NCBI GenBank assembly: GCA_018814245.1
Contig: JAHIZN010000215.1
Location: 1-36,554 of the forward strand
DNA: 36,554 nt
Reading direction: 5' to 3'
Source: a bacterium
GTDB lineage: Bacteria; UBA9089; CG2-30-40-21
The notes beneath the pieces are model-generated. The model had not been told where the DNA came from. It ran no database searches and was given only the letters and a program-made list of their open reading frames with translations. Made by a program: the position numbers and the translations under genes. Below, in pieces: positions 1-36,554 of the stretch. The first letter of the stretch is position 1, and each line of letters opens with the position of its first letter.

Positions 1-150
1 AATGGAGAAAAGAAGAATTAACTGATAAAATTACAAGAATTGTTTTTTGAATCAGAGAAAGAGATTAAGATTTTTTCTCCAATTCTCCCTTTTCCCCATT
101 TCCCCTTATCTTACACATTTGTATAGCTGAATAGTTACCATTTATTTTAC

Positions 151-186
151 TTTCAAAAAAGAAAAAGCGAGAGCTTGCTCTCGCTT
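151..186 (-). terminator. Rho-independent terminator downstream of skp
   Basis: On the minus strand, stem AGCGAGAG / CTCTCGCT (166-173 and 178-185) with a 4-nt loop is followed by TTTTTCTTTTTTG. A second hairpin CCTGCT/AGCAGG lies at 192-210. Confidence 0.7.
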
Positions 187-252
187 TTAATCCTGCTTTT
201 TGCCAGCAGGAGACAAATATTTGATCAAGCTGGCAACATTTCCAACTATTTG

Positions 253-798
253 TTAGTTTTTGTCCTGACTTTTATTTGATGACTTTTGACTCTTTTCCTC
301 AATCATCTTCATTACATCCTCAGTCAAATCCAATCCACTTGCAGCATAAAGGGTACTGCCCTTTTCCATGACTAACTGAAGATTCTTCTTTTTAGCAATC
401 TCAGAGATAACGGCATAGATATCGTCAACTATCTCTTTTGTTAATTGCTGTTCCTTGGTTTCTAACTCGCTGCTTATTTCTTCTTTATATTTCATAATCT
501 CGGTTATCTTTTCATTAATTACCTTTTTTTGCTTTTCCTTTTCCTCATCAGACAAAAGAGTAGCTGAATCTAATTTCTCTTTTAATGTCTTGATCTCTTC
601 TTGTTTTGCCTGAAACATATTTTGGAACTTGGTCATGTCCTGCTCCATGGATTCCTTAGCCTGCTGTGCCTTAGGATGGCTTTCAAACACAGTCTTTGTA
701 TCTACCAGACCAATATTAACCTCGGCAGATACAAAACCTGTGAACCAACAAGCTGCGAGCAGCATACTCACCAATATCAACGAACATCTTCTCAACAT
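253..798 (-). CDS. skp: Periplasmic chaperone Skp/OmpH family
   Basis: Signal peptide followed by a Lys/Glu/Gln-rich coiled-coil region typical of OmpH. It lies immediately downstream of bamA, the classic bamA-skp arrangement. SD GGAGG is upstream. Confidence 0.85.
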   Translation of the reverse strand: MLRRCSLILVSMLLAACWFTGFVSAEVNIGLVDTKTVFESHPKAQQAKESMEQDMTKFQNMFQAKQEEIKTLKEKLDSATLLSDEEKEKQKKVINEKITEIMKYKEEISSELETKEQQLTKEIVDDIYAVISEIAKKKNLQLVMEKGSTLYAASGLDLTEDVMKMIEEKSQKSSNKSQDKN

Positions 799-988
799 CT
801 CTTTACGCCTCCTTAAAATAATAATCGTTCAGCTTTCAGCTGTCAGTATTCAGAATCAGGAAGGTTGAGAGAAATCCACCTCTAATCCAGCCAGTGGGGG
901 ACATCCACCCATAACCTCTTTCAAGAGTGTGTGCAATTATCTCCTTTTTCTGTATTCTGACTCCTGTATTCTGTATTCTTCCTTTCTC

Positions 989-3328
989 TTAAAACGATGG
1001 TCCTATTCCAAAATGAATCTTGCTTTCACCCTTTACCTGCCCTATGGCATCATTTAATCTCCATGCATAATCCATGCGGATGGGACCTATGGGGCTATTA
1101 ATTCTTATCCCCAAGCCTGCCCCAAATTTTAGCTCAGAAAAGTCAATATCAGAAGCTTTTTCCCATACATTACCGCAGTCAGCAAACAAGACCCCATAAA
1201 GCTGCTTGGGTGCGATTGGAAAACGATATTCAAGATTTCCTACGAAAACCGACTCACCTCCTTCTTGTTTTCCATTTGCATCTTGAGGGCAAATACTTCT
1301 TTCTCCATAACCACGAACAGAATAATGTCCACCCACTCTGAACTTTTCATAATCAGGCGATGCGTTATTACCATTTAATTTGGTGATAATTCCAAATCGA
1401 CTGTGAACAGCCAGAACAAACTTGCACCAGCTTGGAATATAATAGGTTGCATCTATTGTTGGCTTATAATATTCAACATCTCCACCCAGCATGCCACCAA
1501 CCAGATCCTGTGAGATATCCCAAAAACAGCCTGATTCGGGATTGAATATATCATCACCCATCTTGGTATTTCTCACAAACCTTAAGTTTAAGCATGATGT
1601 TTTGACATATTTTTCACTCCACTTTTCCTTCCACTCACGGATAGAATCAGAAATATTAGCTGACATATTCCTCATAGAAACCTCTTCGTATTTATACTTG
1701 CAGCTCAAGGCGTTATGTTTTGATGTATCACGGCTGGTCCTTATTGCTCCACCCCTTCTTTGACTGGTATAATCAGTATATTTATCACTGCTGTTCCATG
1801 AATCAATACCAATCAATGTCTTTGGCTTCCTGTCCCTGAACCATGGATTTGTAAACCCAAACTCATAGTTGGTAATATTTTGTCCCAGTTCACCCTTGAT
1901 GTTCATGGCATACCCCTTGCCTTTGAGGTTATTTAAGGCACATTCAATTGAGCCATAACCCCCTGGTTGGGAGCCATAACCCGCAGAAAAAAGAAATGTA
2001 CCTGTTTTTCCTTCTTTAACGACTATATCCAAAACCTTTTTACCATTCTCTGTTCCTGGCTTGATATCAAAATTTACCTCCTCAAAATACCCAAGGTTGA
2101 TAAGTTTCTGCCTGCTCAATCTGACATTCTGTCCATCAAATAAAGAGCCGTCTTTAACCAAAAGCTCGCGGCGGATAACATTGTCTTTAGTCTTTGTGTT
2201 GCCGGTAATAAGGATTTTTTCTATATATGACTGGGACCCTTCAGATATCTTAAAGGTAATGAGTACTGTTTTTGCATCTACATCTACATCCTCTTCCATG
2301 ATAACCTGAGATGAGATATATCCTTTTTCAGCATACAGATTATTAATCATCTGCATATCCTGACTGATGCTGATAACATTATACAGGATATTTTCTCCGG
2401 TCTTCATCTTCGTTCTTATTTCAGTCTCAGGGATGAGCTTATTACCGGTAATCTCTATTCCTGTTATCTTGAATTGGCTGCCTTCAGAGATATTAATGGT
2501 AATTGTTATCCCTTTTTTGTCACCCTTTTCAGTAACATAGGCAATATCCTGAGAAACGATGTCTGCCTGTAAATACCCCTTTGATTTATAATAATAAGTA
2601 AGCCGCTGCATATCAATATCCAGCTCTGCCTTGTTATAACTCCCACCCTTGGTTGTCTTTATCTGTCTCTTCAGAGTTTTTGCAGGTATGGTGTTATTCA
2701 AAAAGGCTATCTTTTTTACCTTGACCAATTGTTTGGAATCAAGATGGAAGATAACATCCACGCCTGTTAGATTTTTTATCTGCGAGTCAGCATCTTTATT
2801 GGATGCTGTCTTTTTTTTATCCGCTGCCTGTGTTGAGCTTGTTGAAGAGGCTTGCTTTATCTCACTTGTTACCTCAGCAAAACAGTACCCCTTTTCCTGA
2901 CAATATTCCAATATCTTCTGGGTAGATTCTTTAACTTGATAAGGCTGGCAGGGAGCATTTTCCTTCACGGTTATCAGCTTTTTCAGCTCCTCATGGCTTG
3001 GCTCTTTGCTGCCGACAATATTTACAGAAACAACCTTTTGCCTCTCCTTAACTGAAAAGATGAGGGTGGTCTTGCCATCTGCTGCCTTAGTAGAGGCAGA
3101 CACATTCTCAAAATAGCCAAGTTTATAGATAGCACGAATGTCTGCATCTACCTTTTTTGCATCAAAACTATCACCTATCTTGACACTTACCGCACGAAGA
3201 ACCACCACTTCGTGTACTGTTTCGTTGCCAATAATGGTTACTGCGGTGATAACACCTGCTGCCTCTTTTTGTGCGTAGAGATTGGTGGTAACGAAAAGAA
3301 ATCCAATAGCAATTAGTATTCTTGACAC
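989..3328 (-). CDS. bamA: Outer membrane protein assembly factor BamA (Omp85 family)
   Basis: 779 aa with a signal peptide, repeated POTRA-like modules, and a C-terminal beta-barrel ending in an aromatic residue (...HFGIGPSF). GTG start with GGAGGG SD. Confidence 0.9.
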   Translation of the reverse strand: MSRILIAIGFLFVTTNLYAQKEAAGVITAVTIIGNETVHEVVVLRAVSVKIGDSFDAKKVDADIRAIYKLGYFENVSASTKAADGKTTLIFSVKERQKVVSVNIVGSKEPSHEELKKLITVKENAPCQPYQVKESTQKILEYCQEKGYCFAEVTSEIKQASSTSSTQAADKKKTASNKDADSQIKNLTGVDVIFHLDSKQLVKVKKIAFLNNTIPAKTLKRQIKTTKGGSYNKAELDIDMQRLTYYYKSKGYLQADIVSQDIAYVTEKGDKKGITITINISEGSQFKITGIEITGNKLIPETEIRTKMKTGENILYNVISISQDMQMINNLYAEKGYISSQVIMEEDVDVDAKTVLITFKISEGSQSYIEKILITGNTKTKDNVIRRELLVKDGSLFDGQNVRLSRQKLINLGYFEEVNFDIKPGTENGKKVLDIVVKEGKTGTFLFSAGYGSQPGGYGSIECALNNLKGKGYAMNIKGELGQNITNYEFGFTNPWFRDRKPKTLIGIDSWNSSDKYTDYTSQRRGGAIRTSRDTSKHNALSCKYKYEEVSMRNMSANISDSIREWKEKWSEKYVKTSCLNLRFVRNTKMGDDIFNPESGCFWDISQDLVGGMLGGDVEYYKPTIDATYYIPSWCKFVLAVHSRFGIITKLNGNNASPDYEKFRVGGHYSVRGYGERSICPQDANGKQEGGESVFVGNLEYRFPIAPKQLYGVLFADCGNVWEKASDIDFSELKFGAGLGIRINSPIGPIRMDYAWRLNDAIGQVKGESKIHFGIGPSF

Positions 3329-3350
3329 AATTTCCCTCCATAATATTATT

Positions 3351-3413
3351 CGTAAGCGTTCAGTGATCAGCGATTTTATGGTTTGAGCTTTCTGCTGATA
3401 GCTGAACGCTTAC
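3351..3413. repeat. Palindromic MITE-like repeat, family C (termini CGTAAGCGTTCAG...CTGAACGCTTAC), short copy
   Basis: Terminal inverted repeats gtaagcgttcag / ctgaacgcttac. The internal attttatggt motif is the reverse complement of accataaaat in the copy at 4616-4761. The repeat ends 2 nt from the PIN gene stop codon. Confidence 0.85.
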
Positions 3414-3415
3414 AT

Positions 3416-3829
3416 TTATCTTAACCAACAAAATGGTATCTTCCCTTCTCTTTCAATGCTTTCTAATTCATGATGATCCGTGGATATTACTGTAGCAAAC
3501 CTTTGTTCTGCCAATGCCAGGACAAAGCAATCTGCATAAGAAACCCTAAAGGATGTTTTGTATTTACCTACTATCTCAATAAAAGGAATGTCCAATTCCC
3601 AAATTATGGTTATAGGAAGTTGTTGTATGTCATCCCAAATTTCTTGAGCCTCATTTTTATCTTTTCGTAATGTATCATAATACGCCTCTCCTACATTTAC
3701 TGCATGCATAAAAAATCTATTGTACTTATCACTAAAAAGTGTTTTAACCTTTTCACATCCTTCCTCCTGTCGAAGGTAAACAAGTAATCCACATGTATCC
3801 ATAACATAATTAACTATCTCTCTTGCCAT
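3416..3829 (-). CDS. PIN-domain ribonuclease (VapC-like toxin)
   Basis: 137 aa with acidic residues in the pattern expected for PIN: N-terminal VMDTCG, GEAYY, YADCF and C-terminal STDHH. SD GAGGAA. It overlaps the upstream gene by 16 nt. Confidence 0.8.
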   Translation of the reverse strand: MAREIVNYVMDTCGLLVYLRQEEGCEKVKTLFSDKYNRFFMHAVNVGEAYYDTLRKDKNEAQEIWDDIQQLPITIIWELDIPFIEIVGKYKTSFRVSYADCFVLALAEQRFATVISTDHHELESIEREGKIPFCWLR

Positions 3830-4119
3830 TTCTGTTCCTCTAACTCAATTTCAATCTGCTTTTGTCTGGCAAATTCTTCACTACTGCTAAGTCTGTCTTT
3901 GTATTTTCCACACAATGCATGAATTGCCTTTTCTTTGTAGTAATACTCAAAATCTTTTGACACATCTTCAAAGCAATTAATAGAAATGGCACAAATATCA
4001 ACATTATTTTGATCTACCCATAACCTAAACTGCCCTTTTCTCACAGGCTTTATTGGGATAATATCATAAATTTCTGCCTTTAGGCTGTTTTTTTCTGCAC
4101 TATATGAAATAGTACTCAT
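3814..4119 (-). CDS. Hypothetical 101-aa protein, possible antitoxin or adaptor for the PIN protein
   Basis: Strong SD GGGAGGG. Its ATG overlaps the TIR gene stop (ATGA). The C-terminal charged helix (SSSEEFARQKQIEIELEEQ) resembles the tails of VapB-type antitoxins. The N-terminal 60 aa are not recognisable. Confidence 0.6.
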   Translation of the reverse strand: MSTISYSAEKNSLKAEIYDIIPIKPVRKGQFRLWVDQNNVDICAISINCFEDVSKDFEYYYKEKAIHALCGKYKDRLSSSEEFARQKQIEIELEEQKWQER

Positions 4120-4595
4120 TTTCCCTCCCTCTGTGAAGAAAGTAAAAGGAAAAAAGCAAGGATTCCTCCTGCAACAAGTAAGGCTTTTTTCTGTTCTTGC
4201 TTCTTCAATTTTAACAATTTAACAAAGCCTGCTGTTTTAGATAATGCATCTTCATATTGATGAGGATCATATTCAATATATTCTTTGCCTTGTAATGCTG
4301 CCAAGTCGTTTATATTAACCCCTTTTTCTACAATTGGAATAAGTGTCCTGCCAGCCTTTAATGCACATTCTATTTCCTGATTGACCCAATTAGATCTTAC
4401 TCCATTTTGTGTTAATAAAGCAACAATACAGTCAGATTTTTCAATTTTCTCAAATACTTTTTTCCTGACAGGCTCTCCTGGAGTAAGATACCATTCTGCA
4501 ACAAATACCTTTATTTCAAATTTTGTAAGTATGTGAGCAAGTGCAATGACTAATCCCCGGTCTTGAGTACTATGACTTATAAACACACTATACAT
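4116..4595 (-). CDS. TIR-domain protein with a C-terminal transmembrane anchor
   Basis: The N-terminus SVFISHSTQD, the CIVALLTQNGVRSNWVNQEIECAL segment and GRTLIPIV match the bacterial TIR_2 pattern (FISYS ... S.WV..E), including the putative catalytic Glu. The C-terminus ALLVAGGILAFFLLLSS is a single TM helix. SD AGGAGG. Confidence 0.8.
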   Translation of the reverse strand: MYSVFISHSTQDRGLVIALAHILTKFEIKVFVAEWYLTPGEPVRKKVFEKIEKSDCIVALLTQNGVRSNWVNQEIECALKAGRTLIPIVEKGVNINDLAALQGKEYIEYDPHQYEDALSKTAGFVKLLKLKKQEQKKALLVAGGILAFFLLLSSQREGK

Positions 4596-4615
4596 TACCT
4601 ATTACCTCCTTGTTT

Positions 4616-4761
4616 CGTAAGCGTTCAGCCGTCAGCTATCAGTAGTCAGCAAAGACCATAAAATCAAGAGGGAAAAGTCTCCCTGACCATTATACCTTCC
4701 TGCTTTTTGTGGCTAATGCCTTGTAAGAGCTGAAGGCTGATCACTGATAGCTGAACGCTTA
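4616..4761. repeat. Palindromic MITE-like repeat, family C, long copy
   Basis: Starts cgtaagcgttcagcc and ends gctgaacgcttat. The internal segment is inverted relative to the copy at 3351-3413. The right end supplies the TAA stop of the GT28 gene. Confidence 0.85.
4689..4716 (-). promoter_or_regulatory. Candidate sigma70-type promoter for the TIR operon, inside the family C repeat
   Basis: On the minus strand the sequence reads TTAGCC-N16-TATAAT. The -10 is perfect and the -35 is weak (3 of 6). It lies about 95 nt upstream of the TIR gene ATG. Confidence 0.3.
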
Positions 4762-5910
4762 TCTTGTTTCCATCACCAATCTGGCAATATTCTCCGTACA
4801 ATTCGGCTTTCCCAGCCTTCCTGCCGCCTCTTTCATAGAATAACGACTTGCTTCATCAGCCAAAAGCTCGCAAACAGCCTGTGGAATATCCTTTGTACGC
4901 TTTGGATATACAGCTGCCCCGGCATTAACCAATACCCTGACATTCCATTCCTCTTGTCCCTTTATGGCTTGCATCAGGCAAAGAGGCACTCTTTTTGCTA
5001 ATGCCTCTGACACAGACATGCCGCCTGGTTTAGTAATTATCACATCTGACATGGACATAAACTCTTCCATATTATTCACAAAGCCAAATACCTTGACTCG
5101 ATAATTAAAATCCTTAGTAATTGCCTCTGCCTTTTCCCTTAATTTTTCATCCCTGCCAATAATTATTGCCAGTTGAAAATTTCCCTTGATATTCTTGAAT
5201 GCCTCCAATAAATTAAACACTGGTCCTATCCCAAACCCGCCGGAAAGTATCAGAACAATCGGCATATCCTTGTCAAACCCAAGGGATTCCTTTGCTGCGG
5301 TCATCTCTATGGGAATAGAAAACCTGGGGCTGACAGGAATACCCTCAACCGCTATCCTTTCAGAGGAAATACCCTGACTCTCAAGATACTTAGCCATCTC
5401 TTCGCATGGAACCACAAAGGCATCTACCTGCCTGTTTACCCCAAATAAGTGCACATGAAAGTCTGTAGCCACAGAAATAAGGGGGATATTTAATCTCTTT
5501 TTACCACTTCCTGTGAGACAAGGATGAGGTGAGCGTTCAGTCTGTTTTTTCAAAACCCCTACTGCAGCAGCAAGAAATGGATGGGTGGAAACGATTACAT
5601 CTGGTTGAAATTCTCTGATATTTTGTGCAACCAAGGCTGCATATCTTTTGGTAATATACCACCGTATCGGAGAATACACACCTGAAATCAGGCGGCTATT
5701 ATAAAAATATCCCCAAATATACGGCATGTGCCTTGCCATAAAGACATAGAAATTATTTATAAATCGTTGTTTTTTGGGCTCTTTTTCAAGAGGATCTTTC
5801 AGCCAGACAATAGATTCTGGCGAAACCTGCCGTATTCCCTCACAAATAGCCTCAGCTGCACGAACATGTCCCATGCCGGCCAATACGGTTAAGACAAGAA
5901 TCTTTTTCAA
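4759..5910 (-). CDS. GT28-family glycosyltransferase (MGDG synthase / UgtP-like diacylglycerol glycosyltransferase)
   Basis: N-terminal GMGHVRAA motif and C-terminal ITKPGGMSVSEALA motif, as in MGDG-synthase/MurG-like GT-B enzymes. 383 aa. Confidence 0.75.
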   Translation of the reverse strand: MKKILVLTVLAGMGHVRAAEAICEGIRQVSPESIVWLKDPLEKEPKKQRFINNFYVFMARHMPYIWGYFYNSRLISGVYSPIRWYITKRYAALVAQNIREFQPDVIVSTHPFLAAAVGVLKKQTERSPHPCLTGSGKKRLNIPLISVATDFHVHLFGVNRQVDAFVVPCEEMAKYLESQGISSERIAVEGIPVSPRFSIPIEMTAAKESLGFDKDMPIVLILSGGFGIGPVFNLLEAFKNIKGNFQLAIIIGRDEKLREKAEAITKDFNYRVKVFGFVNNMEEFMSMSDVIITKPGGMSVSEALAKRVPLCLMQAIKGQEEWNVRVLVNAGAAVYPKRTKDIPQAVCELLADEASRYSMKEAAGRLGKPNCTENIARLVMETR

Positions 5911-6050
5911 GTCAAAGCCTCCATGTCTTGATGTAAATAAAAAATCTCACGCGGAGACGCGGAGACCGCGGAGATAATTGACACAGACAAACAAAATATA
6001 AGAGATAGGGTTATTGCTCAATAACCTGTGGATTTTGCAAGCCACGAAGA

Positions 6051-6098
6051 TTGCCATGTTGTAGAGACGCAAAATTTTGCGTCTCTACAACATGGCAA
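6051..6098. repeat. Perfect 48-bp palindrome, family B core GTAGAGACGCAAAATTTTGCGTCTCTAC
   Basis: ttgccatgttgtagagacgcaaaa / ttttgcgtctctacaacatggcaa are perfectly complementary 24-nt arms. Other family B copies are at 9041-9068, 15982-16017 and 25526-25553. Confidence 0.95.
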
Positions 6099-6182
6099 TT
6101 GCAACGAATTAGATTGCTTTATCACCTTCAATCTCATGGATATGTGAATAGTTATCAAGGATTATACATTCAATCCCTATTC

Positions 6183-6392
6183 CTATCCTTCTCCTCTTTT
6201 CTCCGCGTCTCCGCGTGCAATATCTTCGCTCTCTGTCTTATGAATTATTTCCCATCGCTTTTTCATGTTATCATTAAAACACTTAGAAAAATAAGGACAT
6301 TCAAAACAGCATGTTCGGGGCATTCCCTGTTCACCCAATATCCATTTTTTTACACAATTAGTATGTTTTTCGCATTGTTCACAACAAAGCAT
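6183..6392 (-). CDS. Small cysteine-rich protein with a duplicated CC-x2-C-x5-C motif
   Basis: 69 aa. Strong SD AAGGAG lies 6 nt upstream of the ATG. It contains CCEQCEKHTNC and CCFECPYFSKC, 8 Cys in total. The C-terminal tail is encoded by a ccgcggagac-type repeat. Confidence 0.55.
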   Translation of the reverse strand: MLCCEQCEKHTNCVKKWILGEQGMPRTCCFECPYFSKCFNDNMKKRWEIIHKTESEDIARGDAEKRGEG

Positions 6393-6553
6393 CTGTTTCT
6401 CCTTAAGGTCAATCCTCTCAAAGGTTCTGATTATTCGGGATGATAATCCACGAGGTAATGAGTCAGTGATTGGTAGAAATTGCGACCGAAGACAACCCCA
6501 TTAATCCCACTTTGTTAAGGGGGACATCCACCATCGGTCATACAAGGGCAGAT

Positions 6554-6695
6554 GTAGGGGCAGACCTATGTGTCTGCCCCTGTAACACTGCCGCACAAAA
6601 CAACCTGCTCACCAAGCAGGAAAGGATGTAGGAGCAACAGACACATGGGTCTGCCTTTCCCCTGCTATTGGGCAGACACATAGGTCTGCCCCTAC
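6554..6695. repeat. Family E element with inverted GTAGGGGCAGACCTATGTGTCTGCCCC termini
   Basis: 6554-6580 and 6670-6695 are reverse complements of each other, and each is internally palindromic (GGGGCAGAC/GTCTGCCCC). The right copy contains the TAG stop of the GH57 gene. Confidence 0.9.
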
Positions 6696-8317
6696 AGCCT
6701 TATTGGCTTTTTAATCCCTTCAGGAATGCTTAACCCAAGAATCTTATATATCCCTTCCAGATACCCTCTGAACAGGGAATCAAAAATATCTGCGTTTGGG
6801 GAATAGTGTTTATCCCCATACCACCAGAACCAATCCGATCCTTCAGCAATATAAATATATTCCCATGCAGTCTTAGTTTTGTCTGATTGACCATGTTCTT
6901 TTTCAAAGTCTACCAGAGCCTCTCTTGCCTCGTATAGATGATCCCATGCCCTGTTTTCTTCCTTGCCGCCTATCCAAATTTGGAAGTTAGAATTTATCCA
7001 TGAGCCTGGATGAATCTCTGTAAGTGTTTCTTGCGGGGGATTTTCCTTAAGATATTCACTTACAGTAACACATCTTATTTTTTCATCATGAGAGAGACAG
7101 GTATAGAGATATTCTAAAAATTCCCAGCCATTTTTTGAATAGTATTCCCACGCATTTTCCCCATCCATGGCAATACACACAAGATTGTTTCTTTTTTTGG
7201 GCAGCATGTCATGGATATGATGAAGTCTGGTGATAAAATCAGAAACCGCATCATAGGTATTCCATTTTCCGTAGGTAAAACCAATAGTATCAGAAAGTGC
7301 TCTATCCCGAAAGACTACACTTACTTGTTTTCCGTCTATGTTGAGATTATACGGCTTATACAGCAGATGGGCACTATACCTGTCCACACCAAGTGTGTGA
7401 TACAGAATCCATTCATCTGTTGCCAGCCATTTAATACCATTATCCGCCACCATAGGAATAATATCGTTGCAAACACTCCCTTCTGATGGCCACATCCCTC
7501 TGGGGTTGCAGCCAAAGTAATGTTGGTAGCAATCTACTGCCGACTTTATCTGCATTCTTGCATCCTCAGGGGCAGAAAATCTTTTTGTTGGCAAGGTAAC
7601 ATTCGGGTCTGACTGTCGGGCTAATTCTGTATTGCATAATAATGGAAGTATGGGGTGATAGTATGGGGTTACTGAAACCTCAATCTGTCCGGTATCTTGC
7701 ATCCTTTTATATTTAGGCAGTATCCATGAGATAACCTCTCTTTGTTTATCTATAAGTTTTTGTTTTTCTTCTTCAGTAAAATTCTTTTGTTTTTTGATAA
7801 GGTTTGCTAAGAATGAATCTCTTCCTTGAAATTGCGGATCAAACCATGCAATATTAAACCAGACCTGAAGGTCAAGAAAATCCTGAGTACTAAACCTTTT
7901 AACAGCCGTAAGCAGTTCATCTCTTGAAACAGTTATACCTCTTTTTTCTATAAGCTCTCTGTATCGAGGGAAGACCTTGATCATATTATCCCAGTTTGCA
8001 GAAAAAAATTCTTGCAGCAGAAAGGTCTTTTGTCCATGACTTAAGTCTTTAGCCGGGATCATGGTATACGCCAAATACCTGTCACTTGCACCTTTCGCAT
8101 ACTCATCCAATTGAATCATCAGGGATGGAACCATGTTAAATGTTTGATGGATTGATGGATATGCATCTAAGGCAGAGATCATATCATAGTAATCTTTAAT
8201 CCCATGCAGCCTTACCCATGGAAGAGAGTATTCTGAGGTAGAAATATCCTTGTAAAATGGTTGATGCATGTGCCACAAGAAGGCAACATGTAATGGGTTA
8301 CTCATAGATTTTTCCAC
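6692..8317 (-). CDS. Glycoside hydrolase family 57 (alpha-amylase / branching-enzyme type)
   Basis: N-terminal WHMHQPFYKD signature of GH57. 541 aa. Confidence 0.8.
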   Translation of the reverse strand: MEKSMSNPLHVAFLWHMHQPFYKDISTSEYSLPWVRLHGIKDYYDMISALDAYPSIHQTFNMVPSLMIQLDEYAKGASDRYLAYTMIPAKDLSHGQKTFLLQEFFSANWDNMIKVFPRYRELIEKRGITVSRDELLTAVKRFSTQDFLDLQVWFNIAWFDPQFQGRDSFLANLIKKQKNFTEEEKQKLIDKQREVISWILPKYKRMQDTGQIEVSVTPYYHPILPLLCNTELARQSDPNVTLPTKRFSAPEDARMQIKSAVDCYQHYFGCNPRGMWPSEGSVCNDIIPMVADNGIKWLATDEWILYHTLGVDRYSAHLLYKPYNLNIDGKQVSVVFRDRALSDTIGFTYGKWNTYDAVSDFITRLHHIHDMLPKKRNNLVCIAMDGENAWEYYSKNGWEFLEYLYTCLSHDEKIRCVTVSEYLKENPPQETLTEIHPGSWINSNFQIWIGGKEENRAWDHLYEAREALVDFEKEHGQSDKTKTAWEYIYIAEGSDWFWWYGDKHYSPNADIFDSLFRGYLEGIYKILGLSIPEGIKKPIRL

Positions 8318-8964
8318 CAGAACCTTGCTTCATCAGCCCATCCAGAATTTGTTGCTATCTTTCCATACATTTTTTTTGCCTGCAGTACATTCCCTGTTTT
8401 CTGATAACATCTTCCAAGACTTAAAGAAGCCTCCTGAACCTCAAAACTCTGCGGATACTTTTTTGACAACATCTCATACGAATCAATTGCTTTCTTAAAC
8501 TCTTTTTTTTGTTCGTAGATGTTACCTATGCGACAGTAAGCAGCCGGAGACAGAGTGTGTTTTGGATATTTTTCCAGAAATTCCTCAAAGCAAGCCTTAG
8601 CATCATCAAGCTGTCCAAGGTAATAACAACATGCCCCTTTATAAAATCTGGCAAATTTGGCCTCTTTGGTAAAGCCATATTTGTTGATAATGGATGAAAA
8701 GACATCCTTTGCCTTTATGTAACCCTCTTTTTCACCCGGAACGCATTGTTGATATGCAACCTGTGCCTGAGAAAACTGCTTCCTCACATTATTAATTGAG
8801 GTAGAGACAGCTGACCAGAGGATAATTCCACCAATAACTACTCCGGCAGCAATCCCGCCATATGTCTGAATCTTTGTCGGATTTTTCTTGACATATTCAA
8901 TCGAGTCATGTATCCATAGAGCCAGCTCATCCTTTTTTAAGTCATGCTTTTTAATGTGTGACAT
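8302..8964 (-). CDS. Membrane-anchored TPR-repeat protein (YfgM-like architecture)
   Basis: An N-terminal TM helix (GGIAAGVVIGGIILW) is followed by TPR-like repeats (YYLGQLDDAKACFEEFLEKYP, IGNIYEQKKEFKKAIDSYE). Confidence 0.65.
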   Translation of the reverse strand: MSHIKKHDLKKDELALWIHDSIEYVKKNPTKIQTYGGIAAGVVIGGIILWSAVSTSINNVRKQFSQAQVAYQQCVPGEKEGYIKAKDVFSSIINKYGFTKEAKFARFYKGACCYYLGQLDDAKACFEEFLEKYPKHTLSPAAYCRIGNIYEQKKEFKKAIDSYEMLSKKYPQSFEVQEASLSLGRCYQKTGNVLQAKKMYGKIATNSGWADEARFWWKNL

Positions 8965-8987
8965 TTCTTTTCACCTTCCTTTTTTAA

Positions 8988-9144
8988 GTAATTACTCAAT
9001 AACCTATGGATTTTGTAAGTCATGAAGACTACCCTTATAAGTAGAGACGCAATATTTTGCGTCTCTACTCCCACAATTGCAACGAGTTAGATTGCCTCAG
9101 CACCTTCAACCTTCTGGAATTGCCACAGGATATTGAGCAATTAC
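8988..9144. repeat. Composite nested repeat: family G shell (GTAATTRCTCAATAWCCTRTGG) enclosing a family B hairpin
   Basis: Left end gtaattactcaataacctatgg and right end ccacaggatattgagcaattac are inverted. The interior shares about 130 bp with 6011-6140, including the gtagagacgcaa..ttgcgtctctac hairpin and caattgcaacgaRttagattgc. Confidence 0.85.
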
Positions 9145-9176
9145 AGAAATAGGTTTGCTTATTTCCCATGCCATTT

Positions 9177-9261
9177 GCGAGGATGGCAGAGTTGGCAGAC
9201 GCGCCAGACTTAGGATCTGGTGGGGCAACCTGTGCGGGTTCGAGTCTCGATCCTCGCACCA
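9177..9261 (+). tRNA. tRNA-Leu (anticodon TAG)
   Basis: Acceptor stem GCGAGGA/TCCTCGC, anticodon arm CCAGA-CTTAGGA-TCTGG, a long variable arm, T-loop TTCGAGT and an encoded CCA. There is one mismatch at the base of the T stem. Confidence 0.85.
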
Positions 9262-9324
9262 GAATACAATCACATTACAACATACAGTGTCTTTTTTGAC
9301 AAAGCCAAAAAATAGCAAAGGCGG

Positions 9325-9996
9325 TCAAATATCTTCATGTTTTTCCCAATACCTTTTTACTTCCTCAAAATGCTTGATTCTACCAGCAATCTTTTCAATC
9401 TCTTTTGGATAAAATTCAGCAAGTATAGCACAGAGTCGAAGCATCCATGACTTTCTGGTTTGTTTGTCATTGATTGATATTCTGTTAGAATTGGCGATTT
9501 GAATTTGCCCCCAACCCAATGCGCCAATTGTCAGACATTGCCAATCAAGATGTTCTATTGGAACAAAATGACAAGATTTTGCCTTGAGTTTTTCTTTTTC
9601 AATTTTGTATGCAACAATCAGAAGTATAAAGTAATTACTATCATCTTCATAGAACCTTGTGAGTCGCTCAACAGATGTTAGGTTTGGCATATTGAATGCT
9701 GTATCAAGATTGTGTGTCTTATTATCAACCACATAATAAAAACCATCGTTATCTGTAAATGCGAAATCCGCCATAGATCGACGAGCAAATGACGAATTGT
9801 ATTCTTTAAGAATTTCTTTGGGAAGAAGTTCATTAAATTTTGATTCGAGCAATTGCTGAATAGCATCACCAACAGCACGAGGACTATTAATGGTTCTGGC
9901 ACTCATCAAACTATGTTCTTCATTGATAAGTGTCAAAACATTTCTTTCTATATCTGACTGAATATGCCCAGAGAATAATTTACTTCTATTTGTCAT
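9325..9996 (-). CDS. Putative type II restriction endonuclease (PD-(D/E)XK-like)
   Basis: It overlaps the stop of the upstream DNA methyltransferase by 11 nt. It contains a candidate catalytic motif MADFAF...YVVDNK (D...D-x-K). No closer family assignment is possible by eye. Confidence 0.6.
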   Translation of the reverse strand: MTNRSKLFSGHIQSDIERNVLTLINEEHSLMSARTINSPRAVGDAIQQLLESKFNELLPKEILKEYNSSFARRSMADFAFTDNDGFYYVVDNKTHNLDTAFNMPNLTSVERLTRFYEDDSNYFILLIVAYKIEKEKLKAKSCHFVPIEHLDWQCLTIGALGWGQIQIANSNRISINDKQTRKSWMLRLCAILAEFYPKEIEKIAGRIKHFEEVKRYWEKHEDI

Positions 9997-10993
9997 TTGC
10001 TACCTCAAAAAGTGAAAAAAGGTTTAGGGGCTGTATGTTCTTACTTAATCTTTTTTTCCCATTCTGATAATTCAGTGAATTCCTTTCCCAAAACACACCA
10101 TCAGAATAACCCTGTATGGATTTGTCACAGTCAGCCCCATCAAGTCGGTTTTGTGCCCAACAACAATATTCTGTGTTGACTTCAACACCACAATAATGGC
10201 GATTAAGTTTTTTAGCAACAACCGAAGTAGTACCAGAACCTAAAAACGGATCAAACACAGTCCCTTTTTCAGGACAACTAGCCAAGATTAATTTGGCAAT
10301 TAGTTTTTCGGGTTTTTGCGTAGGGTGGTCTGTGTTTTCAGGCATAGACCAATATGGTATAGTAATATCATCCCAAAAGTTAGATGGGTGTGTTAATCTA
10401 AAATTACCTTCTTCCGTTTCTTCCCAGTCTTTTGGCTCTCCATTTTCTTTGTATGGAGCAATTACCTTTCGTTTCATTTTGACTGCTTCTACATCAAAAA
10501 AGTAATTATTACTAATTGTGCCAAACCAAATGTCTTCAGTGCAGTTTTTCCAGTTTGACTTTGCACCACGCCCTTTTTCTCTTTGCCAAATAATTCTGTT
10601 TTGGACAACAAGATACTTGCTTACAATACGATATAGTGCGGATGTACTTCTCCAATCACCGCAAATATATACTGACCCTGTTGGTTTCAAGAGTCGCATC
10701 AATTCAGGAAACCAGCTATCGAGGTATTTGAAATAACTGTCATCATCGATTTTATTAAACTTAAAACCGTTAAACTCTTTGTCAAGATTATATGGTGGGT
10801 CAATTACCATTAAGTCAACAAAGTTTGACGGGAAATATTTAATTATCTCAAATAAATTATCATTAAAAGTTTTATCTATAACTTCATTAATAGACAATAC
10901 ATTTGTAGCATGTGACAAATATTTTGAAAGAAGAACTGCTTCATTCTTTGTTATAGTAATCGTACGATTTCTTGGTGCTCTTTCTTTTTCCAT
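9986..10993 (-). CDS. Beta-class DNA methyltransferase (N6-adenine or N4-cytosine)
   Basis: Motif IV VIDPPYN precedes motif I FDPFLGSGTTSVVA, which is the beta-class permutation. Confidence 0.85.
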   Translation of the reverse strand: MEKERAPRNRTITITKNEAVLLSKYLSHATNVLSINEVIDKTFNDNLFEIIKYFPSNFVDLMVIDPPYNLDKEFNGFKFNKIDDDSYFKYLDSWFPELMRLLKPTGSVYICGDWRSTSALYRIVSKYLVVQNRIIWQREKGRGAKSNWKNCTEDIWFGTISNNYFFDVEAVKMKRKVIAPYKENGEPKDWEETEEGNFRLTHPSNFWDDITIPYWSMPENTDHPTQKPEKLIAKLILASCPEKGTVFDPFLGSGTTSVVAKKLNRHYCGVEVNTEYCCWAQNRLDGADCDKSIQGYSDGVFWERNSLNYQNGKKRLSKNIQPLNLFSLFEVANDK

Positions 10994-11072
10994 AACATAT
11001 TATTACCTTTAACCGAACTGTTATTCGCCATATTATTTGGGATGTTTTTCTGAGGCAGTATACCCGATTACA

Positions 11073-11208
11073 AGAGAAAGAACCACAAAGGGTGTAAATA
11101 TCTCAGAGAGAAAAATAATTGCGAGCGATAACAAGATAATTGCAAATGATAAGAGCCGTTGACAAGGGTTTATCTCTTAGGATTTACACCCTTTGTGATT
11201 CTTTCTCT
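11073..11208. mobile_element. MITE-like element, family A (TIR AGAGAAAGARCCACAAAGGGTGTAAAT), copy 1
   Basis: 136 bp with inverted repeats of about 27 bp at 11073-11099 and 11182-11208. Contains the internal gagccgttgacaaggg motif. Confidence 0.9.
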
Positions 11209-11264
11209 CTGTAAATGAGATTGATATACTCATGTAATTGCCGCAGAATATTGAGCAGTTACTG

Positions 11265-12425
11265 TTACTTCCCCATCCCTATCCTCTGTGCCTTTTGAAA
11301 TATCTTTCCCTCTGTTTTTATGGCAGGGGCAATAACCAATTCTGACAATTGCATTTGCTTGATATTAGCTGCTCCACACACACCCATGGCGGTTCGTAAG
11401 GCACCAACAAGGTTTTGCGAGCCATCGTCCAGATGTGCCGGACCATAGAGGGTTGTCTCAAGGGTTGAGGTTGTACCAACAAAGATTCTTGTTCCTCTTG
11501 GCAGGTTACGGTGTGGCGTAGCCATGCCCCAATGATAACCCTTTCCTGGAGACTCTTTTGTCTTGGCAAAGGCAGAGCCTATCATCACCGCATCTGCCCC
11601 GGATGCGAATGCCTTGCAAACATCCCCTCCAACAGACATCCCGCCATCAGTAATAATAGATACATATCTTCCTGTTTGTTTATAATAAAAATCTCTGGCT
11701 GCTGCACAATCTACTGTAGCTGATACCTGCGGCACACCAATACCAAGCACCCCTCGGGTTGTACAGGCAGATCCGGGTCCTACTCCAACCAGCAACCCAT
11801 CAATACCTGTTCCCATGAGTTCTAATGCAGCCTCATAGGTTACGCAATTGCCAACAATCACTGGAATAGAAATCTTTTTCTTTAACTCCTTAAAATCTAA
11901 GGAAGGATTTTTCTCTGAGATATACTTAGCCGTAACAACGGTTGCCTGAATGATAAGCATATCAGCCCCTGCCTCTTGAGCAATTGGACCAAATTCAGCT
12001 ATTCTTTGAGGGATAACCGAGACAGCGGCAATCCCGCCCCCATCCTTTATCTCTTTTATCCTTTTGGCGACCAATTCCTTTTTAACAGGTTCCTCATATA
12101 TCCTTTGCAGAACATTGGTTGCCTCATCCGGAGAAGCCTTGACTATTTCAGCAATTGCCCCTGATGGGTCCTCATACCTGGTCTGAATCCCTTCCAGATT
12201 AAGCACTGCAATCCCGCCAAGCTTACTCATGGCTATGGCAAAATGAACATCCACCACCCCATCCATGGCTGAAGCAAGTACTGGAATATCAAACTTAAGA
12301 TTGCCAAGCCTCCATGTTGTATCCACATCCTCTGGATCAATGGTTATCCCCCCAGGGACAATAGCAATATCATCAAACCCATAACAAGTGCGTGCCTTTC
12401 GGCCACGGCCAATCCATGTACCCAT
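11265..12425 (-). CDS. IMP dehydrogenase family protein lacking the CBS insert (GuaB3-like)
   Basis: 386 aa TIM-barrel IMPDH/GMPR pattern: FDDIAIVP, SAMDGV, GVGPGSACTTR and ITDGG. The N-terminus resembles mycobacterial GuaB3. Confidence 0.75.
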   Translation of the reverse strand: MGTWIGRGRKARTCYGFDDIAIVPGGITIDPEDVDTTWRLGNLKFDIPVLASAMDGVVDVHFAIAMSKLGGIAVLNLEGIQTRYEDPSGAIAEIVKASPDEATNVLQRIYEEPVKKELVAKRIKEIKDGGGIAAVSVIPQRIAEFGPIAQEAGADMLIIQATVVTAKYISEKNPSLDFKELKKKISIPVIVGNCVTYEAALELMGTGIDGLLVGVGPGSACTTRGVLGIGVPQVSATVDCAAARDFYYKQTGRYVSIITDGGMSVGGDVCKAFASGADAVMIGSAFAKTKESPGKGYHWGMATPHRNLPRGTRIFVGTTSTLETTLYGPAHLDDGSQNLVGALRTAMGVCGAANIKQMQLSELVIAPAIKTEGKIFQKAQRIGMGK

Positions 12426-12452
12426 TTCTTCCTCCTATTGTTAACTTGTTAT

Positions 12453-12678
12453 CTGTGCAATTAGAAATCACCACTTGTTTGCAGAGAAAGAGCCACAAAG
12501 GGTGTAAACCCATCGATGCACCCTTGTCAGGCTCTTCTTATTATGTAATTACCTTATTATTGTTGCAATATTTCCCCGTAGATTACACCCTTTGTGGCTC
12601 TTTCTCTTCTCTATTGTGAGAAACTGGATATGGTATCCACACAAAACAAAAGTAAAGTCGTAAATTCTAATTGCACAG
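12453..12678. mobile_element. Composite nested MITE: family I shell (CTGTGCAATTAGAA) carrying family A copy 2 (12483-12607), flanked by an 11-bp direct repeat
   Basis: TIRs are ctgtgcaattagaa (12453-12466) and ttctaattgcacag (12665-12678). The direct repeat GTTAACTTGTT is at 12440-12450 and 12682-12692. The family A TIRs are at 12483-12508 and 12582-12607. Confidence 0.85.
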
Positions 12679-12882
12679 GTCGTTAACTTGTTGTTTATGT
12701 AAATAGTTGCGAAAAATCAAGAACTGCTTGCAAACAAATAAAAGCTTGATAAGCCACAAACATTCTCAAACATGCTCCAGCCCTTGCTGTCAGATGAATT
12801 GCCTTATTAGGCAATAGCTTGGTATGTTTTACCTGCAACGCTTGAATTAACGAAAATATGCAAATCGTCCCATTATTTTCCT

Positions 12883-13071
12883 TTACCTTGATTCCTTCTT
12901 TCCAATAGAGGATAACTTGCTCCCTTGGCCAGAGGGTGGTGGTGGTGGTGGTGTTTTTGGAGGTAGATTTACACCTCCTTTTTTTATAGTTCCCTCATTC
13001 AGTGGCTCTGGAATCGATATTATTTTTTTGCAAGCATCTTCAGACCATAGATTCGATGTTATTTTTTTCAT
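12883..13071 (-). CDS. Small proline-rich hypothetical protein
   Basis: 62 aa. Strong SD AAGGAGGA lies about 6 nt upstream of the ATG. It overlaps the upstream membrane-protein gene by 32 nt. A PPKTPPPPPPSG tract is encoded by a (GGT)n run on the plus strand. Confidence 0.55.
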   Translation of the reverse strand: MKKITSNLWSEDACKKIISIPEPLNEGTIKKGGVNLPPKTPPPPPPSGQGSKLSSIGKKESR

Positions 13072-13738
13072 CTTCGTCCTCCTTTTTCCATTTTATATTT
13101 TCACTAACTGGAATTGTTCTGAACTCTATTGTAATATCATCACGGTTTCTGGAAATATACATTGCTCCAACTTGATACAAAGGTTCACCTTCTAAATTGC
13201 TATAGACAGAAACATCGCGAAGAAGCAATTCAGCATCTTTTGAATCATCAGAAAAAGCTTTAACCCATCCATCATAAACCATGTCTTTTTTTATATCTCT
13301 GATAGTTACCCATTCGATATTTTTTGCGTTAAAGGCATAACCCCATACATCCAATTCACCAAATTTTTTAGTAATCCTTAAAATCTTAACCAATCGAAAG
13401 TGAATTTTATAGGTTTCAATTGCAGTGATAACCAGTCCCAGAATAATTGAGGCAATGCAGACCCAAGCTATCTCAGAATAGGAAATAGAAATATTGGCAT
13501 CAACAAGTGCTCGAAGAAATATGACTTCTGGTTTAGGTACACAAAGATTCACTTTGGTTCCGATGAAAAGTATCAACCAAAATAAGAAATATGACGACAA
13601 TCCAAAGACAAAAGATTGAAGCAGAAAGAAAAATGATTCTCGTGGTTTATGTATTGTAAATGCGTCTACGATATATGAACAGATTATTCCAGGAAAGAAA
13701 AGAAGCAAAAGTCTTATCGTAAATTCTGTTATATCCAT
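13040..13738 (-). CDS. Hypothetical integral membrane protein with a cytoplasmic beta-rich C-terminal domain
   Basis: 232 aa with 4 predicted TM helices in residues 1-110. A soluble domain follows (WVTIRDIKKDMVYDGWVKAFSDDSKDAELLLRDVSVY). From memory this resembles DUF6338-type proteins, which I could not verify. SD GAAGGAG. Confidence 0.6.
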   Translation of the reverse strand: MDITEFTIRLLLLFFPGIICSYIVDAFTIHKPRESFFFLLQSFVFGLSSYFLFWLILFIGTKVNLCVPKPEVIFLRALVDANISISYSEIAWVCIASIILGLVITAIETYKIHFRLVKILRITKKFGELDVWGYAFNAKNIEWVTIRDIKKDMVYDGWVKAFSDDSKDAELLLRDVSVYSNLEGEPLYQVGAMYISRNRDDITIEFRTIPVSENIKWKKEDEDEKNNIESMV

Positions 13739-13772
13739 ATTCCCAAGCTCTCCTTCTCTTGCCTAACTTGAT

Positions 13773-13897
13773 CGACAGGCTGTTACAGAACTGATAATCA
13801 GCGTCAACGCCATACACTATGTAGTACCCGCTGGTGAGATTAGCACAACATACTGTATGCTTCTCGTGCTGATTTCCTATTCCGTAGCAGTTTGTCG
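13773..13897 (-). other. Long imperfect hairpin (candidate structured RNA leader or ncRNA)
   Basis: The 30-nt arms 13773-13802 and 13868-13897 pair at 25 of 30 positions. Three of these are G-U pairs only when transcribed from the minus strand. An inner 12-bp stem (11 of 12 paired) and an apical loop of about 25 nt follow. Confidence 0.4.
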
Positions 13898-13929
13898 AGA
13901 TAACTAAGCACTTCCTTTATTATCAAAGT

Positions 13930-15720
13930 TCATTTCTTATCTCCATTTTTTTCTGGTTTGTCTAATAAGTGATGATGTATATCTAACTTCCCTCTTGCTT
14001 CAAAGGCAACTCGGATCAGTTCTTCAGAGGTAGTCTGCCCGCTCATCACCTTTCTCAGGGCTGCCTCTTCAAGGGTAATCATACCATTATTCGCTGCCTC
14101 TTCTTTGATTATATGGGATGCCTCCCGGGCAAGGATCATATCTTTGATGTTATCTGTTATCTGCATAACCTCAAATACCCCAAGACGACCACGATACCCT
14201 GTACGGCTGCAATGTCCACAGCCCTGTCCCTTTTTGAATATTATCTTCTCTCCTGGTTTTGGGATTACACCCAATTCCTTCAAAAGGATCTCTGACGGCT
14301 CATATTCCTCGCCGCATTTAGGGCAAACCCTTCGTATCAATCTCTGGGCAACACTTAAGATAATGGTCGAGGTAATAAGAAATGGTTCAATACCCATATT
14401 AACCAATCTGGTTACAGCACCGGCTGCATCATTGGTATGGAGTGTAGCAAATACAAGGTGTCCGGTCAGGGCAGCATTAATAGCTACCTCAGCCGTTTCA
14501 CGGTCCCGTATCTCACCAACCAGTATAATATCAGGATCCTGTCGCATAAATGACCGCAGACCAGTGGTAAAATCAAGCCCAATATCAGGTCTTGCCTGAA
14601 CCTGATTTATGCCGCGCATCATATATTCAACCGGGTCCTCCATAGTAATAATATTTTTATCCGTAGCATTAATTGTTCGCAGAGTAGAATAGAGTGTGGT
14701 AGACTTACCGCTTCCGGTTGGTCCGGTAATCAGGATAATTCCATACGGGGAGGTAATTATCCTTGTATACAGCCTTAAGATTTCCTCTTCAAACCCTAAT
14801 TTTGCCATATCCACACATAAACCCTTTGGATCAAGTACCCGTATAACCACTTTTTCGCCATTTACCGTAGGGATAATTGAAATTCTTAGATCTGCCTCTC
14901 TGTTCTCAATAATAATCTTTGCCCTTCCATCTTGAGGAAGTCTATGTTCAGCAATATCCATATTCCCAATGATTTTTATTCTGGAGACTATTGCTGCATG
15001 AACACTTTTGGGTGGTGACTCAAACTCATGAAGAATACCGTCAATCCTGTATCTTAATCTGACATCCTTTTGATATGGTTCAAGGTGAATATCACTTGCA
15101 CCCACTGTAATTGCTTGAAGAAGGATATGATTAGCCAACTTTATTATTGGTGCCTCTTTTTCCGAACTACGACCGGTCAGGTCAACCGCCTTCTCATCTG
15201 TAGCCCTTACAATATCAAATCGTTGAATATCTACCCCTTTTAATATCTCTTCAAGGGTAGACTCTTCACGGCCATACACCCTTTCAATGGCTGCCCTAAT
15301 CATTGATTCTGTAGCAATCACCGGCTTGATATCACACCCAGTAGCCTTCTTCATATCATCCAGAGCAAAAACATCCAATGGATCAGCCATAGCAACAGTA
15401 ATCGTCTTACCTTCTTTGATAATAGGCAGGATCAGGTGTCGTCTGATAAGACCTTCAAGGACATCTTTTCTTACCTTAGCATCAAACTGTTGGATGTCAA
15501 TGTCATCAAGGTTTATATGAGGAATGTTCATCTGACTGCCAAGAAAATCAAGGATAATGCCCTCTGTGGTAAACCCCAGATCAACTAATATCTTACCCAA
15601 TCTTTCCTTGGATCTCTTTTTCTCTTCTAAGGCAATCTCTAATTGCTCCTCAGTAAGTATCCCTGCATCCCGCAACATCTCACCAAGTCGTTTTCTTTCA
15701 TAATACATTTTACTCACCAC
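13930..15720 (-). CDS. Type IV pilus / type II secretion assembly ATPase (PilB/GspE family)
   Basis: N-terminal T2SSE_N-like domain, Walker A GPTGSGKST, and a C-terminal tetracysteine motif CPKC...CGHC. The start is uncertain (GTG at 15720 or ATG at 15708). Confidence 0.85.
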   Translation of the reverse strand: MVSKMYYERKRLGEMLRDAGILTEEQLEIALEEKKRSKERLGKILVDLGFTTEGIILDFLGSQMNIPHINLDDIDIQQFDAKVRKDVLEGLIRRHLILPIIKEGKTITVAMADPLDVFALDDMKKATGCDIKPVIATESMIRAAIERVYGREESTLEEILKGVDIQRFDIVRATDEKAVDLTGRSSEKEAPIIKLANHILLQAITVGASDIHLEPYQKDVRLRYRIDGILHEFESPPKSVHAAIVSRIKIIGNMDIAEHRLPQDGRAKIIIENREADLRISIIPTVNGEKVVIRVLDPKGLCVDMAKLGFEEEILRLYTRIITSPYGIILITGPTGSGKSTTLYSTLRTINATDKNIITMEDPVEYMMRGINQVQARPDIGLDFTTGLRSFMRQDPDIILVGEIRDRETAEVAINAALTGHLVFATLHTNDAAGAVTRLVNMGIEPFLITSTIILSVAQRLIRRVCPKCGEEYEPSEILLKELGVIPKPGEKIIFKKGQGCGHCSRTGYRGRLGVFEVMQITDNIKDMILAREASHIIKEEAANNGMITLEEAALRKVMSGQTTSEELIRVAFEARGKLDIHHHLLDKPEKNGDKK

Positions 15721-15869
15721 CTTAAGAAGCTATCAGCTTTCAGCCACCAGAGACAGAAAAATCAAGGCTGCCATTCCTGATAAAAGGCTGACAGACACCT
15801 TTAAGCTGATAGCTGAATACTTACCATTAAGTATATCACAGCTTTCAATAATTGACAACTAAAATTTAT

Positions 15870-16090
15870 CGACCTGTGCAATTAGAAACAGGGAATATAT
15901 CCGCAGATTTCGCAGATTATCGCAGATTAAAAAAATTGCAAAACAAATTCAACGGCTACGGTACATGGTGAAATCGTAGAGGCATGTAGAGACGCAAAAA
16001 TTTGCGTCTCTACATGCTTTCCCCCCTCATCTCATCTGTAATCTGTGAAATCTGCGTAATCTGCGGATTAAATCCTAATTGCACAGCTCG
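15870..16090. repeat. 221-bp concentric nested palindrome: family I shell > family D (GCAGATT repeats) > family B hairpin
   Basis: The outer arms are cgacctgtgcaattag and ctaattgcacagctcg. Inside them are gcagatttcgcagattatcgcagatt and aatctgtgaaatctgcgtaatctgc. The centre is gcatgtagagacgcaaaaatttgcgtctctacatgc. AAATTTAT is present on both outer flanks. Confidence 0.9.
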
Positions 16091-16183
16091 AAATTTATTG
16101 TAAACAGTCATGCCTCAGCAATGGCAGCCGCAGGCTTAATCCTGGCGCAAAATACTGATTACTGTTCACTGAACGCTTACATA

Positions 16184-17809
16184 TTACTGACATTCCTGCT
16201 TCAATCGTGGAATATGTCCCCTGCCCATACCCTTGACCTCGCATCCCAATCTCAGGTATTCCTTGATACTTGCATCAGAAAGGATACAGAAACAATCAAC
16301 AATTGCCACAGGCTTACCAATCATTTCTACTAATTTGCTTGGTTCAATCTTGAGGTACTCTTCATGTGGAACGGCAAAAATTACACAATCAATATCTTTC
16401 AGGCAGGCAGATAAATCCTGCTGCACCCTCAAGTTCTTTAATTCTTCCTGATTTTGGAAGAAGCGTGACCATGAATGACCTGGAGACGGATATGTGTCCT
16501 GCTTTTCAAGCTCCCACCAGTGAGATACATAAGGGTCATGAACAGAAACACTTGCCTTCATTTCTGTGAGCTTGCGAACAACAACCTCGGATCCGCTGTA
16601 TCGTGTATCCCCAACATCCTTTCGATAGGAGGCACCCATTAAAAGGATCGATGCACACTCAACCCCTTTGTTCATACCCTTTAATGCATCCTGGACAAGC
16701 TCGGCGACATGAAGGCTGCGGGTATCATTGATATTTATTGCCATGGTCGTAATCTTGAATATCTTGTCATCAAACCCAAGGATATTATTGTATGCCCACG
16801 CCCCAAGTGCCCCATCCTTTGGCAGGCAATACCCGCCAATACCAGGACCAGGAAAGATGATATTGTTATGGGTTGGCCGTACCTTTATGGCATTAACAAC
16901 CTTGATGAGATCTATCCCGTTTTGCTCGGCAAACAGACTCCATTCATCAAGAAATGCAAGCATGGTTGCCCGAAAGCTATTTTCCACTATCTTGGCTGTT
17001 TCAGATTCAATGGGTCTGTCTAAGACGGTTAATGGATACTTTTCCGTATTAAGTACCTCATTAAGAAACTTGGTTACCAACCCCCTGCTCTTTTCATTCA
17101 CCCCGCTGCAAACCCGCCAGAAATCACGAATAGAGCTGACATAATCCCGTCCAGGCATAACCCGTTCATAGGAATGGGCAAGTAATGGCTCTGAATCAAT
17201 TCCTCTGTTCTTAAACTCTTCTTGCAAAAGAGGATACGCAACAAACTCGGTCGTACCCGGGGCAACGGTAGTCTCAATCAGAACAAGAGCATCTTTTGGA
17301 ATATTTTGTCCAATAACTTGAATAGATTTTTTCAAGGCATCCATATCTGCATGTCCGGTAGAAAGGTCACCCATGGATTCTTTGAGATAGTCACACTGAA
17401 CATCTACTACTACCACATCAGCCAGTTTAAGGACATCATGGGTATAGGTAGCCATAAGTGTTTCCTTTTCCTTTACACACCGCTGGATTATTTTCTCTAC
17501 CTCTGGATCCTCTGCCTTGACCGGGGATATACCCTCATTGAGATAGTGTATCTTCCAGAAAGACCGAATTGAGGGTCGCTGCATCCCAATAACAAACTTT
17601 TTTGGCTTTCCAGTGTTCTTGTCCACGCTGTCTGCCACCACACCAGCCATAACCGCACCCACAAACCCAACACCAACAACCACTACGATCTCATACCCTT
17701 GTTCCCGCTTCTTGCTTACAATTTCCTGCAGCCGATCATACTCCTGAATATACTCATCAGATGTTGGCAAGGCAAATCCCCTGCCGTCAGGACTTGTTGA
17801 ATATTCCAT
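16184..17809 (-). CDS. Nucleotide-sugar dehydrogenase (UDP-glucose/GDP-mannose dehydrogenase family)
   Basis: Rossmann motif GVGFVGAVMAG and catalytic-Cys motif GIGGYCLPKDG. The start is placed at the ATG at 17809, which is preceded by AGGAGG, rather than at the track start 17848. Confidence 0.8.
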   Translation of the reverse strand: MEYSTSPDGRGFALPTSDEYIQEYDRLQEIVSKKREQGYEIVVVVGVGFVGAVMAGVVADSVDKNTGKPKKFVIGMQRPSIRSFWKIHYLNEGISPVKAEDPEVEKIIQRCVKEKETLMATYTHDVLKLADVVVVDVQCDYLKESMGDLSTGHADMDALKKSIQVIGQNIPKDALVLIETTVAPGTTEFVAYPLLQEEFKNRGIDSEPLLAHSYERVMPGRDYVSSIRDFWRVCSGVNEKSRGLVTKFLNEVLNTEKYPLTVLDRPIESETAKIVENSFRATMLAFLDEWSLFAEQNGIDLIKVVNAIKVRPTHNNIIFPGPGIGGYCLPKDGALGAWAYNNILGFDDKIFKITTMAININDTRSLHVAELVQDALKGMNKGVECASILLMGASYRKDVGDTRYSGSEVVVRKLTEMKASVSVHDPYVSHWWELEKQDTYPSPGHSWSRFFQNQEELKNLRVQQDLSACLKDIDCVIFAVPHEEYLKIEPSKLVEMIGKPVAIVDCFCILSDASIKEYLRLGCEVKGMGRGHIPRLKQECQ

Positions 17810-17855
17810 AATTTTCCTCCTAATATTTGATTGGTGAGGTGTTCTCACCTTATTA

Positions 17856-20800
17856 TTATAATTCCAGCATCCTCAAATTTTGCTCTATACTTTTTCTCTT
17901 TGCCTCAAGCAATTCCCCTTGTTCCTTAGCCTTATCCACTACCTCCTGTGGTGCCTTATCAACGAAGCCTGGATTGCTCAACTTAGCCTGAACACCACTC
18001 AACGCTTGTGTTATCTCTTCCAATTGCTTTTTAAGCCGTAATCGCTCCTTCTCCAGATCAATCAATCCCTCTAATGGGATGTAAATCTCCATGTCTTTTG
18101 CCACAGCCACGGCTGATGCGTGTGGTTTCTCTGCTTCTGGGTCAAAGACAATTGTTTCTATATTGCCGAGTCGTTTGATATACTCGATGCATGATTTAAG
18201 CACATCAGCTGTCTCATCCAAAGAATGTTTGACCATGATTATCGGCAATCTCATTTTTGGCAAAATATTCATCATGGAGCGAATATTGCGGATAGCACTA
18301 ATTATCTCCATAACCAATTCCATATCCTCAATGGCTTTTGGATTAATTAATCCTGGCTTTGGCCATTTAGAGAGCATGATCGTTGACTCAGAGGGCAAAC
18401 GCGGCAGCCTTTGCCACAACTCTTCGGTAATAAACGGCATAAATGGATGAAGCAGCTTCAGGATAGACTCAAAGGTTGTTGCCAATAGATATTGCACTGT
18501 TTTCTTTGTCTCATCATCCTGCCTCAACCTCGGCTTAACCAGCTCAAGATACCAATCACAATATTCATGCCAGACAAAGTGATAGATGGTAGCAGATGCT
18601 TCTGCAAAGTTGAAAGCCTCGAGTCCCATAGTAACCTGTTCAATTGTCTGATTAAGCCGCGAAACGATCCACTTATCAGCTATCTCTTTTTGATTATCAG
18701 GGCAGACACACCTTGAATCGGGAATCTCGAATCGCGAATCGTGAATCTGAAGAAAACCTGGCTCCTGCTTATCAGGGCAGACACAGGGGTCTGCCCCTAC
18801 AGGGGCAGGTTTGGAATCTGCCCCTACAGGGGCAGGTTTGGAATCTGCCCCTACAAGGGCAGGTTTGGAACCTGCCCCTACTGTGCCTCTTGCATCCTGC
18901 CTCCTATCTTCTCTGTATTCTGAATTCTGACTCCTGAATTCTGACTCCTGAATTCTCTGTTCCCCTGCCTCATCCCCATCCAGATTCATAAGGATAAACC
19001 TTGCTGCATTCCAGAGTTTATTGCAAAAGTGCTTATATCCCTCTATCCGTTCCTCAGCAAGCAGAATGTCTCGCCCCTGTACGGCCATAATGGCTAAGGT
19101 AAACCGAAGGGCATCGGTACCATAATCATCAATAACATGAAGCGGGTCAATAACATTGCCCTTTGATTTACTCATCTTTTGACCCTCGGCATCCCGAATC
19201 AGGGCATGGATGTAAACCTTGTGAAAGGGGATATCCCTTTGAAATTTCAAGCCCATCATGATCATTCTGGCAACCCAGAAAAAGATGATGTCAAAACCGG
19301 TAGAAAGGACGCTGGTAGGATAAAATTGCTTGAGGTCAGGGGTATCGTCAGGCCAGCCAAGCGTGGAAAATGGCCAAAGGGCAGAGGAAAACCATGTATC
19401 AAGCACATCCTCATCCTGTTTTAGCTCACCACCACAGGCAGTGCAGGCACAAGGGTCTTCCCTTTCCACCAATACCTTGCCGCACTGCTGGCAATACCAG
19501 ACAGGTATACGGTGTCCCCACCATATTTGTCTGGAGATACACCAATCCTTGATATTCCTCATCCATTCAAAGTATGTTTTTTCCCAGCTTTTAGGGATAA
19601 ATTCTACCCTGCCATCCTCTACTGCCTTGATTGCCTCCTCAGCCAAATTATTCATCCGAACAAACCATTGAGGGGAAAGATATGGCTCAACAATAGTATG
19701 GCATCGATAGCAATGTCCTATAGATAAGGCATGTTCTTCAATCTTTTCCACAAGCCCTTGCCCTTGCAGGTCTTGTATCAGATTCTTGCGGCACTCATAC
19801 CTGTCCTGTCCCTGATAGTGTCCAGCGTTTTCATTCATGGTGGCATCAGGGTTCAGGATATTTATTTGCGGTAAATTATGTCTCTTGCCAATCTCAAAAT
19901 CGTTGGGATCATGGGATGGGGTAACCTTTACCGCACCAGTACCAAATTCAGGCTCAACAAAAGAATCAGCAATAATAGGTATCCTGCGATTTAATACAGG
20001 CAATATCACATATTTTCCAATCAATCTGCGATACCTTTCGTCCTCCGGGTTTACTGCAACTGCGGTATCACCAAGCATGGTTTCCGGGCGGGTGGTAGCT
20101 ACAACAATGTAGGATTTTGGATTTGTTGTATCTGCGGTGATATTTTCTTCATCTTGTAGCTGCAGGGTGACAGGGGTGCTACCCACTTGTTCATGGATTT
20201 CATCTTCTTGCTCCTCAAGAGCATTTGGGCAGACACATAGGTCTGCCCCTACTACGGGATACCTGAGATAATACAGATGTCCATTTATATCCTTATGCTC
20301 TGCCTCAATATCTGAGAGTGCGGTATGGCATCTGGGACACCAGTTAACGATATAGTTATCTCGATAGATAAGCCCTTCCTCGTAGAGTCTGACAAAAACC
20401 TCTCTAACTGCCCTTGACAATCCATCATCCATGGTAAATCTTGTTTTTGACCAATCGCAGGATGAGCCAAGCCGTTTTAGCTGATGAATAATTATATCAC
20501 CATACTGTTTTTTCCATTCCCATACCCGTTTGATAAACTCTTCGCGTCCTAAATCGTTTCGGGTTAATCCCTGCTTTTTCAGCTCTCGTTCTACTACATT
20601 CTGGGTAGCAATGCCGGCATGGTCTGTACCCGGTACCCACAGGACATTTATCCCTTGCATCCGTTTCCATCGAGCCAGAATATCCTGAATAGTATTATTC
20701 AGGGCATGTCCCATATGGAGTGAGCCGGTTATATTTGGCGGTGGAATAACCATGGAAAAGCACGGCTTATCATCCCACTCGCTTGGCAGAAAACAATTAT

Positions 20801-20876
20801 TCTCTTCCCAGTACTTGTACCATTTTTCTTCTACATCTTGCGGTTCATATGCCTTTGGAATATCCAGTATGTTCAT
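17856..20876 (-). CDS. valS: Valine--tRNA ligase carrying two in-frame repeat-derived insertions
   Basis: Contains PPPNITGSLHMGHAL (HIGH), QKMSKSKGN (KMSKS), VATTRPETMLGD and a C-terminal coiled coil. The start is set at the ATG at 20876 (MNILDIPKAYEP, SD GGGAG). The track start at 20963 would overlap the upstream toxin gene. Confidence 0.9.
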   Translation of the reverse strand: MNILDIPKAYEPQDVEEKWYKYWEENNCFLPSEWDDKPCFSMVIPPPNITGSLHMGHALNNTIQDILARWKRMQGINVLWVPGTDHAGIATQNVVERELKKQGLTRNDLGREEFIKRVWEWKKQYGDIIIHQLKRLGSSCDWSKTRFTMDDGLSRAVREVFVRLYEEGLIYRDNYIVNWCPRCHTALSDIEAEHKDINGHLYYLRYPVVGADLCVCPNALEEQEDEIHEQVGSTPVTLQLQDEENITADTTNPKSYIVVATTRPETMLGDTAVAVNPEDERYRRLIGKYVILPVLNRRIPIIADSFVEPEFGTGAVKVTPSHDPNDFEIGKRHNLPQINILNPDATMNENAGHYQGQDRYECRKNLIQDLQGQGLVEKIEEHALSIGHCYRCHTIVEPYLSPQWFVRMNNLAEEAIKAVEDGRVEFIPKSWEKTYFEWMRNIKDWCISRQIWWGHRIPVWYCQQCGKVLVEREDPCACTACGGELKQDEDVLDTWFSSALWPFSTLGWPDDTPDLKQFYPTSVLSTGFDIIFFWVARMIMMGLKFQRDIPFHKVYIHALIRDAEGQKMSKSKGNVIDPLHVIDDYGTDALRFTLAIMAVQGRDILLAEERIEGYKHFCNKLWNAARFILMNLDGDEAGEQRIQESEFRSQNSEYREDRRQDARGTVGAGSKPALVGADSKPAPVGADSKPAPVGADPCVCPDKQEPGFLQIHDSRFEIPDSRCVCPDNQKEIADKWIVSRLNQTIEQVTMGLEAFNFAEASATIYHFVWHEYCDWYLELVKPRLRQDDETKKTVQYLLATTFESILKLLHPFMPFITEELWQRLPRLPSESTIMLSKWPKPGLINPKAIEDMELVMEIISAIRNIRSMMNILPKMRLPIIMVKHSLDETADVLKSCIEYIKRLGNIETIVFDPEAEKPHASAVAVAKDMEIYIPLEGLIDLEKERLRLKKQLEEITQALSGVQAKLSNPGFVDKAPQEVVDKAKEQGELLEAKRKSIEQNLRMLEL
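18791..18883. repeat. 27-bp tandem repeat (3.4 copies) inside valS
   Basis: The unit ctgcccctacaggggcaggtttggaat occurs at 18791, 18818 and 18845, with a partial copy at 18872. It encodes the in-frame 9-aa repeats GADSKPAPV. Confidence 0.95.
20227..20252. repeat. Family E repeat copy inside the valS coding sequence
   Basis: gggcagacacataggtctgcccctac is identical over 26 nt to the intergenic copy at 6670-6695. It is translated as part of VVGADLCVCPN. Confidence 0.95.
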
Positions 20877-20901
20877 TGTGTTACTCCCGCTTAAGTTAAA
20901 A

Positions 20902-22173
<1,272 letters not shown>

Positions 22174-22342
22174 TGTGTTTTTTCCTACAATAATGGCATC
22201 CCTTCGGGATTTACAAGTTAATCAATCATTTGTAGTTATTGTCAAACATCACCAAAAAACCTGAAAAATCTGTGTTTACCTCGATAGATGATTCCCTGTC
22301 TTGTGGGGTTCATCTGCGTCCCACAAATAATTGCTTGAAAAA

Positions 22343-22435
22343 TGGCGGAGAGGGAGAGATTCGAACTCTCGGTAAGGTTTTAAGCCCTACAACTGCTTAG
22401 CAGGCAGCCCCGATCGGCCACTCCGGCACCTCTCC
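22343..22435 (-). tRNA. tRNA-Ser (anticodon GCT)
   Basis: The reverse complement reads GGAGAGG...CTGCTAA anticodon loop...long variable arm...GAGAGTTCGAATCTCTC-CCTCTCC-G-CCA. Confidence 0.9.
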
Positions 22436-22840
22436 GTGTTTAATACTAAGTAATCGTTCAGCTGTCAGTGGAAAGCCCAAGACTATAAAATCAAGAGACA
22501 GAGGGCAAGCACGGGGCATTGCCCCTACGCCTTTCTGTGCCAGGGGTGCGATTACCTCTGCCATGGGTGGATATACCCTCTTTTATGCCGTAATGCCTAT
22601 CCCCCGATAGCGACTTATCCTTACCCACAAGTCCAACCACCATTAATTCAGCAATTCAACAATTGACAATTACTGAATTGCTGAATTGTTGAATTGTTAA
22701 TCATTTTGTGGTACATGCTTCTGTTGTTTTGCAGCATTTCCCATCAGAATTCCATCCCCCAAAGATGTGAGTAAGGATAAGCGTTGGCAAGGGATTAGGG
22801 GGTGGTGCTAAAGGCTGACTGCTTAAAAAGTAAACTCTTA

Positions 22841-23221
22841 CTATTTTACTAACGCATGTGGAAAATTTGGACTATCTGGATTTACTATCAGCTTTCTATG
22901 ACCTGGAGATATAATTAAATCCATATCTTCCATGTGAACAGCCCCAAGAAGAATCTCATCGCCCAAAACTAATGCTCCTACAAAGCAATTTCTGTTTTCA
23001 AAAAATACTTCAATGGGACCAACATAAGGAACCATTTGTTTTCTACCATCTGCGGTTGTTACCTCACGCTGGCTATTAATCTCTAACTTGAGCTGAAGTG
23101 CAATATGTTCTGGAATACATAAAGTCAAAGCCCCTGTATCAACCATTGCTTTAACTGTAATTATTTTAAGATCTGGCAAGCGAGGATTCTTTAACTTTAT
23201 TTCTGCATGAATATATCCCAT
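22841..23221 (-). CDS. Retropepsin-like (clan AA) aspartic protease
   Basis: The VDTGA active-site motif sits in a roughly 125-aa single-domain protein. The start is placed at the ATG at 23221, preceded by GAGGAG. The TTG start at 23236 in the track is less likely. Confidence 0.7.
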   Translation of the reverse strand: MGYIHAEIKLKNPRLPDLKIITVKAMVDTGALTLCIPEHIALQLKLEINSQREVTTADGRKQMVPYVGPIEVFFENRNCFVGALVLGDEILLGAVHMEDMDLIISPGHRKLIVNPDSPNFPHALVK

Positions 23222-23247
23222 AAAGTATCTCCTCAACTCTGCCTTTC

Positions 23248-23337
23248 TGGCGGCGGGAGTAGGAGTCGAACCTACGGACAGGTTACCCCGTCAACGGTTT
23301 TCAAGACCGCCGCATTAAACCACTCTGCCATCCCGCC
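23248..23337 (-). tRNA. tRNA-Ser (anticodon TGA)
   Basis: The reverse complement reads GGCGGGA...GCGGT-CTTGAAA-ACCGT...long variable arm...GTAGGTTCGACTCCTAC-TCCCGCC-G-CCA. Confidence 0.9.
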
Positions 23338-23561
23338 ATTTTTTGATCTGTGCAGTTAAGATTTATCTCGCAGATTACGCAGATTTCACAGATTAAAGAA
23401 CAAATCGCTTATACCTTAAGCTTTCTGCTACAACGCTTAGAAGAAGCTTATGTTTAATTATGCAATAGAATCTTTCTTGTTCATCTCCATTGATACTTCT
23501 TAATTTGTGAAATCTGCGTAATTTGCGTAATCTGCGAGATATTCCCTATTGTTATCCTGTC

Positions 23562-24524
23562 CTAAAATTTCACCGTAGCCGACAAAAAATGTGTTCCGTC
23601 ACCATCTGATTCCAGTAGACCATAATCAATCTGATACAGCATATTCGGTGCGGTTGAGCCCTCTGCCGGCTTACTTTTTAGTCCAAGTCCAATGGTATGA
23701 AAGCTCCTTCCATAAAACCCTGCCCTGATAGCTAATTTATCTGTCAGCCATCTCTCTGCCCCAATCCTGACCTCGCTTTGCAGCTCATGAGCATACACAT
23801 CCTTAATATTCAAATAATAGATGTCCATGGAAATAATGGTATCTTTATCAGGCATCCATGCTATTCCTGGCCTGAAATTGCGGGCATGCCTCATAGAACC
23901 AAACTCATTGCCAAAGCTACACTTGGGCTTATTAACATCCTGGATTAATAAGCCAAGAGTAATCTCATCTGATAGCTTATGCAAAAATCCAAGGTCAAAT
24001 CCGGTTGCATTAGCCACATATCCCATGCCCTCACGCGTAGTCTTACCACTCACCATCATCGCCAAGTTATCCCTTCTCTCTAAGGCATGAGAATATCTGC
24101 GGATATTTACACCCATAGCTGTATTCTCAAACAACCCTGTTCCCCAGCCTCCAATAGAAAGCGTCATCCAGTCATCATTAGTATAATAATTATACGGATC
24201 AGTATCAGTACCAGAATTAATGTAAGTATATGGATTTATTGCCTTAACATGGCTTACGCCAATCCCGCCGTTTCCAATTTTCATTCCGCCAGCAGCCCAG
24301 TTCTGGTAATTAATAACAGCCTTATTATTCAATGTTTGCATGTATGTCAGCTCTGTTCCCTGAAGGTTGCCCATGCCGGCAGGGTTCCAGTAACAGGAAT
24401 GAATATCATCAGCCACAGCCACAAATGCCCCACCCATAGACAGGGGTCTTGCCCCAAGACAGGCTTCTGTTGTTCCACCATAACCAATCATCACCAAGAT
24501 GCTATACAATAGTAACCTTTTCAT
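23562..24524 (-). CDS. Outer-membrane beta-barrel protein (FadL/PorV-like)
   Basis: Signal peptide, N-terminal GARPLSMGGAFVAVADDIHSCYWNPAGMG motif, alternating beta-strand pattern, and a C-terminal Phe (TVKF). Confidence 0.6.
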   Translation of the reverse strand: MKRLLLYSILVMIGYGGTTEACLGARPLSMGGAFVAVADDIHSCYWNPAGMGNLQGTELTYMQTLNNKAVINYQNWAAGGMKIGNGGIGVSHVKAINPYTYINSGTDTDPYNYYTNDDWMTLSIGGWGTGLFENTAMGVNIRRYSHALERRDNLAMMVSGKTTREGMGYVANATGFDLGFLHKLSDEITLGLLIQDVNKPKCSFGNEFGSMRHARNFRPGIAWMPDKDTIISMDIYYLNIKDVYAHELQSEVRIGAERWLTDKLAIRAGFYGRSFHTIGLGLKSKPAEGSTAPNMLYQIDYGLLESDGDGTHFLSATVKF

Positions 24525-24588
24525 CTGTTTCCTCCCTAAATAGAATCCAGTAGTCAGAATACAGGATTAAGAATGAAAGAACCTGCAT

Positions 24589-25065
24589 CTATTCTGTATT
24601 CCGAATTCTGTCATTCTCTGTCCACAACATTTCATACACCAGAGCAATTATCAATCCAATAACCAAGCTATTTATTAATCCAGCAACCACCCACAATACA
24701 GTCATTTCACCTGGTATAAGCATAAAATTTTTCACTGTTCCCGGAAATTCACCAATTGCCCAGATAATAAGCCCAAAAAATATACCCTTAACCACTCTCC
24801 TGCCCGGCAGGCTATCGTGAAGGATAGCGAACAGGCATCCAAAAAGGATACCAATGAGCATATCAACCAACCATATCTTTGATTCCCAGTAGGTAGCCGG
24901 CTTAAACAGCTTCCATAGCTGGGAAAAGGCATACGGCATTTCAGCCTTCAGGGCAATATAGACCTTTTCAAAGGCTTTCCATTCAAGGACACTAATCCCA
25001 ATCTTTAATCCTCCGGCAATTAAACCGGCAATAAATCCCCTCAGGAATCTCATCTGCAACCTCAT
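24589..25065 (-). CDS. Hypothetical 4-TM membrane protein
   Basis: Four hydrophobic helices and no recognisable motif. The start may be the second Met (MRFLRG). Confidence 0.5.
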   Translation of the reverse strand: MRLQMRFLRGFIAGLIAGGLKIGISVLEWKAFEKVYIALKAEMPYAFSQLWKLFKPATYWESKIWLVDMLIGILFGCLFAILHDSLPGRRVVKGIFFGLIIWAIGEFPGTVKNFMLIPGEMTVLWVVAGLINSLVIGLIIALVYEMLWTENDRIRNTE

Positions 25066-25130
25066 CTGCTAACTAACGATAGAATTCAGCGGTGGTGAGT
25101 TAGTACCATCCACTGCAACAATTTATTAGG

Positions 25131-25310
25131 TTACTTCAATCCTAAATGTTTTCTGATATGTTTTACCAAGTTGTTATCAATCTCTGTGTGTCTTGGAACA
25201 GGTTGTTTCTGCCCAGTAACAGAATTTATATAAAGATCGTGATTAGCTCCTGTTCTTAAGAAAATACAACCATCTTTTATGAGTTGACGAATGAATTCTT
25301 TCTGCTTCAT
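25131..25310 (-). CDS. hicA: HicA-family mRNA interferase toxin (59 aa, below the ORF-track cutoff)
   Basis: Hand translation gives MKQKEFIRQLIKDGCIFLRTGANHDLYINSVTGQKQPVPRHTEIDNNLVKHIRKHLGLK. It is co-linear with E. coli HicA as I recall it (MKQSEF...GSNH...MPRH...LGL). ATGA overlap with the upstream gene. Confidence 0.8.
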   Translation of the reverse strand: MKQKEFIRQLIKDGCIFLRTGANHDLYINSVTGQKQPVPRHTEIDNNLVKHIRKHLGLK

Positions 25311-25504
25311 ACGGCAACTTCTTTCATCCTATACTGTTCAGGCACATTATCCATAGCCATTAACAGGTATGCATCTTTAATATTTTCTTCTAATTCAGAG
25401 AGAGTCTCTCCTTGAGTCATAATTTCTGGATGTGCAAAAAGTTTTCCCAGCCAAAATTTCTCTCCCTTCCAGTAAATCATAGCCATTTTTGTTTTCATGA
25501 CCAT
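25307..25504 (-). CDS. hicB: HicB-like antitoxin (UPF0150 N-terminal domain only)
   Basis: IYWKGEKFWLGKLFAHPEIMTQGETLSELEENIKDAY matches the HicB N-terminal fold pattern. No DNA-binding domain is present. The true start may be the ATG at 25498. Confidence 0.7.
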   Translation of the reverse strand: MVMKTKMAMIYWKGEKFWLGKLFAHPEIMTQGETLSELEENIKDAYLLMAMDNVPEQYRMKEVAV

Positions 25505-25525
25505 TTCTCCATTATTCAGATTTTA

Positions 25526-25553
25526 GTAGAGACGCAAGATATTGTGTCTCTAC
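25526..25553. repeat. Family B hairpin copy
   Basis: gtagagacgcaagatattgtgtctctac, with one G-U-type mismatch relative to the other copies. Confidence 0.85.
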
Positions 25554-25650
25554 GGATAACGGATATTTGTTGTTATTCGTTAAATTCGCTTTCTCTCAAT
25601 CAAATCTGCGTTATCCGTAAAATCTGCGTACTAAAATTGCAGCCCATCCC

Positions 25651-26670
25651 TCACTTAAACATCGTCTGTGCCAATTCCCACCATTCCTGTCCCACGGTTT
25701 TCAGGGTTGATGTTGCTGCTTCGAGTGGTGCAGAGGTTATCTCATTACCAGAAAGACAGGCCATCTGACCAAACTTAGCCTCATGAATCAATTCAACTGC
25801 CTTTACCCCAACCCGTGTTCCCAGCATTCTGTCAAAAAGGGTAGGGCTGCCGCCTCGCTGGATATGACCAATCACAGCCACCCTTGTCTCAATCCCTGTC
25901 TTTTCCTCGATAATCTTTGCTGTATATTCTCCAATCCCTTTTTCCTTCAGGATGATATGACCAAAGGAGTCAACCTCTTGTTCTCCCTCTAATTCTGAAA
26001 ATTTGGTGCCCTCTGAGACCACTACTATTCCATAATTTTTCCGTTGTTTAACCAATTTTAAGTGTTCACACATCTTTTCAATATCCGGCTCAATCTCAGG
26101 AAGCAGTATCCAGTCTGCACCGCCGGCAATCCCTGTAAAGAGGGCAACCCAACCAGCATGTCTGCCCATAACCTCCAGAACCATTATCCGCCGGTGGGAT
26201 CTGCCTGTATCTCTCAATCTTTCCAGTGCATCAACCGCAACAGTTACTGCCGTATCAAAACCAAATGTATAGTCTGTACAAGACAGGTCATTATCCATGG
26301 TTTTCGGTACACCCACAACATTTGTTCCATATTGTTTATAGAGCTTACTTGCCACTCCAAGCGTATCCTCTCCCCCAATGGCAATCAAGGCATCAAATTT
26401 CTTCATATTCTCCAGAACCTTGGGTACATCAGTTTCAGCCTTCTTAAACGGATTGGTACGGGATGTCCCAAGTATAGTACCGCCCTTACCAACTATTTCT
26501 TCTACATCATTAAGGGTCAATTGCCTCACATTCCCATTTATCATTCCCTTCCAGCCGTCCATTACCCCAAAGAGCTCATCATTATGATCCATAGCCTTCA
26601 TGAAAGCCCCTCTAATAGCTGGATTTAATCCAGGGCAATCGCCGCCGCCAGTTAATATACCAATCCTCAT
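25651..26670 (-). CDS. pfp: 6-phosphofructokinase, predicted PPi-dependent
   Basis: Contains GGGDCPGLN, IGGEDT, PKTMDND and MGRHAGW. Asp and Lys at the positions equivalent to E. coli Gly104 and Gly124 are the established signature of PPi dependence. The start is set at the ATG at 26670, 10 nt after GGAGG. Confidence 0.8.
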   Translation of the reverse strand: MRIGILTGGGDCPGLNPAIRGAFMKAMDHNDELFGVMDGWKGMINGNVRQLTLNDVEEIVGKGGTILGTSRTNPFKKAETDVPKVLENMKKFDALIAIGGEDTLGVASKLYKQYGTNVVGVPKTMDNDLSCTDYTFGFDTAVTVAVDALERLRDTGRSHRRIMVLEVMGRHAGWVALFTGIAGGADWILLPEIEPDIEKMCEHLKLVKQRKNYGIVVVSEGTKFSELEGEQEVDSFGHIILKEKGIGEYTAKIIEEKTGIETRVAVIGHIQRGGSPTLFDRMLGTRVGVKAVELIHEAKFGQMACLSGNEITSAPLEAATSTLKTVGQEWWELAQTMFK

Positions 26671-26729
26671 GTCTTGCAAGCCTCCTTAGCTTTTTTTTCA
26701 CGCAAAGATCGCAAAGATTTCACGCAAAG

Positions 26730-26770
26730 AAGTGCACAGGATTATAAATTATTTACAATCCTGTGCACTT
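26730..26770. repeat. 14-bp-stem hairpin at the centre of a family H (CGCAAAGATCGCAAAG) inverted repeat
   Basis: aagtgcacaggatt / aatcctgtgcactt. It is flanked by cacgcaaagatcgcaaagatttcacgcaaag (about 26698-26729) and tttgcgatctttgcgtg (about 26815-26838). Confidence 0.85.
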
Positions 26771-26931
26771 CCGTCTTTTTCAGTCATAACTCTCTGCGCT
26801 CTTTGCGGTTTTGTTAGTTTGCGATCTTTGCGTGATATTATTATTGCCGAGTAGTTATCAAAAGTATACCAAATACAATCAAAAATGTCAAGCATTTTCC
26901 TGTCTTATTTTAGGACTTATCGCAAAATAGG

Positions 26932-26960
26932 TTGACAATACGCAAAAATGGTGATACAAT
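26932..26960 (+). promoter_or_regulatory. Near-consensus sigma70 promoter for rsmA
   Basis: TTGACA (26932-26937), a 17-nt spacer ending in an extended -10 TG, and TACAAT (26955-26960). SD GAGGTGA and the GTG start at 26982 follow. Confidence 0.7.
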
Positions 26961-26981
26961 ATAATTGCTTGAGGTGAAAGT

Positions 26982-27800
26982 GTGGGAATTGAAGCCAGAT
27001 GCAGGGAAACCCTCAAACGGTTTAACCTGAAACCCAACAAGAGCTTGGGTCAAAATTTTCTGATAAATGAACCTGCGGTTAAAAGCATCATTGATGCTGC
27101 CAATTTAAGGGGTGATGATACTGTTCTTGAGATTGGCTCAGGCACAGGGATAGTTACCCGTGAGCTGGCAGCAAGAGTACAACATGTTATTGCCTGTGAA
27201 TTCGATCGAGGATTAATGACAGCACTTCAGGATGAACTCAAGGAATTTTCTAACATCAGGTATATTCACGCAGATATTTTAAGCGTTGACATAAAAGCTC
27301 TGATAGCAGCGGAAAAACTAAAGGTTGTGGCCAACCTTCCTTATTGCATTACAACACCAATAATTACCAAGCTGCTTGAGGTAAAGGGGATTATCTCTCT
27401 CATAATCCTTATGGTTCAACAAGAGGTTGCCGCAAGGATACTGTCTAAGCCAGGGACAAAGGAATATGGCTCTTTTTCTATCTTTGTTAATTATCATAGC
27501 CGCGTAGAAAGGGTAAGGCATGTTTCTCGCGGATGCTTTTTTCCGCAACCACAGGTAGATTCTGACATATTAAGATTATATCCACTCGGTGCCCCGCCGG
27601 TTAGTGTAAGGGATGAGGTCTTGTTCTTCCAATTATCAAGAGCTGCATTTGGGCAGAGAAGAAAGACGCTGAGGAATGCCCTTTTTACAATATTGGGTGA
27701 AAAAGCAGGGATGATTCTTCAAGGTGCAGGCATTGATCCATCGCGAAGGGGCGAGACATTAAGTTTGGAAGAGTTTGCTACACTAACAAATAGATTCTGA
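26982..27800 (+). CDS. rsmA: 16S rRNA (adenine1518/1519-N6)-dimethyltransferase
   Basis: Contains LGQNFL, the SAM-binding motif LEIGSGTG, and NLPYCITTPI. Confidence 0.9.
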   Translation: MGIEARCRETLKRFNLKPNKSLGQNFLINEPAVKSIIDAANLRGDDTVLEIGSGTGIVTRELAARVQHVIACEFDRGLMTALQDELKEFSNIRYIHADILSVDIKALIAAEKLKVVANLPYCITTPIITKLLEVKGIISLIILMVQQEVAARILSKPGTKEYGSFSIFVNYHSRVERVRHVSRGCFFPQPQVDSDILRLYPLGAPPVSVRDEVLFFQLSRAAFGQRRKTLRNALFTILGEKAGMILQGAGIDPSRRGETLSLEEFATLTNRF

Positions 27801-27807
27801 AGGAAAC

Positions 27808-28188
27808 ATGGCAAAAAAATATGAAGAATGGTTAAAGCAAGCTGATTATGATATAAATACAGCAGAGTATATGTTTGATGGCGGTAGATATTTCTATGCT
27901 GTTTTTATGTGTCATCTTTCTATAGAAAAAGCTCTCAAAGGGCTCTACTTAGAGAGGCTAAAAGAGATGTCACCAAAGGTCCACAATCTCATCTATCTAT
28001 TGAATAAATCTGGTGTTAAACCTCCAGAGACCATTGGAAGATTTCTTGTAACACTTAATGAAGCCAGCGTCGTAACAAGATATCCTGACAACATAGAGAA
28101 ACTACAGAGGGATTATACAAAGGATGTTGTGATGGATATAGTAAGCAAAAGCAAAGAGGTTTTAAGATGGATAAAAACGCAGTTTTGA
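27808..28188 (+). CDS. HEPN-domain protein
   Basis: AVFMCHLSIEKALKGLYL...HNLIYLL...VTRYPD matches the PF05168-type HEPN pattern. It overlaps the downstream MNT gene by 22 nt. Confidence 0.8.
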   Translation: MAKKYEEWLKQADYDINTAEYMFDGGRYFYAVFMCHLSIEKALKGLYLERLKEMSPKVHNLIYLLNKSGVKPPETIGRFLVTLNEASVVTRYPDNIEKLQRDYTKDVVMDIVSKSKEVLRWIKTQF

Positions 28189-28484
28189 AGATTATCTCTC
28201 GCTTTCAGAAAACCCTTGAGTCGAAAGGCATAAGAATAAACAAAACTATACTTTTTGGTTCTTGTGCGATGGGATTACAAAAGGAAGAGAGCGATATTGA
28301 TATAGTTGTTATATCAGAGGATTTCAAGAATAAGGGCTATTGGGAGAGGATAGCGATACTCTCAGATGTTATTTATGAAATCTTTGAGCCAATAGAGGCT
28401 GTGGCTATGACGAAAGAAGAATGGGAAAAAGGCGATTCTTTTATTGTTAATTATGCTAAAAACGGAGAGGTTGTTTATGGATAA
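28167..28484 (+). CDS. Minimal nucleotidyltransferase (MNT) domain protein
   Basis: The FGSCAMGLQKEESDIDIVV motif (GS...D.D) matches pol-beta-superfamily nucleotidyltransferases. Confidence 0.8.
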   Translation: MDKNAVLKIISRFQKTLESKGIRINKTILFGSCAMGLQKEESDIDIVVISEDFKNKGYWERIAILSDVIYEIFEPIEAVAMTKEEWEKGDSFIVNYAKNGEVVYG

Positions 28485-28487
28485 CAG

Positions 28488-28742
28488 GTAATTGCTCAAT
28501 ATCCTGTGGCAATTCAATGAGATTAAACTGCTCAGACAGCAAGAATACAGGAGACAGGAGTCAGAATTCAGAATACAGGGAAAGAGCCACAAAGGGTGTA
28601 AATTCTAAGAAATGCACCCTTGTCTTGTTATCGTTACAATTATTTTCCCTAAGATTATACACCCTTTGTGGCTCTTTCCCTTGTAAGCGTTTACCTATTG
28701 TTAATTGTGGCTTGCAAAATCCACAGGTTATTGAGCAATTAC
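28488..28742. repeat. Composite nested repeat: family G shell enclosing family F (GAATACAGGAGTCAGAATTCAG) and family A copy 3 (28578-28680)
   Basis: The outer ends are gtaattgctcaatatcctgtgg and ccacaggttattgagcaattac. Family F is at 28541-28579. The family A TIRs are at 28578-28603 and 28654-28680. Confidence 0.85.
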
Positions 28743-28768
28743 GATAATAGGATTACAAGGAGGAAATT

Positions 28769-31234
28769 ATGAAAGCAGTAATTATGGCTGGCGGGTTTGG
28801 CACAAGAATGAGGCCGTTGACATGCAATATTCCTAAACCAATGGTGCCTGTGGCTAACAAGCCCATCATGGAGCATATTGTTCGACTGTTAAAGGCACAT
28901 CATATTACTGAGATTGTGGCTATTCTGTATTATCAGCCTGAAATCATTCAAAACTACTTTGATAATGGAAAAAAATTTGGGGTAAATATAGAGTATGTAA
29001 CTGCCGTAGAGGACCTTGGTACTGCTGGCAGTGTGAAAAATGCAGCTGAATATCTGGACGAGCCGTTTATCATCATCAGCGGCGATGTGCTTACAGATTT
29101 TAACCTTTCAAATATTATCAACTTTCATCAGGAAAAAAAAGCCTTAGCCACCATTACCCTGACACGGGTGCAAAACCCGCTTCAGTACGGCATTGTCATT
29201 GTTTCACAAGACGGAAAGATTGAAAGATTTTTAGAAAAGCCGGGCTGGGGAGAGGTGTTTTCCGATACAGTCAATACCGGAATCTATGTTCTTGAACCAG
29301 AAACATTTAAGTATATGCCAGAGAATAAAGAGTTTGATTTTAGTAAGAATTTTTTTCCAAGTCTGCTGGAGAAGAATGGAGCATTATGCGGCTATATTGC
29401 CTCTGGTTACTGGAGGGATATTGGGAATTTAGAGGAATACAGGCTGGCACATTATGATATTTTATCAGGCAAGGTTTTAATAGATATTCATAGTATAAAA
29501 AAGGATAAGAGTCTTTGGGTTGGAAGGGGAACAGAATTATCAGACAATGTGTCTCTGGAACATGGTGTCATTATTGGAAATGATTGTCGGATTGGTGAAG
29601 GGGCAAGATTGGTAAATACGGTTATTGGAGACAATTGTATTATTGAAGGAAATTCCCATATCTCCAGCTCTATTATCTGGGATGAAACATTTATCGCCCT
29701 TGGGTGTGAGCTGAATGAAAATGTGGTGGCAAGCAATGTTACCATTGGAAGGAATGCCATTCTTGAGGAAGGGGCATTGATCTCTGATGGATGTAAGATT
29801 GGAGAACATTCTGTTTTACGGGCAAATGTTAAGGTCTGGCCATTTAAGCAGGTTGAAGCAGGGGCAACCCTTTCCTCAAGCCTTATCTGGGGAGAAAAAT
29901 GGGGTCGATCTCTATTTGGAACCAATGGGGTTGTTGGTTTGGCAAATATGGAGATTACCCCGGAATTTGCCGCTAAGCTTGGAGCTGCCTGCGGGGCAAG
30001 CTTTTCACCCAATGCAACCCTATCAGTGATAACCAGCCGTGATTCCCATAAGGTTTCACGAATGATCAATCGGGCATTAATCTCAGGCATCCTCTCTGTG
30101 GGTACAAATGTTTGGGACCTGGGGGCACTCCCCATGCCTGTTGCCCGGTATCAGGCAGGAACCATAGGTGATCAGGGCGGCATCCATGTAAGAAGGGCAT
30201 CCTATGACCCAAGGATGTTGGAAATTAAATTTTTCAATGCCTCAGGGCTTGATATTCCAATATCCAAGGAAAGAAGCATTGAACAACTTTTCTTCAGAGA
30301 GGATTTCAGACGGGCAAAAACAGAGGAAACAGGTGTTCTTTCGTTTCCATACAGGGTAATAGAATGCTATCGCGAGGGATTTCTCCGTGCCATAGATAGA
30401 CCTAATATGAATAAGAACCTTAAGATAGTTATAGATTACTGTTTTGGCTCAGCTGCAACCATATTCCCATCCATATTGGGAGAGTTTGGTCTGGATGTCA
30501 TCTCCTTAAACGCCTACCTTGACCCCACAAAGTTTATCAGCAGTCCAGCAAAGATGAATCAATCGCTAAAACAGCTTTCTAATATTGTACAAACCCTTGG
30601 TGCAGATATTGGTTTTCTTCTTGATCAAGAGGCAGAAAGTGTATTTCTGGTAGACGAAAAGGGTGATATTCTTCCACCAGAGATTGCCTTTGCTGCTGTA
30701 TGTCAGATGATTGCACAAATCGTTCCTGAGGCAACAGTGGGAACACCAATAAATACTACCCGTATTATTGATCAAATACTTCCAAACAGGGTAAAAAGAA
30801 CAAAAATGACCAGCAGGGGTATCTGTGAGGAAAAAGAGCCATTTCTGGTGGGTGATGTGAACGGTGGTTTTATCTTTCCTCAATTCCATCAGATATTTGA
30901 TGGGATGTTTGCTGTGGTAAAGATACTTGAATTATTGTCTAAAACAGGCAAAAGCCTTGGGTGTGTTGCGGAAAGCATTCCGCCATTCTTTGTCAGTCAT
31001 CAAAGGGTTCATTGCTCATGGGAGATGAAGGGAACAGTGATGAGGCAATTGATTGAAGAAACCACAGAAAAAACCGTAGAGCTGATAGATGGGGTCAAGA
31101 TCCATCATGGACAGGATTGGATATTGCTTTTGCCTGACCCGGATGAGGCAAGCTTTCATCTGTATGCAGAAAGCAGCAGCATGGAAAAGGCAGAGGCATT
31201 GATAGGTGAATATGTTGGAAGGATTAAGCAGTAG
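28769..31234 (+). CDS. Sugar-phosphate nucleotidyltransferase fused to left-handed beta-helix and PGM/PMM-like domains
   Basis: N-terminal MAGGFGTRMRPLT, hexapeptide repeats in the middle, and a C-terminal four-domain PGM/PMM-like region. The motifs of that region are divergent: RASYDP for TASHNP, and LDQEAES for DGDxDR. Confidence 0.8.
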   Translation: MKAVIMAGGFGTRMRPLTCNIPKPMVPVANKPIMEHIVRLLKAHHITEIVAILYYQPEIIQNYFDNGKKFGVNIEYVTAVEDLGTAGSVKNAAEYLDEPFIIISGDVLTDFNLSNIINFHQEKKALATITLTRVQNPLQYGIVIVSQDGKIERFLEKPGWGEVFSDTVNTGIYVLEPETFKYMPENKEFDFSKNFFPSLLEKNGALCGYIASGYWRDIGNLEEYRLAHYDILSGKVLIDIHSIKKDKSLWVGRGTELSDNVSLEHGVIIGNDCRIGEGARLVNTVIGDNCIIEGNSHISSSIIWDETFIALGCELNENVVASNVTIGRNAILEEGALISDGCKIGEHSVLRANVKVWPFKQVEAGATLSSSLIWGEKWGRSLFGTNGVVGLANMEITPEFAAKLGAACGASFSPNATLSVITSRDSHKVSRMINRALISGILSVGTNVWDLGALPMPVARYQAGTIGDQGGIHVRRASYDPRMLEIKFFNASGLDIPISKERSIEQLFFREDFRRAKTEETGVLSFPYRVIECYREGFLRAIDRPNMNKNLKIVIDYCFGSAATIFPSILGEFGLDVISLNAYLDPTKFISSPAKMNQSLKQLSNIVQTLGADIGFLLDQEAESVFLVDEKGDILPPEIAFAAVCQMIAQIVPEATVGTPINTTRIIDQILPNRVKRTKMTSRGICEEKEPFLVGDVNGGFIFPQFHQIFDGMFAVVKILELLSKTGKSLGCVAESIPPFFVSHQRVHCSWEMKGTVMRQLIEETTEKTVELIDGVKIHHGQDWILLLPDPDEASFHLYAESSSMEKAEALIGEYVGRIKQ

Positions 31235-31561
31235 GGAAGAGATTCTCGCAAAGGTCGCAAAGTTTTCGCAGAGTCCGCAGAAACAAGGCTAAAGAAATGA
31301 GAAAAATGATGAAAATCCTGTAACTATTCAGATGTGTAATAAAGGAGAAAAGGGGAAAAAAAGAGAAGTGGGGAAGACTAATAGGAGTCAGAATTCAAGA
31401 GTCAGAATATTCCTAATTCTGTCCTTTTGTATTCTCCCCTGTTCTCCCCTTTCTCCATTTCTCCTTATCTTACACATTTCTTTTCTTTCTTTGTGTTCTT
31501 TGCGAATCCTTTGCGTCTTTGCGAGAATCTTGAGAATTGCTAAGAGAAAGGAGGATTAGCC

Positions 31562-32998
31562 TTGCGTGGAATAAATCTAAGCCCATCAGGCTGGCGGGCA
31601 ATAATCGCTAAGGAATTTACCTTTGATAATATATTGTTTCTTGCTCAGGCAATTGCTGATTATCTTAAACAGCAGGGGCAAACTCAAGGTGTGGTCATAG
31701 GATATGACTGCCGATTTCTCTCTGATGAGTTTGCCAAATATGCGGCAGAGGTTTTGTCAGGCAATCAAATAACCGTATTTTTTGTCCCTGTTCCAACGCC
31801 TACACCAGTGATTGCTTATGAAATAGTCAGGAGACGGGCATCGGCTGGAATAATGATTACTGCCAGCCATAACCCTTCCATGTATAATGGCTTAAAGTTT
31901 AATGCCCCTCATGGCGGCTCTGACTCAAAAGAGGCAACAGCGTGGATTACTCATCAGGCAAATACCCTGCCAAAGAGTGTGATTAAAAGGATAACATATC
32001 AACAAGGGGTTGCGTCTGGTGCTATCCTACCCATTGATCCTGCGAAAAAATACATTGAACACATAAAAACCCTTGTCAATATGGAGCTAATCAAAGAGGC
32101 AGGGTTATCTGTGGCAATTGACCTCATGTTTGGGTGTGCCATAGAATATCTTGGCAATATTTTGACTGAGGCTGGATGCAGGATTGTATCCCTGCACACC
32201 AATCGTGACCCCTTGTTTGGCGGAAAGCCTCCGGATCCTAATGAGGATTCATTGCAGGAGCTTTCACAATTAGTAGTATCATCTGACTCCTGTCTTGGTC
32301 TTGCCACTGATGGGGATGCTGATCGATTTGGTGTAATTGACAGCAATGGCGAGTATGTCTCATCAAATCAGATGATTGCCCTTTTGGTTTATTATATGCT
32401 TAAAACCCGTGGGCAAAAGGGTGGTGTTGTCAAAACAATCACAACCACCCATCTTGTAGACGCTATTGCCAAAAAATATAATGTTTCTTGTTGCCAGACC
32501 AATGTTGGCTTTAGAAATGTTGCCGAGATAATAAGAAAGGAAAACATGCTCATTGGTGGAGAGGAATCGGGAGGACTAACCATTGCCGGGCATATCCCGG
32601 AGAAAGATGGCATCCTTGGATGCCTGTTGACCACAGAGATGCTGGCATCTAACCAAAAGAGTATTAGGGATATTCTTCAGGGATTGTATGAAGAATTTGG
32701 GTACTTTTTCACCAAACGCATGGATATTTGCCTTTCAAAAGAAGAAGTGGATGCCTTGTCAAAAACACTACAGCATCATCCACCAAAAAGGTTTGGTGAT
32801 TTGCAGGTAACAAGAATCGAAAACAACAAATTCTTTATGGAGGATGGAAGCTGGATATTAATCAGACAATCTGCTACAGAGCCATTAATCCGAATATACG
32901 CAGAAGCAGCAAGCAAGGAGAAACTCCATAAGCTTATTGAAACAGGCATGGAGTTTATACGCAAGAAAGGAGAAAGAAAAGATGACCAAAACCAGTGA
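31562..32998 (+). CDS. Phosphoglucomutase/phosphomannomutase (canonical motifs)
   Basis: Contains TASHNPSMYNGLK, ATDGDADRFGV and GGEESGG. TTG start. Confidence 0.85.
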   Translation: MRGINLSPSGWRAIIAKEFTFDNILFLAQAIADYLKQQGQTQGVVIGYDCRFLSDEFAKYAAEVLSGNQITVFFVPVPTPTPVIAYEIVRRRASAGIMITASHNPSMYNGLKFNAPHGGSDSKEATAWITHQANTLPKSVIKRITYQQGVASGAILPIDPAKKYIEHIKTLVNMELIKEAGLSVAIDLMFGCAIEYLGNILTEAGCRIVSLHTNRDPLFGGKPPDPNEDSLQELSQLVVSSDSCLGLATDGDADRFGVIDSNGEYVSSNQMIALLVYYMLKTRGQKGGVVKTITTTHLVDAIAKKYNVSCCQTNVGFRNVAEIIRKENMLIGGEESGGLTIAGHIPEKDGILGCLLTTEMLASNQKSIRDILQGLYEEFGYFFTKRMDICLSKEEVDALSKTLQHHPPKRFGDLQVTRIENNKFFMEDGSWILIRQSATEPLIRIYAEAASKEKLHKLIETGMEFIRKKGERKDDQNQ

Positions 32999-33332
32999 AC
33001 TTATTGATCAAGCAGAAGCAGCCCTTGAAGCAGCACGGACAAGCATTGAGTTAAAGAACTATGAATGGGCTTTTGGACATGCCAGAAATTCTATAGAATT
33101 TGGACTAAAGGCGATTATAGAATATTATGGGAAGAGCTTTACCAAGACAAACATTGCCAGCCTTATTCATGAATTAAAAAATATAACCCAAATACCTGAT
33201 GATGTTGTTGTAGCAGCAAAGTCTGCTGCAGAGATGGAAAAACATGCGAGCAATAACGAGCGATTTTGCAGGATGTCTATTACCTATGCAGATATTATCA
33301 TGAAATGGGTGCTTCAAACCACTGGGTATTAA
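32982..33332 (+). CDS. HEPN-like small helical protein (solo)
   Basis: AFGHARNSIEFGLKAIIEYYG...LIHEL resembles the HEPN helix pattern of the gene at 27808. The start is taken at MTKTSE, preceded by GGAGAAAGAAAAG. It overlaps the PGM stop by 17 nt. Confidence 0.5.
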   Translation: MTKTSELIDQAEAALEAARTSIELKNYEWAFGHARNSIEFGLKAIIEYYGKSFTKTNIASLIHELKNITQIPDDVVVAAKSAAEMEKHASNNERFCRMSITYADIIMKWVLQTTGY

Positions 33333-33567
33333 AAACAGCTTGAACTGTTTAATCTTAGAGCCGCAACATATTCCATCCTCGTCCAGTTGAAAGACAAGAG
33401 GGCAACAGTGAGACAGAGGGCAGGCACGGGGGACTGTTCCTACGGATTAAATATCCTCCGCTGGCGGGGTCTGAGCATGTTCCACATTTTTTATTAGACA
33501 CAGAGAAAAAGTAACTGTTTAGGGTATAATTGATGCCTTGTTAATCAGTAGTTATTGCAGCGAAAAG

Positions 33568-33695
33568 GAAAAGAACCACAAAGGGTGTAAATTTAGGGAA
33601 AATAATTGCAGCGAAACAGGAGTAATTGTAAGCAAGAAGAGCCGTTGACAAGGATTGTATTTCTTAGGATTTACACCCTTTGTGGCTCTTTCTCT
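33568..33695. mobile_element. MITE-like element, family A, copy 4
   Basis: TIRs are at 33568-33593 and 33669-33695. The internal gagccgttgacaagg motif is as in copy 1. An outer TATTGCAGCGAAA / TTCCGTTGCAATA shell is present. Confidence 0.9.
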
Positions 33696-33787
33696 TTCCG
33701 TTGCAATAGTTGCTGGTTAATAAATTCCTTTCGTAATTTACTACACATCCCTTTTGGTTTCGGCTCGTCCGAGTTAGGAGTAATCCA

Positions 33788-34873
33788 ATGGCTTTATATG
33801 GTGTTATCATGGCTGGTGGAAGCGGGACAAGGTTTTGGCCTGTGAGCCGCCGGTCTATCCCAAAACAGTGCCTGCACATTACCTGTCATAAGTCCATGAT
33901 TCAGGAGACAGTGGACAGGTTAAGCCCAATCATTGAAAGAGATAAGTTTTATGTTGCCACAGGCCATCATCTCTATGAAGCTATTAAGCAGGATCTGCCT
34001 GATATTGGCTTTATCCTTGAGCCTGTTGCAAAGAATACTGCCCCATGCATTGGCTTGAGTATGATTCATCTTTTGCATAATGACCCCGAGGCAATCGTTT
34101 TATTGGAAACAGCAGACCATTATTACAAGGATGAAGACCTCTATCGTCAACACCTTCTTGGGGCAATAGCCCATGCAGCAACCCACGACAAAATTTGTCT
34201 TATTGGAATCAAACCATCCTATCCTGCCACTGGATATGGATATATTCAGCAGGGAAGCCTTATTTGTAACCAAGGGATACGAATATTTGAGGTGCAAAGG
34301 TTTGTAGAAAAACCAGGGATTGATGTGGCAAAAGGATATGTAGGATCAGGAGAATATTTGTGGAATTCAGGGATGTTTATTGCCAAGGCACAGGTAATGC
34401 TTGATGAGATTAGCCTGTATATGCCGCATCTCTATGCGGGCTTGATGAGAATCCAGTCTGCCCTCAAAAAAGCAGACAAAAAAGTTGATATTGTTACCCA
34501 GGAGGTTTTTGAATCATTGCCTTCAGCAGAGGCTACCTCTATTGACTTTGGGGTCATGGAGAGATCAAAAAATGTGGTGGTTGTTGAGGGGATATTCCCA
34601 TGGTATGATGTTGGTTCATGGGCATCTATGGAGGAGATTATCCCAAAGGATGACAATGAAAATGTAGTCAATACGGCAGAATATGTAGGTATTGACAGCA
34701 GAGGAAATATCATATATTCAACATCCAAAAGGCTGATTACCCTTCTTGGTGTAAACGATATGGTCGTTGTTGATACAGATGATGCCATCATGATATGCCC
34801 AAAGGAAAAAACAGAGGATGTAAAAAAGATAGTGGATAGATTAAAATGCCAGGGGATGCAGGGGTATTTGTAA
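33788..34873 (+). CDS. Mannose-1-phosphate guanylyltransferase-like nucleotidyltransferase
   Basis: The N-terminal MAGGSGTRFWPVSR motif matches the ManC/CpsB family. At 361 aa it has no cupin/PMI domain. Confidence 0.8.
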   Translation: MALYGVIMAGGSGTRFWPVSRRSIPKQCLHITCHKSMIQETVDRLSPIIERDKFYVATGHHLYEAIKQDLPDIGFILEPVAKNTAPCIGLSMIHLLHNDPEAIVLLETADHYYKDEDLYRQHLLGAIAHAATHDKICLIGIKPSYPATGYGYIQQGSLICNQGIRIFEVQRFVEKPGIDVAKGYVGSGEYLWNSGMFIAKAQVMLDEISLYMPHLYAGLMRIQSALKKADKKVDIVTQEVFESLPSAEATSIDFGVMERSKNVVVVEGIFPWYDVGSWASMEEIIPKDDNENVVNTAEYVGIDSRGNIIYSTSKRLITLLGVNDMVVVDTDDAIMICPKEKTEDVKKIVDRLKCQGMQGYL

Positions 34874-35140
34874 CAAGTGTCATAACCGTTCAGCCATATA
34901 ATTTTTTGACAGGATTACAGGATGAACAAGATGTATGCAATCCATTAATTAAGTTGACACATACCTTGTAGGGACATCCCTGCCAGAGGTGCTATCTCTT
35001 TGTGGGTGTCCGTTGTTTTGTTGCCTTCACGGACAGAGCCTGCCCCGGCGAATGCAGGGGGACAAGCTCTGTCCCTACAACTACGATATGTCAAGTTATT
35101 TATCGGATTCCATATATATCGTTGAAACTGGAGAATTACT

Positions 35141-36554
35141 ATGACAAATTCAAATACTGCCAAGGAGCAGGAACGCGCCGAACTGCATCGCGCCATCTGG
35201 CAGATTGCCAACGATCTGCGCGGTAGTGTGGACGGCTGGGACTTCAAACAATATGTTTTAGGAATGCTTTTTTACCGCTTCATTAGCGAAAATCTTACCC
35301 GCTACATCAATGAAGACGAGCGGCGCAGCGGCAAGAAAGACTTTGACTACGCCAAACTTTCAGACAAAGAAGCAGAATTCGGTCGTGCCGATACGGTAAA
35401 GGAAAAAGGGTTCTATATTTTGCCGAGTGAGCTTTTTGTCAATGTCCGCTCTAAAGCGCGCCATGACGCCAACCTCAACGAAACGCTGGCTGCGGTATTC
35501 TGCAACATTGAAAATTCGTCCAAAGGTTCGGACAGCGAAGATGATCTCAAGGGTTTGTTTGATGATCTTGATGTGAATTCCAATAAACTCGGCAATACAG
35601 TAGAAAAAAGAAACCAGAAACTGGTGAAACTTTTGGAGGCAATCAGCGACCTGCGGATAGGCAATTATTACGACAACACGATTGACGCTTTCGGTGACGC
35701 CTATGAGTTTTTGATGACCATGTACGCTTCCAACGCGGGCAAGTCCGGAGGAGAATTTTTTACACCGCAGGAAGTGAGCGAATTGCTGGCCTGTCTGTCG
35801 ACCGTTGGGAAAAAAGAAGTCAATAAGGTATATGATCCGGCTTGCGGTTCTGGTTCGCTTCTTTTGAAGTTTGCCAAGATCCTTGGCAAGGAAAATGTAA
35901 GAATAGGATTCTTTGGGCAGGAGATCAACCTTACCACCTATAACCTTTGCCGTATCAATATGTTTTTGCACGATATCAACTACAATCACTTTGATGTTGC
36001 TCACGGCGATACACTTATTGACCCAAAGCACTGGGATGATGAGCCCTTTGACGCAATAGTTTCCAATCCGCCGTATTCCATCCAGTGGGAAGGAGACAGC
36101 AATTCGCTTCTGATCAATGACCCGCGCTTTTCACCGGCAGGAGTTTTAGCGCCCAAAAGCAAGGCTGATCTTGCCTTTACCATGCATATGCTCTCTTGGC
36201 TTTCCACCAGCGGCACGGCAGCGATCGTTGAATTTCCGGGGGTGCTCTATCGCGGCGGCGCTGAGCAGAAGATCCGCAAATATCTGGTAGATAACAACTA
36301 TATCGATACCGTGATTCAGCTTCCGCCCGATCTTTTCTTCGGCACAACCATTGCTACCTGCATTATCGTGCTTAAAAAAAGCAAGAAAGACAACAAAACC
36401 CTGTTCATTGATGCGTCAGCCGAATTTGTACGCGGAGGTAACAAAAACAAACTGAATGATGAAAACCGCGCCAAGATCTTAAAGGCATTTATCGCGCGCA
36501 AGGATGCCGACCATTTCGCCAAGCTGGTGGATAGCAAGATCATTGAAGAAAACG
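35141..36554 (+). CDS. hsdM: Type I restriction-modification system methyltransferase subunit HsdM (partial, runs off the window)
   Basis: The ORF is absent from the track because no stop occurs in the window. Hand translation gives [52 protein letters not shown]. Motif [13 protein letters not shown] and motif IV VSNPPYS (36059, in frame) are present. The SD is GGAGAA. Confidence 0.9.

Follow-up and report, generated by a model that had tools for sequence, protein, structure and literature searches.

The window, which is the whole 36,554-nucleotide stretch of DNA analysed here, carries a compact module of three overlapping genes in which a TIR-domain protein with a predicted C-terminal membrane anchor is linked, via a small two-part protein, to a VapC-like PIN-domain nuclease. 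This triad is inherited as a unit and recurs in unrelated contexts in more than 30 uncultured species of ~15–20 phyla, including a complete 2.8-Mb Asgard archaeal chromosome (L057). Sequence relationships suggest that the middle protein is a chimeric antitoxin combining a PIN-specific tail with a TIR-linked N-terminal domain (N-domain). The best explanation, for and against which we see the chances as balanced, is a VapBC-type toxin-antitoxin (TA) pair that a bifunctional adaptor couples to a membrane TIR NADase, the beta domain of the adaptor being proposed to bind the TIR directly.

Organisation of the locus

The three genes are read on the minus strand in the order TIR, 101-aa protein, PIN, between a glycosyltransferase gene and bamA. 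The features of the locus, in window positions, are the following.

989-3328: flanking bamA
3352..3413, no strand: REP-like palindromic element downstream of the cassette, outside the module (20-nt arms, 90% complementary)
3416..3829, minus strand: gene 3, VapC-like PIN-domain nuclease, 137 aa (ORF; Pfam PIN)
3814-4119, minus strand: gene 2, middle protein, 101 aa (ORF)
3814..3939, minus strand: C-terminal tail of gene 2, residues 61-101, ...GKYKDRLSSSEEFARQKQIEIELEEQKWQER plus stop, predicted to neutralise the PIN protein (tail sharing and PIN pairing)
3940..4119, minus strand: N-terminal TIR-linked beta domain of gene 2, about residues 1-60 (AlphaFold2 and co-occurrence)
4116..4595, minus strand: gene 1, TIR protein with C-terminal hydrophobic helix, 159 aa (ORF; Pfam TIR_2)
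4134..4184, minus strand: predicted C-terminal membrane anchor of the TIR protein, residues 138-154, ALLVAGGILAFFLLLSS (conserved hydrophobic segment)
4374..4376, minus strand: Glu74 codon, putative catalytic glutamate of the W70-x3-E74 motif (read from the sequence)
4617..4762, no strand: long REP-like palindrome lying between the TIR and glycosyltransferase genes, outside the module (33-nt arms)
4759-5910: flanking MGDG-synthase/GT28-type glycosyltransferase gene

The ORF coordinates bear out the tight coupling reported in the preliminary description, as the ATGA at 4116-4119 holds both the TIR stop and the gene 2 start, and genes 2 and 3 overlap by 16 nt (3814-3829). The Shine-Dalgarno (SD) sequence that it gave to each gene can also be read, with SD-like motifs AAGGAGG at 4605-4611 for the TIR, GGGAGGG before 4119 for gene 2, and GAGGAA before 3829 for the PIN, and the flanking ORFs agree with its placement of the cassette between bamA and a lipid glycosyltransferase gene.

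The TIR protein

Gene 1 matches Pfam TIR_2 (E = 1e-20, 74.9 bits against a 28-bit gathering cut-off) and has 383 homologues, mostly of ~158 aa and 62–83% identical. The W-x3-E glutamate claimed for it from the sequence is retained: 30 homologues all keep W70 and E74 (NWVNQEIE), and a profile-to-PDB search aligns E74 with the glutamate of WTNYE in the NAD+ hydrolase AbTIR. An AlphaFold2 (AF2) model (pLDDT 88.5, pTM 0.87) recovers the TIR fold. Foldseek assigns a probability of 1.00 between this model and many TIR structures, and the top matches are active TIRs, namely Cat1, RUN1, SARM1, AbTIR, SPARTA, and SpbK. The conserved position of the glutamate and these structural neighbours suggest that the protein is catalytically competent and of the NAD+-cleaving type. 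Many bacterial TIRs produce signalling nucleotides rather than deplete NAD+, and the TIR here could therefore be a signal generator.

The C-terminus carries the single hydrophobic helix that had been noticed at the outset, with residues 138-154 being hydrophobic and a 19-residue Kyte-Doolittle window from residue 136 averaging 1.70. This segment is kept across the family, preceded by the Lys-rich stretch KLLKLKKQEQKK and followed by five residues, and it falls within a single long helix in the AF2 model (residues 132-157). The hydrophobic core of the helix spans only 15–17 residues. By this helix, the TIR protein is predicted to be held in the membrane.

The two-part middle protein and its PIN partner

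In the AF2 model, gene 2 opens with five strands in residues 1-48 (pLDDT ~88), forming an N-domain of only ~50 residues, followed by a tail of helices modelled at lower confidence. The protein could be placed in no Pfam, PADLOC, NCBIfam, or PHROGs family; its model has no significant match among PDB folds (best E 0.3), and its profile retrieved only noise from PDB sequences. A profile search run exhaustively over 1.84 billion representatives found only 94 relatives, mostly of ~93 aa. None of the 31 or 45 members scanned has a Pfam match to a ribbon-helix-helix (RHH), AbrB, PhD/YefM, or HTH DNA-binding domain. A tentative likeness is to the small beta proteins of DUF2283 (PF10049), in size and N-terminal sequence pattern, and hmmscan gave weak matches in two of the 31 members (best E 1.4e-4) and one of the 45 (E 0.074), yet most members, the window protein included, do not match. 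The N-domain is the specific partner of the window TIR subfamily and is found almost exclusively downstream of that TIR. The tail, on the other hand, also occurs on unrelated N-domains (P0005-P0007) and on ordinary antitoxins without a TIR. The preliminary description had granted gene 2 only an antitoxin-like charged tail; the tail is there, but so is a conserved N-terminal beta domain tied to the TIR subfamily.

Gene 3 matches Pfam PIN (2.7e-12, 47.8 bits against a 23.6-bit cut-off), and its acidic residues D11, E48, D100, and D118 stay unchanged in both of the PIN subtypes compared, which upholds its first assignment as VapC-like; a phmmer search of PDB sequences gave nothing useful. At least five types of tail occur, each paired with a PIN subtype of its own, and the five subtypes, ~20–25% identical to one another, all pass Pfam PIN. 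The clearest view of this pairing comes from the window and L029, which share the chromosomal site and are 82% identical in the TIR and 56% in the N-domain, but 21% in the tail and 20% in the PIN. Tail and PIN have thus been swapped as one unit onto the TIR/N-domain core. The same unit is found at loci with no TIR: in L086, a window-type tail follows a different N-domain (DUF2281-like by eye) and precedes a PIN 63% identical to that of the window, in L096 the dominant tail and PIN follow an RHH-like N-domain, and in L095 a tail and PIN follow yet another N-domain.

These relationships suggest a VapBC-like pairing of genes 2 and 3, with neutralisation of the PIN by the tail being predicted. As in VapBC, a PIN toxin with four acidic residues is overlapped by a small upstream gene, and the gene 2 tail is common to canonical-looking antitoxins (RHH-like in L096) paired with the same PIN subtypes. 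Unlike in VapBC, a beta domain without a family replaces the DNA-binding domain of the antitoxin, and a translationally coupled gene for a TIR with a predicted C-terminal anchor is almost always attached upstream.

Distribution of the triad

The window TIR subfamily was found at 38 reference-genome loci, of which 36 could be assessed for the middle protein and 34 for the PIN. The middle protein lies directly downstream of the TIR in 35 of these 36, coupled through ATGA in 30 of the 35, and the PIN comes next in 30 of 34. Metagenome loci show the same arrangement, and all seven full-length metagenome matches to the middle protein have a TIR upstream (7/7), whereas none of 17 loci with more distant TIRs has a middle protein. 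The three families put forward as a cassette from the window alone therefore do co-occur elsewhere. All four parts diverge together within the dominant type (Mantel r 0.40–0.70, p <= 0.0035), so this comparison does not separate the TIR-N-domain link from the TIR-PIN link. TIR and N-domain persist where the PIN has decayed (L026/L039, L053, L056).

A few loci depart from this pattern. On the 1.3-kb contig L097, an N-domain protein follows a GNAT acetyltransferase instead of a TIR, which counts against the best explanation given above. P0073, a TIR fused to an antitoxin tail, was considered as Rosetta-stone evidence for a TIR-PIN complex and rejected. Its TIR looks intact, the N-domain partner is deleted, and the PIN is gone; with no PIN following and radical-SAM genes around it, it is read as a decayed remnant. 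Fic was not accepted as an alternative third-gene effector in L026/L039, as the adaptor tail is truncated there and the HTH-Fic gene lies 125 nt away, which looks like replacement or decay. The archaeal host of L032 is doubtful, since a bacterial MAG of that study (L033) encodes identical cassette proteins, suggesting mis-binning of L032.

The flanks of 36 loci, comprising 130 ORFs, are mostly housekeeping, with raw counts of about three type IIG R-M genes, one DRT-like match, and one DpdE match. The cassette was not found on viral contigs, on plasmids, or in PHROGs, where only distant TIRs occur. Cassettes are scattered single-copy insertions beside housekeeping genes, by our own reading facing the same way as the upstream gene at 31 of 34 loci, and the cassette has been kept at one site in four related species. 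Such a pattern would suit a VapBC addiction module that is ordinary except for its antitoxin, in which the TIR is a membrane tether or regulator of the complex, or a third component on which antitoxin stability depends, as in tripartite TA systems, with no enzymatic role in killing or signalling and no part in defence. The antitoxin, lacking a DNA-binding domain, would then need some other control. However, a pure scaffold needs no catalytic glutamate, and the invariance of W70 and E74, together with a mean pairwise TIR identity of 67% across phyla, points to selection on catalysis. We regard the addiction module as an unlikely account of the triad.

Palindromic repeats beside the cassette

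The preliminary description took the cassette for a mobile or inserted unit bracketed by palindromic repeats. The repeats themselves are real on both sides. The element at 3352-3413 folds into a hairpin of -27.2 kcal/mol (z = -7.2) and that at 4617-4762 into one of -59.7 kcal/mol (z = -6.0), while the repeat motif GTAAGCGTTCAG has seven matches against 0.05 expected. An Rfam search of the cassette and hairpins gave no match. Together with a GC content of 33–35% in the cassette against ~40–45% in the flanks, the palindromes at both ends could point to a cassette delimited and moved by these flanking inverted repeats and recently inserted between the glycosyltransferase gene and bamA. The triad also sits in unrelated contexts in other phyla, one of them being the interior of an ETF gene cluster (L025), so the cassette moves by some route.

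Yet, the role of the repeats as borders or as a mobilising unit did not hold up. Further members of the repeat family lie between genes elsewhere in the window, at ~15.8–16.2 kb and 22.45 kb. A second palindromic family occurs alongside it in the window. Of the loci fetched, only contigs of the same species carry the motif, with a single stray match in L030 as the exception, and no transposase or integrase adjoins the cassette among the ORFs. Comparison of the bamA-to-GT28 interval in relatives also speaks against a repeat-bounded insertion: three related species (L011, L014, L029) carry the cassette at the identical site with intergenic gaps of 0–95 nt and no repeats, and there the glycosyltransferase gene abuts or overlaps the TIR gene, the long palindrome being absent. 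This suggests that the repeats arrived after the cassette. They are a dispersed, species-specific hairpin family rather than cassette borders, and movement by them is very improbable.

Relation to known systems

No named system was matched in PADLOC-DB 2.0, NCBIfam 20, Pfam, or the literature searched, and within the same scope no arrangement of a membrane TIR, a PIN toxin, and a two-part linker was found, in agreement with the first impression that no described system fits. Equally borne out is the lack of a ThsA-type effector or cyclase. The neighbours of the TIR are the adaptor, the PIN, the glycosyltransferase, and BamA, none of which is a Thoeris effector with a known signal-sensing domain (SIR2-SLOG, Macro-TM, caspase-like, or others), and neither the cassette nor its flanks hold a CD-NTase or PycC cyclase as in CBASS or Pycsar.

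The best sequence and fold matches to gene 1 are AbTIR, SpbK, Cat1, the SPARTA TIR, and retron-TIR, with the catalytic motif conserved. TIRs of these types are controlled by fused or partner sensors, such as CARF, Argonaute, reverse transcriptase, or phage protein binding, whereas gene 1 is a bare TIR and anchor with an antitoxin-like adaptor. In tripartite TA systems such as toxin-antitoxin-chaperone (TAC) modules, a classical TA pair is accompanied by a co-transcribed third component acting through a dedicated antitoxin extension. The triad likewise extends a two-gene TA pair by a third component via a dedicated antitoxin segment, but a TIR enzyme with a predicted membrane anchor takes the place of the chaperone, the dedicated segment is N-terminal, and the likeness meant is one of design.

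Thoeris offers a further parallel, in which the membrane TIR would sense infection and make a cADPR-type nucleotide, and the adaptor N-domain would bind this signal and release an interchangeable PIN effector. Both place a stand-alone TIR with a catalytic-position glutamate beside an interchangeable cell-arresting effector module, and the five tail/PIN modules on one TIR and N-domain core mirror the effector swapping described for Thoeris types I-XI (10.64898/2025.12.03.692087). The glutamate is intact, the TIR resembles signalling or NADase TIRs, and there are weak ThsB-type matches, those in PADLOC being partial with E no better than 8e-10 and that to Pfam ThsB_TIR reaching 28.3 bits over residues 41-91 only. 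However, at ~50 residues the N-domain is smaller than known signal sensors; it is a beta unit in which no ligand-binding fold can be recognised and to which no PDB structure matches. The TIR has no extra sensor domain and is, unlike in Thoeris, predicted to be membrane-anchored, and the NCBIfam models for ThcB4 (31 bits, cut-off 220) and retron-TIR (50 bits, cut-off 600) match far below their cut-offs. Further, the coupling of the genes through ATGA suggests that their products form a stoichiometric complex, a toxin-antitoxin pair stands in the place of the effector, raw counts of flanking genes at the 36 loci show no clear defence island, and PIN/antitoxin effectors are not mentioned in the main text or in part of the tables of a 2025 systematic TIR survey covering 29 types. 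A Thoeris-like signalling system thus seems doubtful, if plausible.

A proposed adaptor restraining two enzymes

In the adaptor model favoured here, gene 3 would be a VapC-type PIN ribonuclease toxin, and the helical tail of gene 2 would bind and silence it as VapB tails do, while a small beta domain dedicated to gene 1 would stand in for the usual DNA-binding domain of an antitoxin. Gene 1 would be an NAD+-cleaving TIR whose C-terminal anchor keeps it on the inner side of the membrane. Through direct binding of the TIR by the beta domain, one short-lived adaptor would restrain both enzymes. Loss or displacement of the adaptor, by proteolysis, by a block of host gene expression, or by a membrane-linked trigger acting on the TIR, would free the RNase and the NADase, and growth would stop. 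The outcome would be post-segregational or stress arrest, or else abortive infection; an anti-phage or defence role for the module is unproven.

Direct binding is favoured over a diffusible signal because the N-domain is so small, the TIR and the adaptor are translationally coupled, and TIR and N-domain outlast the PIN. The P0073 TIR, standing without an N-domain, argues against an obligatory neutraliser unless this TIR is inactive; by our own reading of the alignment of homologues, its residue at the position of the nearly universal Asp55 is Gly.

It is also possible, albeit tentatively, that the membrane TIR gates the TA pair, its oligomerisation at the membrane or its nucleotide product being read by the new ~50-residue adaptor domain, which would release the interchangeable VapC RNase. 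If so, there would be a direct link in bacteria and Asgard archaea between TIR signalling and type II TA systems, and the triad would represent an undescribed, phylogenetically widespread immune or stress module.

Implications

TIR domains and type II TA pairs are both central to prokaryotic conflict biology, and no description joining the two was found. Near-exclusive occurrence in uncultured anaerobic lineages may explain why surveys focused on cultured bacteria and defence islands would miss the module. With ~1.2 kb and three small proteins, it is a compact test case, and one TIR and adaptor core with at least five tail/PIN cartridges constitutes a natural experiment in effector swapping. 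It could reveal how an antitoxin exchanges autoregulation through DNA binding for a role in which it controls, or is controlled by, an NAD+-cleaving enzyme at the membrane. If the TIR is the trigger, the module would be a new route of TA toxin activation, and if the TIR is a second toxin, the design would be one of two toxins under a single antitoxin.

Organization of the cassette

Three minus-strand genes, encoding a TIR protein, a middle protein and a PIN protein, form a cassette flanked upstream by a gene for an MGDG-synthase/GT28-type glycosyltransferase (GT) and downstream by bamA.

Genes of the cassette
4116-4595, minus: TIR protein, 159 aa (ORF; Pfam TIR_2, 1e-20)
3814-4119, minus: middle protein, 101 aa (ORF; family-less)
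3416-3829, minus: PIN protein, 137 aa (ORF; Pfam PIN, 2.7e-12)

ATGA is common to the end of the TIR gene and the start of the middle gene, the middle and PIN genes overlap by 16 nt, and an SD-like purine run lies ahead of each of the three starts. ORF, overlap and Pfam checks thus agree with the preliminary description of the locus, which had read these coupled ORFs, their SDs, the TIR and PIN domains and the flanks correctly. Searches of Pfam, PADLOC, NCBIfam and PHROGs placed the middle protein in no family.

Recurrence of the triad

Exact-sequence look-ups retrieved the cassette from same-species contigs only. TIR homologues of ~65% identity occur in unrelated organisms, followed by an ORF of 90-94 aa and then a PIN protein of ~130 aa. 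Scanning a single genome for each GTDB species gave 38 loci with this TIR subfamily; the closest (82%), in a Candidatus Desantisbacteria MAG, hints at the lineage of the window. The hosts include Nitrospirota, Nitrospinota, Planctomycetota, WOR-3, Aerophobetes, Chloroflexota, Zixibacteria, Fraserbacteria, Thermotogae, Bipolaricaulia and more, as well as an Asgard archaeon (Atabeyarchaeia) with a complete chromosome. The three proteins, initially proposed as a candidate module, do co-occur elsewhere, and the triad recurs very consistently: ORF extraction and hmmsearch placed the middle protein immediately downstream of the TIR in 35 of 36 assessable loci, with the ATGA overlap in 30 of these 35, and the PIN gene came next in 30/34. 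The middle protein was absent from all 17 loci whose TIRs were more distant. Conversely, each of the seven full-length middle-protein matches in metagenomes was preceded by a TIR and followed by a PIN. Only 94 middle-protein relatives, mostly of ~93 aa, emerged when 1.84 billion representative proteins were searched exhaustively with a profile.

The Asgard chromosome (CP147779.1) also carries a second, longer TIR-domain ORF (locus L057, 6901-8052, minus; hmmsearch E 3e-13) ~700 nt downstream of its cassette. Identical cassette proteins are encoded by L032, a 4.4-kb contig binned as a Methanobacteriaceae archaeon, and by L033, a contig assigned to a bacterial MAG of that study; the archaeal label of L032 probably reflects mis-binning.

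The TIR protein

A homology search yielded 383 TIR relatives, nearly all ~158 aa long and 62-83% identical. An alignment of 30 homologues shows no variation at W70 and E74 of the NWVNQEIE motif. In profile searches, the best solved relatives of the family are the NAD+ hydrolase AbTIR and the CRISPR-associated Cat1, and its W...E aligns with WTNYE of AbTIR; the putative NADase glutamate of the W-x3-E motif is thus kept, as first noted. The confident AlphaFold2 model (pLDDT 88.5, pTM 0.87) has as Foldseek neighbours the enzymatically active TIRs Cat1, RUN1, SARM1, AbTIR, SPARTA and SpbK, and ends in a single long helix (residues 132-157). The same alignment shows a conserved C-terminal hydrophobic segment, consensus LLIAGGILAFLLLLSG, after a Lys-rich stretch, with a Kyte-Doolittle mean of 1.70 in the 19-residue window from residue 136. 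As its hydrophobic core spans only 15-17 residues, membrane anchoring by this helix is a reasonable prediction rather than a demonstrated fact.

The middle protein

The middle protein is a two-part chimera of an N-terminal beta domain (N-domain, ~residues 1-60) and a C-terminal tail (residues 61-101). Its AlphaFold2 model (pLDDT 79) folds residues 1-48 with confidence into a beta domain of five strands, continues into two less confident helices, and has no significant match among PDB folds (best E 0.3); weak and sporadic matches to DUF2283 are the sole family hints. The preliminary description had credited this gene with only an antitoxin-like charged tail. The tail stands, whereas "only" gives way to the N-terminal domain.

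Judged by its distribution, the tail appears to behave as a PIN-specific antitoxin module. The window tail (GKYKDRLSSSEEFARQKQIEIELEEQKW) is also present on proteins with unrelated N-termini. In one such locus (L086), it is carried by an antitoxin with a different N-domain, DUF2281-like by eye, that precedes a PIN 63% identical to that of the window, with no TIR nearby; this window-subtype PIN (VapC) is split by an IS element (DDE transposase insertion; 3228-5277). The dominant-type tail likewise precedes the dominant PIN type in two loci without TIR, once on an antitoxin whose N-terminus is ribbon-helix-helix-like (L096) and once on another antitoxin (L095). Separately, the N-domain is joined to other C-terminal modules in P0312, P0295, P0304, P0316 and P0331; the module of P0312 includes a HicB-like region by eye, and Pfam gave no match for P0312, P0331 or P0295.

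Exchange of tail and PIN

Behind one TIR and N-domain core stand at least five tail types, each with its own PIN subtype; these subtypes are ~20-25% identical among themselves, and all pass Pfam PIN. The clearest example is the Desantisbacteria relative (L029), which shares the synteny of the window (TPR, GH57, GT, TIR, adaptor, i.e., the middle protein, PIN, BamA, OmpH); L011 is a related species with the cassette at the same site.

Identity of cassette parts to those of the window
L029: TIR 82%, N-domain 56%, tail 21%, PIN 20%
L011: TIR 77%, N-domain 56%, tail 90%, PIN 69%

These identities show that tail and PIN are swapped together as a cartridge, while TIR and N-domain remain linked. In the dominant type, TIR, N-domain, tail and PIN diverge in step (Mantel r 0.40-0.70), which indicates that the triad is inherited as a unit and does not separate the possible internal links.

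At L084 (3034-3615), found in two samples, a TIR (P0073) continues in frame into the antitoxin tail; the N-domain of the adaptor has been deleted, no PIN gene follows, and the locus looks like what is left of a decayed cassette.

Flanking repeats and movement of the cassette

The palindromic repeats flanking the cassette are real and form strong hairpins. Their motif (GTAAGCGTTCAG family) is also intergenic at ~15.8-16.2 kb and 22.45 kb of the window, which holds a second palindromic family as well (GTAGAGACGCAAA...TTTGCGTCTCTAC; 7 matches against 0.02 expected).

Dispersed repeats in the window
15721-16183: further copies of the flanking motif, bracketing an intergenic stretch of 460 nt crowded with short repeats
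22436-22500: further copy of the flanking motif, directly adjoining tRNA-Ser (22343-22435)
6061-6088, 9041-9068, 15986-16013, 25526-25538: second palindromic family, intergenic

Together, the two families mark a genome rich in REP-like hairpins. Across all fetched loci, the flanking motif is limited to same-species contigs, one stray match excepted. Comparison of the bamA-GT interval in relatives showed the cassette at the same position in three related species (L011, L014 and L029), with intergenic gaps of 0-95 nt that leave no room for repeats. The dispersed copies and these repeat-free sites rule out the repeats as cassette borders, and the repeat-bounded unit proposed initially must be abandoned. 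The flanking repeats are later REP-like insertions, and the cassette is old and fixed at the GT-bamA site in the lineage of the window. Unrelated sites across phyla show that the cassette does move by some route, for example in L025 (3388-8175), where it sits amid four ETF-domain genes in what looks like an insertion into a metabolic operon.

Genomic context

Among the two nearest ORFs on each side (36 loci, 130 proteins), flanks are mostly housekeeping genes (ETF, amino-acid permease, TGT, aminotransferases, envelope genes). Defence genes comprise, as raw counts, only ~3 type IIG restriction-modification matches and single DRT-like and DpdE matches, which do not establish an association with defence islands. 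Some loci adjoin toxin-antitoxin or defence-type genes (HicA, MqsA-like, Mrr, Fic). Viral contigs and the plasmid collection yielded no copy. By its coordinates, the cassette points the same way as the gene upstream of it in 31 of 34 loci, and the two are often no more than ~120 nt apart, which fits an antitoxin without a DNA-binding domain and is no proof of how the cassette is regulated. Also in the window, a gene for an N6/N4 DNA methyltransferase (335 aa) lies ~5 kb away from the cassette and overlaps a family-less ORF of 223 aa (9325-10993); the two may be a restriction-modification or orphan methylase pair.

Proposed mechanism

The tail-PIN half is well supported as a VapBC-type pair. 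For the other half, we favour a model in which the N-domain would bind the TIR directly, a single adaptor thereby restraining both PIN RNase and TIR NADase. Its main rival, itself plausible, is signalling of the Thoeris kind: the N-domain would read the TIR product and the PIN would then be released, a scheme that the pattern of effector cartridges would fit well. Direct binding is favoured on four grounds: the N-domain is much smaller than expected of a nucleotide sensor; the TIR itself lacks a sensor domain; the TIR and adaptor genes show the translational coupling seen in stoichiometric complexes; and TIR and N-domain persist despite PIN decay (L026/L039, L053, L056). Against direct binding, P0073 survives without N-domain or PIN, and on a 1.3-kb contig (L097, 352-1170), a member of the adaptor family whose tail is of a further type stands behind a GNAT acetyltransferase instead of a TIR, the sole exception found to TIR linkage.

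Relation to known systems

PADLOC-DB 2.0 gave only partial ThsB, PDC-S66 and retron-TIR-type matches for the TIR and nothing for the middle protein and PIN, and the window TIR scores far below the cut-offs of the NCBIfam Thoeris and retron-TIR models. Neither a cyclase nor a known Thoeris effector is present at the locus, as first described. No description of the arrangement emerged from a full-text literature search that combined TIR with PIN, VapBC, antitoxin or DUF2283. A 2025 systematic TIR survey (10.64898/2025.12.03.692087) reports 29 putative Thoeris types and mentions neither PIN nor antitoxin in the text and tables examined, nor does the module feature in a domain-centric E. coli survey of 2026. 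Within the limits of these databases and this literature, the module thus appears undescribed, in line with the preliminary description. Every catalytic part is familiar from TIR systems and VapBC toxin-antitoxin pairs, so the module is not categorically new; its novelty lies in the adaptor domain and in how the three parts are wired together.

Follow-up and report, generated by a model that had tools for sequence, protein, structure and literature searches.

The window analysed here, a stretch of 36,554 nucleotides of bacterial DNA, carries valS, the gene for valyl-tRNA synthetase (ValRS), on its minus strand. The host is probably an uncultured Candidatus Desantisbacteria bacterium from groundwater, a label that is also carried by its relatives. 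The open reading frame holding valS comprises 1035 codons (17856-20963, minus strand) and stays open upstream of M30 up to position 20963. M30 at position 20876 is the likely start of the protein, matching the public annotation, and the annotated protein (P0001) is identical to the product of valS in the window. The gene and its two unusual regions are as follows:

17856..20876, minus strand: valS coding sequence, 1006 aa from M30
20103..20255, minus strand: second expanded loop (site 1), in a beta-hairpin opening the editing (CP1) region, 51 residues versus a median of 9
18681..18980, minus strand: expanded linker (site 2) from the last catalytic-core helix to Anticodon_1, 100 codons versus about 15-17 in orthologues

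The top PDB match of the product was the ValRS of T. thermophilus (1GAX, E 1.3e-250), and Pfam assigned synthetase domains only, namely tRNA-synt_1 (residues 18-604), Anticodon_1 (residues 734-879, 1006-aa numbering) and Val_tRNA-synt_C. The AlphaFold2 model of the product reached a mean pLDDT of 84 and a pTM of 0.81, with a target-normalised TM-score (TMt) of 0.87 against 1GAX. Compared with the nearest relative (P0002), dN/dS was 0.08-0.09 upstream and 0.18 downstream of the site-2 insertion, and four further relatives yielded values of 0.11-0.17 downstream of it. Hence, valS is functional and under purifying selection downstream of the insertion.

Two expanded loops in ValRS

In a preliminary description of this gene, about 85 extra residues had been proposed to lie at the junction before the anticodon-binding domain. 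Both the amount and the place agree with our analysis. The spacing from RFILMNL to ADKWIVS is 100 residues in valS of the window, compared to a median of 17 aa (range 8-44) for the linker in the approximately 120 closest database ValRS. Among 67 diverse metagenomic ValRS, relatives of 36-44% identity among the matches listed that served as a sample of loop-length diversity, it mostly measured 13-20 aa and never exceeded 44, and in the close relatives P0005, P0006 and P0008 it amounts to 14-15 aa. No homologous segment of equal length was found in unrelated lineages among the orthologues compared; the segment is an insertion. Query residues 669-759 are unmatched in T. thermophilus ValRS (1GAX), where they fall between residues 600 and 604. 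Since the Pfam borders of tRNA-synt_1 and Anticodon_1 flank the segment, it constitutes the linker just N-terminal of the anticodon-binding domain, and AlphaFold2 likewise places it as a low-confidence loop joining two confident helices.

A second insertion, which is absent from the preliminary description, was observed at site 1. The loop is unmatched in 1GAX between residues 207 and 209 and contains about 42 extra residues. In the AlphaFold2 model, pLDDT drops below 50 in two segments only, and these are the two insertions (residues 212-253 at site 1 and 651-724 at site 2); low pLDDT is no proof of disorder, but the model suggests that both extra loops are probably long and floppy.

The reading frame had been described as intact through the linker insertion, which is the case: the segment is open in the frame of valS, while all five other frames contain stops. 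Shuffled sequence was stop-free in 0.4% of cases for site 2 (300-nt segment) and in 5% for site 1. The predicted tryptic peptides of the valS segment include GTVGAGSKPALVGADSKPAPVGADSKPAPVGADPCVCPDK and IQESEFR.

Repeat make-up of the loops

The repeat units of both loops, together with the part of the linker that is missing from the nearest relative, are located as follows:

18912..18956, minus strand: array F of heptanucleotides CAGAATT/CAGGAGT, in about 6.4 copies that are read as RIQESEFRSQNSEYR (period 7 and 14 in Tandem Repeats Finder)
18882..18911, minus strand: spacer, translated as EDRRQDARGT, that has its first 16 nt in common with P0002
18801..18881, minus strand: three head-to-tail 27-nt GTAG hairpins, GTAGGGGCAGGTTCCAAACCTGCCCTT followed by GTAGGGGCAGATTCCAAACCTGCCCCT twice
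18775..18800, minus strand: fourth GTAG hairpin, GTAGGGGCAGACCCCTGTGTCTGCCC, encoding VGADPCVCP
18715..18747, minus strand: array B of heptanucleotides GATTCNC, in about 4.7 copies that are read as part of IHDSRFEIPDS (period 7 in Tandem Repeats Finder)
18694..18714, minus strand: half hairpin AAGGTGTGTCTGCCCTGATAA, encoding RCVCPDN
20225..20255, minus strand: GTAG hairpin in the site-1 loop, GTAGTAGGGGCAGACCTATGTGTCTGCCCAA, encoding VVGADLCVCP
18689..18895, minus strand: block without counterpart in valS of the nearest relative, about 207 nt or 69 codons, borders accurate to a few nt

The linker segment is of repeat origin. It had been proposed to consist of the same families that fill the intergenic gaps, and this similarity persisted in a formal comparison: 35 of the 263 11-mer positions of 18693-18965 are found again in the window's intergenic DNA, while control coding windows of 273 nt (n = 1023) shared a mean of 1.8 11-mers with it (sd 2.2; the maximum of 23 belongs to a doubtful ORF within a repeat region). 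Such sharing is about 19 times commoner in the extra valS DNA than in the coding controls. The exact 24-nt match CAGGAGTCAGAATTCAGAATACAG links the segment to intergenic positions 28555-28578, and units of array F also lie at 941-979 and 31383-31397. All previously quoted peptides were found, namely QESEFRSQNSEYRE, one VGAGSKPAL and two VGADSKPAP encoded by the 27-nt hairpins, and CVCPD twice.

Tandem Repeats Finder reported a period-27 array at 18790-18881 with 96% matches, the 27-nt units being mutually 96-100% identical. The first of them belongs to the same family as, or a sister family of, a hairpin dimer in valS of P0106, and the fourth hairpin to the family of the intergenic copies at 6556-6583 and 6668-6695, whose core it matches. 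The latter copy, 13.5 kb away from site 1, is matched by the site-1 hairpin in 28 of 28 positions (20225-20252). Within the segment, 17 nt at 18694-18710 (TGTGTCTGCCCTGATAA on the coding strand) are repeated exactly at 18769-18785, forming a direct repeat that frames a 75-nt period. The GTAG hairpins in valS are units of 26-28 nt with 8-9-bp stems and DNA folds of -8.4 to -10.3 kcal/mol (z -3.7 to -4.3); GTAG opens all five intragenic units and remains as an unpaired tail in four of the five folds. For the RNA of the whole segment, a fold of -115 kcal/mol was predicted (z -5.45 versus shuffles). Read in all three frames, three consecutive heptamer units yield a 7-aa pseudo-repeat.

The intergenic gaps of the window are packed with GTAG hairpins (26-28 nt, REP-type) and tandem arrays of 7-9-nt units; the hairpin core was counted about three times there, with two further, divergent copies, and a second GTAG hairpin four times. 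Metagenome word depth over the repeat parts was tens to thousands of times that of the flanks, a value that sums all organisms in the sample. The hairpin core GTA-GGGGCAGACCNNTGTGTCTGCCC has exact matches in many phyla, among them Cyanobacteria, Chloroflexota, Bacteroidota, Firmicutes, Desulfobacterota, Nitrospirota, Planctomycetota and Omnitrophota, in unrelated flanks and almost always with the GTAG head; one of the matching genomes is a complete isolate genome. In 145 core copies from other genomes, the three preceding bases were nearly always GTA. Short-period arrays beside the hairpin were modestly enriched in other phyla (9% upstream and 6% downstream versus 2% of control positions). The two 27-nt variant units were found neither in viral contigs nor in the compared loci besides this valS, which points to local products instead of dispersed copies. 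Rfam matched none of the repeats to a family and recognised three tRNAs only in the window, the 45-aa hairpin-encoded peptide had no protein matches in a word index that is ill-suited to short repetitive queries, and a literal search of the literature for the hairpin sequence returned irrelevant primer matches only.

Which known class do these units belong to? GTAG-REPs have been described as stem-loops of 20-40 bp with an unpaired GTAG at one end and a 6-13-bp stem, which occur as singletons, head-to-tail groups and head-to-head dimers, chiefly in intergenic regions but in some cases inside ORFs, and sometimes twice per ORF (PMC3733652). In the same study, intragenic clusters encode 43-82 aa, and tRNA synthetase genes are among those that carry such repeats (Di Nocera, De Gregorio & Rocco 2013, BMC Genomics 14:522, PMC3733652). 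The valS units share size, stem-loop, unpaired GTAG tail, head-to-tail layout and the occurrence of two insertions in one ORF, and we assign them by description to this class, for which that paper distinguishes 24 GTAG families. The valS case differs in its host, an uncultured bacterium of a candidate phylum, in the interleaving of hairpins with heptanucleotide arrays, in a linker (100 aa) that exceeds the reported clusters, and in the same two ValRS loops being struck independently in several lineages. In REPINs (Bertels & Rainey 2011, PMC3116915), hairpins form inverted pairs, whereas those in valS of the window lie head-to-tail; a REPIN layout is present in the ValRS gene of P0106, where two inverted GTAG hairpins are about 20 nt apart.

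The arrays have at least three head-to-tail units (6.4 and 4.7 copies) and differ in copy number from P0002, as is characteristic of heptanucleotide simple-sequence repeats, whose copy number varies among close relatives in the same way. The STRR repeats of cyanobacteria are comparable. Long simple-sequence repeats of this type are tandem 7-nt units, plentiful in some genomes and prone to slippage (Mrazek et al. 2007, via PMC4679880); they are usually described as intergenic, while the valS arrays lie inside the gene of an essential enzyme.

The preliminary description had likened the segment to MITEs and to the Rickettsia palindromic elements (RPEs). Of the former comparison, the probable tolerance of the insertions as peptide loops stands, while the label does not: an inverted-repeat scan of 18660-19000 gave internal hairpins only, no terminal inverted repeats were found at the outer borders, and the units are REP-type hairpins and heptamers. 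No target-site duplication was detected at the outer borders relative to P0002, borders that are blurred by 11% divergence. A family bounded by terminal inverted repeats does occur in four intergenic gaps of the window. RPEs are palindromic repeats inserted in frame in conserved functional genes, where they add extra peptide at positions judged fold-compatible (Ogata et al. 2000, Science 290:347; PMC10969869, PMC3733652). RPE-1 is about 100-150 bp long and limited to Rickettsia (PMC10969869, PMC3733652), RPE-4 and RPE-6 are equated with intragenic repeats of R. conorii, and this species is the one richest in intragenic CGTC-tagged repeats (PMC3733652). The analogy thus holds for the mode of working, in which a conserved gene takes up an insertion in frame where the fold allows it, but not for the sequence families: the valS units are 26-27 nt long, tagged with GTAG, combined with simple-sequence arrays and located in an unrelated, non-Rickettsia lineage, which rules out membership in an RPE family. 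An intein or self-splicing intron was rejected as well, as Pfam gave no Hint/intein domain and Rfam no intron family. In-frame insertions of REPs and RPEs are already documented, and the valS case shows no new mechanism.

Stepwise differences among relatives and reproducibility across samples

Over 2682 aligned nucleotides, valS is 89.4% identical to that of the nearest relative (locus L003, protein P0002). At the position of array F, this relative has four heptamer units against six to seven in the window, and it is devoid of the block of about 207 nt, from which it follows that the segment grew in steps. As judged from this alignment, the block alone is lineage-specific, the first heptamer array occurring in P0002 as well, though shorter; three of the four hairpins in the block look like the result of a local 27-nt tandem duplication. 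Other relatives have heptamer arrays at site 1 (P0003, P0008), short-period arrays at site 2 (P0004 with period 8, P0022 with period 7), a 7-aa periodic insert at site 1 (P0055) or a head-to-head GTAG hairpin dimer at site 1 (P0106, 61% identical). The insert content at equal sites is wholly different among close relatives. By these comparisons, independent lineages show repeat insertions of separate make-up, placed in the same two or three ValRS loops.

The insertion is reproducible across samples. Besides the window, it is present in the NCBI MAG GCA_043825255.1 and in JGI metagenome 3300014656 (one contig); the three assemblies are separated by 6-7 synonymous SNPs. Seven DNA runs, drawn from six studies, yielded Logan contigs that cover both junctions, and contigs X4 (18500-18832) and X7 (18841-19200) span from unique sequence into the repeats, one on each side. 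An empty-site form was found neither in the seven DNA runs nor in the three assemblies. The comparison for presence and absence that had been suggested therefore yields the segment in all three assemblies and a nearest relative, P0002, without the 207-nt block.

A check at the RNA level had also been suggested, and its outcome is partial. Metatranscriptome contigs cover 18927-19400, 18855-18937 and 18814-18900 of valS and hence contain parts of the segment, although metatranscriptomes may include DNA; no joint removing the segment was seen in them. Positions 18550-18770 have no RNA coverage, and no RNA contig reaches across the 3' junction. As this gap takes in ordinary coding sequence, it points to low depth. 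Taken from the sequence, the segment is presumably translated.

Origin of the segment and its meaning

Probably, selfish and slippage-prone repeats accumulated stepwise in a permissive surface loop of ValRS and are most likely translated as a tolerated disordered loop. The linker would first have gained a heptamer array, common to the nearest relative, and the copy number of this array would then have shifted by replication slippage. Later additions of about 207 nt in total would have brought the GTAG hairpin cluster, the second heptamer array and the half hairpin, with one 27-nt hairpin unit presumably being duplicated in tandem. Selection would act as a filter, through which additions persist only if they are in frame, stop-free and harmless to folding and tRNA binding. 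Such filtering would be the reason why the only open frame is that of valS and why the same two or three loops were hit repeatedly. The effect of the segment itself is presumably neutral or near-neutral. The hairpins may have arrived by REP-type transposition, mediated by a RAYT-like tyrosine transposase, or by copying of ectopic repeats during repair; as neither a RAYT nor another transposase was found in the 36.5-kb window, with no Y1_Tnp domain in any of its ORFs, the window lends no support to the transposition step.

We consider it rather unlikely that no transposition was involved at all and that the segment was made in place by slippage and local duplication, its likeness to intergenic DNA resulting from ectopic gene conversion or templated repair. 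Heptamer copy number does vary among close relatives, the 27-nt units lie locally in tandem, two of them found nowhere else in our data, the internal 17-nt direct repeat frames a 75-nt period, and neither a target-site duplication nor a terminal inverted repeat nor a transposase was seen. However, the site-1 hairpin agrees in all 28 positions with an intergenic element lying 13.5 kb away, the hairpin core with its GTAG tail occurs in unrelated flanks across many phyla, and a dimer of the sister family sits in the distant valS of P0106, which together argue for a dispersed element and against repeated invention in place. That a single REP family spreads horizontally throughout the bacteria, is moved by a conserved enzyme and is drawn to the same two ValRS loops by the target preference of this machinery, for instance by DNA structure or sequence at the sites and in addition to selection sorting random insertions, appears decidedly unlikely to us.

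It is improbable that the loops are adaptive and have a function of their own, be it the three CVCP motifs as metal or redox site, a docking surface, or an mRNA fold that slows translation or stabilises the message. The content at the same sites is wholly different in close relatives, the nearest relative lives without the 207-nt block, the peptide is the sole open reading of generic repeats, and AlphaFold2 predicts no fold there. A function would be in line with the fixation of the segment in all samples seen, with an RNA fold far stronger than that of shuffles (z -5.45) and with the synonymous nature of the SNPs inside the segment between assemblies, but these SNPs are two only, too few to demonstrate constraint. 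Absence of the segment from the mature protein, whether by mRNA removal, by ribosome bypass as in phage T4 gene 60 and the mitochondrial 'byp' elements, or by protein splicing, is highly improbable. All insertions, here and in the relatives, are multiples of three and stop-free in the valS frame only, and this counts against skipping because skipped elements need no open frame; RNA contigs hold parts of the segment without any skipping joint, and neither an Rfam intron family nor a Hint/intein domain was detected, even though the local RNA structure is very strong and RNA coverage incomplete. An assembly artefact or a decaying valS pseudogene is scarcely credible: repeats break short-read assemblies, and Logan contigs do fragment within the segment, but three independent assemblies with different SNPs agree, X4 and X7 bridge unique sequence into the repeats from both sides, and the ORF is intact over 1006 codons with dN/dS values of 0.08-0.18.

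The accumulation of repeats in valS carries a warning for repeat-rich genomes of uncultured bacteria, in which protein lengths may be inflated, short-read assemblies may break within genes, and unrelated proteins may show spurious similarity. At the same time, the gene represents a natural experiment on where, and to what extent, unstructured sequence can be carried by an essential class I aminoacyl-tRNA synthetase. Two ValRS loops accept 40-85 extra residues made of repeats, and relatives fill the same loops otherwise. Such insertions map permissive sites in ValRS and suggest that selfish repeats can seed new protein sequence.

Repeat-derived expansion of a ValRS linker

The valyl-tRNA synthetase (ValRS) gene valS occupies the following position:

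17856-20963, minus strand: valS open reading frame, 1035 codons

Upstream of the likely start, its frame stays open for a further 29 codons (20876-20963) and overlaps the end of an upstream PIN-like gene (20902-21255); M30 (window position 20876) is the start of the identical protein in public annotation (1006 aa) and agrees with the orthologue starts. The nearest ValRS relatives share 83-90% protein identity and originate from groundwater MAGs, two of them labelled Candidatus Desantisbacteria. The window is gene-dense with a G+C content of about 40%. Small genes of the defence or toxin-antitoxin type are dense in it (3416-4595, 20902-21554, 27808-28484, 32937-33332, 9986-10993), including a PIN protein, a TIR-domain protein, a HEPN and nucleotidyltransferase pair, a second HEPN protein and an N6/N4 DNA methylase; a DUF433 and PIN-like DUF5615 pair is located directly upstream of valS.

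In a search of all PDB sequences, the ValRS of T. thermophilus (Tth; 1GAX) was matched (E 1.3e-250) by an alignment that fell into three pieces, leaving query residues 669-759 without counterpart between Tth residues 600 and 604. The linker from RFILMNL to ADKWIVS (18681-18980; site 2) comprises 100 residues, compared to a median of 17 in the 119 closest database ValRS (next longest 44 and 36), mostly 13-20 in 67 diverse metagenome ValRS (maximum 44) and 14-15 in three close relatives. Alignment and orthologue lengths thus bear out the preliminary description, which had put some 85 extra residues into a linker of about 100 instead of about 17, and a segment of similar length was carried by no other ValRS compared (at most 44 residues). 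The proposed assembly from intergenic repeat families also held, as 35 of the 263 11-mer positions of 18693-18965 recur in the window's intergenic DNA, compared to a mean of 1.8 (sd 2.2) for 1023 coding-sequence windows of the same size. A 24-nt stretch matches intergenic 28555-28578 exactly, the hairpin core of site 2 matches intergenic 6556-6583 and 6668-6695, and all peptides quoted for the insertion were correct. In the order of translation, site 2 is composed of:

18957-18980, minus strand: residual original linker, DGDEAGEQ
18912-18956, minus strand: heptamer array F, units CAGAATT and CAGGAGT, about 6.4 units
18882-18911, minus strand: 30-nt spacer
18801-18881, minus strand: three head-to-tail 27-nt units, GTAGGGGCAG(G/A)TTCCAAACCTGCCC(TT/CT)
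18775-18800, minus strand: fourth hairpin unit, GTAGGGGCAGACCCCTGTGTCTGCCC
18748-18774, minus strand: second spacer
18715-18747, minus strand: heptamer array B, unit GATTCNC, about 4.7 units
18694-18714, minus strand: half hairpin, 17 nt of which exactly repeat 18769-18785

Since seven is not a multiple of three, the units of array F are read in all three frames, giving the peptide RIQESEFRSQNSEYR. Upon folding, every full valS unit formed a hairpin with an 8-9-bp stem, the GTAG tail being unpaired in four of five folds, while the RNA of the whole segment reached -115 kcal/mol (z -5.45 versus shuffles). Within the window, valS is the sole coding sequence with GTAG hairpins or Tandem Repeats Finder arrays; all others are intergenic. 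Extra segments may also occur in a GH57 glycoside hydrolase (6692-8317, minus strand), of which 287 profile positions were matched over 420 residues (Pfam).

An AlphaFold2 model built with a 120-sequence alignment (mean pLDDT 84, pTM 0.81) had its best structural match in 1GAX (target-normalised TM-score 0.87) and dropped below a pLDDT of 50 only in segments 212-253 and 651-724, which correspond to a second insertion (site 1) and to site 2, respectively. Pfam assigned tRNA-synt_1 to residues 18-604 and Anticodon_1 to 734-879 (numbered from M30). The site 2 segment is predicted to lie between helices 608-631 and 732-753, the junction before the anticodon-binding domain at which it had been expected; residues 636-659 (array F) were modelled as a helix with low confidence. 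Site 1 is modelled as the turn of a beta-hairpin (strands 192-208 and 256-261) leading into the editing region.

Stepwise growth and recurrence in relatives

For seven close relatives, the valS DNA was retrieved and the insertion sites were read codon by codon. The nearest relative, P0002 (89.4% nucleotide identity), carries a four-unit array at the same place (CAGGAGT CAGGAGT CAGAAGT CAGAAG) and has no equivalent of an uninterrupted ~207-nt block (~18689-18895) in which the four hairpins, array B and the half hairpin are all located. The site 2 'insertion' is therefore an accretion that took no fewer than three steps: a heptamer array was there first and has changed in copy number since, the hairpin-containing block was added later, and one 27-nt unit was duplicated locally in tandem. 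The two identical 27-nt units were not found elsewhere among the fetched loci and viral contigs, while the family of the first unit is very abundant in metagenomes (word depth up to ~50,000 in RNA run X6). Other relatives have their own fillings in this linker, namely (GCACAGAT)x3 in P0004 and, in P0022, (GCAGGGA)x6 with a small hairpin after it.

Site 1, absent from the preliminary description, spans residues 208-258 (20103-20255, minus strand) and comprises 51 residues compared to a median of 9 in other ValRS; query residues 241-284 have no counterpart between Tth 207 and 209. It opens with a GTAG hairpin, GTAGTAGGGGCAGACCTATGTGTCTGCCCAA, of which 28 nt (20225-20252) reproduce intergenic 6668-6695 without a mismatch. 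In-frame repeat fillings were also read from the relatives' valS loci (L003-L009, L207, L208). At site 1, P0003 carries about ten GATCCNC heptamers, read as RSTIHDPQSPIPDPRSTIPNPQS, P0008 a shorter filling of the same heptamer and P0006 (GGTGCTACC)x3, while P0007 has an LQDEENIT-DTT piece in common with the window. Exactly the same site of P0106, a ValRS of only 61% identity, contains a head-to-head dimer of sister GTAG hairpins (GTAGGGGCAGGTTCTAAACCTGCCC ... GGGCAGGTTTAGAACCTGCCCCTAC), read as VGAGSKPAQ...RAGLEPAPT. A third hot spot is located directly after ELWQRLP, where P0008 carries a CCCCTT...AAGGGG-type hairpin.

Selection on the frame and translation of the segment

The window, NCBI MAG GCA_043825255.1 and a contig of JGI metagenome 3300014656 all contain the whole segment and differ by 6-7 SNPs in valS, all synonymous and two of them inside site 2. 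Logan contigs from seven DNA runs, which belong to six studies of groundwater, biofilm or an unspecified metagenome (2016-2025), jointly cover the region without any empty-site form of site 2, and one contig each of runs X4 (18500-18832) and X7 (18841-19200) bridges unique sequence into the repeats. As had been claimed, the reading frame is intact: both insertions are open in the valS frame only, with 1-6 stops in the other five, and shuffles were stop-free in 0.4% (site 2) and 5% (site 1) of cases. Compared to P0002, dN/dS is 0.08-0.09 before the segment and 0.18 behind it (0.11-0.17 behind it for four other relatives); the frame after the segment is therefore under purifying selection.

Metatranscriptome contigs lead from upstream coding sequence into array F (18927-19400) and lie within site 2 (18855-18937), and a second RNA run covers 18814-18900 across the valS-specific 27-nt units. 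The proposed RNA check for removal was thus answered in part: portions of the segment are covered and no joint skipping it was found among these contigs, but 18550-18770 is uncovered, which reflects low depth as this stretch includes ordinary coding sequence. No intron family (Rfam) and no intein domain (Pfam) was detected. Every insertion in every lineage is in frame and stop-free, which argues against removal or ribosomal bypass, since skipped elements would not need to be so. The segment is probably translated.

Origin of the repeats and relation to known systems

We propose that repeat DNA enters or expands throughout the genome and that an essential gene would retain only those events that are in frame, free of stops and placed in length-tolerant loops; such a filter would account for the frame statistics and for insertions recurring, from lineage to lineage, in two or three loops. 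Heptamer arrays would lengthen and shorten by slippage, as long simple-sequence repeats are known to do (PMC4679880). For the hairpins, the GTAG layout suggests arrival by REP-type mobilisation through a RAYT tyrosine transposase (PMC3116915, PMC3733652), yet no RAYT gene is present within the 36.5-kb window, and copying from ectopic repeats during repair would be expected to produce the same picture.

The valS units correspond structurally to the GTAG-tagged REP superfamily, defined as GTAG plus a stem-loop of 20-40 bp (PMC3733652). GTAG- and CGTC-tagged REPs of more than 80 species were described by Di Nocera et al. 2013 (PMC3733652), who reported REPs lying completely within ORFs, ORFs with two insertions, clusters encoding 43-82 aa and REP-carrying tRNA synthetase genes in X. 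oryzae, E. litoralis and S. alaskensis; the valS insertion works in the same way. The analogy drawn to the palindromic elements (RPEs) in Rickettsia genes (Ogata et al. 2000, as summarised in PMC10969869 and PMC3733652) applies to the manner of working, but the segment is not an RPE. Likewise, the units described as 'MITE-like' are not MITEs: an inverted-repeat scan found no terminal inverted repeats around the segment, and alignment with P0002 revealed no target-site duplication at its outer borders, which are blurred by 11% divergence.

Intergenic DNA of the window does contain four copies (11072-11208, 12482-12607, 28576-28681, 33565-33695) of a genuinely MITE-like element, which is ~105-135 nt long and ends in terminal inverted repeats of ~26 nt (AGAGAAAGARCCACAAAGGGTGTAAA / TTTACACCCTTTGTGGCTCTTTCTCT); the one at 28576 is directly preceded by heptamer units of the valS type (CAGGAGTCAGAATTCAGAATACAG). 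A second GTAG hairpin family, GTAGAGACGCAAAATTTTGCGTCTCTAC, also has four intergenic copies (6060-6089, 9040-9069, 15985-16014, 25525-25554). Those at 15985 and 6060 have inverted arrays of 8-9-nt units (CGCAGATTA, ACGCGGAG) at ~70-110 nt:

5939-5965 and 6200-6226: inverted arrays around a second-family hairpin
15892-15918 and 16049-16075: inverted arrays around a second-family hairpin

Similar arrays at 23364-23394 and 23511-23541 enclose no GTAG hairpin. Inverted arrays of 7-9-nt units and GTAG hairpin form composite palindromic structures of ~180-290 nt (15892-16075, 5939-6226), to which the array-hairpins-array order of the valS segment is loosely similar.

The most interesting loose end is the cross-phylum distribution of the hairpin core GTA-GGGGCAGACCNNTGTGTCTGCCC, present in the window at 6556-6583, 6668-6695, 18775-18800 and 20225-20252. 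Its 21 specified bases occur in more than 117 stretches among the matches listed from GTDB species genomes (L010-L126), compared to a chance expectation of ~0.3 in the 596-Gb collection. The listed matches stem from many bacterial phyla, including the complete isolate genome of Geosporobacter ferrireducens, with unrelated flanks and with the GTA completing the GTAG head in nearly all. Among them, sister hairpins in the neighbourhood frequently show compensated stems (GGGCGAAC.../GGGCGCAC...), and beside the core there is a ~4-fold enrichment of short-period tandem arrays. About one in six listed copies (~17%) lies in a stop-free, putatively coding stretch of at least 60 codons on each side, usually read as VGADxCVCP or GQTHxSAPT.

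In-frame insertion of REPs and RPEs is already known, and the valS case is a further instance. It adds the combination of GTAG hairpins and heptamer arrays, a linker as large as 100 aa, a candidate-phylum host and clear evidence that the same ValRS loops were colonised repeatedly and independently.
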